Below are positions 1 to 64,000 of a DNA stretch of 64,000 bases, one piece after another. The stretch comes from an uncultured Candidatus Binatia bacterium (GTDB lineage: Bacteria; Desulfobacterota; Binatia; Bin18). Both the position numbers and the translations under genes were made by a program. Position 1 is the first letter of the stretch; each line of letters starts with the position of its first letter. The notes beneath the pieces are model-generated. The model was not told where the DNA came from. It searched no databases and saw only the letters and a program-made list of their open reading frames with translations. Where the stretch lies: the NCBI GenBank assembly GCA_965220195.1, contig CBDCPK010000005.1, positions 1,347,704 to 1,411,703 on the forward strand. The letters run 5' to 3'.

Positions 1-369
1 CAGGATGCCCACTATGGGGGCAATCTGGTTGATGGTGCGAAAATGTTGCAACTCTTTGGTGATGTAGGAACAGAGTTGAGCATTCGTCTGGACGGGGATG
101 AGGGATTGTTTCGCGCGTATGACAACGTGGAATTTCTCGCCCCGGTCTATGCCGGCGACTTCATTGAGGCGTCCGGGCGTATCACTCGCGTGGGGCGGAC
201 CTCGCGGCGGCTCGAATTCGAAGCCTGGAAAGTGATTGTGCCTCGCCCCGATATTTCCGATTCGGCGGCGGACCTGCTCGAAGAACCGGTCCTGGTCTGT
301 AAGGCCAGCGGCACCTGCGTGACCCTGCAGGAAAGGCAGCGAAAAGGTAGCGAGAGCAATTCACGCTAG
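1..369 (+). CDS. Hotdog-fold (thioesterase/ammonia-lyase-like) protein. The 5' end is cut by the window edge and the frame is open from base 1.
   Basis: The open frame continues upstream of the first Met ([23 protein letters not shown]...). The short compact fold with a central [17 protein letters not shown] segment is typical of hotdog-fold proteins. Confidence 0.45.
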
Positions 370-477
370 GCTGTAGCGACCTTTTCGCTCTCGTCATGCC
401 GGACGTGATTCGGTATCCAGCGGCCGGATCGCCCGGACCGGACCCCTATGGTGAAACAGTGAGAAAAGAGAGTCACC

Positions 478-1515
478 ATGAAATTTGTTTCCTGGTTTCC
501 CGTTTCTATCGTCTTGTTGTGGGTCTGCGCAACTCCGTACTCCGTTGCGGCGGAAGACGTTGAGGTCGCGGACTGTTTCAAGACTGATCTGGTACCCGCA
601 ACCCGATTCGTTGCCTGCCGAGTGGCAGCTGAAGCTGGACACGCAGATGCGCAGTACAGTCTCGGCTATATGTACAGCATGGGGGAGGGTGTCCCGCAGG
701 ACTATGCGGAGGCAGCGGTATGGTATCGTCGGGCCGCCGAGCAGGGAGACACGAGTGCGCAGGTCAATCTCGGCTACATGTATGATGTGGGCCAGGGCGT
801 GCCGCGGGACTATGCGGAGGCGGCGGTATGGTATCGTCGGGCCGCCGAGCGGGGAGACGCTCAGGCACAGTCTAACCTCGGCATCATATACTACATGGGC
901 CAAGGCGTGGCGCAGGACTATGCGGAGGCGGCGGTATGGTATCGTCGGGCCGCCGAGCAGGGGGACGCTCAGGCACAGTCTAACCTCGGCGTCATGTACT
1001 ACAGGGGGGAGGGTGTGCCGCAGGACTATGCGGAAGCGGCGGTATGGTATCGTCGGGCTGCCGAGCGGGGAGACGCTGAAGCGCAGTTCAACCTCGGCGT
1101 CATGTACTACAAGGATGAGGGAGTGGCGCAGGACTATGCAGAGGCGGCGGTATGGTATCGTCGGGCTGCTGAAGCCGGACACGCGAATGCCCGGTTCAAT
1201 CTTGGCTACATGTACAATACGGGTGAGGGTGTGGTGCAGGACTATGCGGAAGCAGCGGTATGGTATCGTCGGGCTGCTGAAGCCGGACACGCTAGGGCGC
1301 AATCTAGTCTCGGCGTCATGTACTACAAGGGCGAGGGCGTCCCGCAGGATTATATCCTGGCCTACATGTGGTTCAATCTCGCTGGCGCAAACGGCCCCAA
1401 AAAGTTGCTTGAGGTTCGCGACTTGGTGGCCAAGGAGATGTCCCCGGCCCAGGTCGCCGAGGCCCAGCACTTATCCCGGCAGTGGACGGCAACGTATCGG
1501 GCCGGGACGGAGTAG
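478..1515 (+). CDS. Secreted Sel1-like repeat (SLR/TPR-like) protein
   Basis: It has an N-terminal signal peptide (MKFVSWFPVSIVLLWVCATPYSVAAE). It then has about 7 consecutive 36-aa units of the form AEAAVWYRRAAEQGDAxAQxNLGxMYxxGxGVxQDY, which is the Sel1 consensus. An RBS-like GAGAAAAGAG lies upstream. Confidence 0.85.
   Translation: MKFVSWFPVSIVLLWVCATPYSVAAEDVEVADCFKTDLVPATRFVACRVAAEAGHADAQYSLGYMYSMGEGVPQDYAEAAVWYRRAAEQGDTSAQVNLGYMYDVGQGVPRDYAEAAVWYRRAAERGDAQAQSNLGIIYYMGQGVAQDYAEAAVWYRRAAEQGDAQAQSNLGVMYYRGEGVPQDYAEAAVWYRRAAERGDAEAQFNLGVMYYKDEGVAQDYAEAAVWYRRAAEAGHANARFNLGYMYNTGEGVVQDYAEAAVWYRRAAEAGHARAQSSLGVMYYKGEGVPQDYILAYMWFNLAGANGPKKLLEVRDLVAKEMSPAQVAEAQHLSRQWTATYRAGTE
700..1347. repeat. 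Six tandem 108-bp DNA repeats that encode the Sel1 units
   Basis: The 35-mer gactatgcggaggcagcggtatggtatcgtcgggc recurs at 700, 808, 916, 1024, 1132 and 1240 with a few substitutions. A degenerate 7th unit follows at about 1348. Confidence 0.85.
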
Positions 1516-1566
1516 TACGGAATGGGCCGCTGAGGGTTTGACACGATGGCATCCCGATTGAGGTGC

Positions 1567-2106
1567 TCATCGGTTTATATCCTCTATCGTCTGGGCGAGG
1601 AGCAAATCGCTATACGACTCGGCAACAAGATCGTGCGGCTGAATACCCAGCGCGTTCTGAAATGATTGGCACTGGGCACGGAGCTGTTCCTGGCTGAGAG
1701 TGCCTTCGCTATCAATGGCTTCGATTTCGACAAAATGCCCGAGTCCTTCGACGCGATCAATATGAAATTTGACGTTGTCGATAAACGCAATCTCTCGTTG
1801 CTTTTTGACCACAACAAGTACTCCTAAAGCCTGAGTGAGTTGGGCTTTGAGGGCCGACTCCGACGGTGTCTTGGTTAAAAGGACGTTCGATTGTTTGGCC
1901 GACTTTTGGTTCGTGCGCTCGTAGTAGATCAGGGCGTTCTCAATACTGCCTTCCCGGAGCTTGAGCCGTCCGTGTGAGACTCGAAAATAGGTGTCTGTCT
2001 GGTGGTCGATGCCTCTTACGTCTGCGCCGTGCGAGCGCAGATAGTCCCGGACGCGCTGGGCCTGCGTGCAGCGGGCCTTGATTTCAACGATGGTGATGAG
2101 GGGCAT
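1567..2106 (-). CDS. CYTH-domain protein (class IV adenylate cyclase / triphosphatase family)
   Basis: It is 179 aa with an N-terminal MPLITIVEIKARC...YFR...LKLREG beta-barrel signature and the acidic C-terminal motifs of the CyaB/CYTH family. Confidence 0.65.
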   Translation of the reverse strand: MPLITIVEIKARCTQAQRVRDYLRSHGADVRGIDHQTDTYFRVSHGRLKLREGSIENALIYYERTNQKSAKQSNVLLTKTPSESALKAQLTQALGVLVVVKKQREIAFIDNVKFHIDRVEGLGHFVEIEAIDSEGTLSQEQLRAQCQSFQNALGIQPHDLVAESYSDLLLAQTIEDINR

Positions 2107-2190
2107 ACGACGAAACAGGAGAGGGGCGACCTGCTTGGCCGCCCCTCTCTTGCAAACTTCGTAGACAGGGCAGACTCCGAAGACAGCGCA

Positions 2191-3873
2191 CTACGCGCTG
2201 CGCAGCACCTGCCCGGCAAACGCGCCGGTATGGTCGAGCCCGTCCATAAAGACCTGGCCGTTGACCAGGGTGTACTCATAGCCCGCGGATTTTTGAATAT
2301 AGCGCCCGCTTCCGGCGGGGAAATCGTACACAAAGGTCGGCGGCGGTAGCCGCAAGTTGTCATAATCAATGACGTTCACATCGGCGTAGGCGCCTTCGCG
2401 CAGTACGCCCCGGTCATGAATGCCGAACAGTTGGGCCGGTTCCGCGGTCAACATATGAATGGCCTGTTCGAGCGCAAAGTGCTCGCGTTCCTTGACCCAA
2501 TACTTCAGAAAATAGGTCGGCAGGCTGGAATCCATGATCTGCCCGCAGTGGGCGCCGGAGTCGCCCAGGCCAATGACGACCTGCGGATGATCCAGCATGT
2601 GCTGCACGGCTTCAAACTGCGGGTTGAGGAAGGGATAGTTGAACAGCGTCTCGCCATTATTGTCGAGAGACAAGGTAATAAAGGCTTCGCCCGGACTCAC
2701 TCCAAGGCGGTCGGCATGGGTCTGGAGACTGTCCGGTGCCCCCAGGTCATAGCGCACTTCACCCTTGGGCAGGACAAAGATCTGACTGAAATCAATCGGC
2801 GGCGGATCGTCCTTGGCTTCCTGTACCATTCGCGCCTGATAGGCCGGGTCACGCAGTTTGGCGACTTTGTCGGCCAGGCTCAGGCCGCGCAGGGCTCGCC
2901 ACGCCGGAGCCCGGTCAAAAGGCGTCCGATTGACAAAGCCGAACAGCACGCCAATGCCCCGCGTGGTGGACTGGGCAAAGACTTTAGCACCGCGCCTGGC
3001 GCTGGCGTTGATCTGGTCCAGCATGGACGCATACGCCGTCGGATGCGGGCGGCTCTGGGCCAGGCCAAAAGTCACGGGTCGGCCGGTGGCCAAGCTGACT
3101 TCCGTCATCCAGTGCACCTCGCGTTGCAGGTCTGCCTGACTGCCGCTGTCGATACCCGGCGCGGCCTCAACCACGCCGCGTTGCAGCTCGCCCAACGCGC
3201 TGGTAATGCCCATCAACTCGTCAAATTCGGCAAACGTACCGGGAACGGGCTGCCCCTCCGGCGTGCGATGGAGAATGGTCCGCGAGGTAGAGAATCCGAG
3301 CGCCCCGCCTGCAATGGCTTCGGCGACAATATCACGCATCTTGCCAATGGCCTCGGGGTTGGCGGGTTTGTTTTCCAGGCTTTCCTCACCCATGGCCCAA
3401 TAGCGAACCGCGCAGTGACCAACCATACCGCCGACGTTGACCCCTTTGGGAGCCGTATCGAGCGCCTTGAGATATTCCCCGTAGGTTTCCCATTTCCAGG
3501 GCATGCCTTCGGTAATGCTCGCCGCGGGAATATCTTCCACCGATTCCATTAAGTGAGCCAGATAGTCCCGGTCTTGCGGACGGCACGGGGCAAACGTCAC
3601 GCCGCAATTGCCCATGACAACCGAGGTCACGCCGTGCCAGCACGAGGAGGAGACCGCGGGGTCCCACCAGATCTGGGCGTCCAGGTGGGTATGAATGTCA
3701 ACAAAACCGGGGGTGACGAGCTTGCCCTCGGCATTGATGGTCCGTTTGGCCGCACCGGTCACCGTACCGATTTCGGCGACTCGGTCGCCCTGGATGGCAA
3801 CATCCGCGCGTCGTTGCTGACTGCCGGTACCGTCAATGACGGTCCCGTTTTTGATGACGATATCGTAGGCCAT
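2191..3873 (-). CDS. N-acyl-D-amino-acid deacylase (D-aminoacylase, amidohydrolase superfamily)
   Basis: MAYDIVIKNGTVIDGTG...GFVDIHTHLD carries the metal-binding HxH. The 560-aa length and overall similarity match D-aminoacylases. Confidence 0.8.
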   Translation of the reverse strand: MAYDIVIKNGTVIDGTGSQQRRADVAIQGDRVAEIGTVTGAAKRTINAEGKLVTPGFVDIHTHLDAQIWWDPAVSSSCWHGVTSVVMGNCGVTFAPCRPQDRDYLAHLMESVEDIPAASITEGMPWKWETYGEYLKALDTAPKGVNVGGMVGHCAVRYWAMGEESLENKPANPEAIGKMRDIVAEAIAGGALGFSTSRTILHRTPEGQPVPGTFAEFDELMGITSALGELQRGVVEAAPGIDSGSQADLQREVHWMTEVSLATGRPVTFGLAQSRPHPTAYASMLDQINASARRGAKVFAQSTTRGIGVLFGFVNRTPFDRAPAWRALRGLSLADKVAKLRDPAYQARMVQEAKDDPPPIDFSQIFVLPKGEVRYDLGAPDSLQTHADRLGVSPGEAFITLSLDNNGETLFNYPFLNPQFEAVQHMLDHPQVVIGLGDSGAHCGQIMDSSLPTYFLKYWVKEREHFALEQAIHMLTAEPAQLFGIHDRGVLREGAYADVNVIDYDNLRLPPPTFVYDFPAGSGRYIQKSAGYEYTLVNGQVFMDGLDHTGAFAGQVLRSA

Positions 3874-4259
3874 GGCTCCTCCTTGTGTGGCTCAGTGCGT
3901 TTCTCTAACCAGTCCTGTCCATGTTTCAGCGCTCCACTTTGCGCAATTCGGGGCTTCGTGTCAATTCGACCCTAAAGCGCTCCGCCTCATGGGGTGGGCT
4001 TCCACTGGCTCAGGATTGGTTTCCATTGCCGGCGGGAGGAAAGAACAGTTCGACGCGGATCGGAGAAGGGAAAAGAGGGGATGCAACGAGTTTTCATGCT
4101 GAGCACGTTTTGTATACTGGGGTCAGCCAGTGTGATAACAGACAACATTCTCAGACGGCAGACCAATATAACGAGGAGAATGTATTGGACTCGTCTCCCC
4201 TATTACGCCCCTCAGACCGTAGGAGTTTGATCGCCAACAGAGTACGGAGGTAAAAAATC

Positions 4260-4541
4260 ATGCCAAACGTGTCTCTGGACATTCCTGAAGATTTACTCGT
4301 TACTCTTCGCGAGCAGCCGGCCGAACTGTCCCAAGAGATACGGCTGGTTGCGGCTGTCTATTATTTCGGGGAGAAGCGTCTGTCTCTGGGTCAAGCCGCC
4401 AGGTTTGCTGGCATGAACCGCCTAGACTTTCTCGACGCCCTGAGCGCGCGAGGAGTTCCGGTTTTTGACCTCTCGGTCGAAGATGCAAAGGCGGAAGTCC
4501 AGGCCGCGCAGCGAGAGTCTCAATCGAATGATTGTCAGTAA
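4260..4541 (+). CDS. UPF0175-family antitoxin-like protein
   Basis: It is 93 aa. The ...LAAVYYFGEKRLSLGQAARFAGMNRLDFLDALSARGVPVFD segment is characteristic of UPF0175 antitoxins that pair with PIN (DUF3368) toxins. A good RBS (ggaggtaaaaaatc ATG) precedes it. Confidence 0.65.
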   Translation: MPNVSLDIPEDLLVTLREQPAELSQEIRLVAAVYYFGEKRLSLGQAARFAGMNRLDFLDALSARGVPVFDLSVEDAKAEVQAAQRESQSNDCQ

Positions 4542-4608
4542 CACGACTCCTCTCATTGCGTTTGCGCGTATCGGGGAGCTTGATTTGCTGCAAAAAATTG
4601 TCGGGCAC
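4528..4608 (+). pseudogene. 5' remnant of a PIN-domain (DUF3368-type) toxin gene, about 27 codons
   Basis: An ATG overlaps the antitoxin stop in the usual toxin-antitoxin arrangement. It encodes MIVSNTTPLIAFARIGELDLLQKIVG, the canonical DUF3368 N-terminus. Similarity then stops and the frame runs directly into a lipoprotein signal peptide. Confidence 0.5.
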
Positions 4609-5688
4609 ATGCCATCCCTGTTCCTGATCAGTGCCTTGACCAGCCTGTTGTCAGGCTGTTTGGCGACCTTCGGGCCGCAGGCCATCGAACGTACCCATCC
4701 GGCTTACAACGAAGCCATTATCGCGTCTATCAATGAGCAGATGCTTCAGAACCTGGTGCGGATGCGGTACCGGGATGTCACGTTTTTTCTGGAAATAGGC
4801 AGCGTCACCACGAGTTTGTCTCTGCAAGCCAGTGCCGGGGTTGACGCCGCGCTGAATTTCGGCACCCGGGACTCCCTGAGCCCCGGCGTCGGCCTTGGCT
4901 ATGCCGACAACCCGACCATCTCCTATACACCGTTACAGGGAGAAAACCTGCTCAAGAGCCTGCTCAGCCCCCTCCAACTCGAAGCCATTCTGGTGCTGAC
5001 CCAATCCGGGTGGAAGATCGACCGGGTGTTCGGCTTGTGCTTTGAAAGGATCAACAACCTGTACAATGCGCCCAACGCCTCCGGGCCAACCCCGCAGCAG
5101 GAGCCGGACTATGAAGCATTCAACCACCTGCTTGAATCGCTGTCCGTTTTACAAAAGCGACAGCTCATAGAAATCGGCACAACCCACCAGCACGACTCCC
5201 CCGGTATTACCGTGAGGCTGGTCGCGGATGATGTGCAACACCAACAGGAAATCGACCGCATCTATGCGCTGCTCCAACTCGACCGGGAGGTCAAGGACTT
5301 TGATCTGAACACGGATTTCCTTGAGGTGAACCAGACGCAGTGGGCGGTTCGCACCCGCTCGATCTCCGGCCTGCTGTATTATCTCTCTCAGAATGTGGAA
5401 ACACCCGAGCAGCATCAGGTCGACGGACTGGTGACTATCACCACGTCGAAAACCGGGGGGATATTCGACTGGACGCAGACGCCAGCCGGTCGTCGCTTCA
5501 AGATCAGAACCAAGGCCGAACGGCCCGATAACGCCTATATCGCGACCTACTACCGAGGCCATTGGTTTTATATTGAAGACACTGACCTGGAATCCAAATC
5601 GACCTTTATGCTGCTGCGCCAACTGTTTGACCTGCAAGCGGGACAGACCAGAGCCCAGGGACCGACCCTGACCCTGCCCGTCAGATGA
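4609..5688 (+). CDS. Lipoprotein of unknown function
   Basis: MPSLFLISALTSLLSGC has the lipobox L-S-G-C. The rest is a soluble 340-aa domain I do not recognise. It is in frame with the PIN remnant upstream. Confidence 0.55.
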   Translation: MPSLFLISALTSLLSGCLATFGPQAIERTHPAYNEAIIASINEQMLQNLVRMRYRDVTFFLEIGSVTTSLSLQASAGVDAALNFGTRDSLSPGVGLGYADNPTISYTPLQGENLLKSLLSPLQLEAILVLTQSGWKIDRVFGLCFERINNLYNAPNASGPTPQQEPDYEAFNHLLESLSVLQKRQLIEIGTTHQHDSPGITVRLVADDVQHQQEIDRIYALLQLDREVKDFDLNTDFLEVNQTQWAVRTRSISGLLYYLSQNVETPEQHQVDGLVTITTSKTGGIFDWTQTPAGRRFKIRTKAERPDNAYIATYYRGHWFYIEDTDLESKSTFMLLRQLFDLQAGQTRAQGPTLTLPVR

Positions 5689-5944
5689 TGCCATCAGCGT
5701 CCCGGCCTTTATAGCCGGTCGGCCTCCAGAAACGGACACTGATAGAAGGCACTCAGGGCCTCGCCAGGCGTGCATTTGGGTACACCAAACCGCGCAATCA
5801 GAATCGATTCGAGCCTGGAGGGCGGACAGGGTCGGCGCGTCAGTGGGTGGCTGTGATATCCCTGGTTTTCTAGCGGATTCTGGCCCAATCGGGTGGCCTT
5901 GGATGCTTGTCTCTATCCGAGCAGGTGTGGTACACGAGGCACTC

Positions 5945-7513
5945 ATGAATTTGGTGCAGCATTTCTGGAACCAGCTTTCTCACGATGCAGACCGCGTGCT
6001 GTTTGAACATCTCGCGCCTTCGGGAGCAGTCATTTGGCGGCAAACCCGTGGCGCGTTGCTCACGGAGGCCTCGCTGTGGATGGCCGCCCTGCGCGGTGCC
6101 GGCATCCGGCCGGGTGACCGGGTTGCCCTGTCGCTGGGCAAAGCCACCGGTCTGGTCACCGCGCATTTAGCTATTCTTGGTGTCGGGGCCGGGGTGGTGC
6201 CGCTCAATCCCGCGCTGTCTGCGGTCGAGACTGAAGCCGTCCTGAAACAGGCCGAGGTCAAACTGGCGATTACGATCCCATCAACAGTCAACCGCTCGCC
6301 GGAGATTATCAATGCGGTCAACGGGCCGTGGTGGGTCGCGACCCAGGCTGAAGAGTCGGACGATGTTCCGCAGCAGACCGTAGCCTTAGCTAAAGTCCTG
6401 GCCGGTTATCAGCCCGGCGACGAACCCTATATCGGCCCGGACGACGCAGTTGCCCTACTGCTGTTCACCAGTGGAACGACCGGGCAACCCAAAGGCGTTG
6501 GGCTGACTCACCACAACATCGCTGCCAACCTGCAAGCCCTGCTGGTCGATACCTGGAAAATGAGTGCTGAGGACCGTCTGTTACACGCCCTGCCGCCGCA
6601 CCATCTGCACGGCCTGGGTCTCGGCCTGTACGGAACGTTGTACGTTGGCAACGCGGCTGTGCTGCTGGACCGCTTCGATCCTGTGGTCGTTCTGACCGCG
6701 TTGGCTCAACATCGTATTAGCGTATTTATGGGCGTTCCGACCATGTATCACCGTATGACCGAGCGTATGGCCGAGCTGGCCGGAGACCTGTCGTATGCCT
6801 CGATGCGGGTGTTTATCTCCGGCTCCGCACCGCTCTCGCCGGAGACCTTTCGGCGCTTTGAAGAACAGTCGGGTTTCCGTATTGTCGAACGTTATGGCTT
6901 GACCGAGACCGCGATCAATACGTCCAATCCTCTAGACGGTGAGCGCCGCTCCGGTACGGTTGGTCCGGCCTTGCCGGGGGTTGAGGTTGGGGTTTTCGAT
7001 CCGCACACCAAGCAGCCGCTCTCACCAGAGGAGACCGGAGAAATCTGGGTGCGTGGGCCGAATGTCTTTAGCGGCTACTGGAACAATCCGGAGGCCACCG
7101 CGGCGGCCTTCTGTGGCGACTGGTTTCGCACCGGCGATTTAGGTGTCTTATCCGCAGACAACTATCTGTCCATCAACGGTCGGATGAAGGAACTCATCAT
7201 CGTGGGCGGAACCAATGTCACGCCGGGGGAGGTTGAAGCCGTATTGGAAACCCAGGCGGGTGTACGTGAGTGTGCGGTTGCCGGTGTGCCGGATGCGGAT
7301 TTGGGCGAAAAAGTCGCGGCCTTCATCGTTCCCCAGTCTGACCGGGACGCAGCGAACCTTGAAGACCAGCTGCGCCAACGAGCCGAACAGGACCTTGCGC
7401 CGTATAAGCGTCCACGCCTGTATCGATTCCTGGCCGAAATTCCGCGTAACTCCATGGGTAAGGTCGAACGTGGCAAACTCAGGGACATGGGAAACGAAGC
7501 GTCAGAGGTCTGA
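5945..7513 (+). CDS. AMP-dependent synthetase/ligase (acyl-CoA synthetase family)
   Basis: The motifs LLFTSGTTGQPKGV (AMP-binding), YGLTET and TGDLG are present. The start is assigned to the internal ATG at 5945 (MNLVQHFW...). Confidence 0.8.
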   Translation: MNLVQHFWNQLSHDADRVLFEHLAPSGAVIWRQTRGALLTEASLWMAALRGAGIRPGDRVALSLGKATGLVTAHLAILGVGAGVVPLNPALSAVETEAVLKQAEVKLAITIPSTVNRSPEIINAVNGPWWVATQAEESDDVPQQTVALAKVLAGYQPGDEPYIGPDDAVALLLFTSGTTGQPKGVGLTHHNIAANLQALLVDTWKMSAEDRLLHALPPHHLHGLGLGLYGTLYVGNAAVLLDRFDPVVVLTALAQHRISVFMGVPTMYHRMTERMAELAGDLSYASMRVFISGSAPLSPETFRRFEEQSGFRIVERYGLTETAINTSNPLDGERRSGTVGPALPGVEVGVFDPHTKQPLSPEETGEIWVRGPNVFSGYWNNPEATAAAFCGDWFRTGDLGVLSADNYLSINGRMKELIIVGGTNVTPGEVEAVLETQAGVRECAVAGVPDADLGEKVAAFIVPQSDRDAANLEDQLRQRAEQDLAPYKRPRLYRFLAEIPRNSMGKVERGKLRDMGNEASEV

Positions 7514-7537
7514 AGGCAGCCTGAAGGAGTAGCGATC

Positions 7538-8389
7538 ATGCAGCTCGTCACCTATGAACGCAACAACCAACGCAGTACGGGCGCGTTGACCGCCGCCGGT
7601 GTTGTCGATCTCCCGAGCGCCTCGCATGGAGCGATCCCCGGAGACATGCTGGACCTGATCCAAGGCGGAGCAGCCGTGCTGGCTCGGGCGCGGGAAGCCA
7701 GCGGTGCCGGCAGTCCGATTCCACTGGCCGATGTCCAGCTCAAAGCCCCTATCGCGAGACCGGGGAAACTCCTCGGGATCGGATTGAACTATGCCGACCA
7801 CGCCGCTGAAGGCGGCAGGAAGAAGCCGGACTATCCGCTGATTTTTGCCAAGACCGTGTCGGCGACAATCGGCCTGGGAGAGGCGATTCTCCTTCCGCCG
7901 GTGAGTCAGATGGTTGATTTTGAGGGCGAGTTGGCGGTCGTGGTCGGCGCCTTTGCCAGAGCGGTTTCAGCCCAGGACGCCCTCGATTACGTTGCCGGTT
8001 ACACGATTTGTAACGATGTGAGCGCGCGCGACTATCAGCGCCGGAGCGGCCATACGCCCGGCAAGTCGTTTGAGACGTTTGCGCCGTTGGGGCCGGTCAT
8101 TGTCACCCGAGATGACATCCCCGATCCCCACGCGTTGGACATTCGGACCGTGGTGAGCGGGCAAGAAATGCAGCACTCCAATACGAAACATCTGATTTTT
8201 CGGATTCCTTATCTGATTGAGTATCTATCGCATATCTTTCCCCTGGAACCGGGCGATGTGATTACCACCGGAACCCCTTCAGGCGTTGGTGCCTATCGCG
8301 AGCCGCCTCGCTTTCTCAAGGATGGCGATACGGTCCGGATTGAAGTGGAGGGGATTGGGGTTTTGGAGAACCCGGTCGTGGCCGGCTGA
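7538..8389 (+). CDS. Fumarylacetoacetate hydrolase (FAH)-family hydratase/isomerase
   Basis: GLNYADHAAE...PLIFAKT...FEGELAVVVG...ICNDVSARDYQ is the classic FAH-domain pattern. An RBS (ggag) lies 6 nt upstream. Confidence 0.85.
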   Translation: MQLVTYERNNQRSTGALTAAGVVDLPSASHGAIPGDMLDLIQGGAAVLARAREASGAGSPIPLADVQLKAPIARPGKLLGIGLNYADHAAEGGRKKPDYPLIFAKTVSATIGLGEAILLPPVSQMVDFEGELAVVVGAFARAVSAQDALDYVAGYTICNDVSARDYQRRSGHTPGKSFETFAPLGPVIVTRDDIPDPHALDIRTVVSGQEMQHSNTKHLIFRIPYLIEYLSHIFPLEPGDVITTGTPSGVGAYREPPRFLKDGDTVRIEVEGIGVLENPVVAG

Positions 8390-8485
8390 AAAGCGTCTCT
8401 TGAGTCTATAGGGTCCTAGGGTCTGTTGGGTCAAGACTCAAGAGACTCAACGATCCAACAGACCCAACCACGCAGAAAGTGGACG

Positions 8486-10234
8486 ATGGCGGACCCGCGC
8501 ACAGACACCCACCAGGACATTCGCTACGAACCTGATGAGCGTCCTCCGCTCGCGCTCACCCTCGGGCTGGGGCTTCAGTATACCGTGATTGCTATGGCAA
8601 GCGTCATGGTGACGCCCGCCATAATGATCCAATTGGCCAAAGGCAGCGAGGCGTATTTATCCTGGGCGGTCTTTTCGGCGCTGATTATCAGCGGGGCCAC
8701 CACGCTCATTCAAGTGATCCGGTTTGGGCGCTTTGGCTCGGGCTATATTCTGCTTATGGGGAGCACGAACGCCTTCCTTCCCGTCTGCGTGTCAGCCCTG
8801 GAGCAGGGGGGGCCGGGTCTGTTGGCGAGTTTGATCATCATTTCCTCCTTCTTCCAGTTCATCATGGCCGGGAAGTTGTCGCTCCTTCGACAGATATTCA
8901 CGCCAACAGTGGCCGGTACCGCGATGCTCCTGATTCCCGTCATGATTGGGCCGCTTATCATGAAGAAGTTGGTGGACGTACCAGAGTGGGCTTCTCCTGC
9001 GGCTGCACCGGCAACGGCGGCCGTAACCGTCCTCGCGATGATCGTTGTGGCGATCCGCGGCTCTGGAATGTGGCGATTGTGGGCTCCCATCATCGGCTTA
9101 GGAGCCGGCAGTATCACGGGGGCCTTTTTCGGCCTATACGAGACCGCCCGCATTCCTGAAGCAGACTGGATTGGGACGCCCTCTATGGTATGGCCCGGAT
9201 TCGATCTGAGCTTTGGTCCGCACTTCTGGGCTCTGCTACCGGCGTTCGTGATGATAACATTTGTGGGAGCGCTCGATACGGTTGGGGATACCATCGCAAT
9301 ACAACGGGCCTCGTGGCGCAGACCGCGGGCCGTGGACTTTCGCTCGATACAAGGCTCGCTCAATGCCGACGGGCTGGGCAATCTGCTCTCGGGGCTTGCT
9401 GGTACGGTGCCGAACACGACCTATGCGGCCAGTATCGCGATTGCCGAAATCACCAGAGTGGCATCGCGGGCGGTTGGCGTGTGCGTGGGAGGACTGTTCC
9501 TGGTCATTGCCTTCCTGCCCAAACTGATCGCGGTGGTGTTGGCCATCCCGAGTCCGGTGATGGCAGCGTACCTCATTGTGATCGTGTCCGTTCTCTTTGT
9601 GATGGGTATTCGCGTTCTTGTCCAGGACGGACTCGACTATCAAAAGGGGGTGATTGTCGGATTCTCGTTCTGGACCGGAATTGCCATGCAGTTTGGCTGG
9701 ATATTCCCTGATTATCTCCATGGAACGCTGGGGGAATTGTTAGAGAACGGGGTGACAACCGGCTGCGGCATAGTGATCGTCCTGACCTTATTCCTTCGCC
9801 TGACGGGCTCACGTCCGCAACGTTTCAAGACTGCCGTCCATATAGAAGCACTCCCGAAAATGGACACCTTTCTGTCTGAATTTGCCGCCCGCAAACGCTG
9901 CGGCCCGGAATGGGCCGAGCAACTCCGAGCGGTCGGAGAGGAAGCATTACTGACGTTTATTCAACAGCAAGGCGGTGGAAAAGCACGGGAAGAGCGCCAA
10001 ATGCTCCTCATTGCACGAAAGAATGGCAGAGCAATCGATTTGGAGTTTATTGTGTCTGCCAACAAGGCCAACTTGGAGGATCAAATGGCAGTCCTCAGTG
10101 AACAGGCCGCTGAGATACCCAATGAAGATGAGCTTTCCCTGCGCCTGCTCCAACACCACGCTACGTCCGTACGCCATCAGCAATTCCACGATACCGACGT
10201 GGTCACGGTTCGTGTGGAGTCGGCGGGCTCTTGA
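8486..10234 (+). CDS. NCS2-like (xanthine/uracil permease family) transporter with a roughly 150-aa C-terminal cytoplasmic extension, paralog 1
   Basis: The N-terminus QDIRYEPDERPPLALTLGLGLQYTVIAM resembles the NCS2 GLQH region. There are about 12-14 predicted TM segments. The tail ends ...HHATSVRHQQFHDTDVVTVRVE and is shared with paralogs 2 and 3. Confidence 0.65.
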   Translation: MADPRTDTHQDIRYEPDERPPLALTLGLGLQYTVIAMASVMVTPAIMIQLAKGSEAYLSWAVFSALIISGATTLIQVIRFGRFGSGYILLMGSTNAFLPVCVSALEQGGPGLLASLIIISSFFQFIMAGKLSLLRQIFTPTVAGTAMLLIPVMIGPLIMKKLVDVPEWASPAAAPATAAVTVLAMIVVAIRGSGMWRLWAPIIGLGAGSITGAFFGLYETARIPEADWIGTPSMVWPGFDLSFGPHFWALLPAFVMITFVGALDTVGDTIAIQRASWRRPRAVDFRSIQGSLNADGLGNLLSGLAGTVPNTTYAASIAIAEITRVASRAVGVCVGGLFLVIAFLPKLIAVVLAIPSPVMAAYLIVIVSVLFVMGIRVLVQDGLDYQKGVIVGFSFWTGIAMQFGWIFPDYLHGTLGELLENGVTTGCGIVIVLTLFLRLTGSRPQRFKTAVHIEALPKMDTFLSEFAARKRCGPEWAEQLRAVGEEALLTFIQQQGGGKAREERQMLLIARKNGRAIDLEFIVSANKANLEDQMAVLSEQAAEIPNEDELSLRLLQHHATSVRHQQFHDTDVVTVRVESAGS

Positions 10235-10293
10235 TGTGTAGGGCCGCGCGACGCACGGCTCCTTACGCAACCACGAAGGGAAGGAAGTGAACG

Positions 10294-12045
10294 ATGGCGG
10301 AGCAGTCCACTCATACCCCCCAGGATATTCGCTACGAGCCCGATGAGCGTCCCCCACTTGCGCTCACCATCGGGCTTGGGCTCCAGTATGCCGTCCTCGT
10401 CGTTGCCGGCGTCGTGCTGACGCCGGTCATGATGATTAGAATTGCGGGCGGCAGTGAAGCCTATCTGTCCTGGGCGGTGTTCGCCGCGCTCGTGATCAGC
10501 GGGGTCACCTCGGTGATGCAGGCCGTCCGTATCGGGCACGTTGGCGCGGGCTATCTTCTCCTCATGGGCAGTTCGGGCGCCTTTATCGCCGTCTGCGTGT
10601 CAGCCCTGGAGCAGGGTGGGCCGGGACTGATGGCGAGCCTGATTATCATTGCCTCTCTCTTCCAGTTTGTGCTTGCGACCAAGCTGTCGTTGTTCCGGCG
10701 AATCTTCACGCCAACGGTGGCCGGCACCGTGCTGATGCTGATTCCGGTGACCATAGGACCGATCGTCCTGGGCAAGCTGACCGACGTGCCGGAGGGGGTG
10801 TCACCTGTGGCTGCGCCCGTGACTGCTTGTGTGACCCTGGTGGTCACGATTGCGATGTCGCTCGCTCGCTCCAGCACGTGGCGGCTCTGGGCTCCGGTCA
10901 TTGGGATAGGCGCGGGCAGCGCGGTCGGTGGTCTGGGCTTCGGCATCTACGACACCGCGCGTATCCTTGAGGCGGACTGGGTCGGCTTGCCCGCCGTCGC
11001 GTGGCCCGGCCTCGATCTCAGCTTCGGCCCGGCCTTCTGGGCCCTTTTGCCGGCGTTCGTGATGGTGACGCTTATTGGCGCACTCGATACGATTGGCGAC
11101 GGCATTGCGATCCAACGGGCCTCGTGGCGCAGGCCGCGTGCTATCGACTTCCGTGCGATTCAGGGCGCGCTCACTGCCGATGGCCTGGGTAATCTGCTCT
11201 CCGGTTTCGCCGGCACGGTGCCCAACACGACGTATGCGTCGAGTATCTCGGTCGCCGAAATTACCAGAGTGGCGGCTCGTTCTGTTGGCGCGTGTGTGGG
11301 TGTCATCTTCGTCGTGCTGGCCTTCCTGCCGAAATGTGTGGCCGCTGTGGTGGCCATCCCGAGTCAGGTAGTGGCGGCCTACTTCATCGTGCTGATGGCC
11401 ATCCTCTTCATCATGGGCATGCGCATCCTCTTTCAGGACGGTCTCGACTATCGAAAGGGCGTTATCGTGGGCCTCGCGTTCTGGATTGGGAGCGCGTTTC
11501 AGCTTGACTGGATCTTCCCGGAATACTTCCAGGGGCCGTGGAGCGAACTGCTCGGGAACGGGATGACCGTCGGCGGCTTCACCGTGATGTTCCTGACGCT
11601 GTTCGTCGAGCTGACCGCGTCGCGTCGCCAACGCCTCAAGACCCTCTTGAACGTCGATGCCTATTCAGAGGTTGATGCCTTCCTGTCTGGATTTGCTGCC
11701 CATCGGGGCTGGAATCAAGAGATGACGGATCGACTGCGCGCGGTCGGTGAGGAGACGCTCCTCGTCCTTATCCAGCAGAAAGAGAAAGGTTCGACACACG
11801 CCGAGCGCCGCCTGCTGCTCATCGCGCACGGCGATGGCGAGGCGGCTGATCTGGAGTTCATCGCCGCAGCCGACGAGACAAATATCGAAGATCAGATGGC
11901 ACTACTCAGCGAACGGGCTGCGGATACGCCGGTCGAGGAGGAACTCTCCCTGCGGCTGCTGCGACACTACGCCACGTCCGTGCGCCATCAGCAATTCCAC
12001 GACACTGACGTGGTCACAGTCCGCGTGGAGCCGATCGTCTCTTGA
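10294..12045 (+). CDS. NCS2-like permease with C-terminal extension, paralog 2
   Basis: It is about 70% identical by eye to paralog 1 over the whole length. An RBS (gaagggaaggaag) lies upstream. Confidence 0.65.
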   Translation: MAEQSTHTPQDIRYEPDERPPLALTIGLGLQYAVLVVAGVVLTPVMMIRIAGGSEAYLSWAVFAALVISGVTSVMQAVRIGHVGAGYLLLMGSSGAFIAVCVSALEQGGPGLMASLIIIASLFQFVLATKLSLFRRIFTPTVAGTVLMLIPVTIGPIVLGKLTDVPEGVSPVAAPVTACVTLVVTIAMSLARSSTWRLWAPVIGIGAGSAVGGLGFGIYDTARILEADWVGLPAVAWPGLDLSFGPAFWALLPAFVMVTLIGALDTIGDGIAIQRASWRRPRAIDFRAIQGALTADGLGNLLSGFAGTVPNTTYASSISVAEITRVAARSVGACVGVIFVVLAFLPKCVAAVVAIPSQVVAAYFIVLMAILFIMGMRILFQDGLDYRKGVIVGLAFWIGSAFQLDWIFPEYFQGPWSELLGNGMTVGGFTVMFLTLFVELTASRRQRLKTLLNVDAYSEVDAFLSGFAAHRGWNQEMTDRLRAVGEETLLVLIQQKEKGSTHAERRLLLIAHGDGEAADLEFIAAADETNIEDQMALLSERAADTPVEEELSLRLLRHYATSVRHQQFHDTDVVTVRVEPIVS

Positions 12046-12127
12046 TGATCAGACCCGATCAACGTGCGGCTCCTCTCGCGCTCTCCGTCTTCCTGACGCT
12101 GTGCCATGTCCCTGCTATAGTCATGAG

Positions 12128-13729
12128 GTGCCCCCAACTGACACGCCTGTAGACCCTTCCCAACAGACTCCTGACTCTTTGCGGTCCCGGATCGCTCGGA
12201 AGGGCAGCCCCATTATCATTGCGACGCTGCTGAGCCGGCCGCTGGGTTTTATCCGGGAAGCCGTTCAGGCCGCGCTGTTTGGGGCGTCTCGCCTGACGGA
12301 TGCCTTTCTGGTTGCGTACAACGTCCCGGAAATGATGCAGACCCTTTTCTTCAGTGGGGTGCTGAGCAATTTTTTCGTGCCGGTCATCACCCGCTATCGC
12401 GACAAGAAAGATGAGCTGAGTACGATTTTCAGCCTCGCTCTGAATGGGGCTCTCCTGTTGGCCGTGCTGCTGGCCGGTGGGTGTTATGTTTTCGCCTCCG
12501 GCCTTATGACCGCCGCTGCGCCTGGTTTGGCCGGGGACGATCACGAGCTGGCGGTTTTTCTGTTTCGGTTCATGCTGCCCATGCTGGTTCTGCACTGCCT
12601 GCTGGCCGTAATGAAGGGTACGCTTAACAGCCTCGACCACTACGCCATGCCGGAATACGCGGGGGTGTTTTTCAATCTGGTCATGATTCTGTGCGCCCTG
12701 GCTCTCGCGCCCAGCTATGGCATTACCAGTCTGGCGGTCGGCGTTGTTGCCGGTAGCGGCCTCCAAGTGCTTGTTCAGCTCCCCAGCCTGAGACGGTGCG
12801 GTATCCGCTATCGACTGACTCTGGCGTTCTCTCACCCGGCCCTGCGAGAAATGGGTGGCCTTGCGCTCGGCGCATTTATTGCCACGGCGGTTGTGCCGAT
12901 TAACGCCTTTGTGGCGCGGGCGCTGGCATCAACCCTGGCAGAAGGCAGTATCTCCGCGCTGGCGTATGCCTTTCGGGTGTTTCTGTTACCTGTCAGTCTG
13001 GTCGCGGTGCCGGTCTATACTGTGCTGCTGACGGAACTCTCAAGTGCCCACAACGAGGGACAGCTTGCGACTTTCAAAAAACAGGCCGAGGCCGGGCTCT
13101 CTCTGCTCTTCGCCCTTGCCCTGCCGGCAACGGCGATCCTGATTGCCCTGGCGCTGCCCATCACCCGCCTGCTGTACGAACGCGGTCAATTTACCCCGGA
13201 AGACGCGGCCATGACCAGCCAGGCCCTGATGGCCTACGGGATTGGCATCCTGGCCTATGGGACCAGTCAAGTGATGGTGCGCCTCTTTAACGCGACAAAA
13301 GACACCCGAACGCCCGCTTGGATTGGCGTTGGCTCGGTTGGGCTGCACGCGGCCGGCTGTTGGCTACTGATGCAGGTATGGAGCCACTGGGGTATTGCCC
13401 TGGTGACCTCGCTGGTGTCCTATCTGAATACACTTGTCCTGTACGTTATTTTTCGGCGACGACACGGTCCGCTGGATGAAGGGACACTCCTTCGAAGTCT
13501 TGGGGCTCATGTCTTGTTAGCGATGGTTTTGGGCGGTTGCCTGTTTTTTTTCAGCCAGCCTCTGGCCGCTGCCCCCGGCTCGCTCATGACCGGTGAGCGT
13601 CTCCTCCGTTTGGCTGGAATCCTGGTCGCCGGCGGGGGTGTGTATCTCGCGCTCGGTCTGCTGCTCAAAGTCGAAGAGATTCGTACGGGAGTGCGTGTAC
13701 TCAAGCGGGCGGCGAGGGGACTGAAATAA
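12128..13729 (+). CDS. murJ: Lipid II flippase MurJ (MviN family)
   Basis: ...SRIARKGSPIIIATLLSRPLGFIREAVQAALFGASRLTDAFLVAYNVPEMMQTLFFSGVLSNFFVP matches the MurJ N-terminus, and there are 14 TM segments. There is no ATG after the upstream stop. The start is therefore assigned to GTG 12128 (alternatively TTG 12179). The first 127 codons of the ORF-track entry are a non-coding overlap. Confidence 0.7.
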   Translation: MPPTDTPVDPSQQTPDSLRSRIARKGSPIIIATLLSRPLGFIREAVQAALFGASRLTDAFLVAYNVPEMMQTLFFSGVLSNFFVPVITRYRDKKDELSTIFSLALNGALLLAVLLAGGCYVFASGLMTAAAPGLAGDDHELAVFLFRFMLPMLVLHCLLAVMKGTLNSLDHYAMPEYAGVFFNLVMILCALALAPSYGITSLAVGVVAGSGLQVLVQLPSLRRCGIRYRLTLAFSHPALREMGGLALGAFIATAVVPINAFVARALASTLAEGSISALAYAFRVFLLPVSLVAVPVYTVLLTELSSAHNEGQLATFKKQAEAGLSLLFALALPATAILIALALPITRLLYERGQFTPEDAAMTSQALMAYGIGILAYGTSQVMVRLFNATKDTRTPAWIGVGSVGLHAAGCWLLMQVWSHWGIALVTSLVSYLNTLVLYVIFRRRHGPLDEGTLLRSLGAHVLLAMVLGGCLFFFSQPLAAAPGSLMTGERLLRLAGILVAGGGVYLALGLLLKVEEIRTGVRVLKRAARGLK

Positions 13730-13744
13730 AATCGGAACGAAAAG

Positions 13745-14686
13745 TTACCGTATGCTTTGTGCATCTTCGACAAAGGGGCAAGGGAGATGCTCTGCGCTGA
13801 ACTGACGCCGTAGGGCCGTGGGCGCGGCAAAGGACGAGCCGCGGATAGACCAGAACGATTGACTCGGATACTCGCTCCGGGTTGGAGAATAACCGGAAAT
13901 GCACGTAATCGGAATGTCCGGGCATTGGTCGTTGTTGACGGCATAGCCGATGGGTTTGCCCGGTGCGTGGGAAATCAGCCGAATCAGGTAGGCGGCATGG
14001 TCGTGGATATCGACAAAGACGTTATCCGCGACAAAACGCCGCAACTCCGGTTCCACCGCACCAACGGTGATGACACCATTCGCAAAGGAATAGGTATTGA
14101 CCATGCCTGGCCCGCCGTTGCCGGCGATGGTGTACACGTTCACCCCCGAATCAACCAACGCCTCAAGCGTTCGAATAATCTCATAGGTTAACAGCCAGGT
14201 TTCCTCCGACTCTCCCCACTTTCTGATTTGGGCCTTGTATGCCTCGGCACGTTCAAGCCGGAGAGGTTTTTCAAAAGCACTGATCAGGGTGGACGATTCC
14301 CAGGACATCAGGACCGCATCAATGCGCTCACCCAGAAAGACTTGCCGCTTGATACGCTGCAACGTGGCCAGCAGTTCGTGTTTGGGCGGATTATAGTTTC
14401 GGACCGGATACGGAATAAGCGAGACCAGGGGATGGGCCGCAATCAGGCTGACCATGTCGCCATGATAATAGGGTTCGCGAATCCAATCGCGGTCCAGATC
14501 GACGATTCCATAGAGCCAGCGTTGGGTTGTCCGCTCTTCCTGCGTCTTGAATACTGCATCGCCCGGATAAAAATGATCCACCACGGCCACGCGGTAGCGG
14601 GCCTCTGTGGGTTGTAAGGACTGGAAGGTGCACGGAGTGTGCAGCAGTGCAGCCGTAGCCACGGTCAGAAAAGAGACAATCCCCAT
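13745..14686 (-). CDS. Secreted protein with a divergent subtilase (S8)-like triad
   Basis: It has a signal peptide. Candidate Asp (VAVVDHF), His (HGDMVS) and Ser (GSSFAAP, like GTSMAAP) lie in subtilase order, and an AGNGGPG glycine-rich segment is present. Similarity is weak. Confidence 0.4.
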   Translation of the reverse strand: MGIVSFLTVATAALLHTPCTFQSLQPTEARYRVAVVDHFYPGDAVFKTQEERTTQRWLYGIVDLDRDWIREPYYHGDMVSLIAAHPLVSLIPYPVRNYNPPKHELLATLQRIKRQVFLGERIDAVLMSWESSTLISAFEKPLRLERAEAYKAQIRKWGESEETWLLTYEIIRTLEALVDSGVNVYTIAGNGGPGMVNTYSFANGVITVGAVEPELRRFVADNVFVDIHDHAAYLIRLISHAPGKPIGYAVNNDQCPDIPITCISGYSPTRSEYPSQSFWSIRGSSFAAPTALRRQFSAEHLPCPFVEDAQSIR

Positions 14687-14804
14687 AAGCGACCCCCCCA
14701 GGACAACTATTATGGCATGGATTGAGGAGATAGGGTAACGAAAACATTCCCTGTGAGGTGCGGGAGCATTATCGGCCGTTCATATGGGACATGAGGAGTG
14801 CGTG

Positions 14805-16571
14805 ATGGGTGTTGACGATTCCGGCCAGCTTGCGAGCGTACGCTACCAGCCCGACGAAAAACCGCCGCCAGCGATTGCGTTCGGTCTCGGTCTACAGTTC
14901 GCCATTCTCATCATTGCCAGAATAGTCGTGATCCCCATGGTTGTGGTCCGGGCCGGCGGTGGGACCGAAGCCTACCTGTCCTGGGCGCTGTTTGCCGCAG
15001 TCTCGATCTGTGGCCTGACCACGGTACTGCAAGCGTTCCGGTTTGGCCGTATTGGTGCGGGCTATGTCGCCGTGATGGGCACCTCCCTGGCTGTCGTAGC
15101 GGTGAGCATCACGGCGGTGGCCGAGGGCGGCCCGGCGTTGCTCGCGACCCTGGTGGTCGTTGCGTCGCTGGTCCCGCTGGCGCTTTCCGCCCGGCTCTCG
15201 CTGTTTCGGCGGCTCCTGACCCCGACCGTTTCGGGGACGGTCATCATGCTGATCCCGGCCACATTGATGCCAACGGTCTTCGGTCTCCTAGAGGAGGTGC
15301 CGGTGGGAACCTCGACTCTGGCCGCTCCGTTGAGTGCCCTCGTGACCGTGTTGATCATTATCGGCATCGCGCTCAGGACAACAGGAGCGCTGCGTCTCTG
15401 GGCACCGGTGATCGGTGTAGCCCTCGGCTCTTTGGCGGCGGGGTGGGTCGGTCTCTTCAACGTGGACGGCATCGCCGAGGCTGCGTGGGTCGGCCTCCCG
15501 GCGGGCGAATGGCCCGGCTTGGCTCTTGATTTCGGACCAATTTTTTGGGCGCTTCTGCCCGCATTCGTACTCGTGGCTCTGATCGAAAGCGTCCAGACGA
15601 TCAGCAATGCCGTCGCCGTACAGCGTGTCTCCTGGCGGCAGCTCCGGGCGGTGGATTTTCGGGCGGTACAGGGTGCGGTGACGGCAGCCGGAATCGGCAA
15701 CCTGCTGTCTGGCTTGGCCGGAACGGTGCCGAATACACTGCTATCGACCGGCGTGGCGGTGGTCGAACTCACCGGGGCGGCGGCCCGCCGCGTCGGGGTT
15801 GCCGTTGGGGTCGTATTCGTCGCCGTCGCCTTCCTTCCCAAGGCGCTCGCCGTGGTCCTGGCGATACCGGGTCCGGTCGTCGCGGCCTATCTCGCCGTCT
15901 TACAGGCGACGCTCTTCGTGGTCGGCATGAAGGTCATCGTTCAGGACGGAATCGACTATCGCAAGGGGTTGGTTGTCGGCCTGTCGTTCTGGGTCGGTGT
16001 CGGTTTTCAGAATGGCGCGATATTCCCCGAGTTTGCTCAGGCATTCGCCGGAGGCCTGCTGCGGAATGGGGTCACGGCCGGCGGTCTCATGGCCATCCTG
16101 ATGACGTTCTTCATGGAGATGACAAAACCGCGCCGTGGCCGGATGGAGACACGGTTCGATCTCTCAGCTCTGCCAAAGATCAGGGAGTTTCTCGTCGCGT
16201 TCGCGTCCCGTGGTGGCTGGGCTGGGACGATGGCCGAGCGCCTTGAGGCTGTCGGCGAGGAGACGTTGCTGACGCTGCTCGGGCAAGACGAGGCCGGCGA
16301 GGAGAAAGAGCAGCGACGGCTCCTCTTGATGGCGCGCAAGGAGGGGGATAGAGCGGTACTCGAGTTCATTGCGGCGACCGGCAAGGACAATCTCCAGGAT
16401 CGGATCGCGCTGCTTGGCGATCAGATGGGCGAAATTCCGATCGAGCGGGACGTTTCGCTTCGGCTGTTGCGACACCTCGCGTCTTCGGTTCGCCACGAGC
16501 AATATCATGACACTGATATCGTGACTGTCCGTGTGGATGCCCCGGAGAAAATTCCCGGCGGGCATGCCTAA
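14805..16571 (+). CDS. NCS2-like permease with C-terminal extension, paralog 3
   Basis: It has the same architecture as paralogs 1 and 2: ...YQPDEKPPPAIAFGLGLQFAIL... and the shared tail ...SSVRHEQYHDTDIVTVRVD. An RBS (gaggag) lies 6 nt before ATG 14805. Confidence 0.65.
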   Translation: MGVDDSGQLASVRYQPDEKPPPAIAFGLGLQFAILIIARIVVIPMVVVRAGGGTEAYLSWALFAAVSICGLTTVLQAFRFGRIGAGYVAVMGTSLAVVAVSITAVAEGGPALLATLVVVASLVPLALSARLSLFRRLLTPTVSGTVIMLIPATLMPTVFGLLEEVPVGTSTLAAPLSALVTVLIIIGIALRTTGALRLWAPVIGVALGSLAAGWVGLFNVDGIAEAAWVGLPAGEWPGLALDFGPIFWALLPAFVLVALIESVQTISNAVAVQRVSWRQLRAVDFRAVQGAVTAAGIGNLLSGLAGTVPNTLLSTGVAVVELTGAAARRVGVAVGVVFVAVAFLPKALAVVLAIPGPVVAAYLAVLQATLFVVGMKVIVQDGIDYRKGLVVGLSFWVGVGFQNGAIFPEFAQAFAGGLLRNGVTAGGLMAILMTFFMEMTKPRRGRMETRFDLSALPKIREFLVAFASRGGWAGTMAERLEAVGEETLLTLLGQDEAGEEKEQRRLLLMARKEGDRAVLEFIAATGKDNLQDRIALLGDQMGEIPIERDVSLRLLRHLASSVRHEQYHDTDIVTVRVDAPEKIPGGHA

Positions 16572-16710
16572 AGCGGCCATGAGTAGGCGTGGGGTAGTGC
16601 GCCCCCTTCTCCTGTACCGAGTTGGAATGCGTGTATAGCTGTAAGGTTATAGTCTATCGTGAGACGCGTGCATTCCAGGGGCGGACGGGCGTAGCGTGAT
16701 CCGATCCAAG

Positions 16711-18600
16711 TTATTGAGAGAGGGCTTCGAGCACTTCCCAGCGTTCGTAGGCCTGTGCGAGTTCTCGTTCGATGTCGCGCAGGCGCTGTTGCAATGGCGC
16801 GACCTCCGCTCCGCCTCCACGGTAGAGTGCGGCGTCGGACAGTCTGGCGTGTATCTTGGTCTGCTCGTGCTCAAGCGCCTCAATGCGCTGCGGCAGCGCT
16901 TCAAGCTCGCGCTGTTCCTTGTAGCTGAGCTTGCGCTGCCGTTCCTGACGTTCTCGTTGGAGAGGTGCCGCTTTCGGCTCAGGTTTCTGGGGTGCGCTTT
17001 CCGTGGGGAGACGCTGACGCAGCCAGTCATCATAGCCACCAATATATTCGCCAATGTGTCCGTCGCTTTCAAAGGCGAGGGTGCTGGTGACAACATTATT
17101 GAGAAAAGTACGATCATGGCTCACCAAGAGGATTGTACCGGAGTAGGCGAGCAGGAGTTCTTCGAGCAGTTCCAGGGTCTCGGCGTCGAGATCGTTGGTG
17201 GGCTCGTCGAGGACCAGCACATTCGAAGGCTGGGTAAACAGGCGGGCGAGCAACACCCGGTTCCGCTCGCCGCCGGATAAGACACTCACCGGACTCCGGG
17301 CACGGTCCGGCGAAAACAGAAAGTCTTGCAGGTAGCCGATGATATGGCGTTCCTTGCCGCCGAAGGTGACGTGATCGTTTCCCCGTCCCACGATCTCCTG
17401 GACCGTTTTATCAGCATCAAGTGGCGTACGGAGTTGGTCGAAATACGCGACTGCCAGGTTGGTGCCGTGCTGGACACTGCCGTGTTGGGGCATGAGTTCG
17501 CCCAATAAAAGCTGAAGCAATGTCGTTTTTCCTATGCCGTTCGGACCGATGATGCCGATCTTATCACCACGCATAATCACCGTGGAAAAGTCCTTGACAA
17601 CAGGCTGGTCGGCATAGGCGTAGCTGACATCTTGCGCCCGCAGCACGAGTTTTCCGGAGCGCTCCGCTTCCTGGACCTGGAGACGGACCGTGCCCGGTTG
17701 CTCGCGGCGGGCGCTCCGGGTCGCCCGTAACGCCTGAAGGGCTCGCACACGGCCCTCATTCCGAGTCCGTCGGGCTTTAATGCCCTGACGAATCCAGGCC
17801 TCTTCCTGGGCGAGTTTTTTATCGAACTGGGCCCAGTGTTGGGCCTCAGTCTCAAACGCCGCCTGTTTCCGTTCCAGGAAGGTTTCATAGTCGCACGACC
17901 AACTCGTCAAACGTCCCCGGTCGAGTTCCACAATACGGGTGGCAAGATTTTTGAGCAGCATGCGATCGTGGGTCACAAAGACGAGGGTCTTGCCCTGTTG
18001 CAGCAAGAACTCTTCGAGCCAGGTAATAGACTCGACATCGAGATGGTTGGTCGGTTCGTCGAGCAGTAGAATATCGGGATCGCTCACCAAGGCTTCTGCT
18101 AGCAGCACGCGGCGTTTGAGCCCGCCGGAAAGCGTGTTGAATGCGGCACGCTCGTCGAGTTTCAACCGGGTCAGTGTTTGCTCAACCCGCTGATGGACCA
18201 GCCAGCCGCCGTTGCTATCGACAGTCTGTTGCAGCTGCTCCAACTGCCGGAGCAGTTTTGGGTCATTCGTTTGGCTCACTTGAGCACTGACGGTGTGATA
18301 GGCCGCCAGAGTGTCGCCCAGCCGGCCTAAGCCCTGGGTCACGCGCTGTAATACCGTCCCAGGCAGAGACAGAGGAATGTCCTGAGGGAGGAATCTGGCG
18401 CGTGTATCCTTAGCGCGGACGAGCTGACCGGCATCGGGCCGGACCTCACCCTGAATCACTTTCATCAGGGTAGACTTCCCCGCCCCGTTGCGGCCCAGGA
18501 TGCCAACCCGCTCCCCCGCTTCGAGTTGCAAACTCACCCCGTCCAGCAACGGCGGCTCTCCAAAGCTGACCCGGACATCCTGAAGGCTCAGTACTGCCAT
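16711..18600 (-). CDS. ABC-F family ATPase (Uup/EttA-like, tandem ABC domains)
   Basis: It has two Walker A motifs (GRNGAGKST, GPNGIGKTT) and two LSGGE signatures, and no TM domain. The C-terminal coiled-coil region is typical of Uup. Confidence 0.85.
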   Translation of the reverse strand: MAVLSLQDVRVSFGEPPLLDGVSLQLEAGERVGILGRNGAGKSTLMKVIQGEVRPDAGQLVRAKDTRARFLPQDIPLSLPGTVLQRVTQGLGRLGDTLAAYHTVSAQVSQTNDPKLLRQLEQLQQTVDSNGGWLVHQRVEQTLTRLKLDERAAFNTLSGGLKRRVLLAEALVSDPDILLLDEPTNHLDVESITWLEEFLLQQGKTLVFVTHDRMLLKNLATRIVELDRGRLTSWSCDYETFLERKQAAFETEAQHWAQFDKKLAQEEAWIRQGIKARRTRNEGRVRALQALRATRSARREQPGTVRLQVQEAERSGKLVLRAQDVSYAYADQPVVKDFSTVIMRGDKIGIIGPNGIGKTTLLQLLLGELMPQHGSVQHGTNLAVAYFDQLRTPLDADKTVQEIVGRGNDHVTFGGKERHIIGYLQDFLFSPDRARSPVSVLSGGERNRVLLARLFTQPSNVLVLDEPTNDLDAETLELLEELLLAYSGTILLVSHDRTFLNNVVTSTLAFESDGHIGEYIGGYDDWLRQRLPTESAPQKPEPKAAPLQRERQERQRKLSYKEQRELEALPQRIEALEHEQTKIHARLSDAALYRGGGAEVAPLQQRLRDIERELAQAYERWEVLEALSQ

Positions 18601-18777
18601 GTCAGGAGGTTTCTCATATTCGAGGGCGGAAGGCTATTGCCGTCATGCGCTATGGATGCTCGTGCGAGTGTTGTAAAATGTCCACTTCGACACAATGACA
18701 ATAGCCTCAGGCTGGCCGCTTTATCTCTAGCAGGTTTTCGAGTAAACAAAGCGGGCAACGGTGGAAGGAAGGCCATT

Positions 18778-19572
18778 ATGGGACAACTGGAAAACAAAGT
18801 CGCTCTCGTTACCGGCTCCGGGCGGGGCCAGGGGCTTGTGGCTGCGCAACGCTTTGCCTCAGAAGGGGCGAAGATCGTGATTAACGACCTTGACGCGGAG
18901 TCTGTCGAGGCTGCGGTTGCCGCCGTCAAAAACGCCGGAGGCGAAGCGGTGGGGGCCGTCGGTGATGTGTCCAAGGCTGCGGACGTGCAAGCCGTTCTGC
19001 AAACCGCCCAGGACGCCTGCGGCGGGTTTGACATCCTGTATAACAACGCCGGGATCGGCTACTCGGCGACGCAACGCTTCGGCATTGCCATGAGCGATAT
19101 CGTCAACTGTACCGAGGATGACTGGCGGCGCATCATGGGCATTAATGTCGGTGGGATTTTCCTGTTTTGTAAATACGGGATTCCCCAGCTGATCGAACGC
19201 GGAGGCGGGGTCATTATCAACACCGCCTCCATTGCGGCTCTGCGCGGAGCTCAAGACGCCCACGCCTACACGGCCAGTAAGGGCGCGATTCTGGCCCTGA
19301 CCCGAGCGATTGCGGTCACCTATGGCCCCAAAGGCATCCGCGCCAACACGCTCTGCCCCGGCGTGATCGACACCGAAATGATTCACGACACCTTAATCAG
19401 CGAGAAGAATATCAGCGATCTCCTTGCTCGGAACACCCCGCTCCAGCGCAATGGCACGCCGGAAGACGTGGCCGACGTAGCGTTATTCCTGGCGAGCGAC
19501 CAGTCTCGTTTCGTGACCGGCGAGGCGTTTGCCGTCGATGGCGGAATTATCCAGCATATTGGATTGGCCTGA
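18778..19572 (+). CDS. SDR-family oxidoreductase
   Basis: It has TGSGRGQG (the Rossmann TGxxxGxG motif), NNAG and YxxxK (YTASK). Confidence 0.8.
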   Translation: MGQLENKVALVTGSGRGQGLVAAQRFASEGAKIVINDLDAESVEAAVAAVKNAGGEAVGAVGDVSKAADVQAVLQTAQDACGGFDILYNNAGIGYSATQRFGIAMSDIVNCTEDDWRRIMGINVGGIFLFCKYGIPQLIERGGGVIINTASIAALRGAQDAHAYTASKGAILALTRAIAVTYGPKGIRANTLCPGVIDTEMIHDTLISEKNISDLLARNTPLQRNGTPEDVADVALFLASDQSRFVTGEAFAVDGGIIQHIGLA

Positions 19573-19597
19573 GCAGACCGCTCAAAAAGGGGAGCCC

Positions 19598-20545
19598 ATG
19601 GATCAGGAACAACTCGTCAAGGTATTCACGAGCGCGGTACTAGCGCGACGCTTTGAGGCGAAAATCGTCGAGCTGGCTATGGCCGGCGAACTGCCTCCAT
19701 CGCTGCACGTTGGCGCCGGCCAGGAGGTGGCGCAGATCGCTGCTATCGAAGCCCTACGACCCGACGACTACATCTTGTACGGCCATCGTGGCGTAGCGTA
19801 TATGGTCGCCCGGGGCGTGAGTCTGGCCGACATGCTGGCCGATATGGCGGGCAAGGAGGGCGCGACCAGTCGTGGCAAGGGCGGGGTGATGCACGTCGTG
19901 GATGTGCCCAAAGGTATTCTGGGTGAGAGTGGGACCTTGGGTGGCAGCTTCGTGGTCTCGGTTGGAGTGGGCATGGCGCTCAAGCGCAAGCAGCCGGACA
20001 CAGTGGTAACGTATTTCTTTGGGGATGGGACGGCGAACCGGGGCCCGTTCCACGAGGCGCTCAACTGGGCTGCGGTTCAGAAACTGCCCTGCGTCTATTT
20101 TTGTGAGAATAACGGCTTCGCGATTTCCATGCCGACCAGCCGCTCGACCGCGGTCGAGAATATCGCGGACCGGGCCGCGGGTTATAACGTCCCTGGCGTG
20201 GTGGTTGACGGGAGTGATCCGGTGGCGGTGTACGAAGTCATGGAACAGGCTGCGGCGCGGGCGCGGGCCGGCCATGGTCCGACGCTGATTGAAGCCAAAG
20301 TGACGCGGCTGCAAGGGCATTATGTCGCCGACCAGCAGGAATACCGGACCGACCGCAACGCCGTGGCGGAAAAAGACCCTCTGCCGAAGCTGCAACAGAC
20401 CCTGTGCGACCGGGACATCCTGACGCAGGCCGACGTGGACGACATACAGGCCGACGCCGACCGGCAGATTGAAGCGGCCGTAGCAGCCATGCGCGCGGCT
20501 CCGTTGCTCGCACCGGAAGTCGCATTGCAGGACGTTTATGCGTAG
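19598..20545 (+). CDS. 2-oxoacid (pyruvate/acetoin) dehydrogenase E1 component, alpha subunit (TPP-binding)
   Basis: It has the TPP motif GDGTANRGPFHEALNWAA...NNGFAIS. An RBS (aaaaggggag) lies upstream, and the E1 beta and E2 genes follow. Confidence 0.85.
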   Translation: MDQEQLVKVFTSAVLARRFEAKIVELAMAGELPPSLHVGAGQEVAQIAAIEALRPDDYILYGHRGVAYMVARGVSLADMLADMAGKEGATSRGKGGVMHVVDVPKGILGESGTLGGSFVVSVGVGMALKRKQPDTVVTYFFGDGTANRGPFHEALNWAAVQKLPCVYFCENNGFAISMPTSRSTAVENIADRAAGYNVPGVVVDGSDPVAVYEVMEQAAARARAGHGPTLIEAKVTRLQGHYVADQQEYRTDRNAVAEKDPLPKLQQTLCDRDILTQADVDDIQADADRQIEAAVAAMRAAPLLAPEVALQDVYA

Positions 20546-20580
20546 GAAGGGAATTGGGGATTAGGGGCTGGGGGTTGGGG
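20545..20580 (+). repeat. G-tract repeat (ggaagggaattggggattaggggctgggggttgggg), a potential G-quadruplex former
   Basis: Four or more runs of G3-5 are separated by 2-4 nt loops. It lies in the E1alpha-4HB intergenic region. Its inverted partner is at 20962-20991. Confidence 0.7.
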
Positions 20581-20588
20581 AGGAAGGT

Positions 20589-21023
20589 ATGGAGAAGAAC
20601 TCGAAGATCAGCGGTTTTCGTGATCTCCGGGTATGGCAGGGAGGAATGGACTTGGTGGAACAAATCTATCGGTTGACACGGGAGTTCCCCAAACATGAGA
20701 TGTATGGCTTGGCGAGCCAAATGCAGTGGGCCGCTGTTTCGGTTCCCTCAAATATCGCGGAAGGTCATACGCGTGATTCGCGGAAAGAATACCTCCGTCA
20801 TCTCTCGGTCGCTCGGGCATCTTTGGCTGAACTGCAGACACAACTGGAGATCGCTAAACGTCTCCAGTACTGCTCCTCTGAAGGCTACGCTCGTCTCCTT
20901 GACCAGTCTGACCTATTAGCCAGGCAACTCTCGGCATTACGAACTACCCTGCTCAAAGGAGCCAACCCCCAATCCCCAATCCCTAACCCCCTCAGGAGTG
21001 TTTATGCCAACACGGACCTATAG
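20589..21023 (+). CDS. Four-helix-bundle protein (TIGR02436-like)
   Basis: MEKNSKISGFRDLRVWQ...AVSVPSNIAEGHTRDSRKEYLRHLSVARASLAELQTQLEIA is a textbook member of the 4HB family. Confidence 0.8.
   Translation: MEKNSKISGFRDLRVWQGGMDLVEQIYRLTREFPKHEMYGLASQMQWAAVSVPSNIAEGHTRDSRKEYLRHLSVARASLAELQTQLEIAKRLQYCSSEGYARLLDQSDLLARQLSALRTTLLKGANPQSPIPNPLRSVYANTDL
20962..20991 (+). repeat. C-tract repeat (ccaacccccaatccccaatccctaaccccc), the inverted partner of the 20545-20580 G-tract
   Basis: Its reverse complement is gggggttagggattggggattgggggttgg, which is similar to the upstream copy. It encodes NPQSPIPNP at the 4HB C-terminus. Confidence 0.7.
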
Positions 21024-21975
21024 TCAGGCGATTAATGATGCGCTTGCCGAAGAAATGCGGCGCGATGAAAACGTGATTCTGTACGGTCAGGACGTTGCGG
21101 TCTGGGGTGGGATTTTCAAAGTCACCGACGGGCTGCTTGAAAAGTTCGGTCCGGATCGCGTGTTCGATACGCCGATCTCCGAGAGTGTGATGGTCGGCGC
21201 CGGTGTGGGCGCGGCCTCGATGGGCCTGCGGCCGGTGGTGGAACTCCAGTTTGCCGACTTCGTCATCACCGCGGGTGATGAAATTTTCTTTAAGGCCGGT
21301 ATGTGGCGCTATATGCACGGTGGGGCGCATACGATTCCGCTGGTGGTGCGCGCTCCCTCGGGCGGCTCGGGCTTTGGACCCGAGCATTCAGCCTGTCCCG
21401 AAGCCTTTATCATGCACGCGCCCGGCCTGCTGTGCGCCGTGCCCTCAACGCCGGCAGACGCCAAGGCTCTGCTCAAGCAGGCGATTCGACTGGATAACCC
21501 GGTCATCTATTTTGAGCATAAACTACTGTATCAAATGCGGGGCGAGGTACCGGACGGAGAGGTGCTGACTCCCTTTGGCAAAGCAGTCGTCCGACGCGAG
21601 GGCGAGGCCGTGACGATTGTGGCCTGGCAGGACATGTTGCGCCGTTCGCTCGCAGCCGCGGAGCGACTGAGCCAGGAAGGCATCGAGGTAGAGATCGTCG
21701 ATCCGCGTACCCTGAATCCGTTTGACCGCGAAACCATTATCGAGTCGGTCAAAAAGACCGGAGCCTGTATTGTGGTGGAAGAGGCCTATCGTACACTTGG
21801 GGTTGGGGCGGAGATCGGGGCGCTGCTCCTGGAAGAGGTCCTCCCCTATCTGGACAAACCCTTCAAGCGCTTGGCTATTCCCGATGTGCCGATTCCGACC
21901 AGCCAGCATCTGGTCGATGCTATCGTTCCTTCGGCAGACGATATTTATCGGGCGGTCAAAGAACTCGCTGACTGA
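21004..21975 (+). CDS. 2-oxoacid dehydrogenase E1 component, beta subunit (transketolase-like)
   Basis: MPTRTYSQAINDALAEEM...VILYGQDV...LQFADF is the E1-beta pyrimidine-binding domain. An RBS (aggag) lies 5 nt before ATG 21004. Confidence 0.85.
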   Translation: MPTRTYSQAINDALAEEMRRDENVILYGQDVAVWGGIFKVTDGLLEKFGPDRVFDTPISESVMVGAGVGAASMGLRPVVELQFADFVITAGDEIFFKAGMWRYMHGGAHTIPLVVRAPSGGSGFGPEHSACPEAFIMHAPGLLCAVPSTPADAKALLKQAIRLDNPVIYFEHKLLYQMRGEVPDGEVLTPFGKAVVRREGEAVTIVAWQDMLRRSLAAAERLSQEGIEVEIVDPRTLNPFDRETIIESVKKTGACIVVEEAYRTLGVGAEIGALLLEEVLPYLDKPFKRLAIPDVPIPTSQHLVDAIVPSADDIYRAVKELAD

Positions 21976-22003
21976 GGCTGGTGTGCGAAATACCAAAGTC
22001 GTG

Positions 22004-23650
22004 ATGCCCAAACTCGGCCAGGCCATGACCGAGGGAGTGGTCGTGCGATGGCATCGCAAAAACGGCGGGCGCGTCACTGCCGGCGAGCTGCTCGTCACGG
22101 TGGAGACGGACAAGGCCACATATGATCTTGAGGCAACCGCGAGTGGGACGCTCCACATTGTGGTTCAAGAAGGCGAAGAGGTCCCGATTCATACCGTCAT
22201 TGGCGAGATTGGTGACGCGCCAGTCCAGGCGGATACCACCACCGCTCTGCCACCTGCCGAACCGGTCGTCCAACAGCGAATAGCGTCACGCCCAAGGCGC
22301 GTCCTCGCCTCACCTAAAGCTAAACGACTGGCCGCTGAACGCGGCATTGATCTTTCAACCCTGACGCCGTCATCTGCGGATGGGGTGATTTCCGCGGCTG
22401 ATGTAGAGCAGGCCGCGGAGAACGCAGTTGCCCAGCAGCAGTCTGCGACGGCCACTCGACCTGGTTCCGCTCCAACCCGGACCGAGCGCGAACGCCGCCC
22501 TCTGACCGGCATTCGGAAGGCCTCCGCCCGCCGGGTCCAGGCCGCCTGGCAGACCATTCCGCATATCGTCCAGATGATCGAGGTCGATGCCGGCGCGCTG
22601 CAAACGGTCCGGGAACGACTCAAAGCGGATATCTCCGGGCTGACGCTCAACGACCTGATTTTACACGCGGCGGCGCGGGTGCTGGCCGGACTGCCCGACC
22701 TCAACGCGACGGTCGAAAACGAAGAGCTTATTCTCTATGACGGGGTTGATATCGGCTTTGCCGTTGACTCGCCGCGCGGTCTGCTGGTCCCGGTTATCCG
22801 CGGGGCGGACGGTCTGTCTATAGCACAGCTTGCGAAGGACAGGCAGCGACTGGTTGAAGTCGCTCGGGCGGGGCAGTTGCAGCCGGCCGATATGGGTCAG
22901 GCCAGCCTGACCGTCTCGAACCTTGGCATGTTCGGCATCCGGGCCGGCACCCCGGTCATCAATCTGGGTGAACCCATCCTCGTCTTTGTGGGCGCGGTTG
23001 AAGAGCGGCCGGTCGTGCGGAATGGGCAGATTATCGCCCGTCCCATGCTGACGCTCAGCATTGCTTATGACCACCGGGTAGCGGACGGGGTAGCGGCATC
23101 CCGTTTGAGTCAGGGTCTGAAAGAGGCGCTGGAAAATCTAGGATCAGAATCCTTCTCGGAAGTCTCCAACTCCCAACCCCTAACCCCCAACCCCCAAGAA
23201 GCCCTGGACAAACGGGAAGTCCGCTCAATGTCTGCTGGCGAGCGATATGCCGTTCGGGTGCGGAGCCACGCCCATGTCTGGAGCCTTGACGAGCCGGCGA
23301 GCGACGGCGGAGAGGATACCGGCCCGGACCCGGTAACCGCTTTTCTCGGCGCTCTTCTCTCCTGCATGACGATTGCCTTCAAAGCGGCTGCCCGGCGTCG
23401 CAAGATTTCAATTGAACGGATTGAGGGACGTGCCAAAGCATCGCTGAAGGGCCAGGTGAAAGACATAACTTTAACCCTGGCTGTGTGGAGTTCGGCTTCG
23501 GAGCAAGATGCGCAGATTCTCCTCGAACGGGCCAAGCGCGGCTGTTATGTAAGCGGAATGCTGAGGCCGGATATCCACCTTACGGTGGAGTTGGTCAGGC
23601 ACGCGCCGGACGCCGCCTCTTCCCCTCGCCCCCTTGGGGGAGAGGGCTAG
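22004..23650 (+). CDS. Dihydrolipoamide acyltransferase (E2: lipoyl, peripheral subunit-binding and catalytic domains) fused in frame to a C-terminal OsmC/Ohr-like domain
   Basis: The lipoyl domain is ...VTVETDKATYDLEA. The peripheral subunit-binding domain is SPKAKRLAAERGIDLSTL. The catalytic domain ends at ...YDHRVADG...LENL. The frame then continues through a Pro/Asn linker (SNSQPLTPNPQEA, encoded by a C-tract repeat). It runs on into an OsmC-like domain (DPVTAFLGALLSCMTIAFKAAARRRKI...ERAKRGCYVSGML). Confidence 0.7.
   Translation: MPKLGQAMTEGVVVRWHRKNGGRVTAGELLVTVETDKATYDLEATASGTLHIVVQEGEEVPIHTVIGEIGDAPVQADTTTALPPAEPVVQQRIASRPRRVLASPKAKRLAAERGIDLSTLTPSSADGVISAADVEQAAENAVAQQQSATATRPGSAPTRTERERRPLTGIRKASARRVQAAWQTIPHIVQMIEVDAGALQTVRERLKADISGLTLNDLILHAAARVLAGLPDLNATVENEELILYDGVDIGFAVDSPRGLLVPVIRGADGLSIAQLAKDRQRLVEVARAGQLQPADMGQASLTVSNLGMFGIRAGTPVINLGEPILVFVGAVEERPVVRNGQIIARPMLTLSIAYDHRVADGVAASRLSQGLKEALENLGSESFSEVSNSQPLTPNPQEALDKREVRSMSAGERYAVRVRSHAHVWSLDEPASDGGEDTGPDPVTAFLGALLSCMTIAFKAAARRRKISIERIEGRAKASLKGQVKDITLTLAVWSSASEQDAQILLERAKRGCYVSGMLRPDIHLTVELVRHAPDAASSPRPLGGEG
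23172..23196 (+). repeat. C-tract repeat (cccaacccctaacccccaacccccaa)
   Basis: It belongs to the same CCCCAA/CCCTAA family as 20962-20991 and lies in the E2-OsmC linker. A G-tract partner (gggggagagggctagggtgaggggg) lies at 23636-23660 and spans the stop codon. Confidence 0.65.
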
Positions 23651-23696
23651 GGTGAGGGGGTCTCGGTAGCAACGCTATTGAATAACCCGGACCTGC

Positions 23697-24632
23697 CTAT
23701 TCATGCAGAGCGGTCTTCAGCGCCGCGGCCGCCTTTTCCAATGCCTGCCCGGCCGGCTCAACGACCTTGGCCATACCCATAAAGCCGTGGATGAGCCCCT
23801 CAAAACAAACGTATTCAACCGCTACGCCTGCCTCACGCAGCCTGGCCGCGTACGCGGCTCCCTCGTCCCGCAGGGGATCGTATTCTGCGGTGGCAATAAA
23901 GGCCGGCGGCAGGGAGCGGCATTGATCGGTCGAGGCGTACAGGGGGGAGGCCAGCGGGTTGTGTCCATCCGCTTCGCTGGCGAGATAATGGTCCCAGAAC
24001 CACCCCATCATCTCGGTTGTCAGAAAATAGCCGTCCGCATTTTCGGTGTGCGACGGCAGGTCAACCGCGTGCGCCGTGACCGGGTATAGGAGGAGTTGAT
24101 AGGCGAGAGCCGGCAGGCCGCTCTCTTGCGCCTTGAGGGTCACTGCGGCTGCCAGGTTGGCACCGGCACTTTCACCGCCCACAGCCAGTCGAGAGACATC
24201 CCCGTTCAGGGCGGCCGCGTTGAACGCGACCCACCGCGTCGCGGCGTAGCAGTCATTGACCGCTGCCGGAAATTTGTCTTCTGGCGCGAGCCGGTAGTCT
24301 GCGGAGACCACCACGCAGTTAGCAAGATTAGTCAAGGCACGACAGGATGCATCCACCGTGTTCAGACTGCCAACCACCCAGCCACCCCCGTGAAAATAGA
24401 CCAATATGGGAAACGGGCCGTCTCCGGCCGGGGTGTAAATACGGATCGGCTGTTTGCCGGCCACGCCGGGTATCAGCCGGTCTTCGACCGTGCCGACCGG
24501 CTCGGGGTCAGCCGTTACGCCTCGCGCGGCTTCCATGGCGGTCCGCGCTTCCTGGGGCGAAAGATGATGTAGGGGTGGACCGGCGGCGGCCATTTGTTCG
24601 AGGGCTTTTGCGACCTGGGGATGGAGTGGCAT
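23697..24632 (-). CDS. Alpha/beta hydrolase (HSL-family esterase/lipase)
   Basis: It has the oxyanion-hole HGGGW motif (VYFHGGGWVVGS) and the nucleophile motif GESAGANL (GxSxG). Confidence 0.8.
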   Translation of the reverse strand: MPLHPQVAKALEQMAAAGPPLHHLSPQEARTAMEAARGVTADPEPVGTVEDRLIPGVAGKQPIRIYTPAGDGPFPILVYFHGGGWVVGSLNTVDASCRALTNLANCVVVSADYRLAPEDKFPAAVNDCYAATRWVAFNAAALNGDVSRLAVGGESAGANLAAAVTLKAQESGLPALAYQLLLYPVTAHAVDLPSHTENADGYFLTTEMMGWFWDHYLASEADGHNPLASPLYASTDQCRSLPPAFIATAEYDPLRDEGAAYAARLREAGVAVEYVCFEGLIHGFMGMAKVVEPAGQALEKAAAALKTALHE

Positions 24633-24644
24633 GGTGTTTTCCTT

Positions 24645-25442
24645 TTAGACGAGTGCACATGAGGTCAGAAAATTTTGGATAAGCCGGACGCATTCGATTG
24701 GCTTTTCCAGTGGCGGGCAATTACCGCATTGCGGAATGATTTCTACGCGGGCGTTGGGCAGAGCGTGCTGATACAAGGCACTGCATTCCAGCGGCACGAT
24801 CCGGTCGTCCTGTCCCCAGATAATAAGGGTTGGCAGATGCACTCGGCCTAACAGCCCAGGCAGGCTGGGGCTGAACATATACGGCTTCCAACAGTAGCGG
24901 ACGAGAGTTTCCTGGTTGCGCGTTTGTATGTCGCGCTCCTCTTTGGACGGCTTGCGCTGGAACAGTTCGGCATACTCGGCAACCTGCTGTGGGTCGAAAT
25001 ACGCCAGTTGTCTGGTGCCCTCCTGTCCGTGCAGAAAGACATCGGTAATTTCGCCGTCCCTCGGCTGGATACCGGCCGCGTCAATCAGAATGAGATGATC
25101 GAATGTCCTGGGCGACATAACCGCCATTTCTGCTGCCAGCCAGCCGCCGATGAAGTGACCCGCCAGGGTAACCTGAGATAGCTCCAGCGCATCCAATAGC
25201 CACAGACTGAAGCGCGTCAGGTCCGTAAAGGATTCGAGCCAGGGGGGACGTTCGGACTGCCCAAAGCCCGGATAGGTTGGCGCATAGACAGTAAAGGACT
25301 CGGCCAACTGTTCGTGATATTGCCGCCAGCCCAGACTGCCTTCCGCGCCGTGCAGCATGACGAGCGGCTTGCCCCGGCCGCCTTTCAGATAATGAATTGT
25401 GGCGCCGCCGACTTCGATAGTATGTTCTGCATGTTCTGGCAT
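24645..25442 (-). CDS. Alpha/beta hydrolase-fold protein whose nucleophile-elbow Ser is replaced by Phe (a likely pseudo-enzyme or recently inactivated gene)
   Basis: It has the MhpC/BphD-like fold (LVMLHGAEGS...). The nucleophile elbow reads GHFIGG and is encoded by GGT CAC TTC ATC GGC GGC. The expected GHSxGG would need TCC at the third codon. Confidence 0.65.
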   Translation of the reverse strand: MPEHAEHTIEVGGATIHYLKGGRGKPLVMLHGAEGSLGWRQYHEQLAESFTVYAPTYPGFGQSERPPWLESFTDLTRFSLWLLDALELSQVTLAGHFIGGWLAAEMAVMSPRTFDHLILIDAAGIQPRDGEITDVFLHGQEGTRQLAYFDPQQVAEYAELFQRKPSKEERDIQTRNQETLVRYCWKPYMFSPSLPGLLGRVHLPTLIIWGQDDRIVPLECSALYQHALPNARVEIIPQCGNCPPLEKPIECVRLIQNFLTSCALV

Positions 25443-25471
25443 GGTTGTTGTCTCTGTTCCATGGAGATTGT

Positions 25472-26692
25472 TTATGGAGCGCGTTCAAAGGGTCCGGGCA
25501 GTCCCAGCTCTCTTCCCATTTCCCGAACTGCCGGGAGCACGTCATGCTCCATGAGGGCTAAACAGCGCATCGTGTCTTCATGTCCGATGGTGCCGTCATT
25601 CGTCCAGACGCCAAGAATGCCGGGGCGGACAACGCTGAGGACTTCGCGTAATTTCCTGACTACCGTGTCCGGGTTGCCCACAATAACCCGGTTGCTTTCT
25701 ACGACCTTTTCCCAGCCCGCGGAATCAACGCCGCCGTAGAGGGGGTCAGGCCGGAGTGAATAGCGCCGGTACTGGTCGACAATGCGCTTGGCCCCTTCGC
25801 GTGAGTTATAGCCCGGCGGGGCCATGAAGTCGCCCGGCAGCGGCACGCGACCGACACCGGCGTTTCCGATCAGAAAACCTTTACCGACCTCATACGCTTT
25901 TTCGTCTGTGTCCTGGACATGGACGCGGACGAGATAGCCAAAGTTTTGCGGACCCGGCTCATAGCCCACCCGCTTGGCGGCCTCGGTATAAATTGCGGTC
26001 AGGTCCAGGGTCACCTGGGGATCGGTTTCTAAATAAATGTAGGGATAGTGGTGCTGGGCACACCAGATCAGCGTCTCCGGGCTGCCGATACCGGGAATCC
26101 AAACGGGAGGATGCGGCTGTTGGAGCGGTCGTTCAAACGGGTTGACGACCCGGAACTGATAATGCTTACCCTCCCAGCGCCACGGCCCTGGGGTGGTCCA
26201 GGTTTTGATAATCAAGTCGTGCGCTTCTTCAAAACGCTCGCGGTTATACACCGGGTTGGTGTTCGTTGCCCAGCTCTCAATACCCGTTCCCCGTACAAAG
26301 CCCGATACGAGTCGGCCCCGCGAGATCATATCGATCTCCGCCAGCTCCTCGGCCAGTCGTAGCGGGTTATCGAAAATCGGGAGCGGATTGCCCAGCAGGA
26401 CGATTTTCGCCCGCTTGGTAGTGCGGGCCAGGATGGCGGCTTCGAGATTCATGGCCGCCCCCATACACGTCGGGGTATTATGATGCTCATTCAGCATCAG
26501 ACCGTCGAAGCCAACCTCTTCTGAATACTCGTACTCGTCAAGGTAGGTATTATACAGGTCCGCTCCCAGGCTTGGATTGAAATGGGCATTCGGAAACGTC
26601 AGGCGGACCGCGCTGCGGAAACTCTGGCGCACATCTTCTTCCGAGTAGTCTACATAGGCCCGTTCTGTAAAACGCATGAGAAACATACCCAT
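25472..26692 (-). CDS. LLM-class flavin-dependent oxidoreductase (luciferase-like monooxygenase)
   Basis: It has the TIM-barrel LLM signature (...GFDGLMLNEHH...). The start is assigned to ATG 26692 (MGMFLMRF), which lies after the RBS aaaggagggg. Confidence 0.75.
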   Translation of the reverse strand: MGMFLMRFTERAYVDYSEEDVRQSFRSAVRLTFPNAHFNPSLGADLYNTYLDEYEYSEEVGFDGLMLNEHHNTPTCMGAAMNLEAAILARTTKRAKIVLLGNPLPIFDNPLRLAEELAEIDMISRGRLVSGFVRGTGIESWATNTNPVYNRERFEEAHDLIIKTWTTPGPWRWEGKHYQFRVVNPFERPLQQPHPPVWIPGIGSPETLIWCAQHHYPYIYLETDPQVTLDLTAIYTEAAKRVGYEPGPQNFGYLVRVHVQDTDEKAYEVGKGFLIGNAGVGRVPLPGDFMAPPGYNSREGAKRIVDQYRRYSLRPDPLYGGVDSAGWEKVVESNRVIVGNPDTVVRKLREVLSVVRPGILGVWTNDGTIGHEDTMRCLALMEHDVLPAVREMGRELGLPGPFERAP

Positions 26693-26813
26693 GCCCCTCC
26701 TTTCTTTCCCGGACACTATCCTGTCTGGTATCACCGGATCAAGAGAAAGGGGCGGACGCAGCTTGACTCCTGTCAGCAGGCCGCATACGGATAGCTGGAG
26801 AGGAGGGCTGAGT

Positions 26814-27233
26814 ATGGCAAAGACCTACGCCAAGAACACGATTTCGTATGAATCCGCAGCGGCAATGGTGGCCGCTGCTGTCGCCAAGGCAGAAGAGTTG
26901 GGTTGCAAACAGAACGTGGCGGTTGTTGATGATGGCGGCAACCTCAAGGCGTTTGGCCGCATGGACGGCGCCCCGCTACTCGGGGTGGAAGGCTGTCAAC
27001 GCAAGGCGTTTACCGCCCTGTTTGGGGTGGGAACACAAGACCTCTACAGCGCCATCAAAGATGACCAATCCCTGGTCGTCGGCTTGTCGCATTTTTCTCG
27101 GGCGACCATGGTCGGGGGTGGACTGCCCATTGTCGTTGATGGGGAGGTCATCGGCGGGATCGGCGTTGGCGGCGGCACGGTCGATGAAGACGTGGCCTGC
27201 TCGCAGGCCGGGCTCGACGCGCTTGGCGGCTAG
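26814..27233 (+). CDS. GlcG/HbpS-like (DUF336) heme-binding protein
   Basis: It is 139 aa. ...AAAMVAAAVAKAEELGCKQNVAVVDDGGNLKAFGRMDGAP...GGGLPI is typical of GlcG. An RBS (ggagaggaggg) lies upstream. Confidence 0.7.
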   Translation: MAKTYAKNTISYESAAAMVAAAVAKAEELGCKQNVAVVDDGGNLKAFGRMDGAPLLGVEGCQRKAFTALFGVGTQDLYSAIKDDQSLVVGLSHFSRATMVGGGLPIVVDGEVIGGIGVGGGTVDEDVACSQAGLDALGG

Positions 27234-27249
27234 CTTGTAGAGAGATTGA

Positions 27250-27645
27250 TCAGATCGGTCGCGGCACGCGCGGGACGGGACGTTGCGACCCGCCCGACGG
27301 CGGGGTTTGGGGGGGAGTTTCTTCGCCCTCGCCCACCCGGAGTTGGTCTTGTGTGCAGAGTCCCTTTTCGATCAGTACCTTTTCCAACGAGGCCAGCCAG
27401 TGTTCATAATAGCCGGTCACGGGAGCGTCCGGCTTGTCGGCCTGCGTCTTATCCGCGGCTCCAATTTCTGCAATCAAATGGTCTCGAAACTCGTCCCATT
27501 GATACTGCCCCTGTTCACACAGGGCCACGGCCAGGGCAAAGGCGCGCCGTTCCCAAGCGTCGTGAAAGACCAGCTCGCCGCTCTTCCGCGGCAGAGCCGT
27601 GTCCCCGGCCATATTTGAGATCTTACGATCGGGCGTAGGCTTCAT
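27250..27645 (-). CDS. Nitrile hydratase accessory/activator protein (a beta-subunit homologue, P14K/NhlE-like)
   Basis: ELVFHDAWERRAFALAVALCEQGQYQWDEFRDHLIAEI...YYEHWLASLEKVL mirrors the beta-subunit N-terminal region. It lies directly downstream of the alpha subunit. Confidence 0.6.
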   Translation of the reverse strand: MKPTPDRKISNMAGDTALPRKSGELVFHDAWERRAFALAVALCEQGQYQWDEFRDHLIAEIGAADKTQADKPDAPVTGYYEHWLASLEKVLIEKGLCTQDQLRVGEGEETPPQTPPSGGSQRPVPRVPRPI

Positions 27646-27694
27646 GATGCTGGATGAAAGAATACTTTCCGTTCTCTATCTGCCAGGCGTTTTG

Positions 27695-28360
27695 TCAACG
27701 TAAAGTATTCTTTTCGACCCTGGCGACACCGATCATCGAGTCGCGGCTGACCAGCGCGGTGAGTTCTTCTTCACTCATGCTCTCGGTTCCGGCGGGCCGT
27801 TCGGGCAGGACCATATAGCGGATTTCTGCGCTACTGTCCCAGACCTTCACTGCGGTGGATTCGTCGAGTTCCAGACCAAAGTCCCGCAGCACACCACGCG
27901 GGTCCACCACCGAACGCGAGCGATAGGCCGCATCCTTGAACCAGGCCGGCGGTAGCCCCAGAACCGGCCACGGATAGCAGGAGCACAGAGTGCAGACGAC
28001 CAGGTTATGGGTGTCCGGGGTGTTCTCAACCACTACCATATGTTCGCCCTGGAGGCCGCTGAAGCCGAGTTCCGCAATGGCGGAGGTGGCGTCTTCGAGC
28101 AGGCGCTCTTTATACGCCGGATCGACCCAGGCTCGGGCCACAACCTTGGCCCCGTTGATCGGCCCGAGGTCGCTCTCATACGTTTCGACCAGCTTGTCGA
28201 GCGTTTCCGAAGAGACCAGACCCTTGGCTACCAGTAAGGACTCCAGGGCCCGCACCCGTTGCTCCAGAGCCGCGGTCTGTTCGGGAGAGGTGTGTTTCTC
28301 CAGGTAGGGATTCGGCGGGGCATCGTGGGCGCTATGGCCGTGAGTATGATCGCTACTCAT
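27695..28360 (-). CDS. nthA: Nitrile hydratase alpha subunit (cobalt type)
   Basis: The metal-binding motif is [10 protein letters not shown]. Thr and Tyr at these positions mark Co-type enzymes, whereas Fe-type enzymes have Ser and Thr. An RBS (aaggag) lies upstream. Confidence 0.9.
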
Positions 28361-28371
28361 GACTCTTCTCC

Positions 28372-29031
28372 TTAGGCGGGGTCAAGATAATCTTCCCACA
28401 GGTCGATATACAGATTGTCTGTTGCGGCGGCGTCCGGGCCCCAGAGTTCCTGGGCGGTAAAGCAGACCGAATACAGTGGCTGTGGCTGTTCGCCCTGGCC
28501 GTGAGCATTGGTATCCGGGTACACAAAGGTGCCGTAGACTTGGGCTATCGTGCCATTTTTCCCCCGGACATAACGGGGCAGCCGGGTGTGCCCGGTTGGA
28601 TTCAGGTTACGGGATCGAACTTGGTCGCCTACCGAGAAACGCGGGGTCAGGCGGCCTTCTGTCCGATGGCAGGGCGCCCCGCCTTGGACAACTGCCGGGA
28701 CCGCTTCCGGTGGAAGCGGTCCTTCCGCTCGCTTACCGGTCTCCTGGGCGACTCCGGTTGCTAATTCCTCTGGGGTGAGAACACCTTTTTCCACGGCCAG
28801 GGTTTCCAGTGCGGCCAGCCAGTGCTCATAATAGGTCGAGGAGAGATAATGGGCGGGGTCCATGCGTTCGATTGCATGCCGGAAGGCGTCGAGCGTGTCG
28901 AGTTGGCCCATGCCGAGCATGGTCATGGCAAACACACGCTTTTCCCACTCGGCATGAAAGATCGGCTCGTTCTCTTCCGGTTTGACCGGGCCGTAGCAGG
29001 TCATACCACCCATATCATGCACACCATTCAT
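28372..29031 (-). CDS. nthB: Nitrile hydratase beta subunit
   Basis: [10 protein letters not shown]... is the canonical beta-subunit start. The start is set at ATG 29031 after the RBS gaggag. The beta-then-alpha order matches Co-type operons. Confidence 0.85.
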
Positions 29032-29113
29032 ACGTTTCTCCTCGGGCTCAATGCGTGGGCACCAGCCTAACACCCGGTCTGGTGAGGGTCAATCAATTGA
29101 GCGCGGTGGAAAC

Positions 29114-29920
29114 TCAGGGTGTAGTTTCCGCTATCCACCTTTGAGCGACTTCCAGATGCGTCGCAAACCAGACTCCCTCATGTTCCAGGATGTGTTGAAT
29201 CAGCCGCTCTAGCATGGCCATGCGCGAGCGGCGGCCAATAATCTGCGGATGCATGACAATGCCGAGAAAGCCGCCGTCCGCATAGGCGCCGTCAAACTCG
29301 GCCTCCCAGATTTCATATACCTTGTTCTGGCTCGACATGCCGGTGAAGTAGGGGGAGAAGCTGAAAAAAAAGTGTGGCGCATCATCCAGCTCCCAGCTAA
29401 AGGGAACTTCCAGGAGCTGACGCTTGGTCTGGGGGGTGGTGAGCCAGTAGGGGTTATCGTCGCCAACCAGGCTGCTGTCATACAGAAAATCGTGGTCGAG
29501 CAATAAGTCAAAGGTATGCGGGCCGGTATTGCCGGCTGGAGAGCGATAGCCCCGTGGCGCCTGGCCGGTAATACGCTTGAGGCTCTCTGTCCCCCTCAGC
29601 AACACCTCCAACTCGGCTTCTCGGCCTTTGTTCGCGACAAACTCGTGCTCATAGCCGTGATGCCCGATCTCATGCCCATCGGCGTACATCTGTTCAACCA
29701 ACTGGGGGTGGGTATCCGCCGACCAGCCCGGCACAAAGAACGTTGCCTTGAGGTCATATTTTTTGAGCAGCTTGAGAATGCGCGGCACCCCGACCCGCGC
29801 CCCATACTCGCCGCGCGAGAGCTGGCCTGGGAAGGGCTGCCGCATGGTGCGGGTCCACAGCGTTTCCGCATCAAAGTCAAAACTCAGGCCAACCGCACAG
29901 CGTTTATTATCCGGCCACAT
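29114..29920 (-). CDS. Polysaccharide deacetylase (NodB-homology, CE4) family protein
   Basis: LSFDFDAETLW...TFFVPGW...HGYEH carries the NodB motifs. Confidence 0.75.
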   Translation of the reverse strand: MWPDNKRCAVGLSFDFDAETLWTRTMRQPFPGQLSRGEYGARVGVPRILKLLKKYDLKATFFVPGWSADTHPQLVEQMYADGHEIGHHGYEHEFVANKGREAELEVLLRGTESLKRITGQAPRGYRSPAGNTGPHTFDLLLDHDFLYDSSLVGDDNPYWLTTPQTKRQLLEVPFSWELDDAPHFFFSFSPYFTGMSSQNKVYEIWEAEFDGAYADGGFLGIVMHPQIIGRRSRMAMLERLIQHILEHEGVWFATHLEVAQRWIAETTP

Positions 29921-30069
29921 GGGACGCTCCTTTGTCGTAACTCAGATCAGTATTCCGTCTGACTGTAAAAGAGCGAGCCCATATTCTCAATGGATACCTC
30001 GCGGAATCTCGGCTAGGCGTTGAAAAACAACAGGTGGCGTTCTAGGCTGAAAGGTCACGGAGAACAAAG

Positions 30070-30687
30070 ATGTCTCAAGTAAGCAAACCAGCCTGGCCGG
30101 GTTGGGCGGAATATTCCATTCCGGTGAAAATCAATGTGCAGGCGGTACAACTGACGGATGAACAGTTCGTGCTTCTGTGTCAAGAGAACCCGGAGTTGCG
30201 GCTTGAACTGACCGCAGAGCACGAGTTGGTGATTATGCCTCCAACAGGATCAAAGACGGGATGGCGGAATAGTAAGCTGACTTACTATCTAGTCGCTTGG
30301 GCTGAAACGGACGGAACCGGTCTGGTATTCGATTCTTCAACCGGATTCATGCTGCCGAATGGCGCAAAACGTTCACCGGGTGTCTCATGGCTGAGACGCG
30401 CCCGCTGGGAGGCTTTGACCGAAGCACAGCAGAACGGCTTTGCCCCGCTGTGTCCCGACTTTGTGGTCGAGCTTCGCTCGCAACAGGATCGTCTCGCCAC
30501 CCTGCAAGAAAAAATGCAGGAGTATCTTGCCACCGGTGCCCAGCTCGGCTGGCTGATTGATCCGCTCGAAAGGCGTGTCCATATCTACCGCCCGAAGCAG
30601 GCCGTTGAGATTCGTGATGATCCGGCTTCACTCGATGGCGAAGCCGTCCTGCCCGGATTCGTCCTGGACGTTCGGGAGTTGTGGTAG
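30070..30687 (+). CDS. Uma2-family (DUF820) putative restriction-endonuclease-like protein
   Basis: It is 205 aa. ...ELRLELTAEHELVIMPPTG...PDFVVEL... shows the PD-(D/E)xK-like Uma2 pattern. Confidence 0.75.
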   Translation: MSQVSKPAWPGWAEYSIPVKINVQAVQLTDEQFVLLCQENPELRLELTAEHELVIMPPTGSKTGWRNSKLTYYLVAWAETDGTGLVFDSSTGFMLPNGAKRSPGVSWLRRARWEALTEAQQNGFAPLCPDFVVELRSQQDRLATLQEKMQEYLATGAQLGWLIDPLERRVHIYRPKQAVEIRDDPASLDGEAVLPGFVLDVRELW

Positions 30688-30788
30688 GTGACAGGAATAT
30701 CATCGGTCGGGGCGGGAAGCGGACGTTTGCCCCAGGGTGCGTTACATCCGGCCTCATCCACACGTGAAGGATTTCCTTTCCCTTTTAT

Positions 30789-30810
30789 ATGATGGTATAC
30801 ATACCATCAT
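30789..30810. promoter_or_regulatory. 10-2-10 inverted repeat ATGATGGTAT-ac-ATACCATCAT, a putative operator
   Basis: The two arms are exact reverse complements around a 2-nt centre. The repeat abuts the ATG at 30811 and is probably bound by the HTH protein encoded two genes downstream. Confidence 0.45.
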
Positions 30811-31125
30811 ATGATTAAGCCGCGAAGAACGCGAGCAAAAGAAATATACCGCTTCAAGGAATCAGTAGAGTCAACAGCGCTCATCATTGAGGTTGCCATT
30901 TTCGAATTCTCCCCGACAAAAGAAAACCCAGATGGGACAGCCTATCGCCTCCAACTCTATGAGCGGGAAAGTGGAGAAACTGTTCTCCGCTATGACTTTG
31001 AACAAGGAAAGGGACACCACAGACACTTACGGGGAAACGAGTTCCCTTATGAATGGCGAGGCGTTGAGCAGCTTCTTTCCGACTTTCGTAGGGACGTTGA
31101 ATTAGTGAAGAAAGGGTACTTATGA
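30811..31125 (+). CDS. Small protein (104 aa), a putative toxin-like partner of the downstream HTH protein (TumE-like?)
   Basis: It is translationally coupled by an ATGA overlap to the next gene. Its sequence is not diagnostic. Confidence 0.45.
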   Translation: MIKPRRTRAKEIYRFKESVESTALIIEVAIFEFSPTKENPDGTAYRLQLYERESGETVLRYDFEQGKGHHRHLRGNEFPYEWRGVEQLLSDFRRDVELVKKGYL

Positions 31126-31511
31126 AGCTAAAACGGATGAAGATTGTCGTGCAGCCAGAGGACGATTTTTTCGATCAGGTTCGCGAGGCATTTTCTACTG
31201 TTGCCAAAGCGTCACGGAAAGGCGAAAAACTCCCACGGTCCACGCCGGTTCTCTCCTTTCCCAGCATTAAGGAGATGGCCCGGACTCTGACGCCGAAACG
31301 GCTTGAACTCCTGAGATTGATCCGGCGAAACGATCCTCAATCAGTGCGCCAATTGGCCACGTTGGCAGGTAGAAACATCAAGAACGTCAGTACGGACCTG
31401 AAAGTGTTGGAGAACCTGGGATTGGTCGAAGCGGAAGAACGGGAGTCACCTCGCCAGCGCAAACGTCCAGTGAGTCCCTTTGATCGGCTAGATATGGAGG
31501 TGTATTTGTAG
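31122..31511 (+). CDS. HTH DNA-binding protein (a putative antitoxin/regulator of the HVO_A0114-like/MarR-like kind)
   Basis: ...RLELLRLIRRNDPQSVRQLATLAGRNIKNVSTDLKVLENLGLVE is a winged-HTH. There is a 4-nt overlap with the upstream gene. Confidence 0.55.
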   Translation: MKLKRMKIVVQPEDDFFDQVREAFSTVAKASRKGEKLPRSTPVLSFPSIKEMARTLTPKRLELLRLIRRNDPQSVRQLATLAGRNIKNVSTDLKVLENLGLVEAEERESPRQRKRPVSPFDRLDMEVYL

Positions 31512-31614
31512 TCTGGCTTCTCCAGAGAGCTCTCTAAGTCGTCGCGCTATAGAGTCAATGACTGAGACTTATGGATAACTAGGGTTATAGAAGCGATAGA
31601 TTGAGAGGACGTCA

Positions 31615-31830
31615 ATGCGGAACGAATTTACCGCGCTGATTGAGCGGGAGAACGACTGGTATATTGCCTACTGTCCCGAAATCCCCGGAGCAAACGGTCA
31701 GGGCCGGACTCCAGCCGAAGCACGAGCAAGCGTAGCCGAGGCTATTGCGTTAATTCTTGAGGATCGCCGGGAGGATGCCCTCCGTGGGCTACCTGCCGAT
31801 GCCATCAGGGAAACGGTGATTGTCGAGTGA
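31615..31830 (+). CDS. HicB-family antitoxin (UPF0150), with no adjacent hicA
   Basis: It is 71 aa. ...ERENDWYIAYCPEIPGANGQGRTPAEARASVAEAIAL is the HicB N-domain. No HicA-sized ORF flanks it. Confidence 0.65.
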   Translation: MRNEFTALIERENDWYIAYCPEIPGANGQGRTPAEARASVAEAIALILEDRREDALRGLPADAIRETVIVE

Positions 31831-31891
31831 AGCGGAACACTCTTCTTCAGCGGTAAGCCGAACACATACCCAACGCTCTCAAGGTAGTTGT

Positions 31892-32686
31892 ATGACCACA
31901 TTTTTCGACGGACCGAAACCCAGACTGTTTGCACACCGGGGCGCGAGCGGGGAAGCGCCCGAGAATACCATGGCTGCGTTTCAGCGGGCTGTGGATGCAG
32001 GTGTTGAGTATATTGAGCTGGATGTCCATGCGTCTGAGGATGGGCAGGTCATGGTTATCCATGACGCGACCATCGAGCGGACGACCAATGGTCTGGGCGC
32101 GGTGCAGAACTACTCCCTTGCTGCTCTGCAACAGCTTGACGCGGGCTATCGGTTTTCGCCGGATGAGGGCAAGACGCTCCCTTTCCGCGCGTCGGATGTG
32201 ATTATTCCCTCGCTCCAGGAGGTGCTGGAGAGCTTTCCGCAGGTCAAGTTTACGGTTGAGATCAAGCCATCCGACCCGCCCATTGAAGAACCGGTGATTG
32301 CGGTTATCAAAGACTGCGGCAAGGCGGATGACGTTATCATTGCGTCGGAACATGACGCGGTGCTGGCGCGCGTGCGAACCCTGGCCCCAGGTATCCCGAC
32401 GAATTTTGGCTATAACGAAGTGGTCGATTTTATCCAGCGCGTTGCAACAAACCAGCTAGACGACTATCAACCGCCCGGTCGGGCGCTTCAGATTCCACCC
32501 ACCTATCAGGGTATCCCGTTAGTGACGGAACAAACAATTGCCGCCGCGCACCAGCTCGGTATAGAAATCCAGGTGTGGACGATCAATGAGCCGCCCGAGA
32601 TGCGCCGTTTACTCGACCTCGGAGTGGATGGGGTGATGTCGGACTTTCCGGCGCGTTTGTTGGAAGTGGCGCGGGAGAGAGGGTAA
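31892..32686 (+). CDS. Glycerophosphodiester phosphodiesterase
   Basis: FAHRGASGEAPENTMAAF...IELDVHASEDGQVMVIHD carries the GDPD catalytic His and Glu motifs. Confidence 0.8.
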   Translation: MTTFFDGPKPRLFAHRGASGEAPENTMAAFQRAVDAGVEYIELDVHASEDGQVMVIHDATIERTTNGLGAVQNYSLAALQQLDAGYRFSPDEGKTLPFRASDVIIPSLQEVLESFPQVKFTVEIKPSDPPIEEPVIAVIKDCGKADDVIIASEHDAVLARVRTLAPGIPTNFGYNEVVDFIQRVATNQLDDYQPPGRALQIPPTYQGIPLVTEQTIAAAHQLGIEIQVWTINEPPEMRRLLDLGVDGVMSDFPARLLEVARERG

Positions 32687-32855
32687 GGAGGGTCAAGCGA
32701 CCTCCTTCCTCTTCTCATATTCTCATAGAAGAAGTTAGGTTCATGGGGGGCGGACCGGATTTCTGTATCTTGAGGAATGAGTAAGCATCATTAAAAAAGA
32801 ATGTTTACAACGTCGTCGTTTCCCTGGATGAGTCTCAATACTTGATCGGGTAGGA

Positions 32856-35800
32856 GTGAGAAAGACGTTTATGCAATGGGATGGGGAAAAATTGCAACCT
32901 GGAATGCGGGTCCGATTAGTCAACAATTGGTCGCGGATCGGTGAACTGACGGAAGCGGAGCCTCGAATGAGAAATGGACGACGTCTGTTCCAGGTCCGTT
33001 TCCCCGATATCGTTGAGCGTGTTTATGAAGACCAACTACAACTACAACCCCAGGAGCGGATGAACCCGCTTGATTTACTTGAGAATGGGAAGTTAGGAAC
33101 GCCTAATGATCTGCGGAGAACTTTGACCCATGTCCGCCTTACGGGGCGATTAGCGGACATCATATACAGCATGGAAGCGACGAACACTGATTTCTATGCT
33201 TATCAATTTAAGCCCGTCCTTAAGCTCCTTCAGACTCCGACTAACGGCCTTCTGATAGCAGACGAGGTCGGACTCGGCAAAACTATTGAGGCTGGCTTGA
33301 TATGGACCGAGCTAAGAAGTCGCTTTAATTTGAACAGGCTCGTTGTGCTGTGCCCAGCAGCGTTGCGAGAGAAATGGAGGGATGAACTCGCTGGGAAAAT
33401 GGGCCTCTCTCCTGTCATCTGCGATACAAAGGAAACTCTAAGGAAGCTTAGGAGCAGTGAAGATCAAGCTAAAGGATTCGTGATTATCGCGAGTATGCAG
33501 GGGCTACGTCCACCCCGCCGCTGGAATGACACCGATGAAGCAGAATCGGACGCCGCCGAATTGGCACGATTTCTCAGGTCTATGGAAGACGAGGAACGGC
33601 TAGTGGACCTGCTTGTGATCGACGAAGCCCATCATATGCGTAACCCAGAAACTCAAACCAATCATCTTGGGCAGTTGATACGCAACGTTTCCGAATACCT
33701 CGTTTTGCTCACAGCTACACCAATTCACAATCACAATCACGACATCTTTTCCCTACTCCATCTTCTTGACCCTGACACATTTGAACGACAGGAGGATTGT
33801 ATTGAGATTCTGGATGCTAATAAGCCGTTGGTCCGTGCGCGAGACCTTGTACTCAAAGGAGAGGCTGGAGCACAAGAATTGATATCCCTTCTACGGGAGG
33901 CTGAGAGGAACCGTATCTTGGATGGCAACCGACAACTTGAAATTCTGTTGGAGGGAATCACCGACGAGAAGCTGCACTCCCTCCCGGAGCGGAGCCGGAT
34001 AGCCTATCGTCTTGAGACCATCAATCTGCTGGGACACGTCGTAACCCGTACTCGGAAGCGGGATATCCAGGAATGGCGTATTGTTCGCGACCCACAGCCC
34101 GAATTCGTCCCTATGACAAATGTGGAACAGGAGTTCTACAGGGCTGTGACGGATATTGTGATTGACTACTGTCTGGAACGTGATCTCAACGAAGCGTTCC
34201 TTCTTGTAATACCTCAACGTCAGATGGCGAGTTGTATGCCGGCTGCTCTGAATACATGGAAGAAACGGCGGGTAGAAATTACCGAAGATCAGTTTTTATG
34301 GGCGGATAGAGATGACCATCGCAAGAAACTCGGTCCACTGACGGAGAAACTGGTGGATTGTTCAGATAATATTGCCAGCTTTGATGAACTTGTTTCGAAT
34401 GACAGTAAATATAAGCGATTGAGCGAGGTCCTACGAGAATTTTTCACCTCTCATCCAAAAGCCAAAGTCATCGTCTTCTCTACGTTTCGAGGCACACTTG
34501 CGTACCTTCAAGGTCGCCTTGACGAGGAAGGTATTTCGAGCATCATCCTCCAGGGCGGAGGGGACAGAACGAAGGATGATATCATTCGTGAATTCAGAGC
34601 ACCTGACGGTCCTCCCGTACTTTTATCGTCCGAAGTAGGTAGCGAAGGCGTTGATCTCCAGTTCTCTTGGGTCGTGATTAACTACGATCTCCCGTGGAAT
34701 CCAATGCGTGTCGAACAGCGAATAGGGCGGATAGATCGTATCGGCCAGAAAGCGGACAAGGTTCTGATCTGGAATCTCTTTTATAACGAAACCGTAGACG
34801 CCAGAATCTATAAGCGTCTATACGACAAGCTGGATTTGTGCCGTAATGCACTCGGGGATTTTGAGGAAATTCTTGGTGAGGAAGTGAAGAAACTTACACA
34901 TGATCTCCTCACTAGTCATCTAACGTCCGAGGAACAGGAAGATCGAATCGCCCAAACGGCTCAGGCACTAGAGACAAAAAAACAGGAAGAAGAGCGCCTG
35001 GAATCGGAAGCGGTACATCTAACAGCATATGGCGACTATATTCTCCGGCAGGTTCAGGCGGCTAAGGAGACGAATCGCTGGATCAACGGAAATGATCTGT
35101 TCTCCTATGTTACTGACTTCATGAACATCCACTATCCTGGCTACCGTTTGTTGAAAACGGATGGAGAAAATTATGAATATCAACTTTCGCTGACCGCTCA
35201 GGCCAAATACGACTTGTCAGAGTTCGTCAGACAAAAACACATGACAGGTCAAACACGATTAACTCAAGTCACATCCACCCCCGTAGTATGTCGGTTTGAA
35301 AATCTTGTGCGGCCTGAAACCCGGACAAGGAAAGAAGTCCTCTCTCAATTCCACCCCTTGGTTCGTTTTATCAGTGAAAAGATTTCTGAAACCGCTGAAC
35401 AAATACGACCAGCGGTAGCCGTAAGGGTAGCAGTACGCGACTTTGACCCACCACTTGACGCTGGAATTTACATCCTGGCAGCTTCTCTCTGGTCTGTTCA
35501 GGGGCTTCGTGATGTTGAGAAGCTTGTCTATGAGGCTGCTCGTTTGGGTCGGCCTAATGAACTCCTCGGAGAGGTCCAAGCGGAACGTATGGCTAGTGTT
35601 TGCTCCTTCAAAGGAAATCAATGGCTAGAGGTGAGACACGAATGCGACCTGAATCTTACCTCTAAAATTGCCAATGACATCCTTGGTGAGCTTGAGAGCC
35701 GCTTCTTCCAATTTGCCAAGGAGGAAAAAGCTCAAAATGCGGACCGAGCAGACATTCAAGAACGGAACCTTAACAAGTACGTATCGAAACAACGTAAGGC

Positions 35801-35981
35801 TATTCAGCAGACAATAAACAAATTACGAGAGACTGGGCGAACGAAGCTGGTCCCTGCAAATGAAGGACGCTTGCGAGCGCTCGAGGAAAGGTATGAACGC
35901 CAGAAATTAATAATCAATTCGCATCGGAAAGTGACACATCGGAGCGAGGATATTTGTGTTGCCCTAGTGTTGATCGAATAG
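32856..35981 (+). CDS. SNF2-family helicase with a 70-aa N-terminal extension and a 350-aa C-terminal domain of unknown function
   Basis: Motif I is LLIADEVGLGKTIEAG, motif II is DEAHHMRN and motif III is LLTATPIHN. The helicase-C motifs are SEVGSEGVDLQ and EQRIGRIDRIGQ. The C-terminal third is coiled-coil rich and I do not recognise it. Confidence 0.85.
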   Translation: MRKTFMQWDGEKLQPGMRVRLVNNWSRIGELTEAEPRMRNGRRLFQVRFPDIVERVYEDQLQLQPQERMNPLDLLENGKLGTPNDLRRTLTHVRLTGRLADIIYSMEATNTDFYAYQFKPVLKLLQTPTNGLLIADEVGLGKTIEAGLIWTELRSRFNLNRLVVLCPAALREKWRDELAGKMGLSPVICDTKETLRKLRSSEDQAKGFVIIASMQGLRPPRRWNDTDEAESDAAELARFLRSMEDEERLVDLLVIDEAHHMRNPETQTNHLGQLIRNVSEYLVLLTATPIHNHNHDIFSLLHLLDPDTFERQEDCIEILDANKPLVRARDLVLKGEAGAQELISLLREAERNRILDGNRQLEILLEGITDEKLHSLPERSRIAYRLETINLLGHVVTRTRKRDIQEWRIVRDPQPEFVPMTNVEQEFYRAVTDIVIDYCLERDLNEAFLLVIPQRQMASCMPAALNTWKKRRVEITEDQFLWADRDDHRKKLGPLTEKLVDCSDNIASFDELVSNDSKYKRLSEVLREFFTSHPKAKVIVFSTFRGTLAYLQGRLDEEGISSIILQGGGDRTKDDIIREFRAPDGPPVLLSSEVGSEGVDLQFSWVVINYDLPWNPMRVEQRIGRIDRIGQKADKVLIWNLFYNETVDARIYKRLYDKLDLCRNALGDFEEILGEEVKKLTHDLLTSHLTSEEQEDRIAQTAQALETKKQEEERLESEAVHLTAYGDYILRQVQAAKETNRWINGNDLFSYVTDFMNIHYPGYRLLKTDGENYEYQLSLTAQAKYDLSEFVRQKHMTGQTRLTQVTSTPVVCRFENLVRPETRTRKEVLSQFHPLVRFISEKISETAEQIRPAVAVRVAVRDFDPPLDAGIYILAASLWSVQGLRDVEKLVYEAARLGRPNELLGEVQAERMASVCSFKGNQWLEVRHECDLNLTSKIANDILGELESRFFQFAKEEKAQNADRADIQERNLNKYVSKQRKAIQQTINKLRETGRTKLVPANEGRLRALEERYERQKLIINSHRKVTHRSEDICVALVLIE

Positions 35982-35984
35982 GAA

Positions 35985-37409
35985 ATGATTATGGCAAATA
36001 GTGATCAGTTTTTTAATGGAGTTCCAGAGAATGTTTCACAATTTGACGGAGGCGGAAGCTCCAGTAAGCTCGAAGTCGTTATAGGGCTCGATTTTGGAAC
36101 GTCCTCAACAAAGGCTGTCATCCATGTTTTCAATTTTCCCGGAGACCCTGCATTTGCGGTACCATTCGGCGAGTTCGCTCACGAGAGCTTGGAATACTTA
36201 TTGCCAACAAGGTTGTTTGTGAAGCCAGATGGGTACTGTTCGTTAAAGTGTGCTCCAGATACACCGACATCGCTTTTGACTGACATTAAGGTCGGTTTAA
36301 TGCAAACGCCAGATAAGAGCATCGAACCAGTTTCCAGTCCATCTTGTGATGCGTCAACCATAACTGTTGCGACAGCTTATCTAGCATTAGTCCTGCGGTA
36401 TGCTCGTTGCTGGTTCATTACAAATAAGAGAGACGCGTTTGAAGGCTTTTCGCTCAACTGGTCTTTCAATCTTGGGTTGCCCGCTGCAATCAAAGATCAG
36501 CCCCAATTTAAGGAAACATTTGGATTGGTTGGCGAAGCTGCCTGGCTTGTCTCTCAGCGCCCGGGTCCTATTACGATTCCCAGAACTAAGGAAGCGATCT
36601 CTGATATCGAAAATAGCGCGTCTCTATCAGAGGACGTGCCTTGCGATTTCGAGCTAATTCCAGAAGTAATTGCCGAAGTAGTCGGATACGCCCGTTCCCC
36701 GCTCCGCGACCCAGGACTCCATCTGCTCGTAGATATCGGAGCAAGCACCTTGGACGTGTGCGCATTCATATTGGGTGATAGCTATGGTGAAGATTATTTC
36801 TCCATACTGACTGCCGATGTTGCTTTGCTGGGTGCAAAACATCTGCATATGGAGAGAATCAAAGGATTGAAGAGAGTAGTGGAGGATCATGTGAAAAATC
36901 TGTTTGATCCAACCGATCCATTATGCGTGATAAAGGATGATATGAAATCGTATATGCCGCCTAGTGAAAAGCTCGACAATATCGAGAAAGCTTTTGCCAA
37001 TGAATGTGAGAGTCTTCTCAAAAAAACTTTTGCGGTTCTGAAAAAAGACAAAGACCCAGATTCAGCTCGTTGGTCCAATGATTTTCCCATATTTTTGTGT
37101 GGGGGAGCCAAAGAGATGTCAATATATGATGAGGTGATATCTGGCATTGAGCGATGGCTTCGTGAGTGGGGTCAATCACTCATTCACGCCCCAACAGGAG
37201 TAAGGCGAATTGACCTACCGAAACCAGAGGTTCTTGAGGCAACAATGGATGACAAGCTTTATCACCGGCTTGCCGTAGCATGGGGGCTAAGCCACCAGAG
37301 TTACAACATTGGCACATATAAACTACCAAGTGAGATAGAAAAATTTTCGCCTCTTCACCATTCAGTTCGGGATATTGATAAAGATTACGTCAGTAAGGAC
37401 ATGGTTTGA
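35985..37409 (+). CDS. Actin/Hsp70/sugar-kinase-superfamily ATPase (Hsp70-like nucleotide-binding domain) of unknown function
   Basis: The phosphate-1 motif is VVIGLDFGTSSTKAV and the adenosine motif is IFLCGGAKEMS. It starts 4 nt after the SNF2 stop. No substrate-binding domain is recognisable. Confidence 0.55.
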   Translation: MIMANSDQFFNGVPENVSQFDGGGSSSKLEVVIGLDFGTSSTKAVIHVFNFPGDPAFAVPFGEFAHESLEYLLPTRLFVKPDGYCSLKCAPDTPTSLLTDIKVGLMQTPDKSIEPVSSPSCDASTITVATAYLALVLRYARCWFITNKRDAFEGFSLNWSFNLGLPAAIKDQPQFKETFGLVGEAAWLVSQRPGPITIPRTKEAISDIENSASLSEDVPCDFELIPEVIAEVVGYARSPLRDPGLHLLVDIGASTLDVCAFILGDSYGEDYFSILTADVALLGAKHLHMERIKGLKRVVEDHVKNLFDPTDPLCVIKDDMKSYMPPSEKLDNIEKAFANECESLLKKTFAVLKKDKDPDSARWSNDFPIFLCGGAKEMSIYDEVISGIERWLREWGQSLIHAPTGVRRIDLPKPEVLEATMDDKLYHRLAVAWGLSHQSYNIGTYKLPSEIEKFSPLHHSVRDIDKDYVSKDMV

Positions 37410-37713
37410 GTGTGTTGGGAGAGACTCTCCCGGTACTCATCCTTCTAATGAAGGAAACCCACCCCGGCCTGCGGTCACCCCTCCAGGGACGTGTGATGCA
37501 TATTGTGGCGTAAGCCTCCCGGGACCGGTCCGGTGGCCCCCGCCTCGGGCCGCGCGCCTGCCCACTTCCTGGGAGAGCGGCCATCTTGGCCGCTTGCGGG
37601 CTGGAAGCCCGCACTCCTGGCCCCTGCACGACGCAGGGGCGCGAGGGGCCGCCGAGTAATGCAATACGCGGCACCCCTCCAGGGAGGCGGAGGGATGCCG
37701 GGAATGAGCCCGC

Positions 37714-38550
37714 TTAATGAATCTTCGGCATGACCTCGGCGGCAAAGCGCTCTATACCGCTGCGGAAGGTCGCGGCATCAGCGTAGCGCCCCAGCCCCAG
37801 CACATAGTAATTGGCCCCGGCTTCTTTCATGGCTGATATACGGTCAATCATGGGTTCGGGACTGCCCTCGCGGATCATGCCGCCGACGATCAAGTCGGGC
37901 ATGGACCGCCCGTGCTTTTCGGATTCCTCGCGTAAATGCGTGGCAACCTGGGCCAACTCTCCCGACTGGAGCCCAATCGGGTAATAGCCGTCGCCCCATT
38001 TGATGGTCCGCTCAATGGCCTTGGGGCCAGCCCCCCCAACCCAGATGGGTGGACGCGCCGGTCGCGGGGCAAAGACAAATTCGGGGAATTTGATGTGAGT
38101 CCCGTCGTACGCACTCACATCGTTATCAAACAACTGGTGGACGACTTCGAGGGTTTCGTTGGTAATGGCACCACGCTTGCGCGGGTCCACACCCAGGGCT
38201 TCAAATTCCGGCCGCATCCAGCCGACCCCGGCACCCAGGATAAGCCGCTCCCCCGAGAGTTCCTGGAGGGTGGCTACCTGTTTGGCCAGATACACGGCCG
38301 GCCGGTAGGGAAAGACCAGGACGGAAATACCGAGCTGGATCTTCCGGGTCAGCGCGGCAAAATAGGCCAGCGTCGTCAGCGGCTCAAAATAGCGTCCGCC
38401 CGATCCTTCAGTTTGATCCGGCGGAATAGCCAGATGATCCACGACAAACGCGGCATCAAAGCCGGTCTCTTCCACGGCCTGCACGCAGGCACCGAGCGTA
38501 TCTCGGGTCGCGGCCGGACCCATATTGCGGATGACAACACCAAATTTCAT
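37714..38550 (-). CDS. LLM-class F420-dependent oxidoreductase
   Basis: MKFGVVIRNMGP...FDAAFVVDHL...ISVLVFPYRPAVYLAKQVATLQELSGERLILGAGVGW is typical of F420-dependent LLMs. Confidence 0.8.
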   Translation of the reverse strand: MKFGVVIRNMGPAATRDTLGACVQAVEETGFDAAFVVDHLAIPPDQTEGSGGRYFEPLTTLAYFAALTRKIQLGISVLVFPYRPAVYLAKQVATLQELSGERLILGAGVGWMRPEFEALGVDPRKRGAITNETLEVVHQLFDNDVSAYDGTHIKFPEFVFAPRPARPPIWVGGAGPKAIERTIKWGDGYYPIGLQSGELAQVATHLREESEKHGRSMPDLIVGGMIREGSPEPMIDRISAMKEAGANYYVLGLGRYADAATFRSGIERFAAEVMPKIH

Positions 38551-38852
38551 GCGTCTTCTCCTTCGCCGTCTTGAAACAAACGTTCAGCCAATTCCTCGGC
38601 GAGCGCCGAACGCTCGTCCTTATCCTCTCGCAGCAGATCGAAAGACAGATTCATCAGCATTTTCCCGAGGACTTCGCGTTGGAGCACGTTGAGGCTGACG
38701 GCCTGCGGTTGTTCCTCTTCGAGCTGAGCCAGGAGGGTCTCCATGGAGCGTACCCCGGCATCGTTCTCCTGTCGCGCCAAACGGTCGCCGGCCATGCCCG
38801 CGGCCTGATGGAGCAAAGCTGCTTCCCGGACTGTGAGGGGGTACGAGGACAT
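38547..38852 (-). CDS. Hypothetical acidic protein (101 aa)
   Basis: It is translationally coupled by an ATGA overlap to the LLM gene and has no recognisable domain. Confidence 0.35.
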   Translation of the reverse strand: MSSYPLTVREAALLHQAAGMAGDRLARQENDAGVRSMETLLAQLEEEQPQAVSLNVLQREVLGKMLMNLSFDLLREDKDERSALAEELAERLFQDGEGEDA

Positions 38853-38864
38853 GCTGGATATTTT

Positions 38865-39485
38865 CTACCCCAAGTCGGGAAACAGCCAGGGTGCTTCGTT
38901 TTTGCGGCGTTGCTCATAGGCCGTGATATCGGCCTCTTTTTGCAGGGTGAGCCCGATTTCATCCAGGCCGTTCAGCAGACAGTCTTTCCGAAACGGATCA
39001 ACTTCGAAATGAAAACTCGTCCCCCCAGGTGTGGTAACGGTTTGGGCCGCAAGGTCCACGCTGAGCTGATAGCCCGGCTGAGGTTCGACTTCTTTGAATA
39101 ATTGATCGACTTCCGCGTTGGTCAGGACAACCGGCAGCATGCCGTTTTTGAAGCAATTGTTAAAAAAGATATCGGCAAAGCTGGGGGCGATAACGCATCG
39201 AAAACCGTGGTCCAATAAGGCCCACGGCGCGTGCTCGCGCGACGAGCCACAGCCGAAATTATCCCGCGCCAGGAGAATACTCGCGCCATCATAGCGGGGT
39301 TGATTCAAGACAAATCCTTCCTGGGGATTGCCGTCGCTGGTGTAGCGCCAATCCGAGAACAAGCCTTCCCGCAGGCCCGTGCGCTTAATGGTCTTGAGGT
39401 ACTGCTTGGGAATAATTTGATCGGTATCAACATTCACCCGGTCAAGCGGGGCAACAATACCTGTAAGCGTGGTAAAAGCGTCCAT
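38865..39485 (-). CDS. leuD: 3-isopropylmalate dehydratase small subunit
   Basis: [31 protein letters not shown]...[14 protein letters not shown] matches LeuD. Confidence 0.85.
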
Positions 39486-39504
39486 ATGCGTCTCCAATAG
39501 GGGT

Positions 39505-40908
39505 CTAGCTCCAGTTCCTGATATCGACAAAGCGGCCTTCAATGGCGGCGGCGGCGGCCATGGCCGGGGAGACCAGATGGGTGCGCCCGCCCTTGCCCTG
39601 ACGGCCTTCAAAATTGCGGTTGCTGGTTGAAGCGCAGCGCTCGCCCGGCTGAAGGGTGTCGGCGTTCATGGCCAGACACATGGAACAGCCGGCCTCGCGC
39701 CACTCGAAACCCGCCTCCTTAAAAACGACGTCGAGCCCCTCGTCCTCGGCCTGTTTTTTGATCAGGCCGGAGCCTGGCACCACCATGGCGTTGACCGTCG
39801 AGGCGACTTGCTTGCCCTTTGCATACTGGGCGGCAATGCGCAGGTCTTCGATGCGTGAGTTGGTACAGGAGCCGATAAAGACCCGGTCGACCGGAATGGC
39901 CGTTATGGGGGTTCCGGCCTTCAGGTCCATATAGGCCAGCGCCCGCTGCGTAGCCTCTTGGATTTCCGGCGAAGGCATGGCGGCCGGGTCCGGCACAGCC
40001 CCGGTGATATCGGTGACCATACCCGGATTCGTGCCCCAGGTGACCTGGGGGGCGATGTCTTCCGCTCGCAGCTCGACGGTCTTGTCGAAGCTGGCGTCCG
40101 GGTCTGAGGGCAGTTGCTGCCAGGCTGCCACCGCTCGCTCGAACAGCTCACCCTTGGGCGCAAACGGGCGATCTTTGATATAGGCAAACGTTTGTTCGTC
40201 CGGCGCAACCATACCGGCCCGCGCACCGCCCTCAATGGACATATTGCACAGCGTCATGCGGCCTTCCATGGACAGTGCCCGGATGGCCGAGCCCGTGTAT
40301 TCGATGACATGCCCGGTTCCGCCGGCCGTTCCGATTTTACCGATAATGGCCAGGATAATGTCTTTGGCAGAACACTGTGCGGACAACACGCCCTCCACTC
40401 GCACCTGCATGGTCTTGGCTTTCTTTTGGAGCAGGCATTGTGAGGCCAATACGTGTTCAACCTCGCTGGTGCCGATACCAAAGGCCAGCGCGCCAAACGC
40501 GCCGTGCGTGGCGGTATGGGAATCCCCGCACACAATAATCATACCCGGCAGGGTGAGACCCTGCTCCGGCCCGATCACATGCACAATGCCCTGGCGGATG
40601 TCGTCTATGTCGAAAATCGGGACGCCGGTTGCCCGACAGTTCTCCTGGAGGGCTTCGATCTGCTTGGCTGCGACGGCATCTTCAATGGGTTTGTCCCGGT
40701 CCGTTGTCGGCACGTTATGGTCGGGCACGGCTATTGTCGCCTGGGTGCGGCGCACGTTGCGGCCGGCCAGTTGCAGGCCCTCAAATGCCTGCGGAGAAGT
40801 CACTTCATGGGTGAGGTGACGATCAACATAGAGGAGCGCCGTGCCGTCCTCTTCGGTTCGCACCACGTGCGACTCCCAGATTTTTTCAAACATTGTCTTG
40901 CTCGCCAT
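39505..40908 (-). CDS. leuC: 3-isopropylmalate dehydratase large subunit
   Basis: [11 protein letters not shown]...[18 protein letters not shown]... matches LeuC. The aconitase-family Cys ligands are present. Confidence 0.9.
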
Positions 40909-41110
40909 GATCTACCCCTTATGTCCTCTATTTGCTTTTGGGACGTGGCTGCTGAAAGAGCTATACCTTTCTCAGATTTGGTAGGGGCTGGCAAGATGGA
41001 AGGAGCGGAGACGGTATGGTAGGATAGCGCACCTGAGCAAGTGGGGATGGGCCAGCATGTCCCGGCGCATTAAAAAACCAGACCAGAGATGATCATGCAG
41101 GGAGAATTTC

Positions 41111-41971
41111 ATGGGTGAATGGACCGTTGATATCAATGAAAAAGACTTTGAGCAGGACGTGCTCGAACGCTCGTACAGCGTCCCTGTTGTGTTGGATTTT
41201 TGGGCTCCGTGGTGTGGTCCGTGTCGTGCCATCGGCCCGGTGCTGGAGAAACTCGCGGACGAACAAGCCGGTAAGTTTGTCCTGGCAAAGGTGAATGTCG
41301 ATGAAAACCCCGCCCTGGCCCAATCCTTTCAGATCAGTAGCATTCCGGCGGTGAAGGCCGTCAAGGCGGGCGCTATTGCCAACGAGTTTCTGGGCGCTGT
41401 GCCCGAGCCGACGATTCGCCAATTTATTGAGGACCTGCTGCCCTCCGAGGCCGACGCGCTGGCCCAGCAAGGCCAGGACCTGCAAGATCAGGGAAAGGAG
41501 CAAGGAGCCGAGAGTCTCTATCGCGCCGCCCTCTCAAAGGACGAGCGGCAGCCGAAAGCACTGCTTGGGCTGGCCCGTCTTCTGATGGGTAAGGAAGAGC
41601 ACGCGGATGCGCTTGCCTTACTGGGTCGTATTCCGCCGCATACTCGGGAGTATGACGAAGCGCAGCAGGTAGCCGCTCAGATACGCGTCAAACAGACCGG
41701 AGCCAGCGCCGATGAAGAGGCCGCTTGTCGCGAGAAAATTGAGGCCGACCCGAACGATCTGGACACACGGTTTGACCTTGCCCAGATTCTGGCTGCTTCG
41801 ACTCGCTATGAAGAGGCGCTTGCCGAATATCTGGAGATCGTGAAGAAAGACCGTACCTTCCGAGACGAAGGCGCGCGGAAAGCCATGCTCGAAATTTTTG
41901 AGGTGGTTGGCGCTCGGAGTGAATTAGCTGATCGATACCGGTCGGAAATGGCTAAGGTGTTGTTCAGTTAG
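41111..41971 (+). CDS. Thioredoxin-domain protein with a C-terminal TPR-like domain (YbbN/CnoX-like)
   Basis: It has the WAPWCGPC active site followed by about 170 aa of TPR-like helices. Confidence 0.8.
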   Translation: MGEWTVDINEKDFEQDVLERSYSVPVVLDFWAPWCGPCRAIGPVLEKLADEQAGKFVLAKVNVDENPALAQSFQISSIPAVKAVKAGAIANEFLGAVPEPTIRQFIEDLLPSEADALAQQGQDLQDQGKEQGAESLYRAALSKDERQPKALLGLARLLMGKEEHADALALLGRIPPHTREYDEAQQVAAQIRVKQTGASADEEAACREKIEADPNDLDTRFDLAQILAASTRYEEALAEYLEIVKKDRTFRDEGARKAMLEIFEVVGARSELADRYRSEMAKVLFS

Positions 41972-42377
41972 GCTGGACTGTCGTACCCATCCGCGACACT
42001 TCTGCCCTCATGCCTGATTCGGTCGCCGCTCTTCCAGTAGTCGCCTCAGCGCATCTGTATGTGTATTCAAAGTGTCAGCAATAGCCTTGCGGTCATTATT
42101 AGACCTTGCCATCAGCCAGATACCCCAGGCAATAAGACCGGTTTGTAATAGGCTGACCAACAGGCCAAGGGCTTCTGCTGTGGTTAAAGGTTCAGGCGTA
42201 AGCATATGGTTCTCCTTCGCATCTCAGTGGGTCAGGTAAGCGAAGCGTCACATATCTTCCTCCGCTACCAATAACCACCAGGGCCGACTTGTACTGGTGG
42301 CTGAGGATTTTCCAAAGGAGGATGAGGGTACCAGCTAACGCGATCCATTCATACGTTGTCATGGCTGAATATCTTTA

Positions 42378-43253
42378 TCACACCAACGCCCACTCCTCAC
42401 CTTCGTTTTTCACCACGCCTTCTTTTTCCAGCTTAATCAGGTGGGACTGCACGGAGTTCCCGGCCGCGGCGTGCAGAAACTCGGGCACGTCCACATAAAT
42501 ACGCTTCACCATGTCTGGAATTTTGGTCAGTCCGGCGCCAAGTGCGTCCAGCACCTGCTGCTCGCGCAACTCGCGGTGGGCGATGTAGGCGTTCAGTTTT
42601 TTATACGGCTCGCGAATCGCCGGGCCGTGAGCGGGATAAATCACCGATAGATCAAGGTCGAGCAGCTTGCGCAGTGAGGCCATATAGTCAATCAAGCCGC
42701 CGCCTTCTTCCGGTACGACCGTCGTTCCGGCTCCCAGCACCAGGTCTCCGGTAAAGAGCGCTTTTTCCTCTTCGAGGTAGTAACACAGATGGTCCTTGGC
42801 ATGACCCGGCGTATGGATCGCGTGCAGGGTGGCCCCGTCGGTCTCGATGGTAGCGCCGTCTTCGATATAGGTCAGTGGGAAGGTGTAGGCCGCGTCCTTT
42901 TCCGGCCAGCGATGTTTTGAGACGCTGAGTTCGCCAAAACGTTTCTGCACATTGGGCACCCCGCCGATATGGTCCTGATGGACATGGGTGAGGACAATCT
43001 CCTGGAGTTCGTTGGCGCCCTTGGTTTCGGACAGGCCCTGTTCCAATAAGGGGTCGTAGACCTCCAGGCCGATTCCTGTGTCGAGCAACAGTGGCCGTTT
43101 GCTCGTGCCAACCAGATAGGTGTTGGTTCCGGGCCCGGTGAACGGCCCGGGGTTTTGACCAAGCACGGTCGCAACCCGCTCGCTCCAGGTGTCGAAGTCG
43201 GGCAGCTTCAGCCCGGCCATGGTATCCGTAACAACACGTTGTGGTTGGGTCAT
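42378..43253 (-). CDS. MBL-fold metallo-hydrolase
   Basis: It has the metal-binding motif THVHQDH and downstream His/Asp ligands. Confidence 0.8.
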   Translation of the reverse strand: MTQPQRVVTDTMAGLKLPDFDTWSERVATVLGQNPGPFTGPGTNTYLVGTSKRPLLLDTGIGLEVYDPLLEQGLSETKGANELQEIVLTHVHQDHIGGVPNVQKRFGELSVSKHRWPEKDAAYTFPLTYIEDGATIETDGATLHAIHTPGHAKDHLCYYLEEEKALFTGDLVLGAGTTVVPEEGGGLIDYMASLRKLLDLDLSVIYPAHGPAIREPYKKLNAYIAHRELREQQVLDALGAGLTKIPDMVKRIYVDVPEFLHAAAGNSVQSHLIKLEKEGVVKNEGEEWALV

Positions 43254-43255
43254 TC

Positions 43256-44422
43256 TCAGCTCCTTAGCAGGTTGGCGGCAATGGTTCTGAGTTGCATATT
43301 TGAGGTGCCCTCATAGATTTTGCCAATCTTGGCGTCCCGGTAAAACTTCTCGGCCGGATAGTCTTTGGTAAAACCCACGCCGCCGAAAATCTCCAGGGAG
43401 CGGGAGGCGACTCGTTCACCGACCTGGGAGCAAAAGAATTTGGTCATGGCCGCGGAATGGGCAAACGGCTGTCCGCTCTCTTTGAGGCGGGCGGTGTTAT
43501 ACACCATCAGCCGGGCGGCCTCGATCTCGGTTGCCAGCTCGGCCAACTCGAATTGGACGGCCTGAAAATCTGTAATCGCCCGCCCAAACTGTGAACGCTC
43601 TCTGGCATAGCCCAGCGCACACTCAAAGGCCCCCTGGGCCAGACCGGTCATTTGCGCTCCGATCCCGATCCGACCCTCGTTCAGGGTCTCAATCGCGACT
43701 TTATAGCCCTGGCCAATCTCCCCCACGACCTGGCTGCGCGGCACCCGGACGTCTTCGAGAATCAGCTCACAGGTCGAACTGGCGCGAATGCCCAGCTTAT
43801 CCTCTTTTTTCCCGACGCTGAAACCTGGCATATCGCGTTCGACTATGAAGGCGGTCACGCCCTTATAGCCCTTGTCCGGGTCGGCATTGGCAAAGAGCAG
43901 ATACACGCCGGCTTCTGCGCCATTGGTGGTCCACATCTTTTGGCCGTTCAGCACAAAGGTATCGCCCTCCGGCCGCGCGCGGGTCTGCATGGCAAAGGCG
44001 TCGCTCCCGGAACCGGACTCGGATAAGGAATAGGCCCCGACCGTATCTGTGGCCAGGCGAGGGAAAAACTGAGCTTTCTGGTCAGGGTTGAGCCAGCGGA
44101 CGAGGGCGTTATTGACCAGGGTATTCTGGACATCCACACAGGTGGCGACCGCCGGGTCAATCCGTGCAAACTCTTCAATGGCCAGAATCGACATAAAGAA
44201 ACTGGCATCCGCGCCGCCATAGCTGGCGGGGATTTCGATGCCCATGACCCCCAAGTCAAAGAGTTGGGCAATCAGCCCCTGGGGGATCTTGGCCGCGCGG
44301 TCCATCTCCATGACGTGGGGTCTGACCTGTTCCTCGGCGAACTCCCGCACCATCGTCCGAAATAATTCCTCTTCCTCACTCAGCGTCGCCAGAGGCAGAT
44401 GTGTCGCGTGATCCATAGACAT
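43256..44422 (-). CDS. Acyl-CoA dehydrogenase
   Basis: It is 388 aa with the ACAD N-, middle- and C-domain pattern (...YGGADASF...NGQKMWTTNG...YEGTSN...). Confidence 0.85.
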   Translation of the reverse strand: MSMDHATHLPLATLSEEEELFRTMVREFAEEQVRPHVMEMDRAAKIPQGLIAQLFDLGVMGIEIPASYGGADASFFMSILAIEEFARIDPAVATCVDVQNTLVNNALVRWLNPDQKAQFFPRLATDTVGAYSLSESGSGSDAFAMQTRARPEGDTFVLNGQKMWTTNGAEAGVYLLFANADPDKGYKGVTAFIVERDMPGFSVGKKEDKLGIRASSTCELILEDVRVPRSQVVGEIGQGYKVAIETLNEGRIGIGAQMTGLAQGAFECALGYARERSQFGRAITDFQAVQFELAELATEIEAARLMVYNTARLKESGQPFAHSAAMTKFFCSQVGERVASRSLEIFGGVGFTKDYPAEKFYRDAKIGKIYEGTSNMQLRTIAANLLRS

Positions 44423-44528
44423 CTTCCCCCCTTGCTTGGTTGGATGGTGTCATTGTTGGCACGTTGCTTCTCGGATGTCCAGCCGGTATATCATCACGAG
44501 AAAACGCTCACGGACAGTTTTCCTTGGT

Positions 44529-45098
44529 ATGAAAATCGGACTCATCGCCGACTCGCATATCCCTGAGGCCATGCCCGAACTCCCGAGCCAGGTACGGACG
44601 GTGTTTGCCGGGGTTGACCTGATTATCCACGCCGGCGATCTGCACTGCCTTGCCGTGCTGGACTGGCTCGAAGAAATCGCGCCGGTGGTAGCGTGTCGGG
44701 GCAATGGCGACGAAGGCTCGGGCGGACGCGCGGTCGTCCCGGAAGACCCCCGGCTGCACGAGGCCGTTGTAACGCAGTGCGCGGGCTACACGCTGGGGCT
44801 GGTGCACGATGTATTGGATCCGAACGAATATCCGCACTGGCCGATTGAGCGGACGATGGAGCGGGCCTTTGGTCGGCGGACCGATATTATTGTTTGCGGC
44901 CATACCCATGTCGAGCGCATCCAGCGCTACGCCGATGTCCTGGTCATTAATCCCGGCAGTCCGACCTATCCGCACAATTACGCGGCCCAGCCGGGCACGG
45001 TTGGCATGCTGACCCTGGAAGAGGGCGGTGGCGGCACGGTTGAGATCATAGATCTCAAGACGCTTGCCGTGTTGCCGGAATTTTCGACGACGTTCTGA
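44529..45098 (+). CDS. Metallophosphoesterase (YfcE-like phosphodiesterase)
   Basis: It has the MKIGLIADSH, AGD and GNGD motifs. The start is at internal ATG 44529. Confidence 0.75.
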   Translation: MKIGLIADSHIPEAMPELPSQVRTVFAGVDLIIHAGDLHCLAVLDWLEEIAPVVACRGNGDEGSGGRAVVPEDPRLHEAVVTQCAGYTLGLVHDVLDPNEYPHWPIERTMERAFGRRTDIIVCGHTHVERIQRYADVLVINPGSPTYPHNYAAQPGTVGMLTLEEGGGGTVEIIDLKTLAVLPEFSTTF

Positions 45099-45128
45099 CT
45101 CGAGCTACGTGTCCCAGGTAGCGCGACT

Positions 45129-46142
45129 TTACCCGCCCAGACTAATCATCTCGATTTTTTTATGCTCTTTGGGGTCGTAGCCGGCTCCCGAACGCAGGGC
45201 GGCCAAGCGTTCTTCCGAGTAGCGGTCCGTCCGTTGGAGCCAGACCTGTTGCAGCACGTCGAGCAGCCTGTCATCGCTGGCCCCACCGCGCAGCAGAACC
45301 TTGAGGTTGCGACCGGTGTTGGCAAAGAGACAGGTCACCAGTCTGCCGTCCGCGGTCAGCCGCGCGCGCGTACAAGACGCACAGAACGGCTCGGTGACCG
45401 AGGCGATCACCCCGATATCACCGCTGCCGTCTACACACTGATAGTCCACCGACGGTGCGCTGCCACCTTTTCGACCTACTTCCCGCAGGGGAAAGCGCGT
45501 GTTGATGATGTCCAGGATTTCCTGCTTGGGCACGATGGTGTCCGACTGCCAGTGATTGGCATTGCCCACATCCATAAACTCAATGAAACGGATGGCAAAG
45601 CCGTGCTCAAGCGAGAACGTCACCAGATCGATAATCTCGTCGTCATTCACGCCGCGTTCGATGACCGCGTTGAGCTTAATCGGCGAGAACCCGTGCTCCT
45701 TGGCCACAAACAGGCCGTGCAGAACTTTCTGCAAGTCGCCGCGCTTGGTGATGCGTCGAAAACGGTCGGGTTTGAGGCTGTCGAGGCTGACGTTCAGCCG
45801 GCGTAAGCCAGCCGCTCTCAGGACCTGGGCTTTTTCCGCCAGGGTTGAGCCGTTCGTGGTGAGACACAGATCACGCAGGCCGTCGAGGCCGGACAGGCTT
45901 TTGACGAGTTGCTCAAGGTCTCGCCGGGCCAGGGGCTCGCCCCCGGTTAAACGAATTTTTTCAACCCCGAACTGAATAAACAGGCGGGCCAGCCGTGTGA
46001 TTTCCTCAAACGTCAGCACCTCGCTCTTGTCCAGCCAGTCGTAGTCGTCCAGCGGCATGCAATAGGTGCAGCGAAAATTGCACCGGTCGGTGACGGAAAT
46101 GCGCAGGTCCTTGACCGGGCGTTGCAGGGTATCGAGCAGCAT
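45129..46142 (-). CDS. moaA: GTP 3',8-cyclase MoaA (radical SAM)
   Basis: RISVTDRCNFRCTYCMP carries the CxxxCxxC radical-SAM cluster. The C-terminal second-cluster Cys residues are present. Confidence 0.9.
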   Translation of the reverse strand: MLLDTLQRPVKDLRISVTDRCNFRCTYCMPLDDYDWLDKSEVLTFEEITRLARLFIQFGVEKIRLTGGEPLARRDLEQLVKSLSGLDGLRDLCLTTNGSTLAEKAQVLRAAGLRRLNVSLDSLKPDRFRRITKRGDLQKVLHGLFVAKEHGFSPIKLNAVIERGVNDDEIIDLVTFSLEHGFAIRFIEFMDVGNANHWQSDTIVPKQEILDIINTRFPLREVGRKGGSAPSVDYQCVDGSGDIGVIASVTEPFCASCTRARLTADGRLVTCLFANTGRNLKVLLRGGASDDRLLDVLQQVWLQRTDRYSEERLAALRSGAGYDPKEHKKIEMISLGG

Positions 46143-46259
46143 GCAGTCTCCTTAAGGCTGCCTATTATAATGATTTTAGCTCGCGAGCCAAGACGGGGTT
46201 TGTCAGGGCTCTCAGCCTGAGAGATTGACAAAATATAATACAAAATGAATGCTCTATGT

Positions 46260-46493
46260 ATGACACGAACAATATCTCTTCGTATAGATGCCTCGCTTCT
46301 AAAGGAAATTGACCTCGCCGGCCGGGCAGATAAACGGGGCCGGTCCGAAGTGGTTCGCGAGGCCCTGGAACTCTGGCTTCAACGGCGCTCTCTGGCCGAG
46401 AAGGTCCGGATCCACAGAGAAGGATATGAGCGGCATCCTGTAAGCCAAGACGAATTTACGCCCGTGCTGGGAGCTCAGACATGGCCGAAGTAA
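46260..46493 (+). CDS. Ribbon-helix-helix antitoxin (MazE/PemI-like)
   Basis: MTRTISLRIDASLLKEIDLAGRADKRGRSEVVREALELWL is an RHH fold. It overlaps the downstream toxin by 13 nt. Confidence 0.6.
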   Translation: MTRTISLRIDASLLKEIDLAGRADKRGRSEVVREALELWLQRRSLAEKVRIHREGYERHPVSQDEFTPVLGAQTWPK

Positions 46494-46819
46494 ATCGCGG
46501 AGAGATATGGCAGTTTAGTTTTCCCAGTCCAAACAAGCGACGCCCCGTACTCATTTTGACAAGACAAGAAATCATTAGCCATCTGCACAGCGTAATCGTT
46601 GCCCCGATCACAACCACAATTCGCGGTATCCCTTCCGAGGTCGTTATTGGTCCGGAGTGTGGCTTGAAGACGGCCTCCGCCATTAACCTGGATAATCTTG
46701 TGACCGTCCCAAAAGTTGGGCTGCGCTCCTTTGTGGGGACCGTCCCTTCAACGGTCTTAACCGAACTGCGTGGAGCCTTACTCTTTACCCTTGGCTTTGA
46801 CGATCTTACTCAAGATTAG
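46481..46819 (+). CDS. MazF/PemK-family endoribonuclease toxin
   Basis: MAEVNRGEIWQFSFPSPNKRRPVLILTRQEI...SVIVAPITTT is the canonical PemK/MazF pattern. Confidence 0.75.
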   Translation: MAEVNRGEIWQFSFPSPNKRRPVLILTRQEIISHLHSVIVAPITTTIRGIPSEVVIGPECGLKTASAINLDNLVTVPKVGLRSFVGTVPSTVLTELRGALLFTLGFDDLTQD

Positions 46820-46950
46820 CCGCCTCTCCCAGCTTCGGTGACGGCACCCTCTTGACGAGCATCCCACCAGGCATGCCAGTGAGCATACGCGTTGCTGATG
46901 TCTACGAGTCTCGGCTAAGATAGCCCGGCTTTTCAGCGGAGGAGGAATGC

Positions 46951-47712
46951 ATGCGTATTAAAGACAAGGTCGCGCTGGTGACTGGCGGCAGTCGAGGCAT
47001 AGGCCGGGCGATTTGTTTGCGTCTGGCCGAGGAGGGTGCCAGAGTCGCCATTGCCGATATTCTGGAAGACGAAGCCCGGAAAACAGCCGACGATATCCTG
47101 GCCGCAGGCGGGCAGGCGCAGGTAACCAAGACCGATGTGACTCAGCTTGAGCAGGTCCAGGCCTGCGTAGGCCAGGTGACGGATAGCTGGGGACCGATTG
47201 ACGTGCTGGTGAATAATGCCGGTTGGGACAAGATCGAGCCTTTTCTCCACAGCGCGCCCGAGACCTGGGATAAGGTGATCGCGATCAATCTGCGTGGTCC
47301 GATTAATTTTTGCCATACGGTGGCGGCACAGATGGCCGAGCGCGGCCAGGGCAAGATCATTTCGATCAGCTCGGACGCCGGCCGGGTCGGCTCGACCGGA
47401 GAGGCGGTCTATTCCGCCTGCAAGGCCGGGATTATCGGCTTTTCCAAAACGCTGGCGCGTGAACTGGCTCGGGCGAAGATCACTGTCAACGTGGTCTGTC
47501 CCGGTCCCACGGATACGGCGCTACTCCAGCAGGTTTCGTCCGGGGAAAAGGGGGCCAAGATTATCAGCGCCATGACCCGTGCGGTTCCGTTTCGACGGTT
47601 GGGGCAGCCCGAAGAAATTGCAAACGCCGTTGCGTTTTTTGCCTCGCCGGATGCGGATTTTGTGACTGGCCAGGTCCTGTCTGTCAGTGGTGGGCTGACT
47701 ATGGCAGGCTAG
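46951..47712 (+). CDS. SDR-family oxidoreductase (FabG-like)
   Basis: It has TGGSRGIG, NNAG and YSACK motifs. Confidence 0.85.
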   Translation: MRIKDKVALVTGGSRGIGRAICLRLAEEGARVAIADILEDEARKTADDILAAGGQAQVTKTDVTQLEQVQACVGQVTDSWGPIDVLVNNAGWDKIEPFLHSAPETWDKVIAINLRGPINFCHTVAAQMAERGQGKIISISSDAGRVGSTGEAVYSACKAGIIGFSKTLARELARAKITVNVVCPGPTDTALLQQVSSGEKGAKIISAMTRAVPFRRLGQPEEIANAVAFFASPDADFVTGQVLSVSGGLTMAG

Positions 47713-47731
47713 AGTCAAAAGGAATACGCGC

Positions 47732-48520
47732 GTGCGTTTCGCAGACAAAGTGGCCCTTATCACCGGCTCTTCGCGGGGCATCGGCCGGGCGATTGCCCTG
47801 CGGCTGGCGTCCGAAGGAGCAAGGATCGGCGTGAATTACCGCCGTAATACGGCCGAAGCGGAAGCGGTTGCCGCCGAGGTCGCACAACGGGGCTCCGAGG
47901 CGCTGTTGCTCCAGGCCGACCTGAGTGACGCCGAGGCGGTCCGGGCGATGTTTCGGCGGGTGAAAGAGACGTTCGGCTGTCTGGATATTTTGGTCGCCAA
48001 TGCCGCGGCCACCGCCTTTCGACCGCTGTTGCGCCAGGGCGAACACAATGTGACCCGGACCTTTGATTTGACCATCACCGGCACCCTGATTGCCGTGCAG
48101 GAAGCGGTACCCTTGATGGCCGGCCGCCAGGGAAAAATCGTCACCATATCCGGCATTGATTCCTTACGCATGCTGGCCGGCCACGGCTTGCTGGGTGCGG
48201 CCAAGGCTGCCCTGGAAAACATGACGATGTATCTGGCGCACGAACTCGGCCCGCGTGGGATTGCCGTCAACGGCATTAACCCCGGCCTGATTCAAACCGA
48301 CTCGGCCCAAATGTACGCGGGCGGGGAGGCTGCCTATGCGCAGTACGAGCGCGATGTTATTCCCCAGACCCCGGCCGGTCGGACAGGCCGGCCGGAAGAT
48401 ATTGCTGCGGTGGCCGCCTTTCTCTGCTCCGGGGATGCCGATTTTATTCGCGGTCAGACCCTGCTCGTGGATGGTGGGCTGCTGTCATCGTCTATTGCGA
48501 GCCGGGAGCGTGAAGGCTGA
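47732..48520 (+). CDS. SDR-family oxidoreductase
   Basis: It has TGSSRGIG and the Rossmann fold. It is likely a GTG start. Confidence 0.8.
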   Translation: MRFADKVALITGSSRGIGRAIALRLASEGARIGVNYRRNTAEAEAVAAEVAQRGSEALLLQADLSDAEAVRAMFRRVKETFGCLDILVANAAATAFRPLLRQGEHNVTRTFDLTITGTLIAVQEAVPLMAGRQGKIVTISGIDSLRMLAGHGLLGAAKAALENMTMYLAHELGPRGIAVNGINPGLIQTDSAQMYAGGEAAYAQYERDVIPQTPAGRTGRPEDIAAVAAFLCSGDADFIRGQTLLVDGGLLSSSIASREREG

Positions 48521-48559
48521 GTGGGAGGGTAAAACGAGAAGCATCAAACACGGTGGGGC

Positions 48560-48880
48560 TTATTCACTGTCAGATGAATCCGAGCTGTCCGCGCTAATCA
48601 AGATCAGCTTGCCGGTTTCCGGGTCCCGGTAGACTTGTCCTACCGGCTTCAGTCCACTACCACCCTCACGTATGCCTTCCGGAACATTGGGGAGTTCCCG
48701 GCCTTCTTCAATGATTTTGTCTCTGGAAAGTTCTTTGACAAGCTCAGGGCTTAAAGCAAAGAGGGCGGCAATGAGCCCGCAAGTAAAAACGAGCATGATA
48801 TCTATGAGGTTCGCAAGCGGTCCAAGCGGTTCATCAGCTTGCACGATAAAACGACTGGGCCGCCAGTTCCGCTGACTCAT
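48560..48880 (-). CDS. DUF2149-like small membrane protein
   Basis: It has a single TM segment (LIDIMLVFTCGLIAALFAL) and an acidic tail. It has an ATGA overlap with the exbB-like gene. The start is assigned to MSQRNW. Confidence 0.5.
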   Translation of the reverse strand: MSQRNWRPSRFIVQADEPLGPLANLIDIMLVFTCGLIAALFALSPELVKELSRDKIIEEGRELPNVPEGIREGGSGLKPVGQVYRDPETGKLILISADSSDSSDSE

Positions 48881-49341
48881 CTGCTGTTCCCTTCCAGGCC
48901 CATTGCTTCCAAGGCTTCCAGCTTGTCCATCGTTGTATCGTACCAACGACGGCGGAAACGCCCGAGTACAAAGCCAATTGCCCCGGCGAGCAGGCCAAGG
49001 ACAGTCGTGTCAAAGGCAATGGTTATCGCCTCGGTCAGAATAGTGAGATTGCCTTGTCCTAACGCGGCTAATCCCGGCCCCAGTGGAATAAGTGTTCCCA
49101 TCAGGCCGAACATGGGAGCAATGCGTGCAATCATATCAGCCCGTTCAATACGTTTGCGCCCCTGTGCCTCAACTTGGCTTTTTTCAAGCAGAGTCACATG
49201 TTTGAGCGCTCCGTACCGTTCGCCAAGAGCCGTGCCGATTTCAAAGACTGCCATCGCCACCAGCAAGATTAACACGGTCGCCACCGGATAGAGTAACAGC
49301 GCGACAAGATCATGCATCAGGGGCAGAATGATATTTCCCAC
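48877..49341 (-). CDS. MotA/TolQ/ExbB-family proton-channel protein
   Basis: It has 3 TM segments and the conserved ...MFGLMGTLIPLGPGLAALG... segment. Confidence 0.75.
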   Translation of the reverse strand: MGNIILPLMHDLVALLLYPVATVLILLVAMAVFEIGTALGERYGALKHVTLLEKSQVEAQGRKRIERADMIARIAPMFGLMGTLIPLGPGLAALGQGNLTILTEAITIAFDTTVLGLLAGAIGFVLGRFRRRWYDTTMDKLEALEAMGLEGNSR

Positions 49342-49344
49342 GGT

Positions 49345-52300
49345 TTACGCTTCTTTCCTCACTCGACGGCCCCTCCATATCCCTGTCACTATCAATAAGA
49401 GGATAAGCAGGATAAGCCAATAATACTGAGAGGCCGTCTGTGAATGGACTTCTTGAGCAGCAGGCTGCGCCTTGTCCTCTTCCAGACTATCGATTTGCCC
49501 GCTGTCCTCAAGGTTTATTTCTGTAATGCGGGTTGGCGCTCGTTCCGTGTTCGCGTCATCCTCTGCAATGCGGGTGTCATCAAGCAGTTGTTGCAAGGCT
49601 TCTGCCATATCGGCCGCCAGTTTTGGCATGACCCAGGGAAAAACGGGATGATCCGGTGTCGTATGGCCGCTGCCCGGTAGTCCATGCGTCAATATTTTAT
49701 TCACAAAGGCTCTGGCCAAGTCTTCAAGCCGTTCGTCGCTCGCCTGCCAAAAACCTTTTTGCGCAGCGACCAGCATAATGGCCTCGATGTTGATTTTTAC
49801 ATGGATGTTTTCATGCTCCTCAAGAAAACGGTCAAGATCGATACCATAGCGATCCTGCAAATACACTGCGTCCACCTCATCCCACACACGGCTGGTGATA
49901 ATATCCGGGTTTGTGACCTGCCATCCCCATAGATACTCAATAAATTCGGACCCCATCGTCCGCGCTCCCGCATAGCCGTGCTCCATCAGCGGTTTCAACC
50001 ACTCGGGGTTCAAAAACCGGCCACGCAGTTCACCCAGAAGCGCGCTGGTGAGCGGTTGCAGGCTCGCATTTTCAGGGTCCGCATGATGAATGACCTTATT
50101 CTCAGGCGTTTTGCCGGTCAGCGTTTCAACCGCCAGGCTGAGACCACCCAGATAATCAAACGCGTCGTTATTATCCAGCAAGCCGTACAGATTGCTGGCC
50201 CGACCCAGATAGGTATTCTTGACGGAAGAGAGATGGCGCTTGAACACGGTATGCGCCGGCATCCCGTGTTGGGTGACGCCATAAGCGTGTCCCATACGAG
50301 CAATATAGACCGCACCAAGCTCCTCGCGTTCTTCCCACGCCCCGGAGCGTTCTGCCAGCCGGTTCACCCCCGCGCCGTATGTCCCGGGTGCGGCCCCAAA
50401 CAGGCGGAGCGCTGCCCTTTTCTCCGCCCGTTCGAGCGCTGTCCCAGAGTCTATTTCTTTTTGGGTATCCGCAATCCAGTGCGCGGCAACATCATTGACC
50501 TCAATCGGTTCCGCGCCACCTGTTGCCAGTGCTCCGAGCGGCGCCAGCGCCTGATCCAGCGCGGGAATCAGATCAGGATGGAGAGAGCGAATATGGTGAC
50601 TCGAACCATCCAGGACAAGCAACACCGCCTTATCAAGCAAGACCAGTTGTTGGCCGTATAAATCGCGGAACAGGCCTGAGGAGATGAAAACGGTGTCCAG
50701 GCGACGGCGCCTCTTGTGTGTCAGAGGCAGGCGTTCAATTCCGGTAACAATACCCCGGGTATTCCACACCGGCTTGATACCCAGTAAGTCCAGCCCGAAG
50801 GCAATCATGGCCCCTTCGTCCCGTACAGTATCAGAAGCCCATAAGATCACCGCTTCTCGCCCATCTTCTGTGGTGTCGTTATCCTCGACGGCCTTGACAG
50901 CCAATTCTTGTCCCATGGCATAGCCCAGCTGTGTCGGCAAAACGGAGCTATCGAGCGCATAAAAATTCCGTCCAGTCGGCAGGGCCTCAGGCGTGCGGAT
51001 CGGGTCGTTGCCTTTGCCTGGCTCCACAAACGCCCCATTCAGGGCATTGAGAAAGGCAGTGCGCTCCGCTTTCGGGGAGTTTTGCAGCGGAAGACGAAAG
51101 GCATTACTCTTGGCCTCATCACCGTCACTAATGGAAGCCAGCATGAGCTGAACCGCCTCAGCATCCCATTCCCTGCCGAAAATATGTAAGCCGCGCGGCA
51201 TGAAATCTTCCTGCAACTGAGTCAGGTAATGCCCCACCTCATGGACAAGAAACTCACCGTCAGCTTCCTCAAAGCTGATACCCCGTGCTTGTAATTCTTC
51301 ATCCATCGAAGCGCTCAGTTCCTTCTTCAGGTTCAGCGTAGCGATTAAGTCTCGTATGGCGGTTAAGGCACGGGCTTTTGCCGGGGCAGCACTATCTGGC
51401 CCGGAGGCTTCATAGGATTCAACGAGTTGCCTGAGACGCAAAAGGTCGTCATAGAGGGGAGTGACCCCGAGGGGCGGGGTGAGATGGTCCACCATGACTG
51501 CAAGGCCGCGACGTTTGGCCTGTATGCCTTCGCCGACGCCATCAACAATATACGGATAGATTCCGGGGATCGTCGAAGCAATTTGCAGTGGGTAATCGCT
51601 GGCACTGACCCCAACACCGTGCCGCGGTAAGAACTCATAGGTTGAATGGCGTCCGACATGCACGAGGGCATCGGCTTGAAACTCTTTCTGGAGCCACAGA
51701 TACAATGCCAGATACTGGTGGGGTGGCGGAAAGCTCATATTCGCGTGGAGCAATTCCTCGTTGAGCTCCCAACCGCGCGGGGGTTGCGGGCCGATGAAAA
51801 TATTTCCGAACTGAAGACCTGGAAGCAGGATATTCCCGGCGTGCACCATAATCTTGCCGGGTGCCGGGCCCCAGCCGCGCAAGCCTTCTATCCCCGTTTT
51901 TATCAAGGCATGTGTCAGAGCGTCTATTTCCGGAAAATCAGGATCACCCCCTATAGCCCGTTCATATTCTGCCTGTAATTGATGCAGAAGCTTCAGTGCG
52001 CGATCTTTTGCCGGGTGCCGGACTCCTTCAAGAACATGCTCAATATCGCCGATCACACGCTTCGCCAGCCTTTTCGCAGTGACGACTTCCCCTTCAGCCA
52101 ACATGCGTTTCAACTGGGCATTCAGATAGCCCAGCGGACCTTCAACCATTTCAGATTGCAGACTGGTGGGCAGAGCGCCTAGCCAATTCTCATATTTCGC
52201 TTTGGATATATTTGTGACCTTCGCAGCCATAGCGGCAATAGCTTGGCGGTCTTCCGGCAGGTTCGTAGCCTTTTCCTGGATAAGCCTGAGCAACGCTTCC

Positions 52301-53682
52301 GGGCTTTCGGGCAACTCACCAGTGCGATAGCCTGCACCTTTCAGCCAGGTGAGCATCTCATGCAGTGAGGCTGGGACATCCAGATTATCCGCCCCGATAT
52401 TATGTCGTCCCGGCGGATGGTTGTAATAGATAATGGCGACCTTCTTTTCGGCATTCTGTTTTTGCCGAAGCTGACGCCAAGCAGCTATCCGACCGATCGT
52501 CAGACTGATCTGATCGTCAATAGGCAGTGTTTGCGTAAGCCGGACTCCGGTCACAGGGTCCGTATCTTCAGGAGAGGCTGCGGCGACTACAAGGGGCTGT
52601 CCAATACCTTGCAACTCAGGCATGGCAATACGATAATGCACCGAATCCCAGGGCAGGCCGTCGTCCGAGTAGCGCCATTCCGCTTCCGTACGGTCAGTGA
52701 CACGAATGGCTTTCAGAACGGGTACCCCGATTTCTCCGATATGTCTGAGCGATGCCAGGCGGCCTTCACCGCCGCCAACGACGAAATCTTGCAAGGAGAT
52801 GATTCCCGCGACAGGAAGCTGCCGGTTCAAATCTGCTATTTTCTCGAGTGCGGCCGTGCTCGCTTCTCCCCAACGGGCAAAAAACGCGAGGCATTGCATA
52901 CCTTTTGTTTCGGCTTCGGTACACAGGCGGTTGACGGTATCAATGTCACCCGCCCGGTCACCAGTGTCATGATCGATGATAGCGATCCAGCCGTTGTCTG
53001 ATTGCGCTAAAACAGGGGCTTCGTCTGTAATAAATCTGCCACCCGAATAGACTCGAAGGCTGGGCCGCTCTACAAGAGCGACCGGCGTAATGGTCGCGTC
53101 TATTTCAGCCGCTAAATGTTCGAGAAAACCCAACATGTTCTCTCGTCCCCGGCCCTGCCAGTAGGCTTTGAGGGCTAACCATTTTTGTTGACCGGGATGC
53201 TGCTTTTGCGTGCGTTCAAGCCAGGCTTGTAAAGTTTCATTCTTGGCGAGGTTTTTGGTCAAAGCCAAGATTTGCTGGCCACTCATGCCTGCAAAAACTG
53301 GTGTCTTCTGGTTGCGGGAAAGTTCCACAAGCCGTTGAACCGAGCTGACGGCATAAAAGATCTTTGACGAGGCATGCGCCTCCACAAGCTTCGTAAAACG
53401 GGTGGCCTGGTCACCAAAAAACGCCGACGCTGAAATGACACTTGCCTTTTCAAGCTCATGCACAATCGCCCGATCACTCATCTGGCGAAGCTGTGACGGT
53501 GTCCTGAGAACAATTCTGTAGCCCGGATGCTTGTCAAGAAATGCGGCGGCACCGGATGCCAGAGCAGAGGCTGAGCGATCAGAGACAATACCAAAGATAC
53601 GTTTATCTGGGGTAAGAGCTGAAGTCGCAGCACCCTCAAATAATAGCGCCGCTATAAAAAGGCATCTTAGGAAACAGCTCAC
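49345..53682 (-). CDS. CobN-like chelatase with an N-terminal signal peptide (1445 aa)
   Basis: It shows CobN/Mg-chelatase-family similarity over more than 1200 aa. The N-terminal MSCFLRCLFIAALLFEGAATSA signal and a C-terminal TM anchor (YYWLILLILLLIVTGIW) are present. It uses a GTG start. Confidence 0.75.
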   Translation of the reverse strand: MSCFLRCLFIAALLFEGAATSALTPDKRIFGIVSDRSASALASGAAAFLDKHPGYRIVLRTPSQLRQMSDRAIVHELEKASVISASAFFGDQATRFTKLVEAHASSKIFYAVSSVQRLVELSRNQKTPVFAGMSGQQILALTKNLAKNETLQAWLERTQKQHPGQQKWLALKAYWQGRGRENMLGFLEHLAAEIDATITPVALVERPSLRVYSGGRFITDEAPVLAQSDNGWIAIIDHDTGDRAGDIDTVNRLCTEAETKGMQCLAFFARWGEASTAALEKIADLNRQLPVAGIISLQDFVVGGGEGRLASLRHIGEIGVPVLKAIRVTDRTEAEWRYSDDGLPWDSVHYRIAMPELQGIGQPLVVAAASPEDTDPVTGVRLTQTLPIDDQISLTIGRIAAWRQLRQKQNAEKKVAIIYYNHPPGRHNIGADNLDVPASLHEMLTWLKGAGYRTGELPESPEALLRLIQEKATNLPEDRQAIAAMAAKVTNISKAKYENWLGALPTSLQSEMVEGPLGYLNAQLKRMLAEGEVVTAKRLAKRVIGDIEHVLEGVRHPAKDRALKLLHQLQAEYERAIGGDPDFPEIDALTHALIKTGIEGLRGWGPAPGKIMVHAGNILLPGLQFGNIFIGPQPPRGWELNEELLHANMSFPPPHQYLALYLWLQKEFQADALVHVGRHSTYEFLPRHGVGVSASDYPLQIASTIPGIYPYIVDGVGEGIQAKRRGLAVMVDHLTPPLGVTPLYDDLLRLRQLVESYEASGPDSAAPAKARALTAIRDLIATLNLKKELSASMDEELQARGISFEEADGEFLVHEVGHYLTQLQEDFMPRGLHIFGREWDAEAVQLMLASISDGDEAKSNAFRLPLQNSPKAERTAFLNALNGAFVEPGKGNDPIRTPEALPTGRNFYALDSSVLPTQLGYAMGQELAVKAVEDNDTTEDGREAVILWASDTVRDEGAMIAFGLDLLGIKPVWNTRGIVTGIERLPLTHKRRRRLDTVFISSGLFRDLYGQQLVLLDKAVLLVLDGSSHHIRSLHPDLIPALDQALAPLGALATGGAEPIEVNDVAAHWIADTQKEIDSGTALERAEKRAALRLFGAAPGTYGAGVNRLAERSGAWEEREELGAVYIARMGHAYGVTQHGMPAHTVFKRHLSSVKNTYLGRASNLYGLLDNNDAFDYLGGLSLAVETLTGKTPENKVIHHADPENASLQPLTSALLGELRGRFLNPEWLKPLMEHGYAGARTMGSEFIEYLWGWQVTNPDIITSRVWDEVDAVYLQDRYGIDLDRFLEEHENIHVKINIEAIMLVAAQKGFWQASDERLEDLARAFVNKILTHGLPGSGHTTPDHPVFPWVMPKLAADMAEALQQLLDDTRIAEDDANTERAPTRITEINLEDSGQIDSLEEDKAQPAAQEVHSQTASQYYWLILLILLLIVTGIWRGRRVRKEA

Positions 53683-54042
53683 CGGGTCGACCTTAACACT
53701 CGAACGGGAGATTTTGTGTAGAGCGGTACGAATGCATGATAGCGCCAGGTGTTCTCTGTTCCGCTAATCCGATAAACATCCTCACAGCGTCTATTATCAC
53801 GCTTGGATAAACGGAGAGCCGGCTGGTCCAGACTAGAATGCCGGTGCCGTACCTACCATTGTTGCGAGGGCCGCACAAGACAGGAACCTGTTTCCCAACT
53901 CGAACTTCTCCATTCGTTTCATGCTACTCGGGAATGAATCCAGATAACCCGCAGGGGCGAACCTCTATGACTGAGCCTGCGGCTTTGGTACGCTACGAGT
54001 CACCCACACGTGCCAGACGTGTCACATGAGGAGGGATGTCCT

Positions 54043-54582
54043 ATGGCTGAACACATCAAGGTCAAAATCAAACCGCTTACCGCCGAAGCCTTTGCGCCCT
54101 ACGGGAAAGTCCTGGAACAGAAAAAGCTGATCTATCCCGAGGTCGAAGAGGGCAGAGTGGCCATGGAAATGCTGTCGTTTCAGTATAGACCCAACGCTAG
54201 AATCATGGACCAGATGGCTATCCATTTTTCCTACAACCAGACCTTTATCCCTGTGCAGGGCTCTTTGATTCTGGTTGTTGCCCCGCCCCCCGACAGCCGT
54301 GAGGGAGGGCCTGAGGAATATGCGTTTGATTATGACAACGTGGCCGCTTTTAATGTCGATCCAGGTCAGGCGGCCTTCATCTATAAGGGCACCTGGCATA
54401 ACGCGCTGACCCTGGGCCAGGAGTGCTCGTTTATCAACGTGACCCGCAAGAACGCGGGTGAAGGCATCAGCCCTGCCGGCGAGATGGAGGGTAAGATCGA
54501 GCAGGCCCACGCCGTACGCTCGTATGTCGAATTCGTAGACATGAAGAAGCGGGATGGGCGGGTGATTGAACTCGAAGTCTGA
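54043..54582 (+). CDS. Cupin-fold protein (ureidoglycolate lyase AllA-like)
   Basis: ...LTAEAFAPYGKVLE... resembles the AllA N-terminus. An RBS (gaggaggg) lies upstream. Confidence 0.5.
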   Translation: MAEHIKVKIKPLTAEAFAPYGKVLEQKKLIYPEVEEGRVAMEMLSFQYRPNARIMDQMAIHFSYNQTFIPVQGSLILVVAPPPDSREGGPEEYAFDYDNVAAFNVDPGQAAFIYKGTWHNALTLGQECSFINVTRKNAGEGISPAGEMEGKIEQAHAVRSYVEFVDMKKRDGRVIELEV

Positions 54583-54593
54583 GGAGGAGGCCC

Positions 54594-55709
54594 GTGACGT
54601 ATAAGATCATCTCTGCTGACTCCCATATGTGCGAGCCGCCGACGCTATGGGTGGACCGCATAGAGAAACGGTTTCGTGACCAGGCTCCCAGGGTGATCAA
54701 AAATCCTGGGGATAAAAAAGGCCACTTTTTTATGTGTGAAGACCTGCCGCCGCTCCGCCTCTCCGGGGCGTTTGCTGCGGGTCAGACGTTTAATAAAGAC
54801 TTCATGGAAGCCGGGCCCGAGGACGCCCTGCCCGGTGGCTGGGACCCTGCGGCCCGGCTGAAAGACATGGAGTTGGACGGCATTCAGGCCGAAGTCCTGT
54901 ATACTACCTGTGCCTTTGTCCTGTTCTGGCTGGAAGACGCCGCGCTGCAACACGCCTGCTTCCGGGTCTATAACGACTGGCTGGCCGAGTTTTGCAGTTA
55001 TGACTCTAAGAAGTTCGCCGGCCTGGGTCTGATCTCTCTGTTTGATATCGAGCAGGGCTGTGCCGAGCTTGAGCGCTGTAAAAAAATGGGTCTCAAGGGG
55101 GCCATGATCTGGGCCTCGCCGCCCGATGACCAGCCCTACGGCTCGGCGGCCTATGAGCGCTTTTGGGCGACGGCCCAAGAGCTTGAGATGCCCCTGTCGC
55201 TGCATCTGGCGACCGGACGCAGTAAGGACAGCCAACAGGACGAGTCGGACATTGCCGAGCTGTATGTGCGCATGATTATTCGCCCCAGTGAGATGCAGCA
55301 TTCCTTTTTACGGCTGGTCTTCAGCGGGGTGTTGGAACGCTTCCCGCAGCTCAAGTTTGTCTCCGCCGAAGGCGATATCGCCTGGGTGCCGCATTTATTG
55401 GAGCGCGCGGATAAATACTATCGGCGGTTTAAGCAAGGCTATGGGGTGAAGCTGTCGCTCAAACCGAGCGAGTACTTCCAGCGCCAGATGTATGCCACTT
55501 TTATCGATGATCCCATGGGGCTCAAGACCTACACCCTGGCCGGTGGGGCGGAGAACTTCATGTGGTCCACCGATTATCCGCACCAGGCCTCCACCTTTCC
55601 GCACACCCAGGAAACGCTGGAGAGAGCCTTTCAGGATGTGCCGGAAGCAGATAAACAAAAGATGACACGCGATAATGCGTCGAGGTTATACGGATTGCCA
55701 GTGGAGTAA
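54594..55709 (+). CDS. Amidohydrolase-2 family metal-dependent hydrolase/decarboxylase (ACMSD/LigI-like)
   Basis: The N-terminal IISADSHMCEP carries the metal-binding His pair. It has the TIM-barrel amidohydrolase-2 pattern. Confidence 0.7.
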   Translation: MTYKIISADSHMCEPPTLWVDRIEKRFRDQAPRVIKNPGDKKGHFFMCEDLPPLRLSGAFAAGQTFNKDFMEAGPEDALPGGWDPAARLKDMELDGIQAEVLYTTCAFVLFWLEDAALQHACFRVYNDWLAEFCSYDSKKFAGLGLISLFDIEQGCAELERCKKMGLKGAMIWASPPDDQPYGSAAYERFWATAQELEMPLSLHLATGRSKDSQQDESDIAELYVRMIIRPSEMQHSFLRLVFSGVLERFPQLKFVSAEGDIAWVPHLLERADKYYRRFKQGYGVKLSLKPSEYFQRQMYATFIDDPMGLKTYTLAGGAENFMWSTDYPHQASTFPHTQETLERAFQDVPEADKQKMTRDNASRLYGLPVE

Positions 55710-55714
55710 GGCAT

Positions 55715-56971
55715 ATGCAGACACAACACAACGGAAACGGCAGCAATGGCACTTCTTTTTCCTGGCCGGCAGAAGGCGGTGCGCGGGTGCCCTATCAGGT
55801 CTTCTATGACCCCGACATTTACGCCCAGGAGCAGGACAAGCTCTTTCGTGGCCCCATCTGGAATTATGTGGCGCTCGAAGCCGAAGTGGCGCAGCCGGGG
55901 GATTTCAAGGCCACCTTTATCGGCGATACGCCCGTTGTGGTCACGCGCGACAAAGAGGGTAGGCTCAACGCCTTCGTGAATCGTTGCGCGCATCGCGGTG
56001 CCATGGTCTGCCGGGAGCTGAGCGGTAACCGCCCGACCCATACCTGCATCTACCATCAGTGGAGCTACGATCTCAAAGGCAATCTGACCGGGGTGCCGTT
56101 CAAGAAAGGGATTGGGGGCGTCGGCGGCTATGGCGAGGATTTTGATCGGGCCAAACATTCGCTCCAAAAACTCCGCGTTGCCGCCTATCGCGGTCTGATC
56201 TTTGCCTCGTTCAGCCCAGACGCTGAACCCTTGGAGGACTATCTCAGCCCACCCATGCGGGAGTGGCTGGACCGTCTTTTTAATCGTCCCATCCAGGTTC
56301 TGGGTCACACCCGCCAGTGGGTGAACGCCAACTGGAAGCTGTATTTTGAAAACGTCAAAGACCCGTATCACGCCAGCCTGCTGCATATGTTCCACGCCAC
56401 CTTTGGCCTGTACCGGTCGTCGCAACAGGGCGGTGTCATCATGGACACTCACTCGCGGCATGACGTGCTGCACGCCAAGCCGCAGGCCGAGGAAGACCTC
56501 TCGACCTATGAATCCGGGCTGCACAGTTATCAGAAGGGCTATCAGCTTGCCGACCCGTCCGTGCTCAAAGGGTGGCCCGAGTTTGAGGGCCTCTTTATCC
56601 AGACGATCTTCCCCTGTCTGATTGTCCAGCAGATTGCCAATACGCTGGCCGTCAGGCAGGTTCTGCCCAAGGCGCCGGATCGCTTTGAGCTGATCTTCAC
56701 CTATTTCGGCTACGAGGACGACGACGAGGAAATGCGTGAGATTCGGCTGAAACAGGCCAATTTGGTTGGCCCGGCCGGCCTGATTTCCATGGAAGACGGC
56801 TATGCGGCCGAGATCGTCCAGCAGTCGGTGACAGGCGATTCCAGCGCGACGTCCTTTGTTGAAATGGGTGGAACCGAGGTCGCCAACGAACAAAGCCTGA
56901 TCACGGAAACCGCCATCCGCGGGTTCTGGGGCTATTATCGCGACACCATGGGCTTTCACGCAGGCGCCTAA
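55715..56971 (+). CDS. Rieske non-haem iron ring-hydroxylating oxygenase, alpha subunit
   Basis: The Rieske motif is CAHRGAMVC...(x17)...CIYHQW. The catalytic domain has a His/Asp iron-ligand region. Confidence 0.85.
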   Translation: MQTQHNGNGSNGTSFSWPAEGGARVPYQVFYDPDIYAQEQDKLFRGPIWNYVALEAEVAQPGDFKATFIGDTPVVVTRDKEGRLNAFVNRCAHRGAMVCRELSGNRPTHTCIYHQWSYDLKGNLTGVPFKKGIGGVGGYGEDFDRAKHSLQKLRVAAYRGLIFASFSPDAEPLEDYLSPPMREWLDRLFNRPIQVLGHTRQWVNANWKLYFENVKDPYHASLLHMFHATFGLYRSSQQGGVIMDTHSRHDVLHAKPQAEEDLSTYESGLHSYQKGYQLADPSVLKGWPEFEGLFIQTIFPCLIVQQIANTLAVRQVLPKAPDRFELIFTYFGYEDDDEEMREIRLKQANLVGPAGLISMEDGYAAEIVQQSVTGDSSATSFVEMGGTEVANEQSLITETAIRGFWGYYRDTMGFHAGA

Positions 56972-56980
56972 GCGGGGAGG

Positions 56981-57484
56981 GTGACGGCTATGAGCGGCAT
57001 GAGCGCTATTGAAACCCGTTTTGCGGTCGAAGACCTGCTGCACGCCTATGTGGCCTGTCTGGATAATGACGAGCTCGAAGACTGGCCGAACTTTTTTGTC
57101 GAAGACTGCCTGTATCAAATCATCCCCCATGAGAATGTGTCGCAGGACCTGCCCATCTCGCTGATCTATTGTGACAGCCGCGGGATGTTGCAGGACCGGG
57201 TGACCGCCTACCGCAAGGCCAATTACTATGCGCCCCATCTGTACCGCCACGTGGTCAGCGGGGTGCGGATCATCGGTGAGGACAACGGCATGATTGAGGC
57301 CCGGGCCAACTATGTGGTGCTCCAGACCCACCTCGACCCGGTCGATTACGGCAGCACCGAGGTGTATAGCGCCGGCGAGTATCGAGACAAAGTGCTCATC
57401 AACGACGGGGTTGCCAAGTTGAAAGAGAAGATCGTTGTGGTTGACACCAGCCGGATTTCGTCGCTGCTGGCGACGCCGCTGTAA
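56981..57484 (+). CDS. Ring-hydroxylating oxygenase beta subunit (SnoaL/NTF2-like)
   Basis: It is 167 aa with the beta-subunit pattern ...LLHAYVACLDNDELEDWPNFFVEDCLY... It follows the alpha gene with a 9-nt gap. Confidence 0.75.
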   Translation: MTAMSGMSAIETRFAVEDLLHAYVACLDNDELEDWPNFFVEDCLYQIIPHENVSQDLPISLIYCDSRGMLQDRVTAYRKANYYAPHLYRHVVSGVRIIGEDNGMIEARANYVVLQTHLDPVDYGSTEVYSAGEYRDKVLINDGVAKLKEKIVVVDTSRISSLLATPL

Positions 57485-57495
57485 CGGTTCTGTCT

Positions 57496-58200
57496 CTATT
57501 CAAACTCCCGCGTCGCTTCGTCAGCAGGCCGGGGAGCATGGCGCACAGCCCGCTTTCCGGCTCCCCAGACGATGGCCAGCGAGAGCACGCTCCACAGCCC
57601 GGCCCAGATAAAGGCCGGCACCGCGGTCAGCTCCGCCAAAATAACCGCGTCCGTGCGCATACCGATAAACAAGAAATCCGTCAGATCGTACACGGCGTAC
57701 AGTGAACTCGTGACCGCCAGGATGTCCACGATGTAGTGCGTGCCCGGAAAGGGCCGTCGCGAGAGCAAGGCAAAGCTCAGGGCCGTCCCGCAGCCAAAAA
57801 CCAGCCCAAAGCCATTGCGCACAAAAACGAGCGTCACCAGCCCGAAGAAAACGGCCAGTCCAAAGAAGATCGCTGAAGCCCATTCGTCCCGGGTTGAAAG
57901 CAGGAGCAGCAGGCCGCCAAAAAGCGCACTGCCGACATAGCCGGCGGAGGCAATGAACAGTGGGTTGCCACCGACATGCTGGACATAACCCGACTGCCAC
58001 GGGGTCACCACCATGGAGATTACCTGTCCGCCGGTGAGAACCGTGGTGAACGCATGGCCTGCTTCGTGGATAAAGACAACGAAAATTTTAATCGGGTAGA
58101 GAAACGGCGTATGCCAGAAGAGCAGCGACACAAAACCGATGGTGAGGAAAACCAGCAGTTGGCGGAGGTTCAGCGGTTGGCGGTGTTGGCTGTCCGGCAT
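57496..58200 (-). CDS. Membrane zinc metallopeptidase-like protein (M50-like, HExxH)
   Basis: It is polytopic with FIHEAGHAF in the second TM region. Confidence 0.5.
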   Translation of the reverse strand: MPDSQHRQPLNLRQLLVFLTIGFVSLLFWHTPFLYPIKIFVVFIHEAGHAFTTVLTGGQVISMVVTPWQSGYVQHVGGNPLFIASAGYVGSALFGGLLLLLSTRDEWASAIFFGLAVFFGLVTLVFVRNGFGLVFGCGTALSFALLSRRPFPGTHYIVDILAVTSSLYAVYDLTDFLFIGMRTDAVILAELTAVPAFIWAGLWSVLSLAIVWGAGKRAVRHAPRPADEATREFE

Positions 58201-58387
58201 CAGAATGTCGTTCCCCAGCGGTTCTCGGAGCCCTCCTTTGATATAGCCCGAGGACAGGTCCGTCGCTAGTGATGGAGATCTAACCTAAAATCCTGTCGGG
58301 ATTATATAACTGCACCATTCAGAGATCGACTTTGCGGGCTGACACGGATATATCAGGGAAATCTCGGGGACGGGAGAAAGGACCAGC

Positions 58388-59254
58388 ATGGATTACGGAA
58401 TTATTTTGCCTCACTTCAGCGCCTTTGCGCACGAAAACCCGGCTGAGCGGATTTTGACCGCAGCCACCACTGCGGAAGCGCTGGGCTATGGGACGCTGTG
58501 GGTAGCCGACCATATTGTTTTCCCGTCCAAGATTGAGGGAAGTTATGCCTTCAATCCGGAAGACCCTTTTCTTGATCCTCTCACCGTCCTGGCGGCCCTG
58601 GCGTATAAGACGACAACAGTCAAACTCGGCACCGCAGTCCTGATTCTTCCCTACCGGCATCCCTTAGCCGCGGCAAAGGCCCTTGCCACCATCGATGTCT
58701 TATCCGGCGGACGGACGGTTGTCGGCGTGGGGGCGGGCTGGCTGGAGCAGGAGTTTACAGCCCTGGGCACGTCGATCACAGAGCGGGGAGCCCGCACGAA
58801 TGAGACCATGGATATCTTCAAGGCGGTCTGGACGCAGGAAACGCCAGCATTTAGCGGCAAACATTTTCAGTTCGCCGACATTAAATTCATTCCCAAGCCG
58901 GTTCAGCAACCGCATCCGCCCATTCTTGTTGGGGGAATGACCAAGGGCGCCCTGCGCCGCATAGCGCGGCGCGGCGATGGCTGGATTGCCATGGGCAAGG
59001 GACCGGATGACATCCAAGCGCCTTTGGCAACCCTGCGGGAACTGACCTCTCAGGCCGGCCGCAACCCGGACGATCTACAGATTTGCATGCTGCCACTCGG
59101 AGCACCGAGCGTGGATCAGCTCATTCAGGACATTCCGCGCTACGCCGACCTGGGGGTGCATCACGTCTATCTGTCGTTTCGGGCCTGGACGAATGAGTTT
59201 GCCGAACTCATGCGCCTCATGGAACACTTTGCAAAGGAAATGAAGCTGGCCTAG
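58388..59254 (+). CDS. LLM-class F420-dependent oxidoreductase
   Basis: MDYGIILPHF...LWVADHIVFP...GGRTVVGVGAGW is an F420-dependent LLM pattern. Confidence 0.8.
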   Translation: MDYGIILPHFSAFAHENPAERILTAATTAEALGYGTLWVADHIVFPSKIEGSYAFNPEDPFLDPLTVLAALAYKTTTVKLGTAVLILPYRHPLAAAKALATIDVLSGGRTVVGVGAGWLEQEFTALGTSITERGARTNETMDIFKAVWTQETPAFSGKHFQFADIKFIPKPVQQPHPPILVGGMTKGALRRIARRGDGWIAMGKGPDDIQAPLATLRELTSQAGRNPDDLQICMLPLGAPSVDQLIQDIPRYADLGVHHVYLSFRAWTNEFAELMRLMEHFAKEMKLA

Positions 59255-59272
59255 TCCGGAGAAGGAGACCCT

Positions 59273-59959
59273 ATGAGTGGCAAGAAGTGGCCCATCGAAC
59301 ACCCTGACCGCATTCAACTCTATTCACTGGCAACCCCAAACGGCCAGAAGGCAGGTATCGCTCTCGAAGAATTGGGACTGGCGTATGAGGCCCATAAGGT
59401 GAATATCCTGGAGAACGAGCAGTTCAGCGAGGAGTTCATCGCGGTGTGTCCCAACTCGAAAATCCCCGCCATGGTTGATCCCGACGGTCCGGGCGGCAAG
59501 CCGCTGTCCATCTTTGAGTCCGGGGCCATGCTGTTATACCTGGCGGAGAAGACGGGCAAGCTGCTACCGGCTGCCCCCCACCGACGCATCGAGTGCATCC
59601 AGTGGTTGTTCTTTCAAATGGCTGGGGTCGGACCCATGTTCGGGCAGTTCGGCCACTTCTATAAATTCGCCAAAGAGCGTATTCCGTATCCGACCGAGCG
59701 CTATACCAATGAAGCCCGGCGGCTCCTGGGCGTGCTGGAAAAACGTTTGGCCGGCCGGGACTATGTGATGGACGATGAGTACACGATTGCCGACATCGCG
59801 ACCTTCCCCTGGGTCGGCTGCCTCGACTGGGGCTATGGAGCGCGCGAGGATTTGAAGCTGGACGCGGATTTCCCCAATGTGGTCGCCTGGTATGCGCGCT
59901 GCACCGAGAAGCCGGCTTCTGTGCGAGGGGCCAAGGTATGCGGCTTTTCGGACGATTAG
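59273..59959 (+). CDS. Glutathione S-transferase family protein (Nu-class-like)
   Basis: It has the thioredoxin-like N-domain ...IQLYSLATPNGQKAGIALEELGL... and a helical GST C-domain. Confidence 0.75.
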   Translation: MSGKKWPIEHPDRIQLYSLATPNGQKAGIALEELGLAYEAHKVNILENEQFSEEFIAVCPNSKIPAMVDPDGPGGKPLSIFESGAMLLYLAEKTGKLLPAAPHRRIECIQWLFFQMAGVGPMFGQFGHFYKFAKERIPYPTERYTNEARRLLGVLEKRLAGRDYVMDDEYTIADIATFPWVGCLDWGYGAREDLKLDADFPNVVAWYARCTEKPASVRGAKVCGFSDD

Positions 59960-60176
59960 ACTGATGGAAACAGACAGCGGACCCGACCTTGTGGTCGATA
60001 TCTTTGTTGACGGGCGGCTGGTAAACCCGAGCGAGGTACCGACTGCGGTTGTGAGGGAGATTGAAACGCTGGTCTCAGCGTCGGCATCCGGCAGGCTGAC
60101 GGCCGAGGGCGTTGTGTACGAGTGGTCCACGCGGCCCTGCGTCTACCCGTAGCTAGCCGGGCAGTGAGGGAGAATC

Positions 60177-60608
60177 ATGCGAAAGAATCTACGCCCCGAA
60201 GACCTTGGCGACTTCCTGGATCAGCCCAAATGCGCAACCCTGGCGACACATTTCAAGGACGGGACGATTCTGATGTCCCCCGTCTGGCACGAGTGGAAAG
60301 ACGGCGGGTTTACGGTTGCGGTGGCGAACGGGGATGTTAAGGCTCGTCACATTAGGCGTGATGCGAAGGTAAGTATCAGCGTGGCTGAAGATAGCCCTCC
60401 CTATCGGGGGATTGAGGTACGCGGGGAGGCCAGCATCGAGCGGGCGGACGCGTTTGAGACAACTCGTCGTATCGCCGTGCGCTATCTGGGAGCCAAACTG
60501 GGAGCGGCCTATGTTGAGGCCTTCCGTGAGGCGGACCTCGCGCTGATCCGGGTCAAACCGGGGGCGCTGCGGGCCTGGGACTTTGCTGACGAGATGGAGT
60601 TTAGCTGA
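60177..60608 (+). CDS. PPOX-class (pyridoxamine 5'-phosphate oxidase-like) probable F420-dependent enzyme
   Basis: It is 143 aa with a split-barrel pattern (...CATLATHFKDGTILMSPVWHEW...). Confidence 0.7.
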   Translation: MRKNLRPEDLGDFLDQPKCATLATHFKDGTILMSPVWHEWKDGGFTVAVANGDVKARHIRRDAKVSISVAEDSPPYRGIEVRGEASIERADAFETTRRIAVRYLGAKLGAAYVEAFREADLALIRVKPGALRAWDFADEMEFS

Positions 60609-60652
60609 GGTATCGGCTAAAGCTGCGCTCAGCCGATACCTCAGTGCTTGCC

Positions 60653-62089
60653 TTACTTTGCCACTGACGCGCTGGCCGCTGGGTGACTATTCGGCGCGCT
60701 CCGGTCCGCCTCACTCCTGGCACCCAGTAAGGACTGGCGGTGCAGGGCCGCCGGATGCGGTACGCTGAGCTTCGGTCCTTTGCCGTACAGCTTCTCGCGC
60801 AACGTGCCTTCCCGATATTCCTTTTGCATGCGACCGCGTTTTTGCAGCACGGGCACCACTCCGTCGACAAACTCCTCAAATGAACCCGGCGTGGTGGCAT
60901 AGGCCAGGTTAAACCCGTCTACTCCCGCGTCTATCCAGTCCTCGAACTGGTCGGCAATGTTCTCGGGCGTGCCGACCAGAACCGGGCCGGCTCCGCCAAT
61001 GCCGACATAGCGGGCGAGGTCTCGCAATGTCCATTTGCGATTTGGATCACCCTCGGTAAAGCTGTGAACGAGGGTGCGAATGGCATTGGTCTCGATATAC
61101 TCAAGCGGCTGATCGGGTTCAAACTGCCCGAAGTCTATGCCGCTCCAACCGCTTAACAAGGCGAGCCCGCCATCGTAGCTGCACTGCTCAAAGTACTCTT
61201 CATAGCGCCGTTTGGCTGCGGCTTCGGTCTCACCGGTAATCACCTTCATATATGCAAAACACAAGATGTCCTCTGGGTTCCTGCCGTTCTTGCGAGCGAT
61301 CTTGCGGATATCCTTAATATACTGGCCATCGACCTCAGGCTTTGAGCCAATGACAAAAACAGCTTCCGCATGCTGAGCCGCAAAGGCACGGCCCCGATCT
61401 GAGGCACCAGCCTGAAACAGGACGGGCGTCCGTTGCGGGGAGGGTTCAGCCAGGTGGCAGCCTTCAACCTTATAGTATGTGCCTTCATGGCTGACATCGT
61501 GGACTTTGGTTGGGTCGGCATAAATCCCGCGCTTAACATCTTTAAGCACGGCATCATCTTCCCAGCTCTTCTCCCACAGCTTGTAACACACATCGCAGTA
61601 CTCATCCGCGATGTCGTAGCGATTATCATGCTCTGCTAAACCAGCCTGGCCGTAGTTTCGACCTGCGCTCTCGAGATATGACGTCACGATATTCCAGGCG
61701 ATCCGGCCTTTGGTGAGATGGTCCAAGGTGGAAATGAGGCGAGCAAACGTGAACGGGTGGTTTTGGATGATAGAGCTCGTAAAACCAAATCCGATATGCT
61801 CGGTGGCATAGGCCATGGCCGGGATGAGCAGCATGGGGTCGTTGACCGGTATCTGGGCGGCTTCGGTCAGCGCGGCTTCCCGGTTGCCTCGAAACACATC
61901 GTACACGCCGAGCACGTCGGCCAGGAAGATGGCATCGAATTTTCCCCGCTCAACGATCTTCGCGAACTCGACCCACTGATTGAGGTCGGTGTACTCGGTC
62001 ATATGGTCATCGTCGCGGACCCATAGGCCGGGAGACTGATGGACCACACAGTTCATATGAAAGGCGTTGAAATAAATGCGTCTCTTCAT
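60653..62089 (-). CDS. LLM-class flavin-dependent monooxygenase (NtaA/SnaA/DszA family)
   Basis: It is 478 aa. MKRRIYFNAFHMNCVVHQSPGLW...FLADVLGVYDV is the family N-terminus. Confidence 0.85.
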   Translation of the reverse strand: MKRRIYFNAFHMNCVVHQSPGLWVRDDDHMTEYTDLNQWVEFAKIVERGKFDAIFLADVLGVYDVFRGNREAALTEAAQIPVNDPMLLIPAMAYATEHIGFGFTSSIIQNHPFTFARLISTLDHLTKGRIAWNIVTSYLESAGRNYGQAGLAEHDNRYDIADEYCDVCYKLWEKSWEDDAVLKDVKRGIYADPTKVHDVSHEGTYYKVEGCHLAEPSPQRTPVLFQAGASDRGRAFAAQHAEAVFVIGSKPEVDGQYIKDIRKIARKNGRNPEDILCFAYMKVITGETEAAAKRRYEEYFEQCSYDGGLALLSGWSGIDFGQFEPDQPLEYIETNAIRTLVHSFTEGDPNRKWTLRDLARYVGIGGAGPVLVGTPENIADQFEDWIDAGVDGFNLAYATTPGSFEEFVDGVVPVLQKRGRMQKEYREGTLREKLYGKGPKLSVPHPAALHRQSLLGARSEADRSAPNSHPAASASVAK

Positions 62090-62317
62090 TGATGCTCTCC
62101 TCTCCCCTCTTTCCTCATATGCAAGCAGGTCCTGATATTCAAGCCGAAAAGCGGGACGACGGATTTTCTGCCAGGCTCTCGAATGGCGGGATACAAAAGC
62201 AGAAGCGGGGGGGAAGTGTCAAGTAGAGGAATACGCCTTGCCATATAAGGCGGGCGGACGATATGATTCGCAATCAAACCTGGGGCAGCATTCGTTCATA
62301 GCCTGGAAGGAAAATAT

Positions 62318-63337
62318 ATGACCAGAGTCACAGCACAGGCCACCGGTGAAACGGACAGTTTGGGTCGGCTCAACTACCTCGACTCCTCTCTTCAGAGTTC
62401 GCTCTACCGCAACGGCAAAGTGCTGCTCCGACGCGATGCGGACGGCAGCGACAGCGGCATGCAGGGGGTCGTCTTTGATGAGCGGCAGATGCCAGTCCAC
62501 AATGCTCGATTGCTAGAGGAAGGGGATAGGCAGAACGGACACGCGCCTCGCAGCCTTGAGGCCAACGGTTTTGAACTCCTGACCCGCCCCCTTGAGCGTC
62601 CGGACCTCGACTTTTTCGATCATCGGGAAGTCATCCAGGACTACTACCGCCAATGCGCCCAGATCGTTAGAGAAGCGACCGGGGCGGCATCCGTCGCGGC
62701 TTTTGACCATAATGTCCGGTCGGCCGCGGGCAAGCAGAGCCAGCGACGCATTCGTGGCGGACAGCAGGTGCAGGGTCCGGCCTCTATCGCCCATGGGGAT
62801 TATACCCTGCGAAGCGCTCCGGAGCGGCTGCAACAACTCGCCCAACCGCCCGGTGGCAACGACACGTTCCGCTCGGTGCTCGACCAGGGCCAATCGCTCA
62901 TTGCGCCCGAAAAGGCGCACCAGGTGCTCGCTACGGACGGACGCTTCGCCATCATTAATGTCTGGCGCAATATCGCTGCGGAGCCGGTCGCGACCCATCC
63001 CCTGGCGTTATGCGACGCGCAGAGCGTGCATCCCGAAGACCTGGTGGTATTCGAAATTCACTATCAGGATCGGGTTGGCGAGAACTATTTTTCCAAGTAC
63101 GCGCCGCGACACCAGTGGTATTCCTACCCGGCCATGACTCGGGATGAGGCTCTGCTGATTAAGCAGTGGGACTCGGCCGGGCCACTCGCCCGCTCAGAAG
63201 GCCGCCGGGCCGATAGCGACGACACAAAAACGCCGTGCACCTTCAGCTTTCACACCGCCTATCAGGACCCGTCCACCCCTCCCGACGCGCCCGAGCGCTG
63301 GAGCATCGAGGTCCGCTGTATCGCCCTGTACGCCTGA
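62318..63337 (+). CDS. Putative CmcJ/NvfI-like (GA4-desaturase-like) oxidoreductase
   Basis: It has weak similarity by eye (...IAHGDYT... His/Asp motif). It is a full-length ORF with coding-like composition. Confidence 0.35.
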   Translation: MTRVTAQATGETDSLGRLNYLDSSLQSSLYRNGKVLLRRDADGSDSGMQGVVFDERQMPVHNARLLEEGDRQNGHAPRSLEANGFELLTRPLERPDLDFFDHREVIQDYYRQCAQIVREATGAASVAAFDHNVRSAAGKQSQRRIRGGQQVQGPASIAHGDYTLRSAPERLQQLAQPPGGNDTFRSVLDQGQSLIAPEKAHQVLATDGRFAIINVWRNIAAEPVATHPLALCDAQSVHPEDLVVFEIHYQDRVGENYFSKYAPRHQWYSYPAMTRDEALLIKQWDSAGPLARSEGRRADSDDTKTPCTFSFHTAYQDPSTPPDAPERWSIEVRCIALYA

Positions 63338-63417
63338 GCGAGGGGTGAAAAGAGTAAACGTGTCCTCCAATAGGTCCAAAGCTGTTGACACGTTTGCTCT
63401 TCAGAGAAGGGCCGTTC

Positions 63418-64000
63418 TCATGACGGTTGACGAAAATATGTCCGCGCCCGGTCTTCGGCCCGGGTTTGAATCAGCAGGGTCAGCAGCAGACCGCTGCCCA
63501 GGGTTGAAGCGACAAGCGCATAGGACAGGGCGGCGTAGCCGATGTGTGCCACCGCCAGTCCCCCGATAGCGGCCCCAACCGCATAACTGGCATAGCCGCT
63601 GCCGGATAAGACACCCGTCAGCGTTCCTCTCGCCGTTCCGCCTACATCGACGCCAACAACAAAGAGGAGGGTTGCCAGCGGCATGGTGAGCACCATAAAC
63701 ACGCTGGTGACAGCCACGCTCAGCCACAGGCTGTCGTTTAATAAAAAAGCGGCCATACCAGGCAGCGTCGCAATGAGTGCTGTGACCGATGCGATGAACA
63801 AACGCCCTCGGCTTTTTCCTATTTTTCCGCCCAGGAAGAGACCGCAGGTTGTACCGAGGGCGACAACGGAAACCGGCAGGGCGAGCTCTGCGGTGCTGAG
63901 GTGATACGTCACTTGGAGAAAAGGCGGAAAGAAAGTCATAATGAGCCCGTAGGCGGTCCGGACGGTGAGGTTGGTGAAGGCCAGCAGCCAGGTCACCGAA
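63418..64000 (-). CDS. MFS transporter, C-terminal part only (N-terminus lies beyond the window end)
   Basis: It has six hydrophobic helices and a GxLaDrxGrr-like loop. The frame is open to base 64000. Confidence 0.7.
   Translation of the reverse strand, partial: SVTWLLAFTNLTVRTAYGLIMTFFPPFLQVTYHLSTAELALPVSVVALGTTCGLFLGGKIGKSRGRLFIASVTALIATLPGMAAFLLNDSLWLSVAVTSVFMVLTMPLATLLFVVGVDVGGTARGTLTGVLSGSGYASYAVGAAIGGLAVAHIGYAALSYALVASTLGSGLLLTLLIQTRAEDRARTYFRQPS

Follow-up and report, generated by a model that had tools for sequence, protein, structure and literature searches.

A two-gene cassette of a DrmD-like SNF2 motor and an Hsp70-type ATPase, a candidate defence module in an uncultured Binatia bacterium

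Organization of the locus

The window, that is, the whole 64,000-nucleotide stretch of Candidatus Binatia DNA analysed here, harbours a 4.77-kb island of two co-oriented genes, encoding an SNF2-family helicase and then an Hsp70-type ATPase. Empty-site alignment and GC content delimit the inserted island, which consists of a leader, the two genes and a short tail, to 32687..37452 (without strand). Empty-site contigs (L054, L050, L051, L052 and L055) align to the window until 32686 and resume at 37453, and the proteins of their flanking genes are 78-100% identical to those of the window. At related empty sites, the position of the island is occupied by 62 nt of unrelated sequence, and in near-identical genomes the GDPD gene directly adjoins the luciferase-like gene. 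The genomes with empty sites include some whose flanking proteins are 97-100% identical. The borders of the insertion take in exactly two genes, and a search for direct repeats flanking the island found none.

The block had been described as AT-richer than its surroundings, and its GC content of 47.5% is indeed well below that of the 10-kb flanks (58.1% and 58.5%). Similarly, GC3 is 0.49 and 0.43 in the island compared with about 0.67. The genome-wide value of more than 60% GC given in the original prediction was slightly too high, as the window mean is 57.6%. The AT-rich leader 5' of the SNF2 gene (32687..32870, + strand) is part of the insertion and presumably holds the promoter; a sigma-70 consensus scan of these nucleotides found no site. 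Because near-identical genomes have the empty site, the pair is accessory rather than a core RapA gene. The cassette is horizontally acquired. The neighbours named earlier are present as a Uma2 gene, a TumE gene with a wHTH protein (HVO_A0114) and a weak HicB-like ORF; they do not, however, adjoin the island, from which a native GDPD gene separates them. Toxin-antitoxin genes are found near the pair within the window, and the surroundings are otherwise metabolic.

Both predicted reading frames were matched exactly, at 32856-35981 (+, 1041 aa from GTG) and 35985-37409 (+, 474 aa). The probable start of the SNF2 protein is nevertheless the ATG at 32871 (1036 aa), where homologues begin and which gives the same length as the cluster representative (1036 aa). 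Likewise, the likely true start of the ATPase is the ATG at 35991 (472 aa), in agreement with the public annotation of an identical protein. As read from the sequence, the gene junction (35979..35993, +) comprises the SNF2 stop codon TAG (35979-35981), an AGGAA ribosome-binding site overlapping it, and the alternative ATPase start codons at 35985 and 35991. The intergenic distance is therefore 3-9 nt and not the 4 nt first reported. Such spacing, together with a ribosome-binding site within the SNF2 stop region, is an operon arrangement. The dN/dS of the SNF2 gene is 0.14 (versus the metagenome locus L041) and that of the ATPase gene is 0.31. Judging from their sequences, both genes appear to be functional.

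The SNF2-family protein

The first gene (32856..35981, +) encodes an SNF2-family helicase that is DrmD-like and has a RapA-type architecture according to Pfam, PADLOC and NCBIfam. Its predicted family membership is borne out by the Pfam domains SNF2-rel_dom (5.9e-24) and Helicase_C (8.1e-19), and the protein possesses both lobes and motifs I, II, III and VI of an SNF2 family ATPase. GLGKT (motif I or Walker A, 33270..33284, +), DEAHH (motif II, 33621..33635, +), TATP and QRIGRIDRIGQ (motif VI with the arginine fingers, 34716..34748, +) are nearly invariant among homologues in a 22-sequence alignment. By family, the motor is presumably a double-stranded-DNA translocase that does not separate strands.

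The motor core is preceded by an N-terminal domain of about 110 aa (32871..33197, +), which is conserved in the subfamily, and SNF2 homologues align from residues 5-18 on. This region had been taken for an unrecognised extension of 70 aa. It is in fact longer, and both the DrmD and the DpdE profile extend over it, so that it cannot be called unrecognised; scanned alone against Pfam, it gave no match. The C-terminal 362 aa (34893..35978, +) form a long antiparallel coiled-coil stalk with an alpha/beta insert, and the strongly conserved motif SQFHPLVRF (35343-35369, +) is located in this part. The coiled-coil-rich domain that had been proposed is therefore present as the stalk, to which the alpha/beta insert has to be added, in a form resembling the C-terminal part of RapA. 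Compared with RapA structures, the 362 aa give a Foldseek E value of 5.6e-7 (probability 1.0), and among solved structures RapA is also the one most closely related to the motor core (6e-29).

Among profile models, the PADLOC DrmD model PDLC02623 matches residues 14-1019 of the protein at 4.8e-277. The NCBIfam DrmD equivalog NF038317 aligns with residues 53-1010 at 430.4 bits, against a cutoff of 610. Other models remain further below their cutoffs, namely the DpdE equivalog (190 bits versus 500), the RapA model NF003426 (153.6 bits versus 576) and the ZorD model (36.9 versus 1500). Ranked by score, the named motor relatives are the defence helicases DrmD, BrxHI/II, HmaA and DpdE, with RapA far lower. 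Given the low RapA score and the near-identical genomes lacking the pair, the protein is not a core-genome RapA. The SNF2 protein can nevertheless be placed. Computationally, it proves to be an SNF2 motor that resembles DrmD over its full length, is built like RapA and has its ATPase motifs intact. The pair as such lies outside any named system.

The Hsp70-type ATPase

The second gene (35985..37409, +) encodes an Hsp70-type (actin-fold) ATPase that consists of the nucleotide-binding domain only and belongs to an unnamed family of about 2,800 clusters at 50% identity. Structure confirms the predicted actin/Hsp70 fold, with the two lobes and the phosphate-1, phosphate-2 and adenosine motifs that define ASKHA proteins. 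The phosphate-1 motif GLDFGTSSTK (36084..36113, +) contains D36, which corresponds to Hsp70 D10 and is found in 250/250 relatives. In DIKVGLM (36282..36302, +), which we take to match Hsc70 'DAKRLIG' by motif, K102 corresponds to the catalytic lysine K71 of Hsp70 and is present in 255/255 relatives. Further downstream, IPEVIAEV (36657-36680, +) carries E227, equivalent to Hsp70 E175, and precedes the phosphate-2 motif VDIGASTLDV (36729..36758, +), whose D250 and T255 are the equivalents of D199 and T204 in Hsp70. Both E227 and D250 occur in 259/259 relatives and T255 in 258/259, so that the Hsp70-type catalytic residues are kept in at least 99% of the 259 relatives. The catalytic Asp, Lys, Glu, Asp and Thr of Hsp70/Hsp110 nucleotide-binding domains are hence all retained.

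In contrast to its Hsp70 relatives, the ATPase matches neither Pfam HSP70 nor any other library model at the sequence level, all NCBIfam models having been searched at E <= 0.1. With its 472-474 aa it has no substrate-binding domain and does not qualify as an Hsp70 chaperone. It also differs from these chaperones in having no DnaJ or GrpE partner gene, and neither a J-domain protein nor a nucleotide-exchange co-chaperone is a conserved neighbour in about 50 loci. The second protein is, by these computational comparisons, an Hsp70-type nucleotide-binding domain with conserved catalytic residues and no peptide-binding domain.

Two regions of the ATPase may be involved in recognition or docking. 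A hypervariable helical subdomain (aa 280-400; 36822..37184, +) is a candidate specificity surface on account of its identity and indels: identity to L041 per 40-aa block is 40-72% there and 93-97% elsewhere, and in some homologues the subdomain is partly deleted (alignment A1). The C-terminal tail SKDMV (37392..37406, +), which follows a disordered linker, is a candidate docking peptide judging from pLDDT (below 50 for residues 458-474) and conservation (K in 161/198, D/E in 191/197 and V in 141/143 relatives).

Linkage of the two genes across genomes

The pairing is not peculiar to this genome. Wherever flanking DNA was available, the ATPase gene neighbours a gene of this SNF2 subfamily, as the original prediction required. 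In 31/31 genome loci with upstream DNA, representing more than 10 phyla, a full-length SNF2 homologue lies directly upstream on the same strand, and the same adjacency is seen in the metagenome loci L036-L043 and L059-L062. The six plasmid records bearing the ATPase are the very six that bear a full-length SNF2 homologue, with adjacency in 6/6; gene order is reversed in one distant plasmid case. Look-ups starting from the SNF2 gene found the ATPase downstream in 3/3. Moreover, the pairwise distances of the two proteins correlate with r = 0.93, a value reached by 0/5000 Mantel permutations. These computational data establish that the two genes are strictly linked and co-evolve. When the flanking ORFs were clustered all against all, no third gene proved to be conserved across about 50 loci, and each Pfam family is confined to at most 4/108 neighbours of the pair.

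The GC content of the pair is below that of its flanks in 32/35 loci (p = 8.6e-8). The pair is carried on conjugative plasmids and elsewhere adjoins IS elements and a relaxase, and it is absent from phage and viral collections. Two diverged genomes share the pair at one and the same location, where it is under purifying selection. In several MAGs the copy is interrupted or split, which may reflect pseudogenes or assembly errors.

Defence context and relation to known systems

The contexts of the pair include several defence genes. One context has a WYL regulator, a ResIII-methylase system and a Gabija-like pair; plasmid pAA03 carries Hachiman, AbiE and restriction enzymes; and a conjugative element holds a set of methylase, helicase and GHKL ATPase. 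DarT/Macro (DarTG) and cas2 (CRISPR) are found in other contexts, and PADLOC matches are scattered among the immediate neighbours. On the other hand, the pair stands alone among metabolic genes in about one third of the annotated contexts, which counts against a defence reading. The same is true of the failure to find, in the two proteins, any nuclease, methylase, protease, TIR or membrane domain that could serve as an effector.

As originally stated, partners of DISARM, BREX, Zorya and Druantia are missing among the 61 other ORFs of the window. DrmA, DrmB and DrmC are found neither among these ORFs (Drm models, E <= 1e-6) nor in the Pfam annotation of neighbours; DrmM has no match among window ORFs either, and no DISARM core gene is conserved in about 50 related loci. 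PADLOC gave no match to PglZ, BrxC, PglX, ZorA, ZorB, DruA-E or the Dpd set among the 61 ORFs, and no DNA methyltransferase (DrmMI) was found in the window by PADLOC or in the ORFs at 29-42 kb by Pfam. The pair corresponds to no named system in PADLOC, NCBIfam, Pfam or PHROGs, and no publication describing it was found in the searchable literature. All the refuting conditions set by the original prediction were thus resolved in its favour.

The SNF2 protein nevertheless shares the full-length layout of DrmD from class 1 DISARM, with N-terminal domain, SNF2 core and C-terminal domain, although it scores below the NCBIfam equivalog cutoff. Like the DrmD relatives ArmA (ARMADA II), IetH (IetHAS), BrxHI/II, DpdE and HmaA, it behaves as a mobile, defence-associated module, and these relatives have varied partners. 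DrmD-like SNF2 modules are reused and essential in ARMADA II and IetHAS (PMC13463889, PMC12458937, PMC13069673). However, DrmA, DrmB, DrmC, DrmMI, PglZ/PglX, IetAS and Dpd genes, which belong to DISARM, BREX, IetHAS and Dpd, never accompany the SNF2 gene in the examined loci, and DrmD-type systems do not have the Hsp70-type ATPase that is its sole constant partner here. The module type is thus familiar from DISARM, ARMADA and IetHAS, and its pairing with an Hsp70-type ATPase would represent a new variant of SNF2-based defence modules.

Hsp70-like nucleotide-binding proteins also have precedents in predicted conflict systems (PMC11090510, PMC7159879). CnuD of the McrBC-type CoCoNuT systems and the Hsp70 domain-only proteins of GTPase-centred systems are stand-alone Hsp70-like domains, as is the ATPase here. 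CnuD, however, is described as catalytically degenerate, whereas the catalytic residues here are invariant, and the partner in those systems is McrB or a GTPase rather than an SNF2 motor. The same logic of an SNF2 motor with a chaperone-type ATPase on mobile DNA is seen in pairs of SNF2 and GHKL (Hsp90/sacsin/MORC-like) proteins. On Ensifer and Methanomethylovorans plasmids, SNF2 relatives alignable in the core only are followed immediately by proteins of 1034 and 1113 aa with sacsin/Hsp90-like domains. The partner fold there is GHKL instead of actin/Hsp70, the C-terminal part of the SNF2 protein differs, and the Ensifer locus additionally has a RecB-like nuclease.

Possible function of the pair

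On balance, the pair is probably a self-contained mobile two-gene operon that acts as a defence module against phages and plasmids without a nuclease or methylase of its own. The alternative that deserves most attention, though it is rather unlikely, is an accessory RapA-like remodeller serving as a stress-fitness module, in which the SNF2 protein would act on stalled RNA polymerase or other nucleoprotein complexes to recycle or dislodge them, with the ATPase as release or loading cofactor. RapA (HepA), the RNA-polymerase-associated protein, is the closest solved structure for the motor core and matches the C-terminal third as well, and it suggests a working mode of ATP-driven remodelling of protein-DNA complexes and not DNA cleavage. 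This architecture would be equally compatible with an RNA polymerase role unrelated to invaders. The pair also has neither an effector nor a self-marking enzyme, many of its loci lie amid metabolic genes, and such a role fits its conservation at a shared site in two diverged genomes, where purifying selection acts on it. RapA, however, is a core single gene, whereas the pair is an accessory two-gene cassette, present or absent among near-identical strains and found on plasmids and conjugative elements, with recurrent defence or toxin-antitoxin neighbours. Furthermore, DrmD-type defence models score far above the RapA equivalog, the GC content of the pair is systematically low relative to the host, and the fast evolution of the ATPase subdomain is more in keeping with an arms race than with a housekeeping role.

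A selfish addiction or maintenance module, either a toxin-antitoxin-like pair or an actin-like partition or stability device benefiting its element, is distinctly improbable. Occurrence on conjugative plasmids near par and mob genes, and IS elements flanking the pair at several loci, would agree with it. Most copies, however, are chromosomal two-gene cassettes that have no integrase, replicon or centromere-binding partner gene, and phage and viral collections contain no copy. The fold and catalytic lysine are of Hsp70 type and not of ParM or MreB type, and a partition role for a 1036-aa SNF2 motor is not known. Even the whole-length PADLOC DrmD match and the wide span of the NCBIfam DrmD profile leave it hardly credible that a DISARM-type system (or one of the ARMADA, BREX or Dpd kind) has left behind the SNF2 gene as an orphan or decayed remnant, with the ATPase next to it by chance. 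This reading is already contradicted by the missing partners, in the window as well as in about 50 related loci, by insertion borders holding exactly two genes and by the universal, co-evolving ATPase pairing; the sub-threshold NCBIfam DrmD score also stands against it.

Within the defence reading, a mechanism can be proposed. The SNF2 and ATPase proteins would form a complex, the ATPase probably docking via its tail or body onto the coiled-coil stalk of the motor. The Hsp70-like subunit may serve as an ATP-gated switch or sensor: it would detect an invader cue through its variable subdomain and would license or restrain the motor. The latter could track along invader DNA and strip or stall complexes engaged in replication or transcription, in a manner similar to the remodelling of RNA polymerase by RapA, or it may instead lay invader DNA open to host nucleases. 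It is unlikely that the scheme holds in every particular, namely that the roughly 2,800 clusters represent an unnamed, widespread immune module, working with neither nuclease nor methylase, whose ATPase docks on the stalk and gates the motor, and whose motor evicts the replication or transcription machinery of invaders.

A comparison with eukaryotes can be made by analogy only. The actin/Arp modules of INO80, SWR1 and SWI/SNF bind an HSA helix, which is N-terminal to the eukaryotic SNF2 motor, whereas the long helices here are C-terminal, and the ATPase resembles Hsp70 more than it does actin or Arps. If the proposed scheme is true, the pair would functionally parallel, in prokaryotes, the actin/Arp modules by which eukaryotic SNF2 chromatin remodellers are regulated.

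Gene pair and genomic surroundings

The SNF2 and ATPase genes lie on the plus strand in an island at 32687-37452, and both ORFs are found where the original prediction had placed them, at 32856-35981 (1041 aa counted from a GTG) and 35985-37409 (474 aa), respectively. Based on homologues and on the public annotation of identical proteins, the probable true starts are ATG 32871 for the SNF2 protein (1036 aa) and ATG 35991 for the ATPase (472 aa). An AGGAA ribosome-binding site is positioned over the SNF2 stop codon. The spacing of the two genes is thus 3-9 nt, and they almost certainly form a single operon. No sigma-70-like site was returned by a promoter scan of the leader. The island block has a GC content of 47.5% as compared to 58% in the 10 kb on each side, and GC3 is 0.49 and 0.43 for the pair genes as against approximately 0.67 elsewhere. 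The AT-richer block described earlier was thus confirmed, whereas a genome GC content above 60% was a slight overestimate, the whole window standing at 57.6%.

Upstream of the island are encoded a polysaccharide deacetylase, Uma2, TumE with a winged-helix protein (HVO_A0114), a weak HicB-like ORF, and a GDPD phosphodiesterase, while a luciferase-like monooxygenase, LeuD/LeuC, and a thioredoxin-TPR protein follow downstream. Between Uma2 and GDPD lies a hotspot of variable toxin-antitoxin content (window 30700-31830; 5190-5474 in the related locus L041; 11804-11875 in the empty-site contig L054). It carries TumE, the HVO_A0114 wHTH protein, and the HicB-like ORF in the window, a PhdYeFM antitoxin in L041, and only a HicB fragment in L054; the wHTH gene is kept in L050, another empty-site contig. 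The only other very large ORF of the window, with 1445 aa and a slightly low GC3 (49345-53682, minus strand), was identified as a CobN cobaltochelatase and is unrelated to the pair, as is the adjacent MotA/ExbB-family protein (48877-49341, minus strand).

A DrmD-like SNF2 motor

The SNF2-rel_dom and Helicase_C domains were detected by Pfam, and SNF2 motifs I, II, III, and VI are all present and nearly invariant across homologues, indicating computationally that the motor is intact; K142 is the lysine of GLGKT, and D256 and E257 open the DEAH motif. Among PADLOC models, the DrmD model PDLC02623 matched residues 14-1019 at 4.8e-277, followed by BrxHI/II, HmaA, a DrmA-labelled model, and DpdE. 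The NCBIfam DISARM_DrmD equivalog aligned over residues 53-1010 but, at 430 bits, fell short of the cutoff of 610, and DpdE (190 bits, cutoff 500) and RapA (153.6 bits, cutoff 576) also remained below theirs. No Pfam domain was found in the N-terminal ~110 aa or the C-terminal ~360 aa, and the protein has no recognisable effector domain. In the AlphaFold model (pLDDT 81), residues 680-1041 form a long antiparallel coiled coil with an alpha/beta insert, and for the motor core, too, the closest relative of solved structure is RapA. Taken together, the profile, motif, and structure results define a DrmD-like SNF2 ATPase of RapA-type architecture.

An ATPase with the Hsp70 fold

For the second protein, no match was obtained in Pfam, NCBIfam, PADLOC, or PHROGs, and PDB sequences searched by profile yielded insignificant matches only; its fold came to light solely through structure. 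Structural comparison scores were highest for Sse1 (Hsp110; 23.7), Ssz1 (22.1), Ssb1 (21.7), and BiP (20.6), followed by BeeR and MreB (about 20), ParM, PilM, and FtsA (about 17), and Arp4, Arp5, Arp8, and BAF53 (13-17). The protein is devoid of a substrate-binding domain. By motif, its residues D36, K102, E227, D250, and T255 correspond to D10, K71, E175, D199, and T204 of Hsc70. Conservation among relatives is practically complete for D36 (250/250), K102 (255/255), E227 (259/259), D250 (259/259), T255 (258/259), and the GG adenosine motif (255/255). Owing to this conservation of catalytic residues, the second protein is very probably an active ATPase with Hsp70 chemistry.

Two other regions of the ATPase stand out. 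The helical region at aa 280-400 is hypervariable, with 40-72% identity to the L041 protein as against 93-97% elsewhere, and carries indels in other homologues; the C-terminal tail, [S/G]-K-[D/E]-[M/Q]-V, which reads SKDMV in the window, is conserved and follows a disordered linker. Many homologues are 580-600 aa long (P0004, P0013, P0022, P0041; L044 9530-11299; L045 9389-11152) and begin with a conserved helix, MxGKKFGSLFxxIL, leading into a basic disordered linker of ~100 aa. This helix appears amphipathic and resembles a membrane-targeting or docking helix; the extension is missing from the window's ATPase. In a deltaproteobacterial MAG (L019 3415-6342), the SNF2 partner is a 975-aa protein with two tandem actin-fold units, and a second SNF2 gene (1284 aa) lies downstream.

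Insertion into an otherwise empty site

Metagenomes were scanned with the luciferase-like protein as query, and five contigs (L050, L051, L052, L054, and L055) were recovered in which GDPD adjoins the luciferase-like gene without the pair in between. The flanking proteins of L054 and L050 are 92-100% identical to those of the window. At nucleotide level, the empty site follows the window as far as the GDPD stop (32686), and the match resumes at 37453, so that 62 nt of the empty site correspond to 4,766 nt in the window. No direct repeats, att sites, or integrase were found flanking the island. This site is also occupied by the pair in L041, a more distant relative, with protein identities to the window of 95% for SNF2 and 81-86% for the ATPase. 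The dN/dS values between the two (0.14 for SNF2 and 0.31 for the ATPase) indicate that both genes are under purifying selection. Given the empty sites and the occupied L041, the pair is an accessory cassette that varies within the population.

Separate from the island, and just 3' of it, the window contains a GC-rich insertion of 182 nt (37490-37671) bounded by a perfect 14-nt direct repeat, CACCCCTCCAGGGA (37476-37489 and 37672-37685), the only repeat seen. The insertion is missing from both the empty site L054 and the occupied L041, where CACCCCTCCAGGGA is single-copy. Its predicted folding is very stable (-109.5 kcal/mol, z = -4.2) and no Rfam family was matched; a MITE-like element and a structured RNA are both conceivable.

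Distribution of the pair

When clusters are drawn at 50% identity, the large ATPase family has 2,829 representatives with E <= 1e-3 and 1,153 with E <= 1e-30, and all named examples are annotated "hypothetical protein". When a single genome per species was searched, 35 loci were obtained, from Alphaproteobacteria, Binatia, Latescibacterota, Planctomycetota, Acidobacteriota, Gemmatimonadota, Myxococcota, Bacteroidota, Ignavibacteriales, Bacillota, SAR116, and others. Whether ATPase homologues neighbour SNF2 helicases elsewhere had been left as a decisive question, and the answer is clear: in every one of the 31 loci for which upstream DNA is available, the ATPase gene is directly preceded by a full-length SNF2 homologue in the same orientation, and the metagenome loci show the same arrangement. 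The plasmid records that contain the ATPase and those that contain a full-length SNF2 match are the same six. Cultivable hosts of homologues include Aminobacter (plasmid pAA03) and Devosia rhodophyticola. Conversely, SNF2 homologues picked irrespective of the ATPase had it downstream in three of three cases. Pairwise distances of the two proteins are strongly correlated (r = 0.93; 0/5000 permutations as high). Moreover, the pair is lower in GC than its flanks in 32/35 loci, the mean difference being 4.8 points (p = 8.6e-8). Clustering of flanking ORFs gave no third conserved gene, the most frequent Pfam family accounting for at most 4 of 108 immediate neighbours, and no ATPase homologues were found in phage genomes or viral contigs. 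The survey thus shows computationally that the SNF2 and ATPase genes are an obligate, co-evolving pair that is accessory and mobile.

Some loci depart from this arrangement. A distant version on a Leptolyngbya plasmid (L046 7128-12586), beside cas2, has the order reversed, with a 744-aa actin-fold-domain protein preceding SNF2. In L062 (13955-18023, minus strand; followed by a 408-aa hypothetical protein) and L016 (197-3517, minus strand), a second, different SNF2 gene occurs less than 10 kb from the pair, and no ATPase-family partner was detectable for the second SNF2 genes of L016, L019, and L062. In a Terasakiella MAG (L001 6931-8554), the SNF2 gene is broken by a ~1.7-kb insert next to a DDE transposase, and in several other MAG copies (L004, L005, L014, and L025) one gene is split in two; such copies may be pseudogenes or assembly errors.

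Several pair loci are defence islands or mobile elements. Their contents include a WYL regulator, HIRAN and DUF2779 proteins, a ResIII-methylase system, and a Gabija-like AAA_15/UvrD pair; the conjugative plasmid pAA03 with RecB-like and AAA proteins, restriction enzymes, Hachiman, and AbiE; a transposase with DarT/Macro; a methylase, helicase, and GHKL ATPase set with IS elements and a TrwC relaxase; IS3 and IS110 elements; and a cyanobacterial plasmid with toxin-antitoxin genes and XerD. PADLOC matches among the 108 immediate neighbours include GajB, PDC-S68, PDC-M72A, DRT, and PD-T4-4. In other loci, including the window, the pair stands alone amid metabolic genes.

Relation to known systems and possible function

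DrmD-like SNF2 helicases are already known in other company. ArmA of ARMADA II is one such helicase and a reusable module (PMC13463889, PMC12458937), and IetH of IetHAS is another, in which Walker-A and DEAH mutants abolish protection (PMC13069673). On the partner side, CnuD is an Hsp70-like nucleotide-binding protein in CoCoNuTs, which are predicted conflict systems (PMC11090510), and Hsp70 domain-only proteins occur in predicted GTPase-centred conflict systems (PMC7159879). No SNF2 or DrmD partner of Hsp70 or actin fold is described in the freely accessible full-text literature searched. The pair is best classed with SNF2-based defence modules having exchangeable partners, the partner family itself being uncharacterised. 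Additionally, core-only SNF2 relatives on an Ensifer plasmid (L048 8773-15093) and a Methanomethylovorans plasmid (L049 11791-18275), which match only the motor core, each have a sacsin/Hsp90-like GHKL protein encoded directly downstream (1034 and 1113 aa, respectively), and in Ensifer a RecB-like nuclease comes next; an SNF2 motor paired with a chaperone-type ATPase thus appears to be a recurring design.

The pairing originally noticed is real and its interpretation stands: a defence or anti-mobile-element system is the reading to which we incline, with modest confidence. An orphan remnant of DISARM is essentially excluded, in spite of the DrmD-like motor, since none of the other 61 window ORFs is a DISARM component. 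Components of BREX, Zorya, and Druantia are equally absent from these ORFs, as originally stated, and none of the four systems is recurrent in related loci, which places the pair outside all of them. The main rival is an accessory RapA-like remodeller acting with a cofactor in transcription or stress fitness. It shares the RapA-type architecture and is rather unlikely; the core-genome RapA identity named earlier as an alternative is excluded by the accessory, within-population variable status of the pair. A selfish maintenance module of mobile elements is more improbable still.

For a defence system, a specific gating-and-eviction mechanism can be proposed, although with low confidence. The SNF2 protein and the ATPase would form a complex, with the conserved ATPase tail and the helical stalk of the motor as candidate interface. 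The ATPase may serve as an ATP-gated switch or sensor, its hypervariable helical subdomain providing the specificity surface. The motor would then run along invader DNA, displacing or stalling replication or transcription complexes, or passing the DNA to host nucleases. Computational searches of the cassette found neither a nuclease nor a methylase.

Significance

If the defence reading is true, the pair would be a compact two-gene addition to SNF2-based bacterial defences, with an Hsp70-type ATPase as a partner fold not previously linked to SNF2 motors in prokaryotes. Annotation tools of today would call the locus an orphan DrmD and overlook the system. A name and a testable role would also be given to a large orphan family of ~2,800 clusters at 50% identity that has no Pfam, NCBIfam, PADLOC, or PHROGs model. 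As the cassette lacks a nuclease and a methylase, it could show in what way foreign DNA is told apart and neutralised by nothing more than a DNA motor under the gating control of a second ATPase, a question relevant to what DrmD-like helicases do in DISARM, ARMADA, and IetHAS. Furthermore, with an actin-fold ATPase as the partner of its SNF2 motor, the cassette calls for comparison with the chromatin remodellers of eukaryotes.
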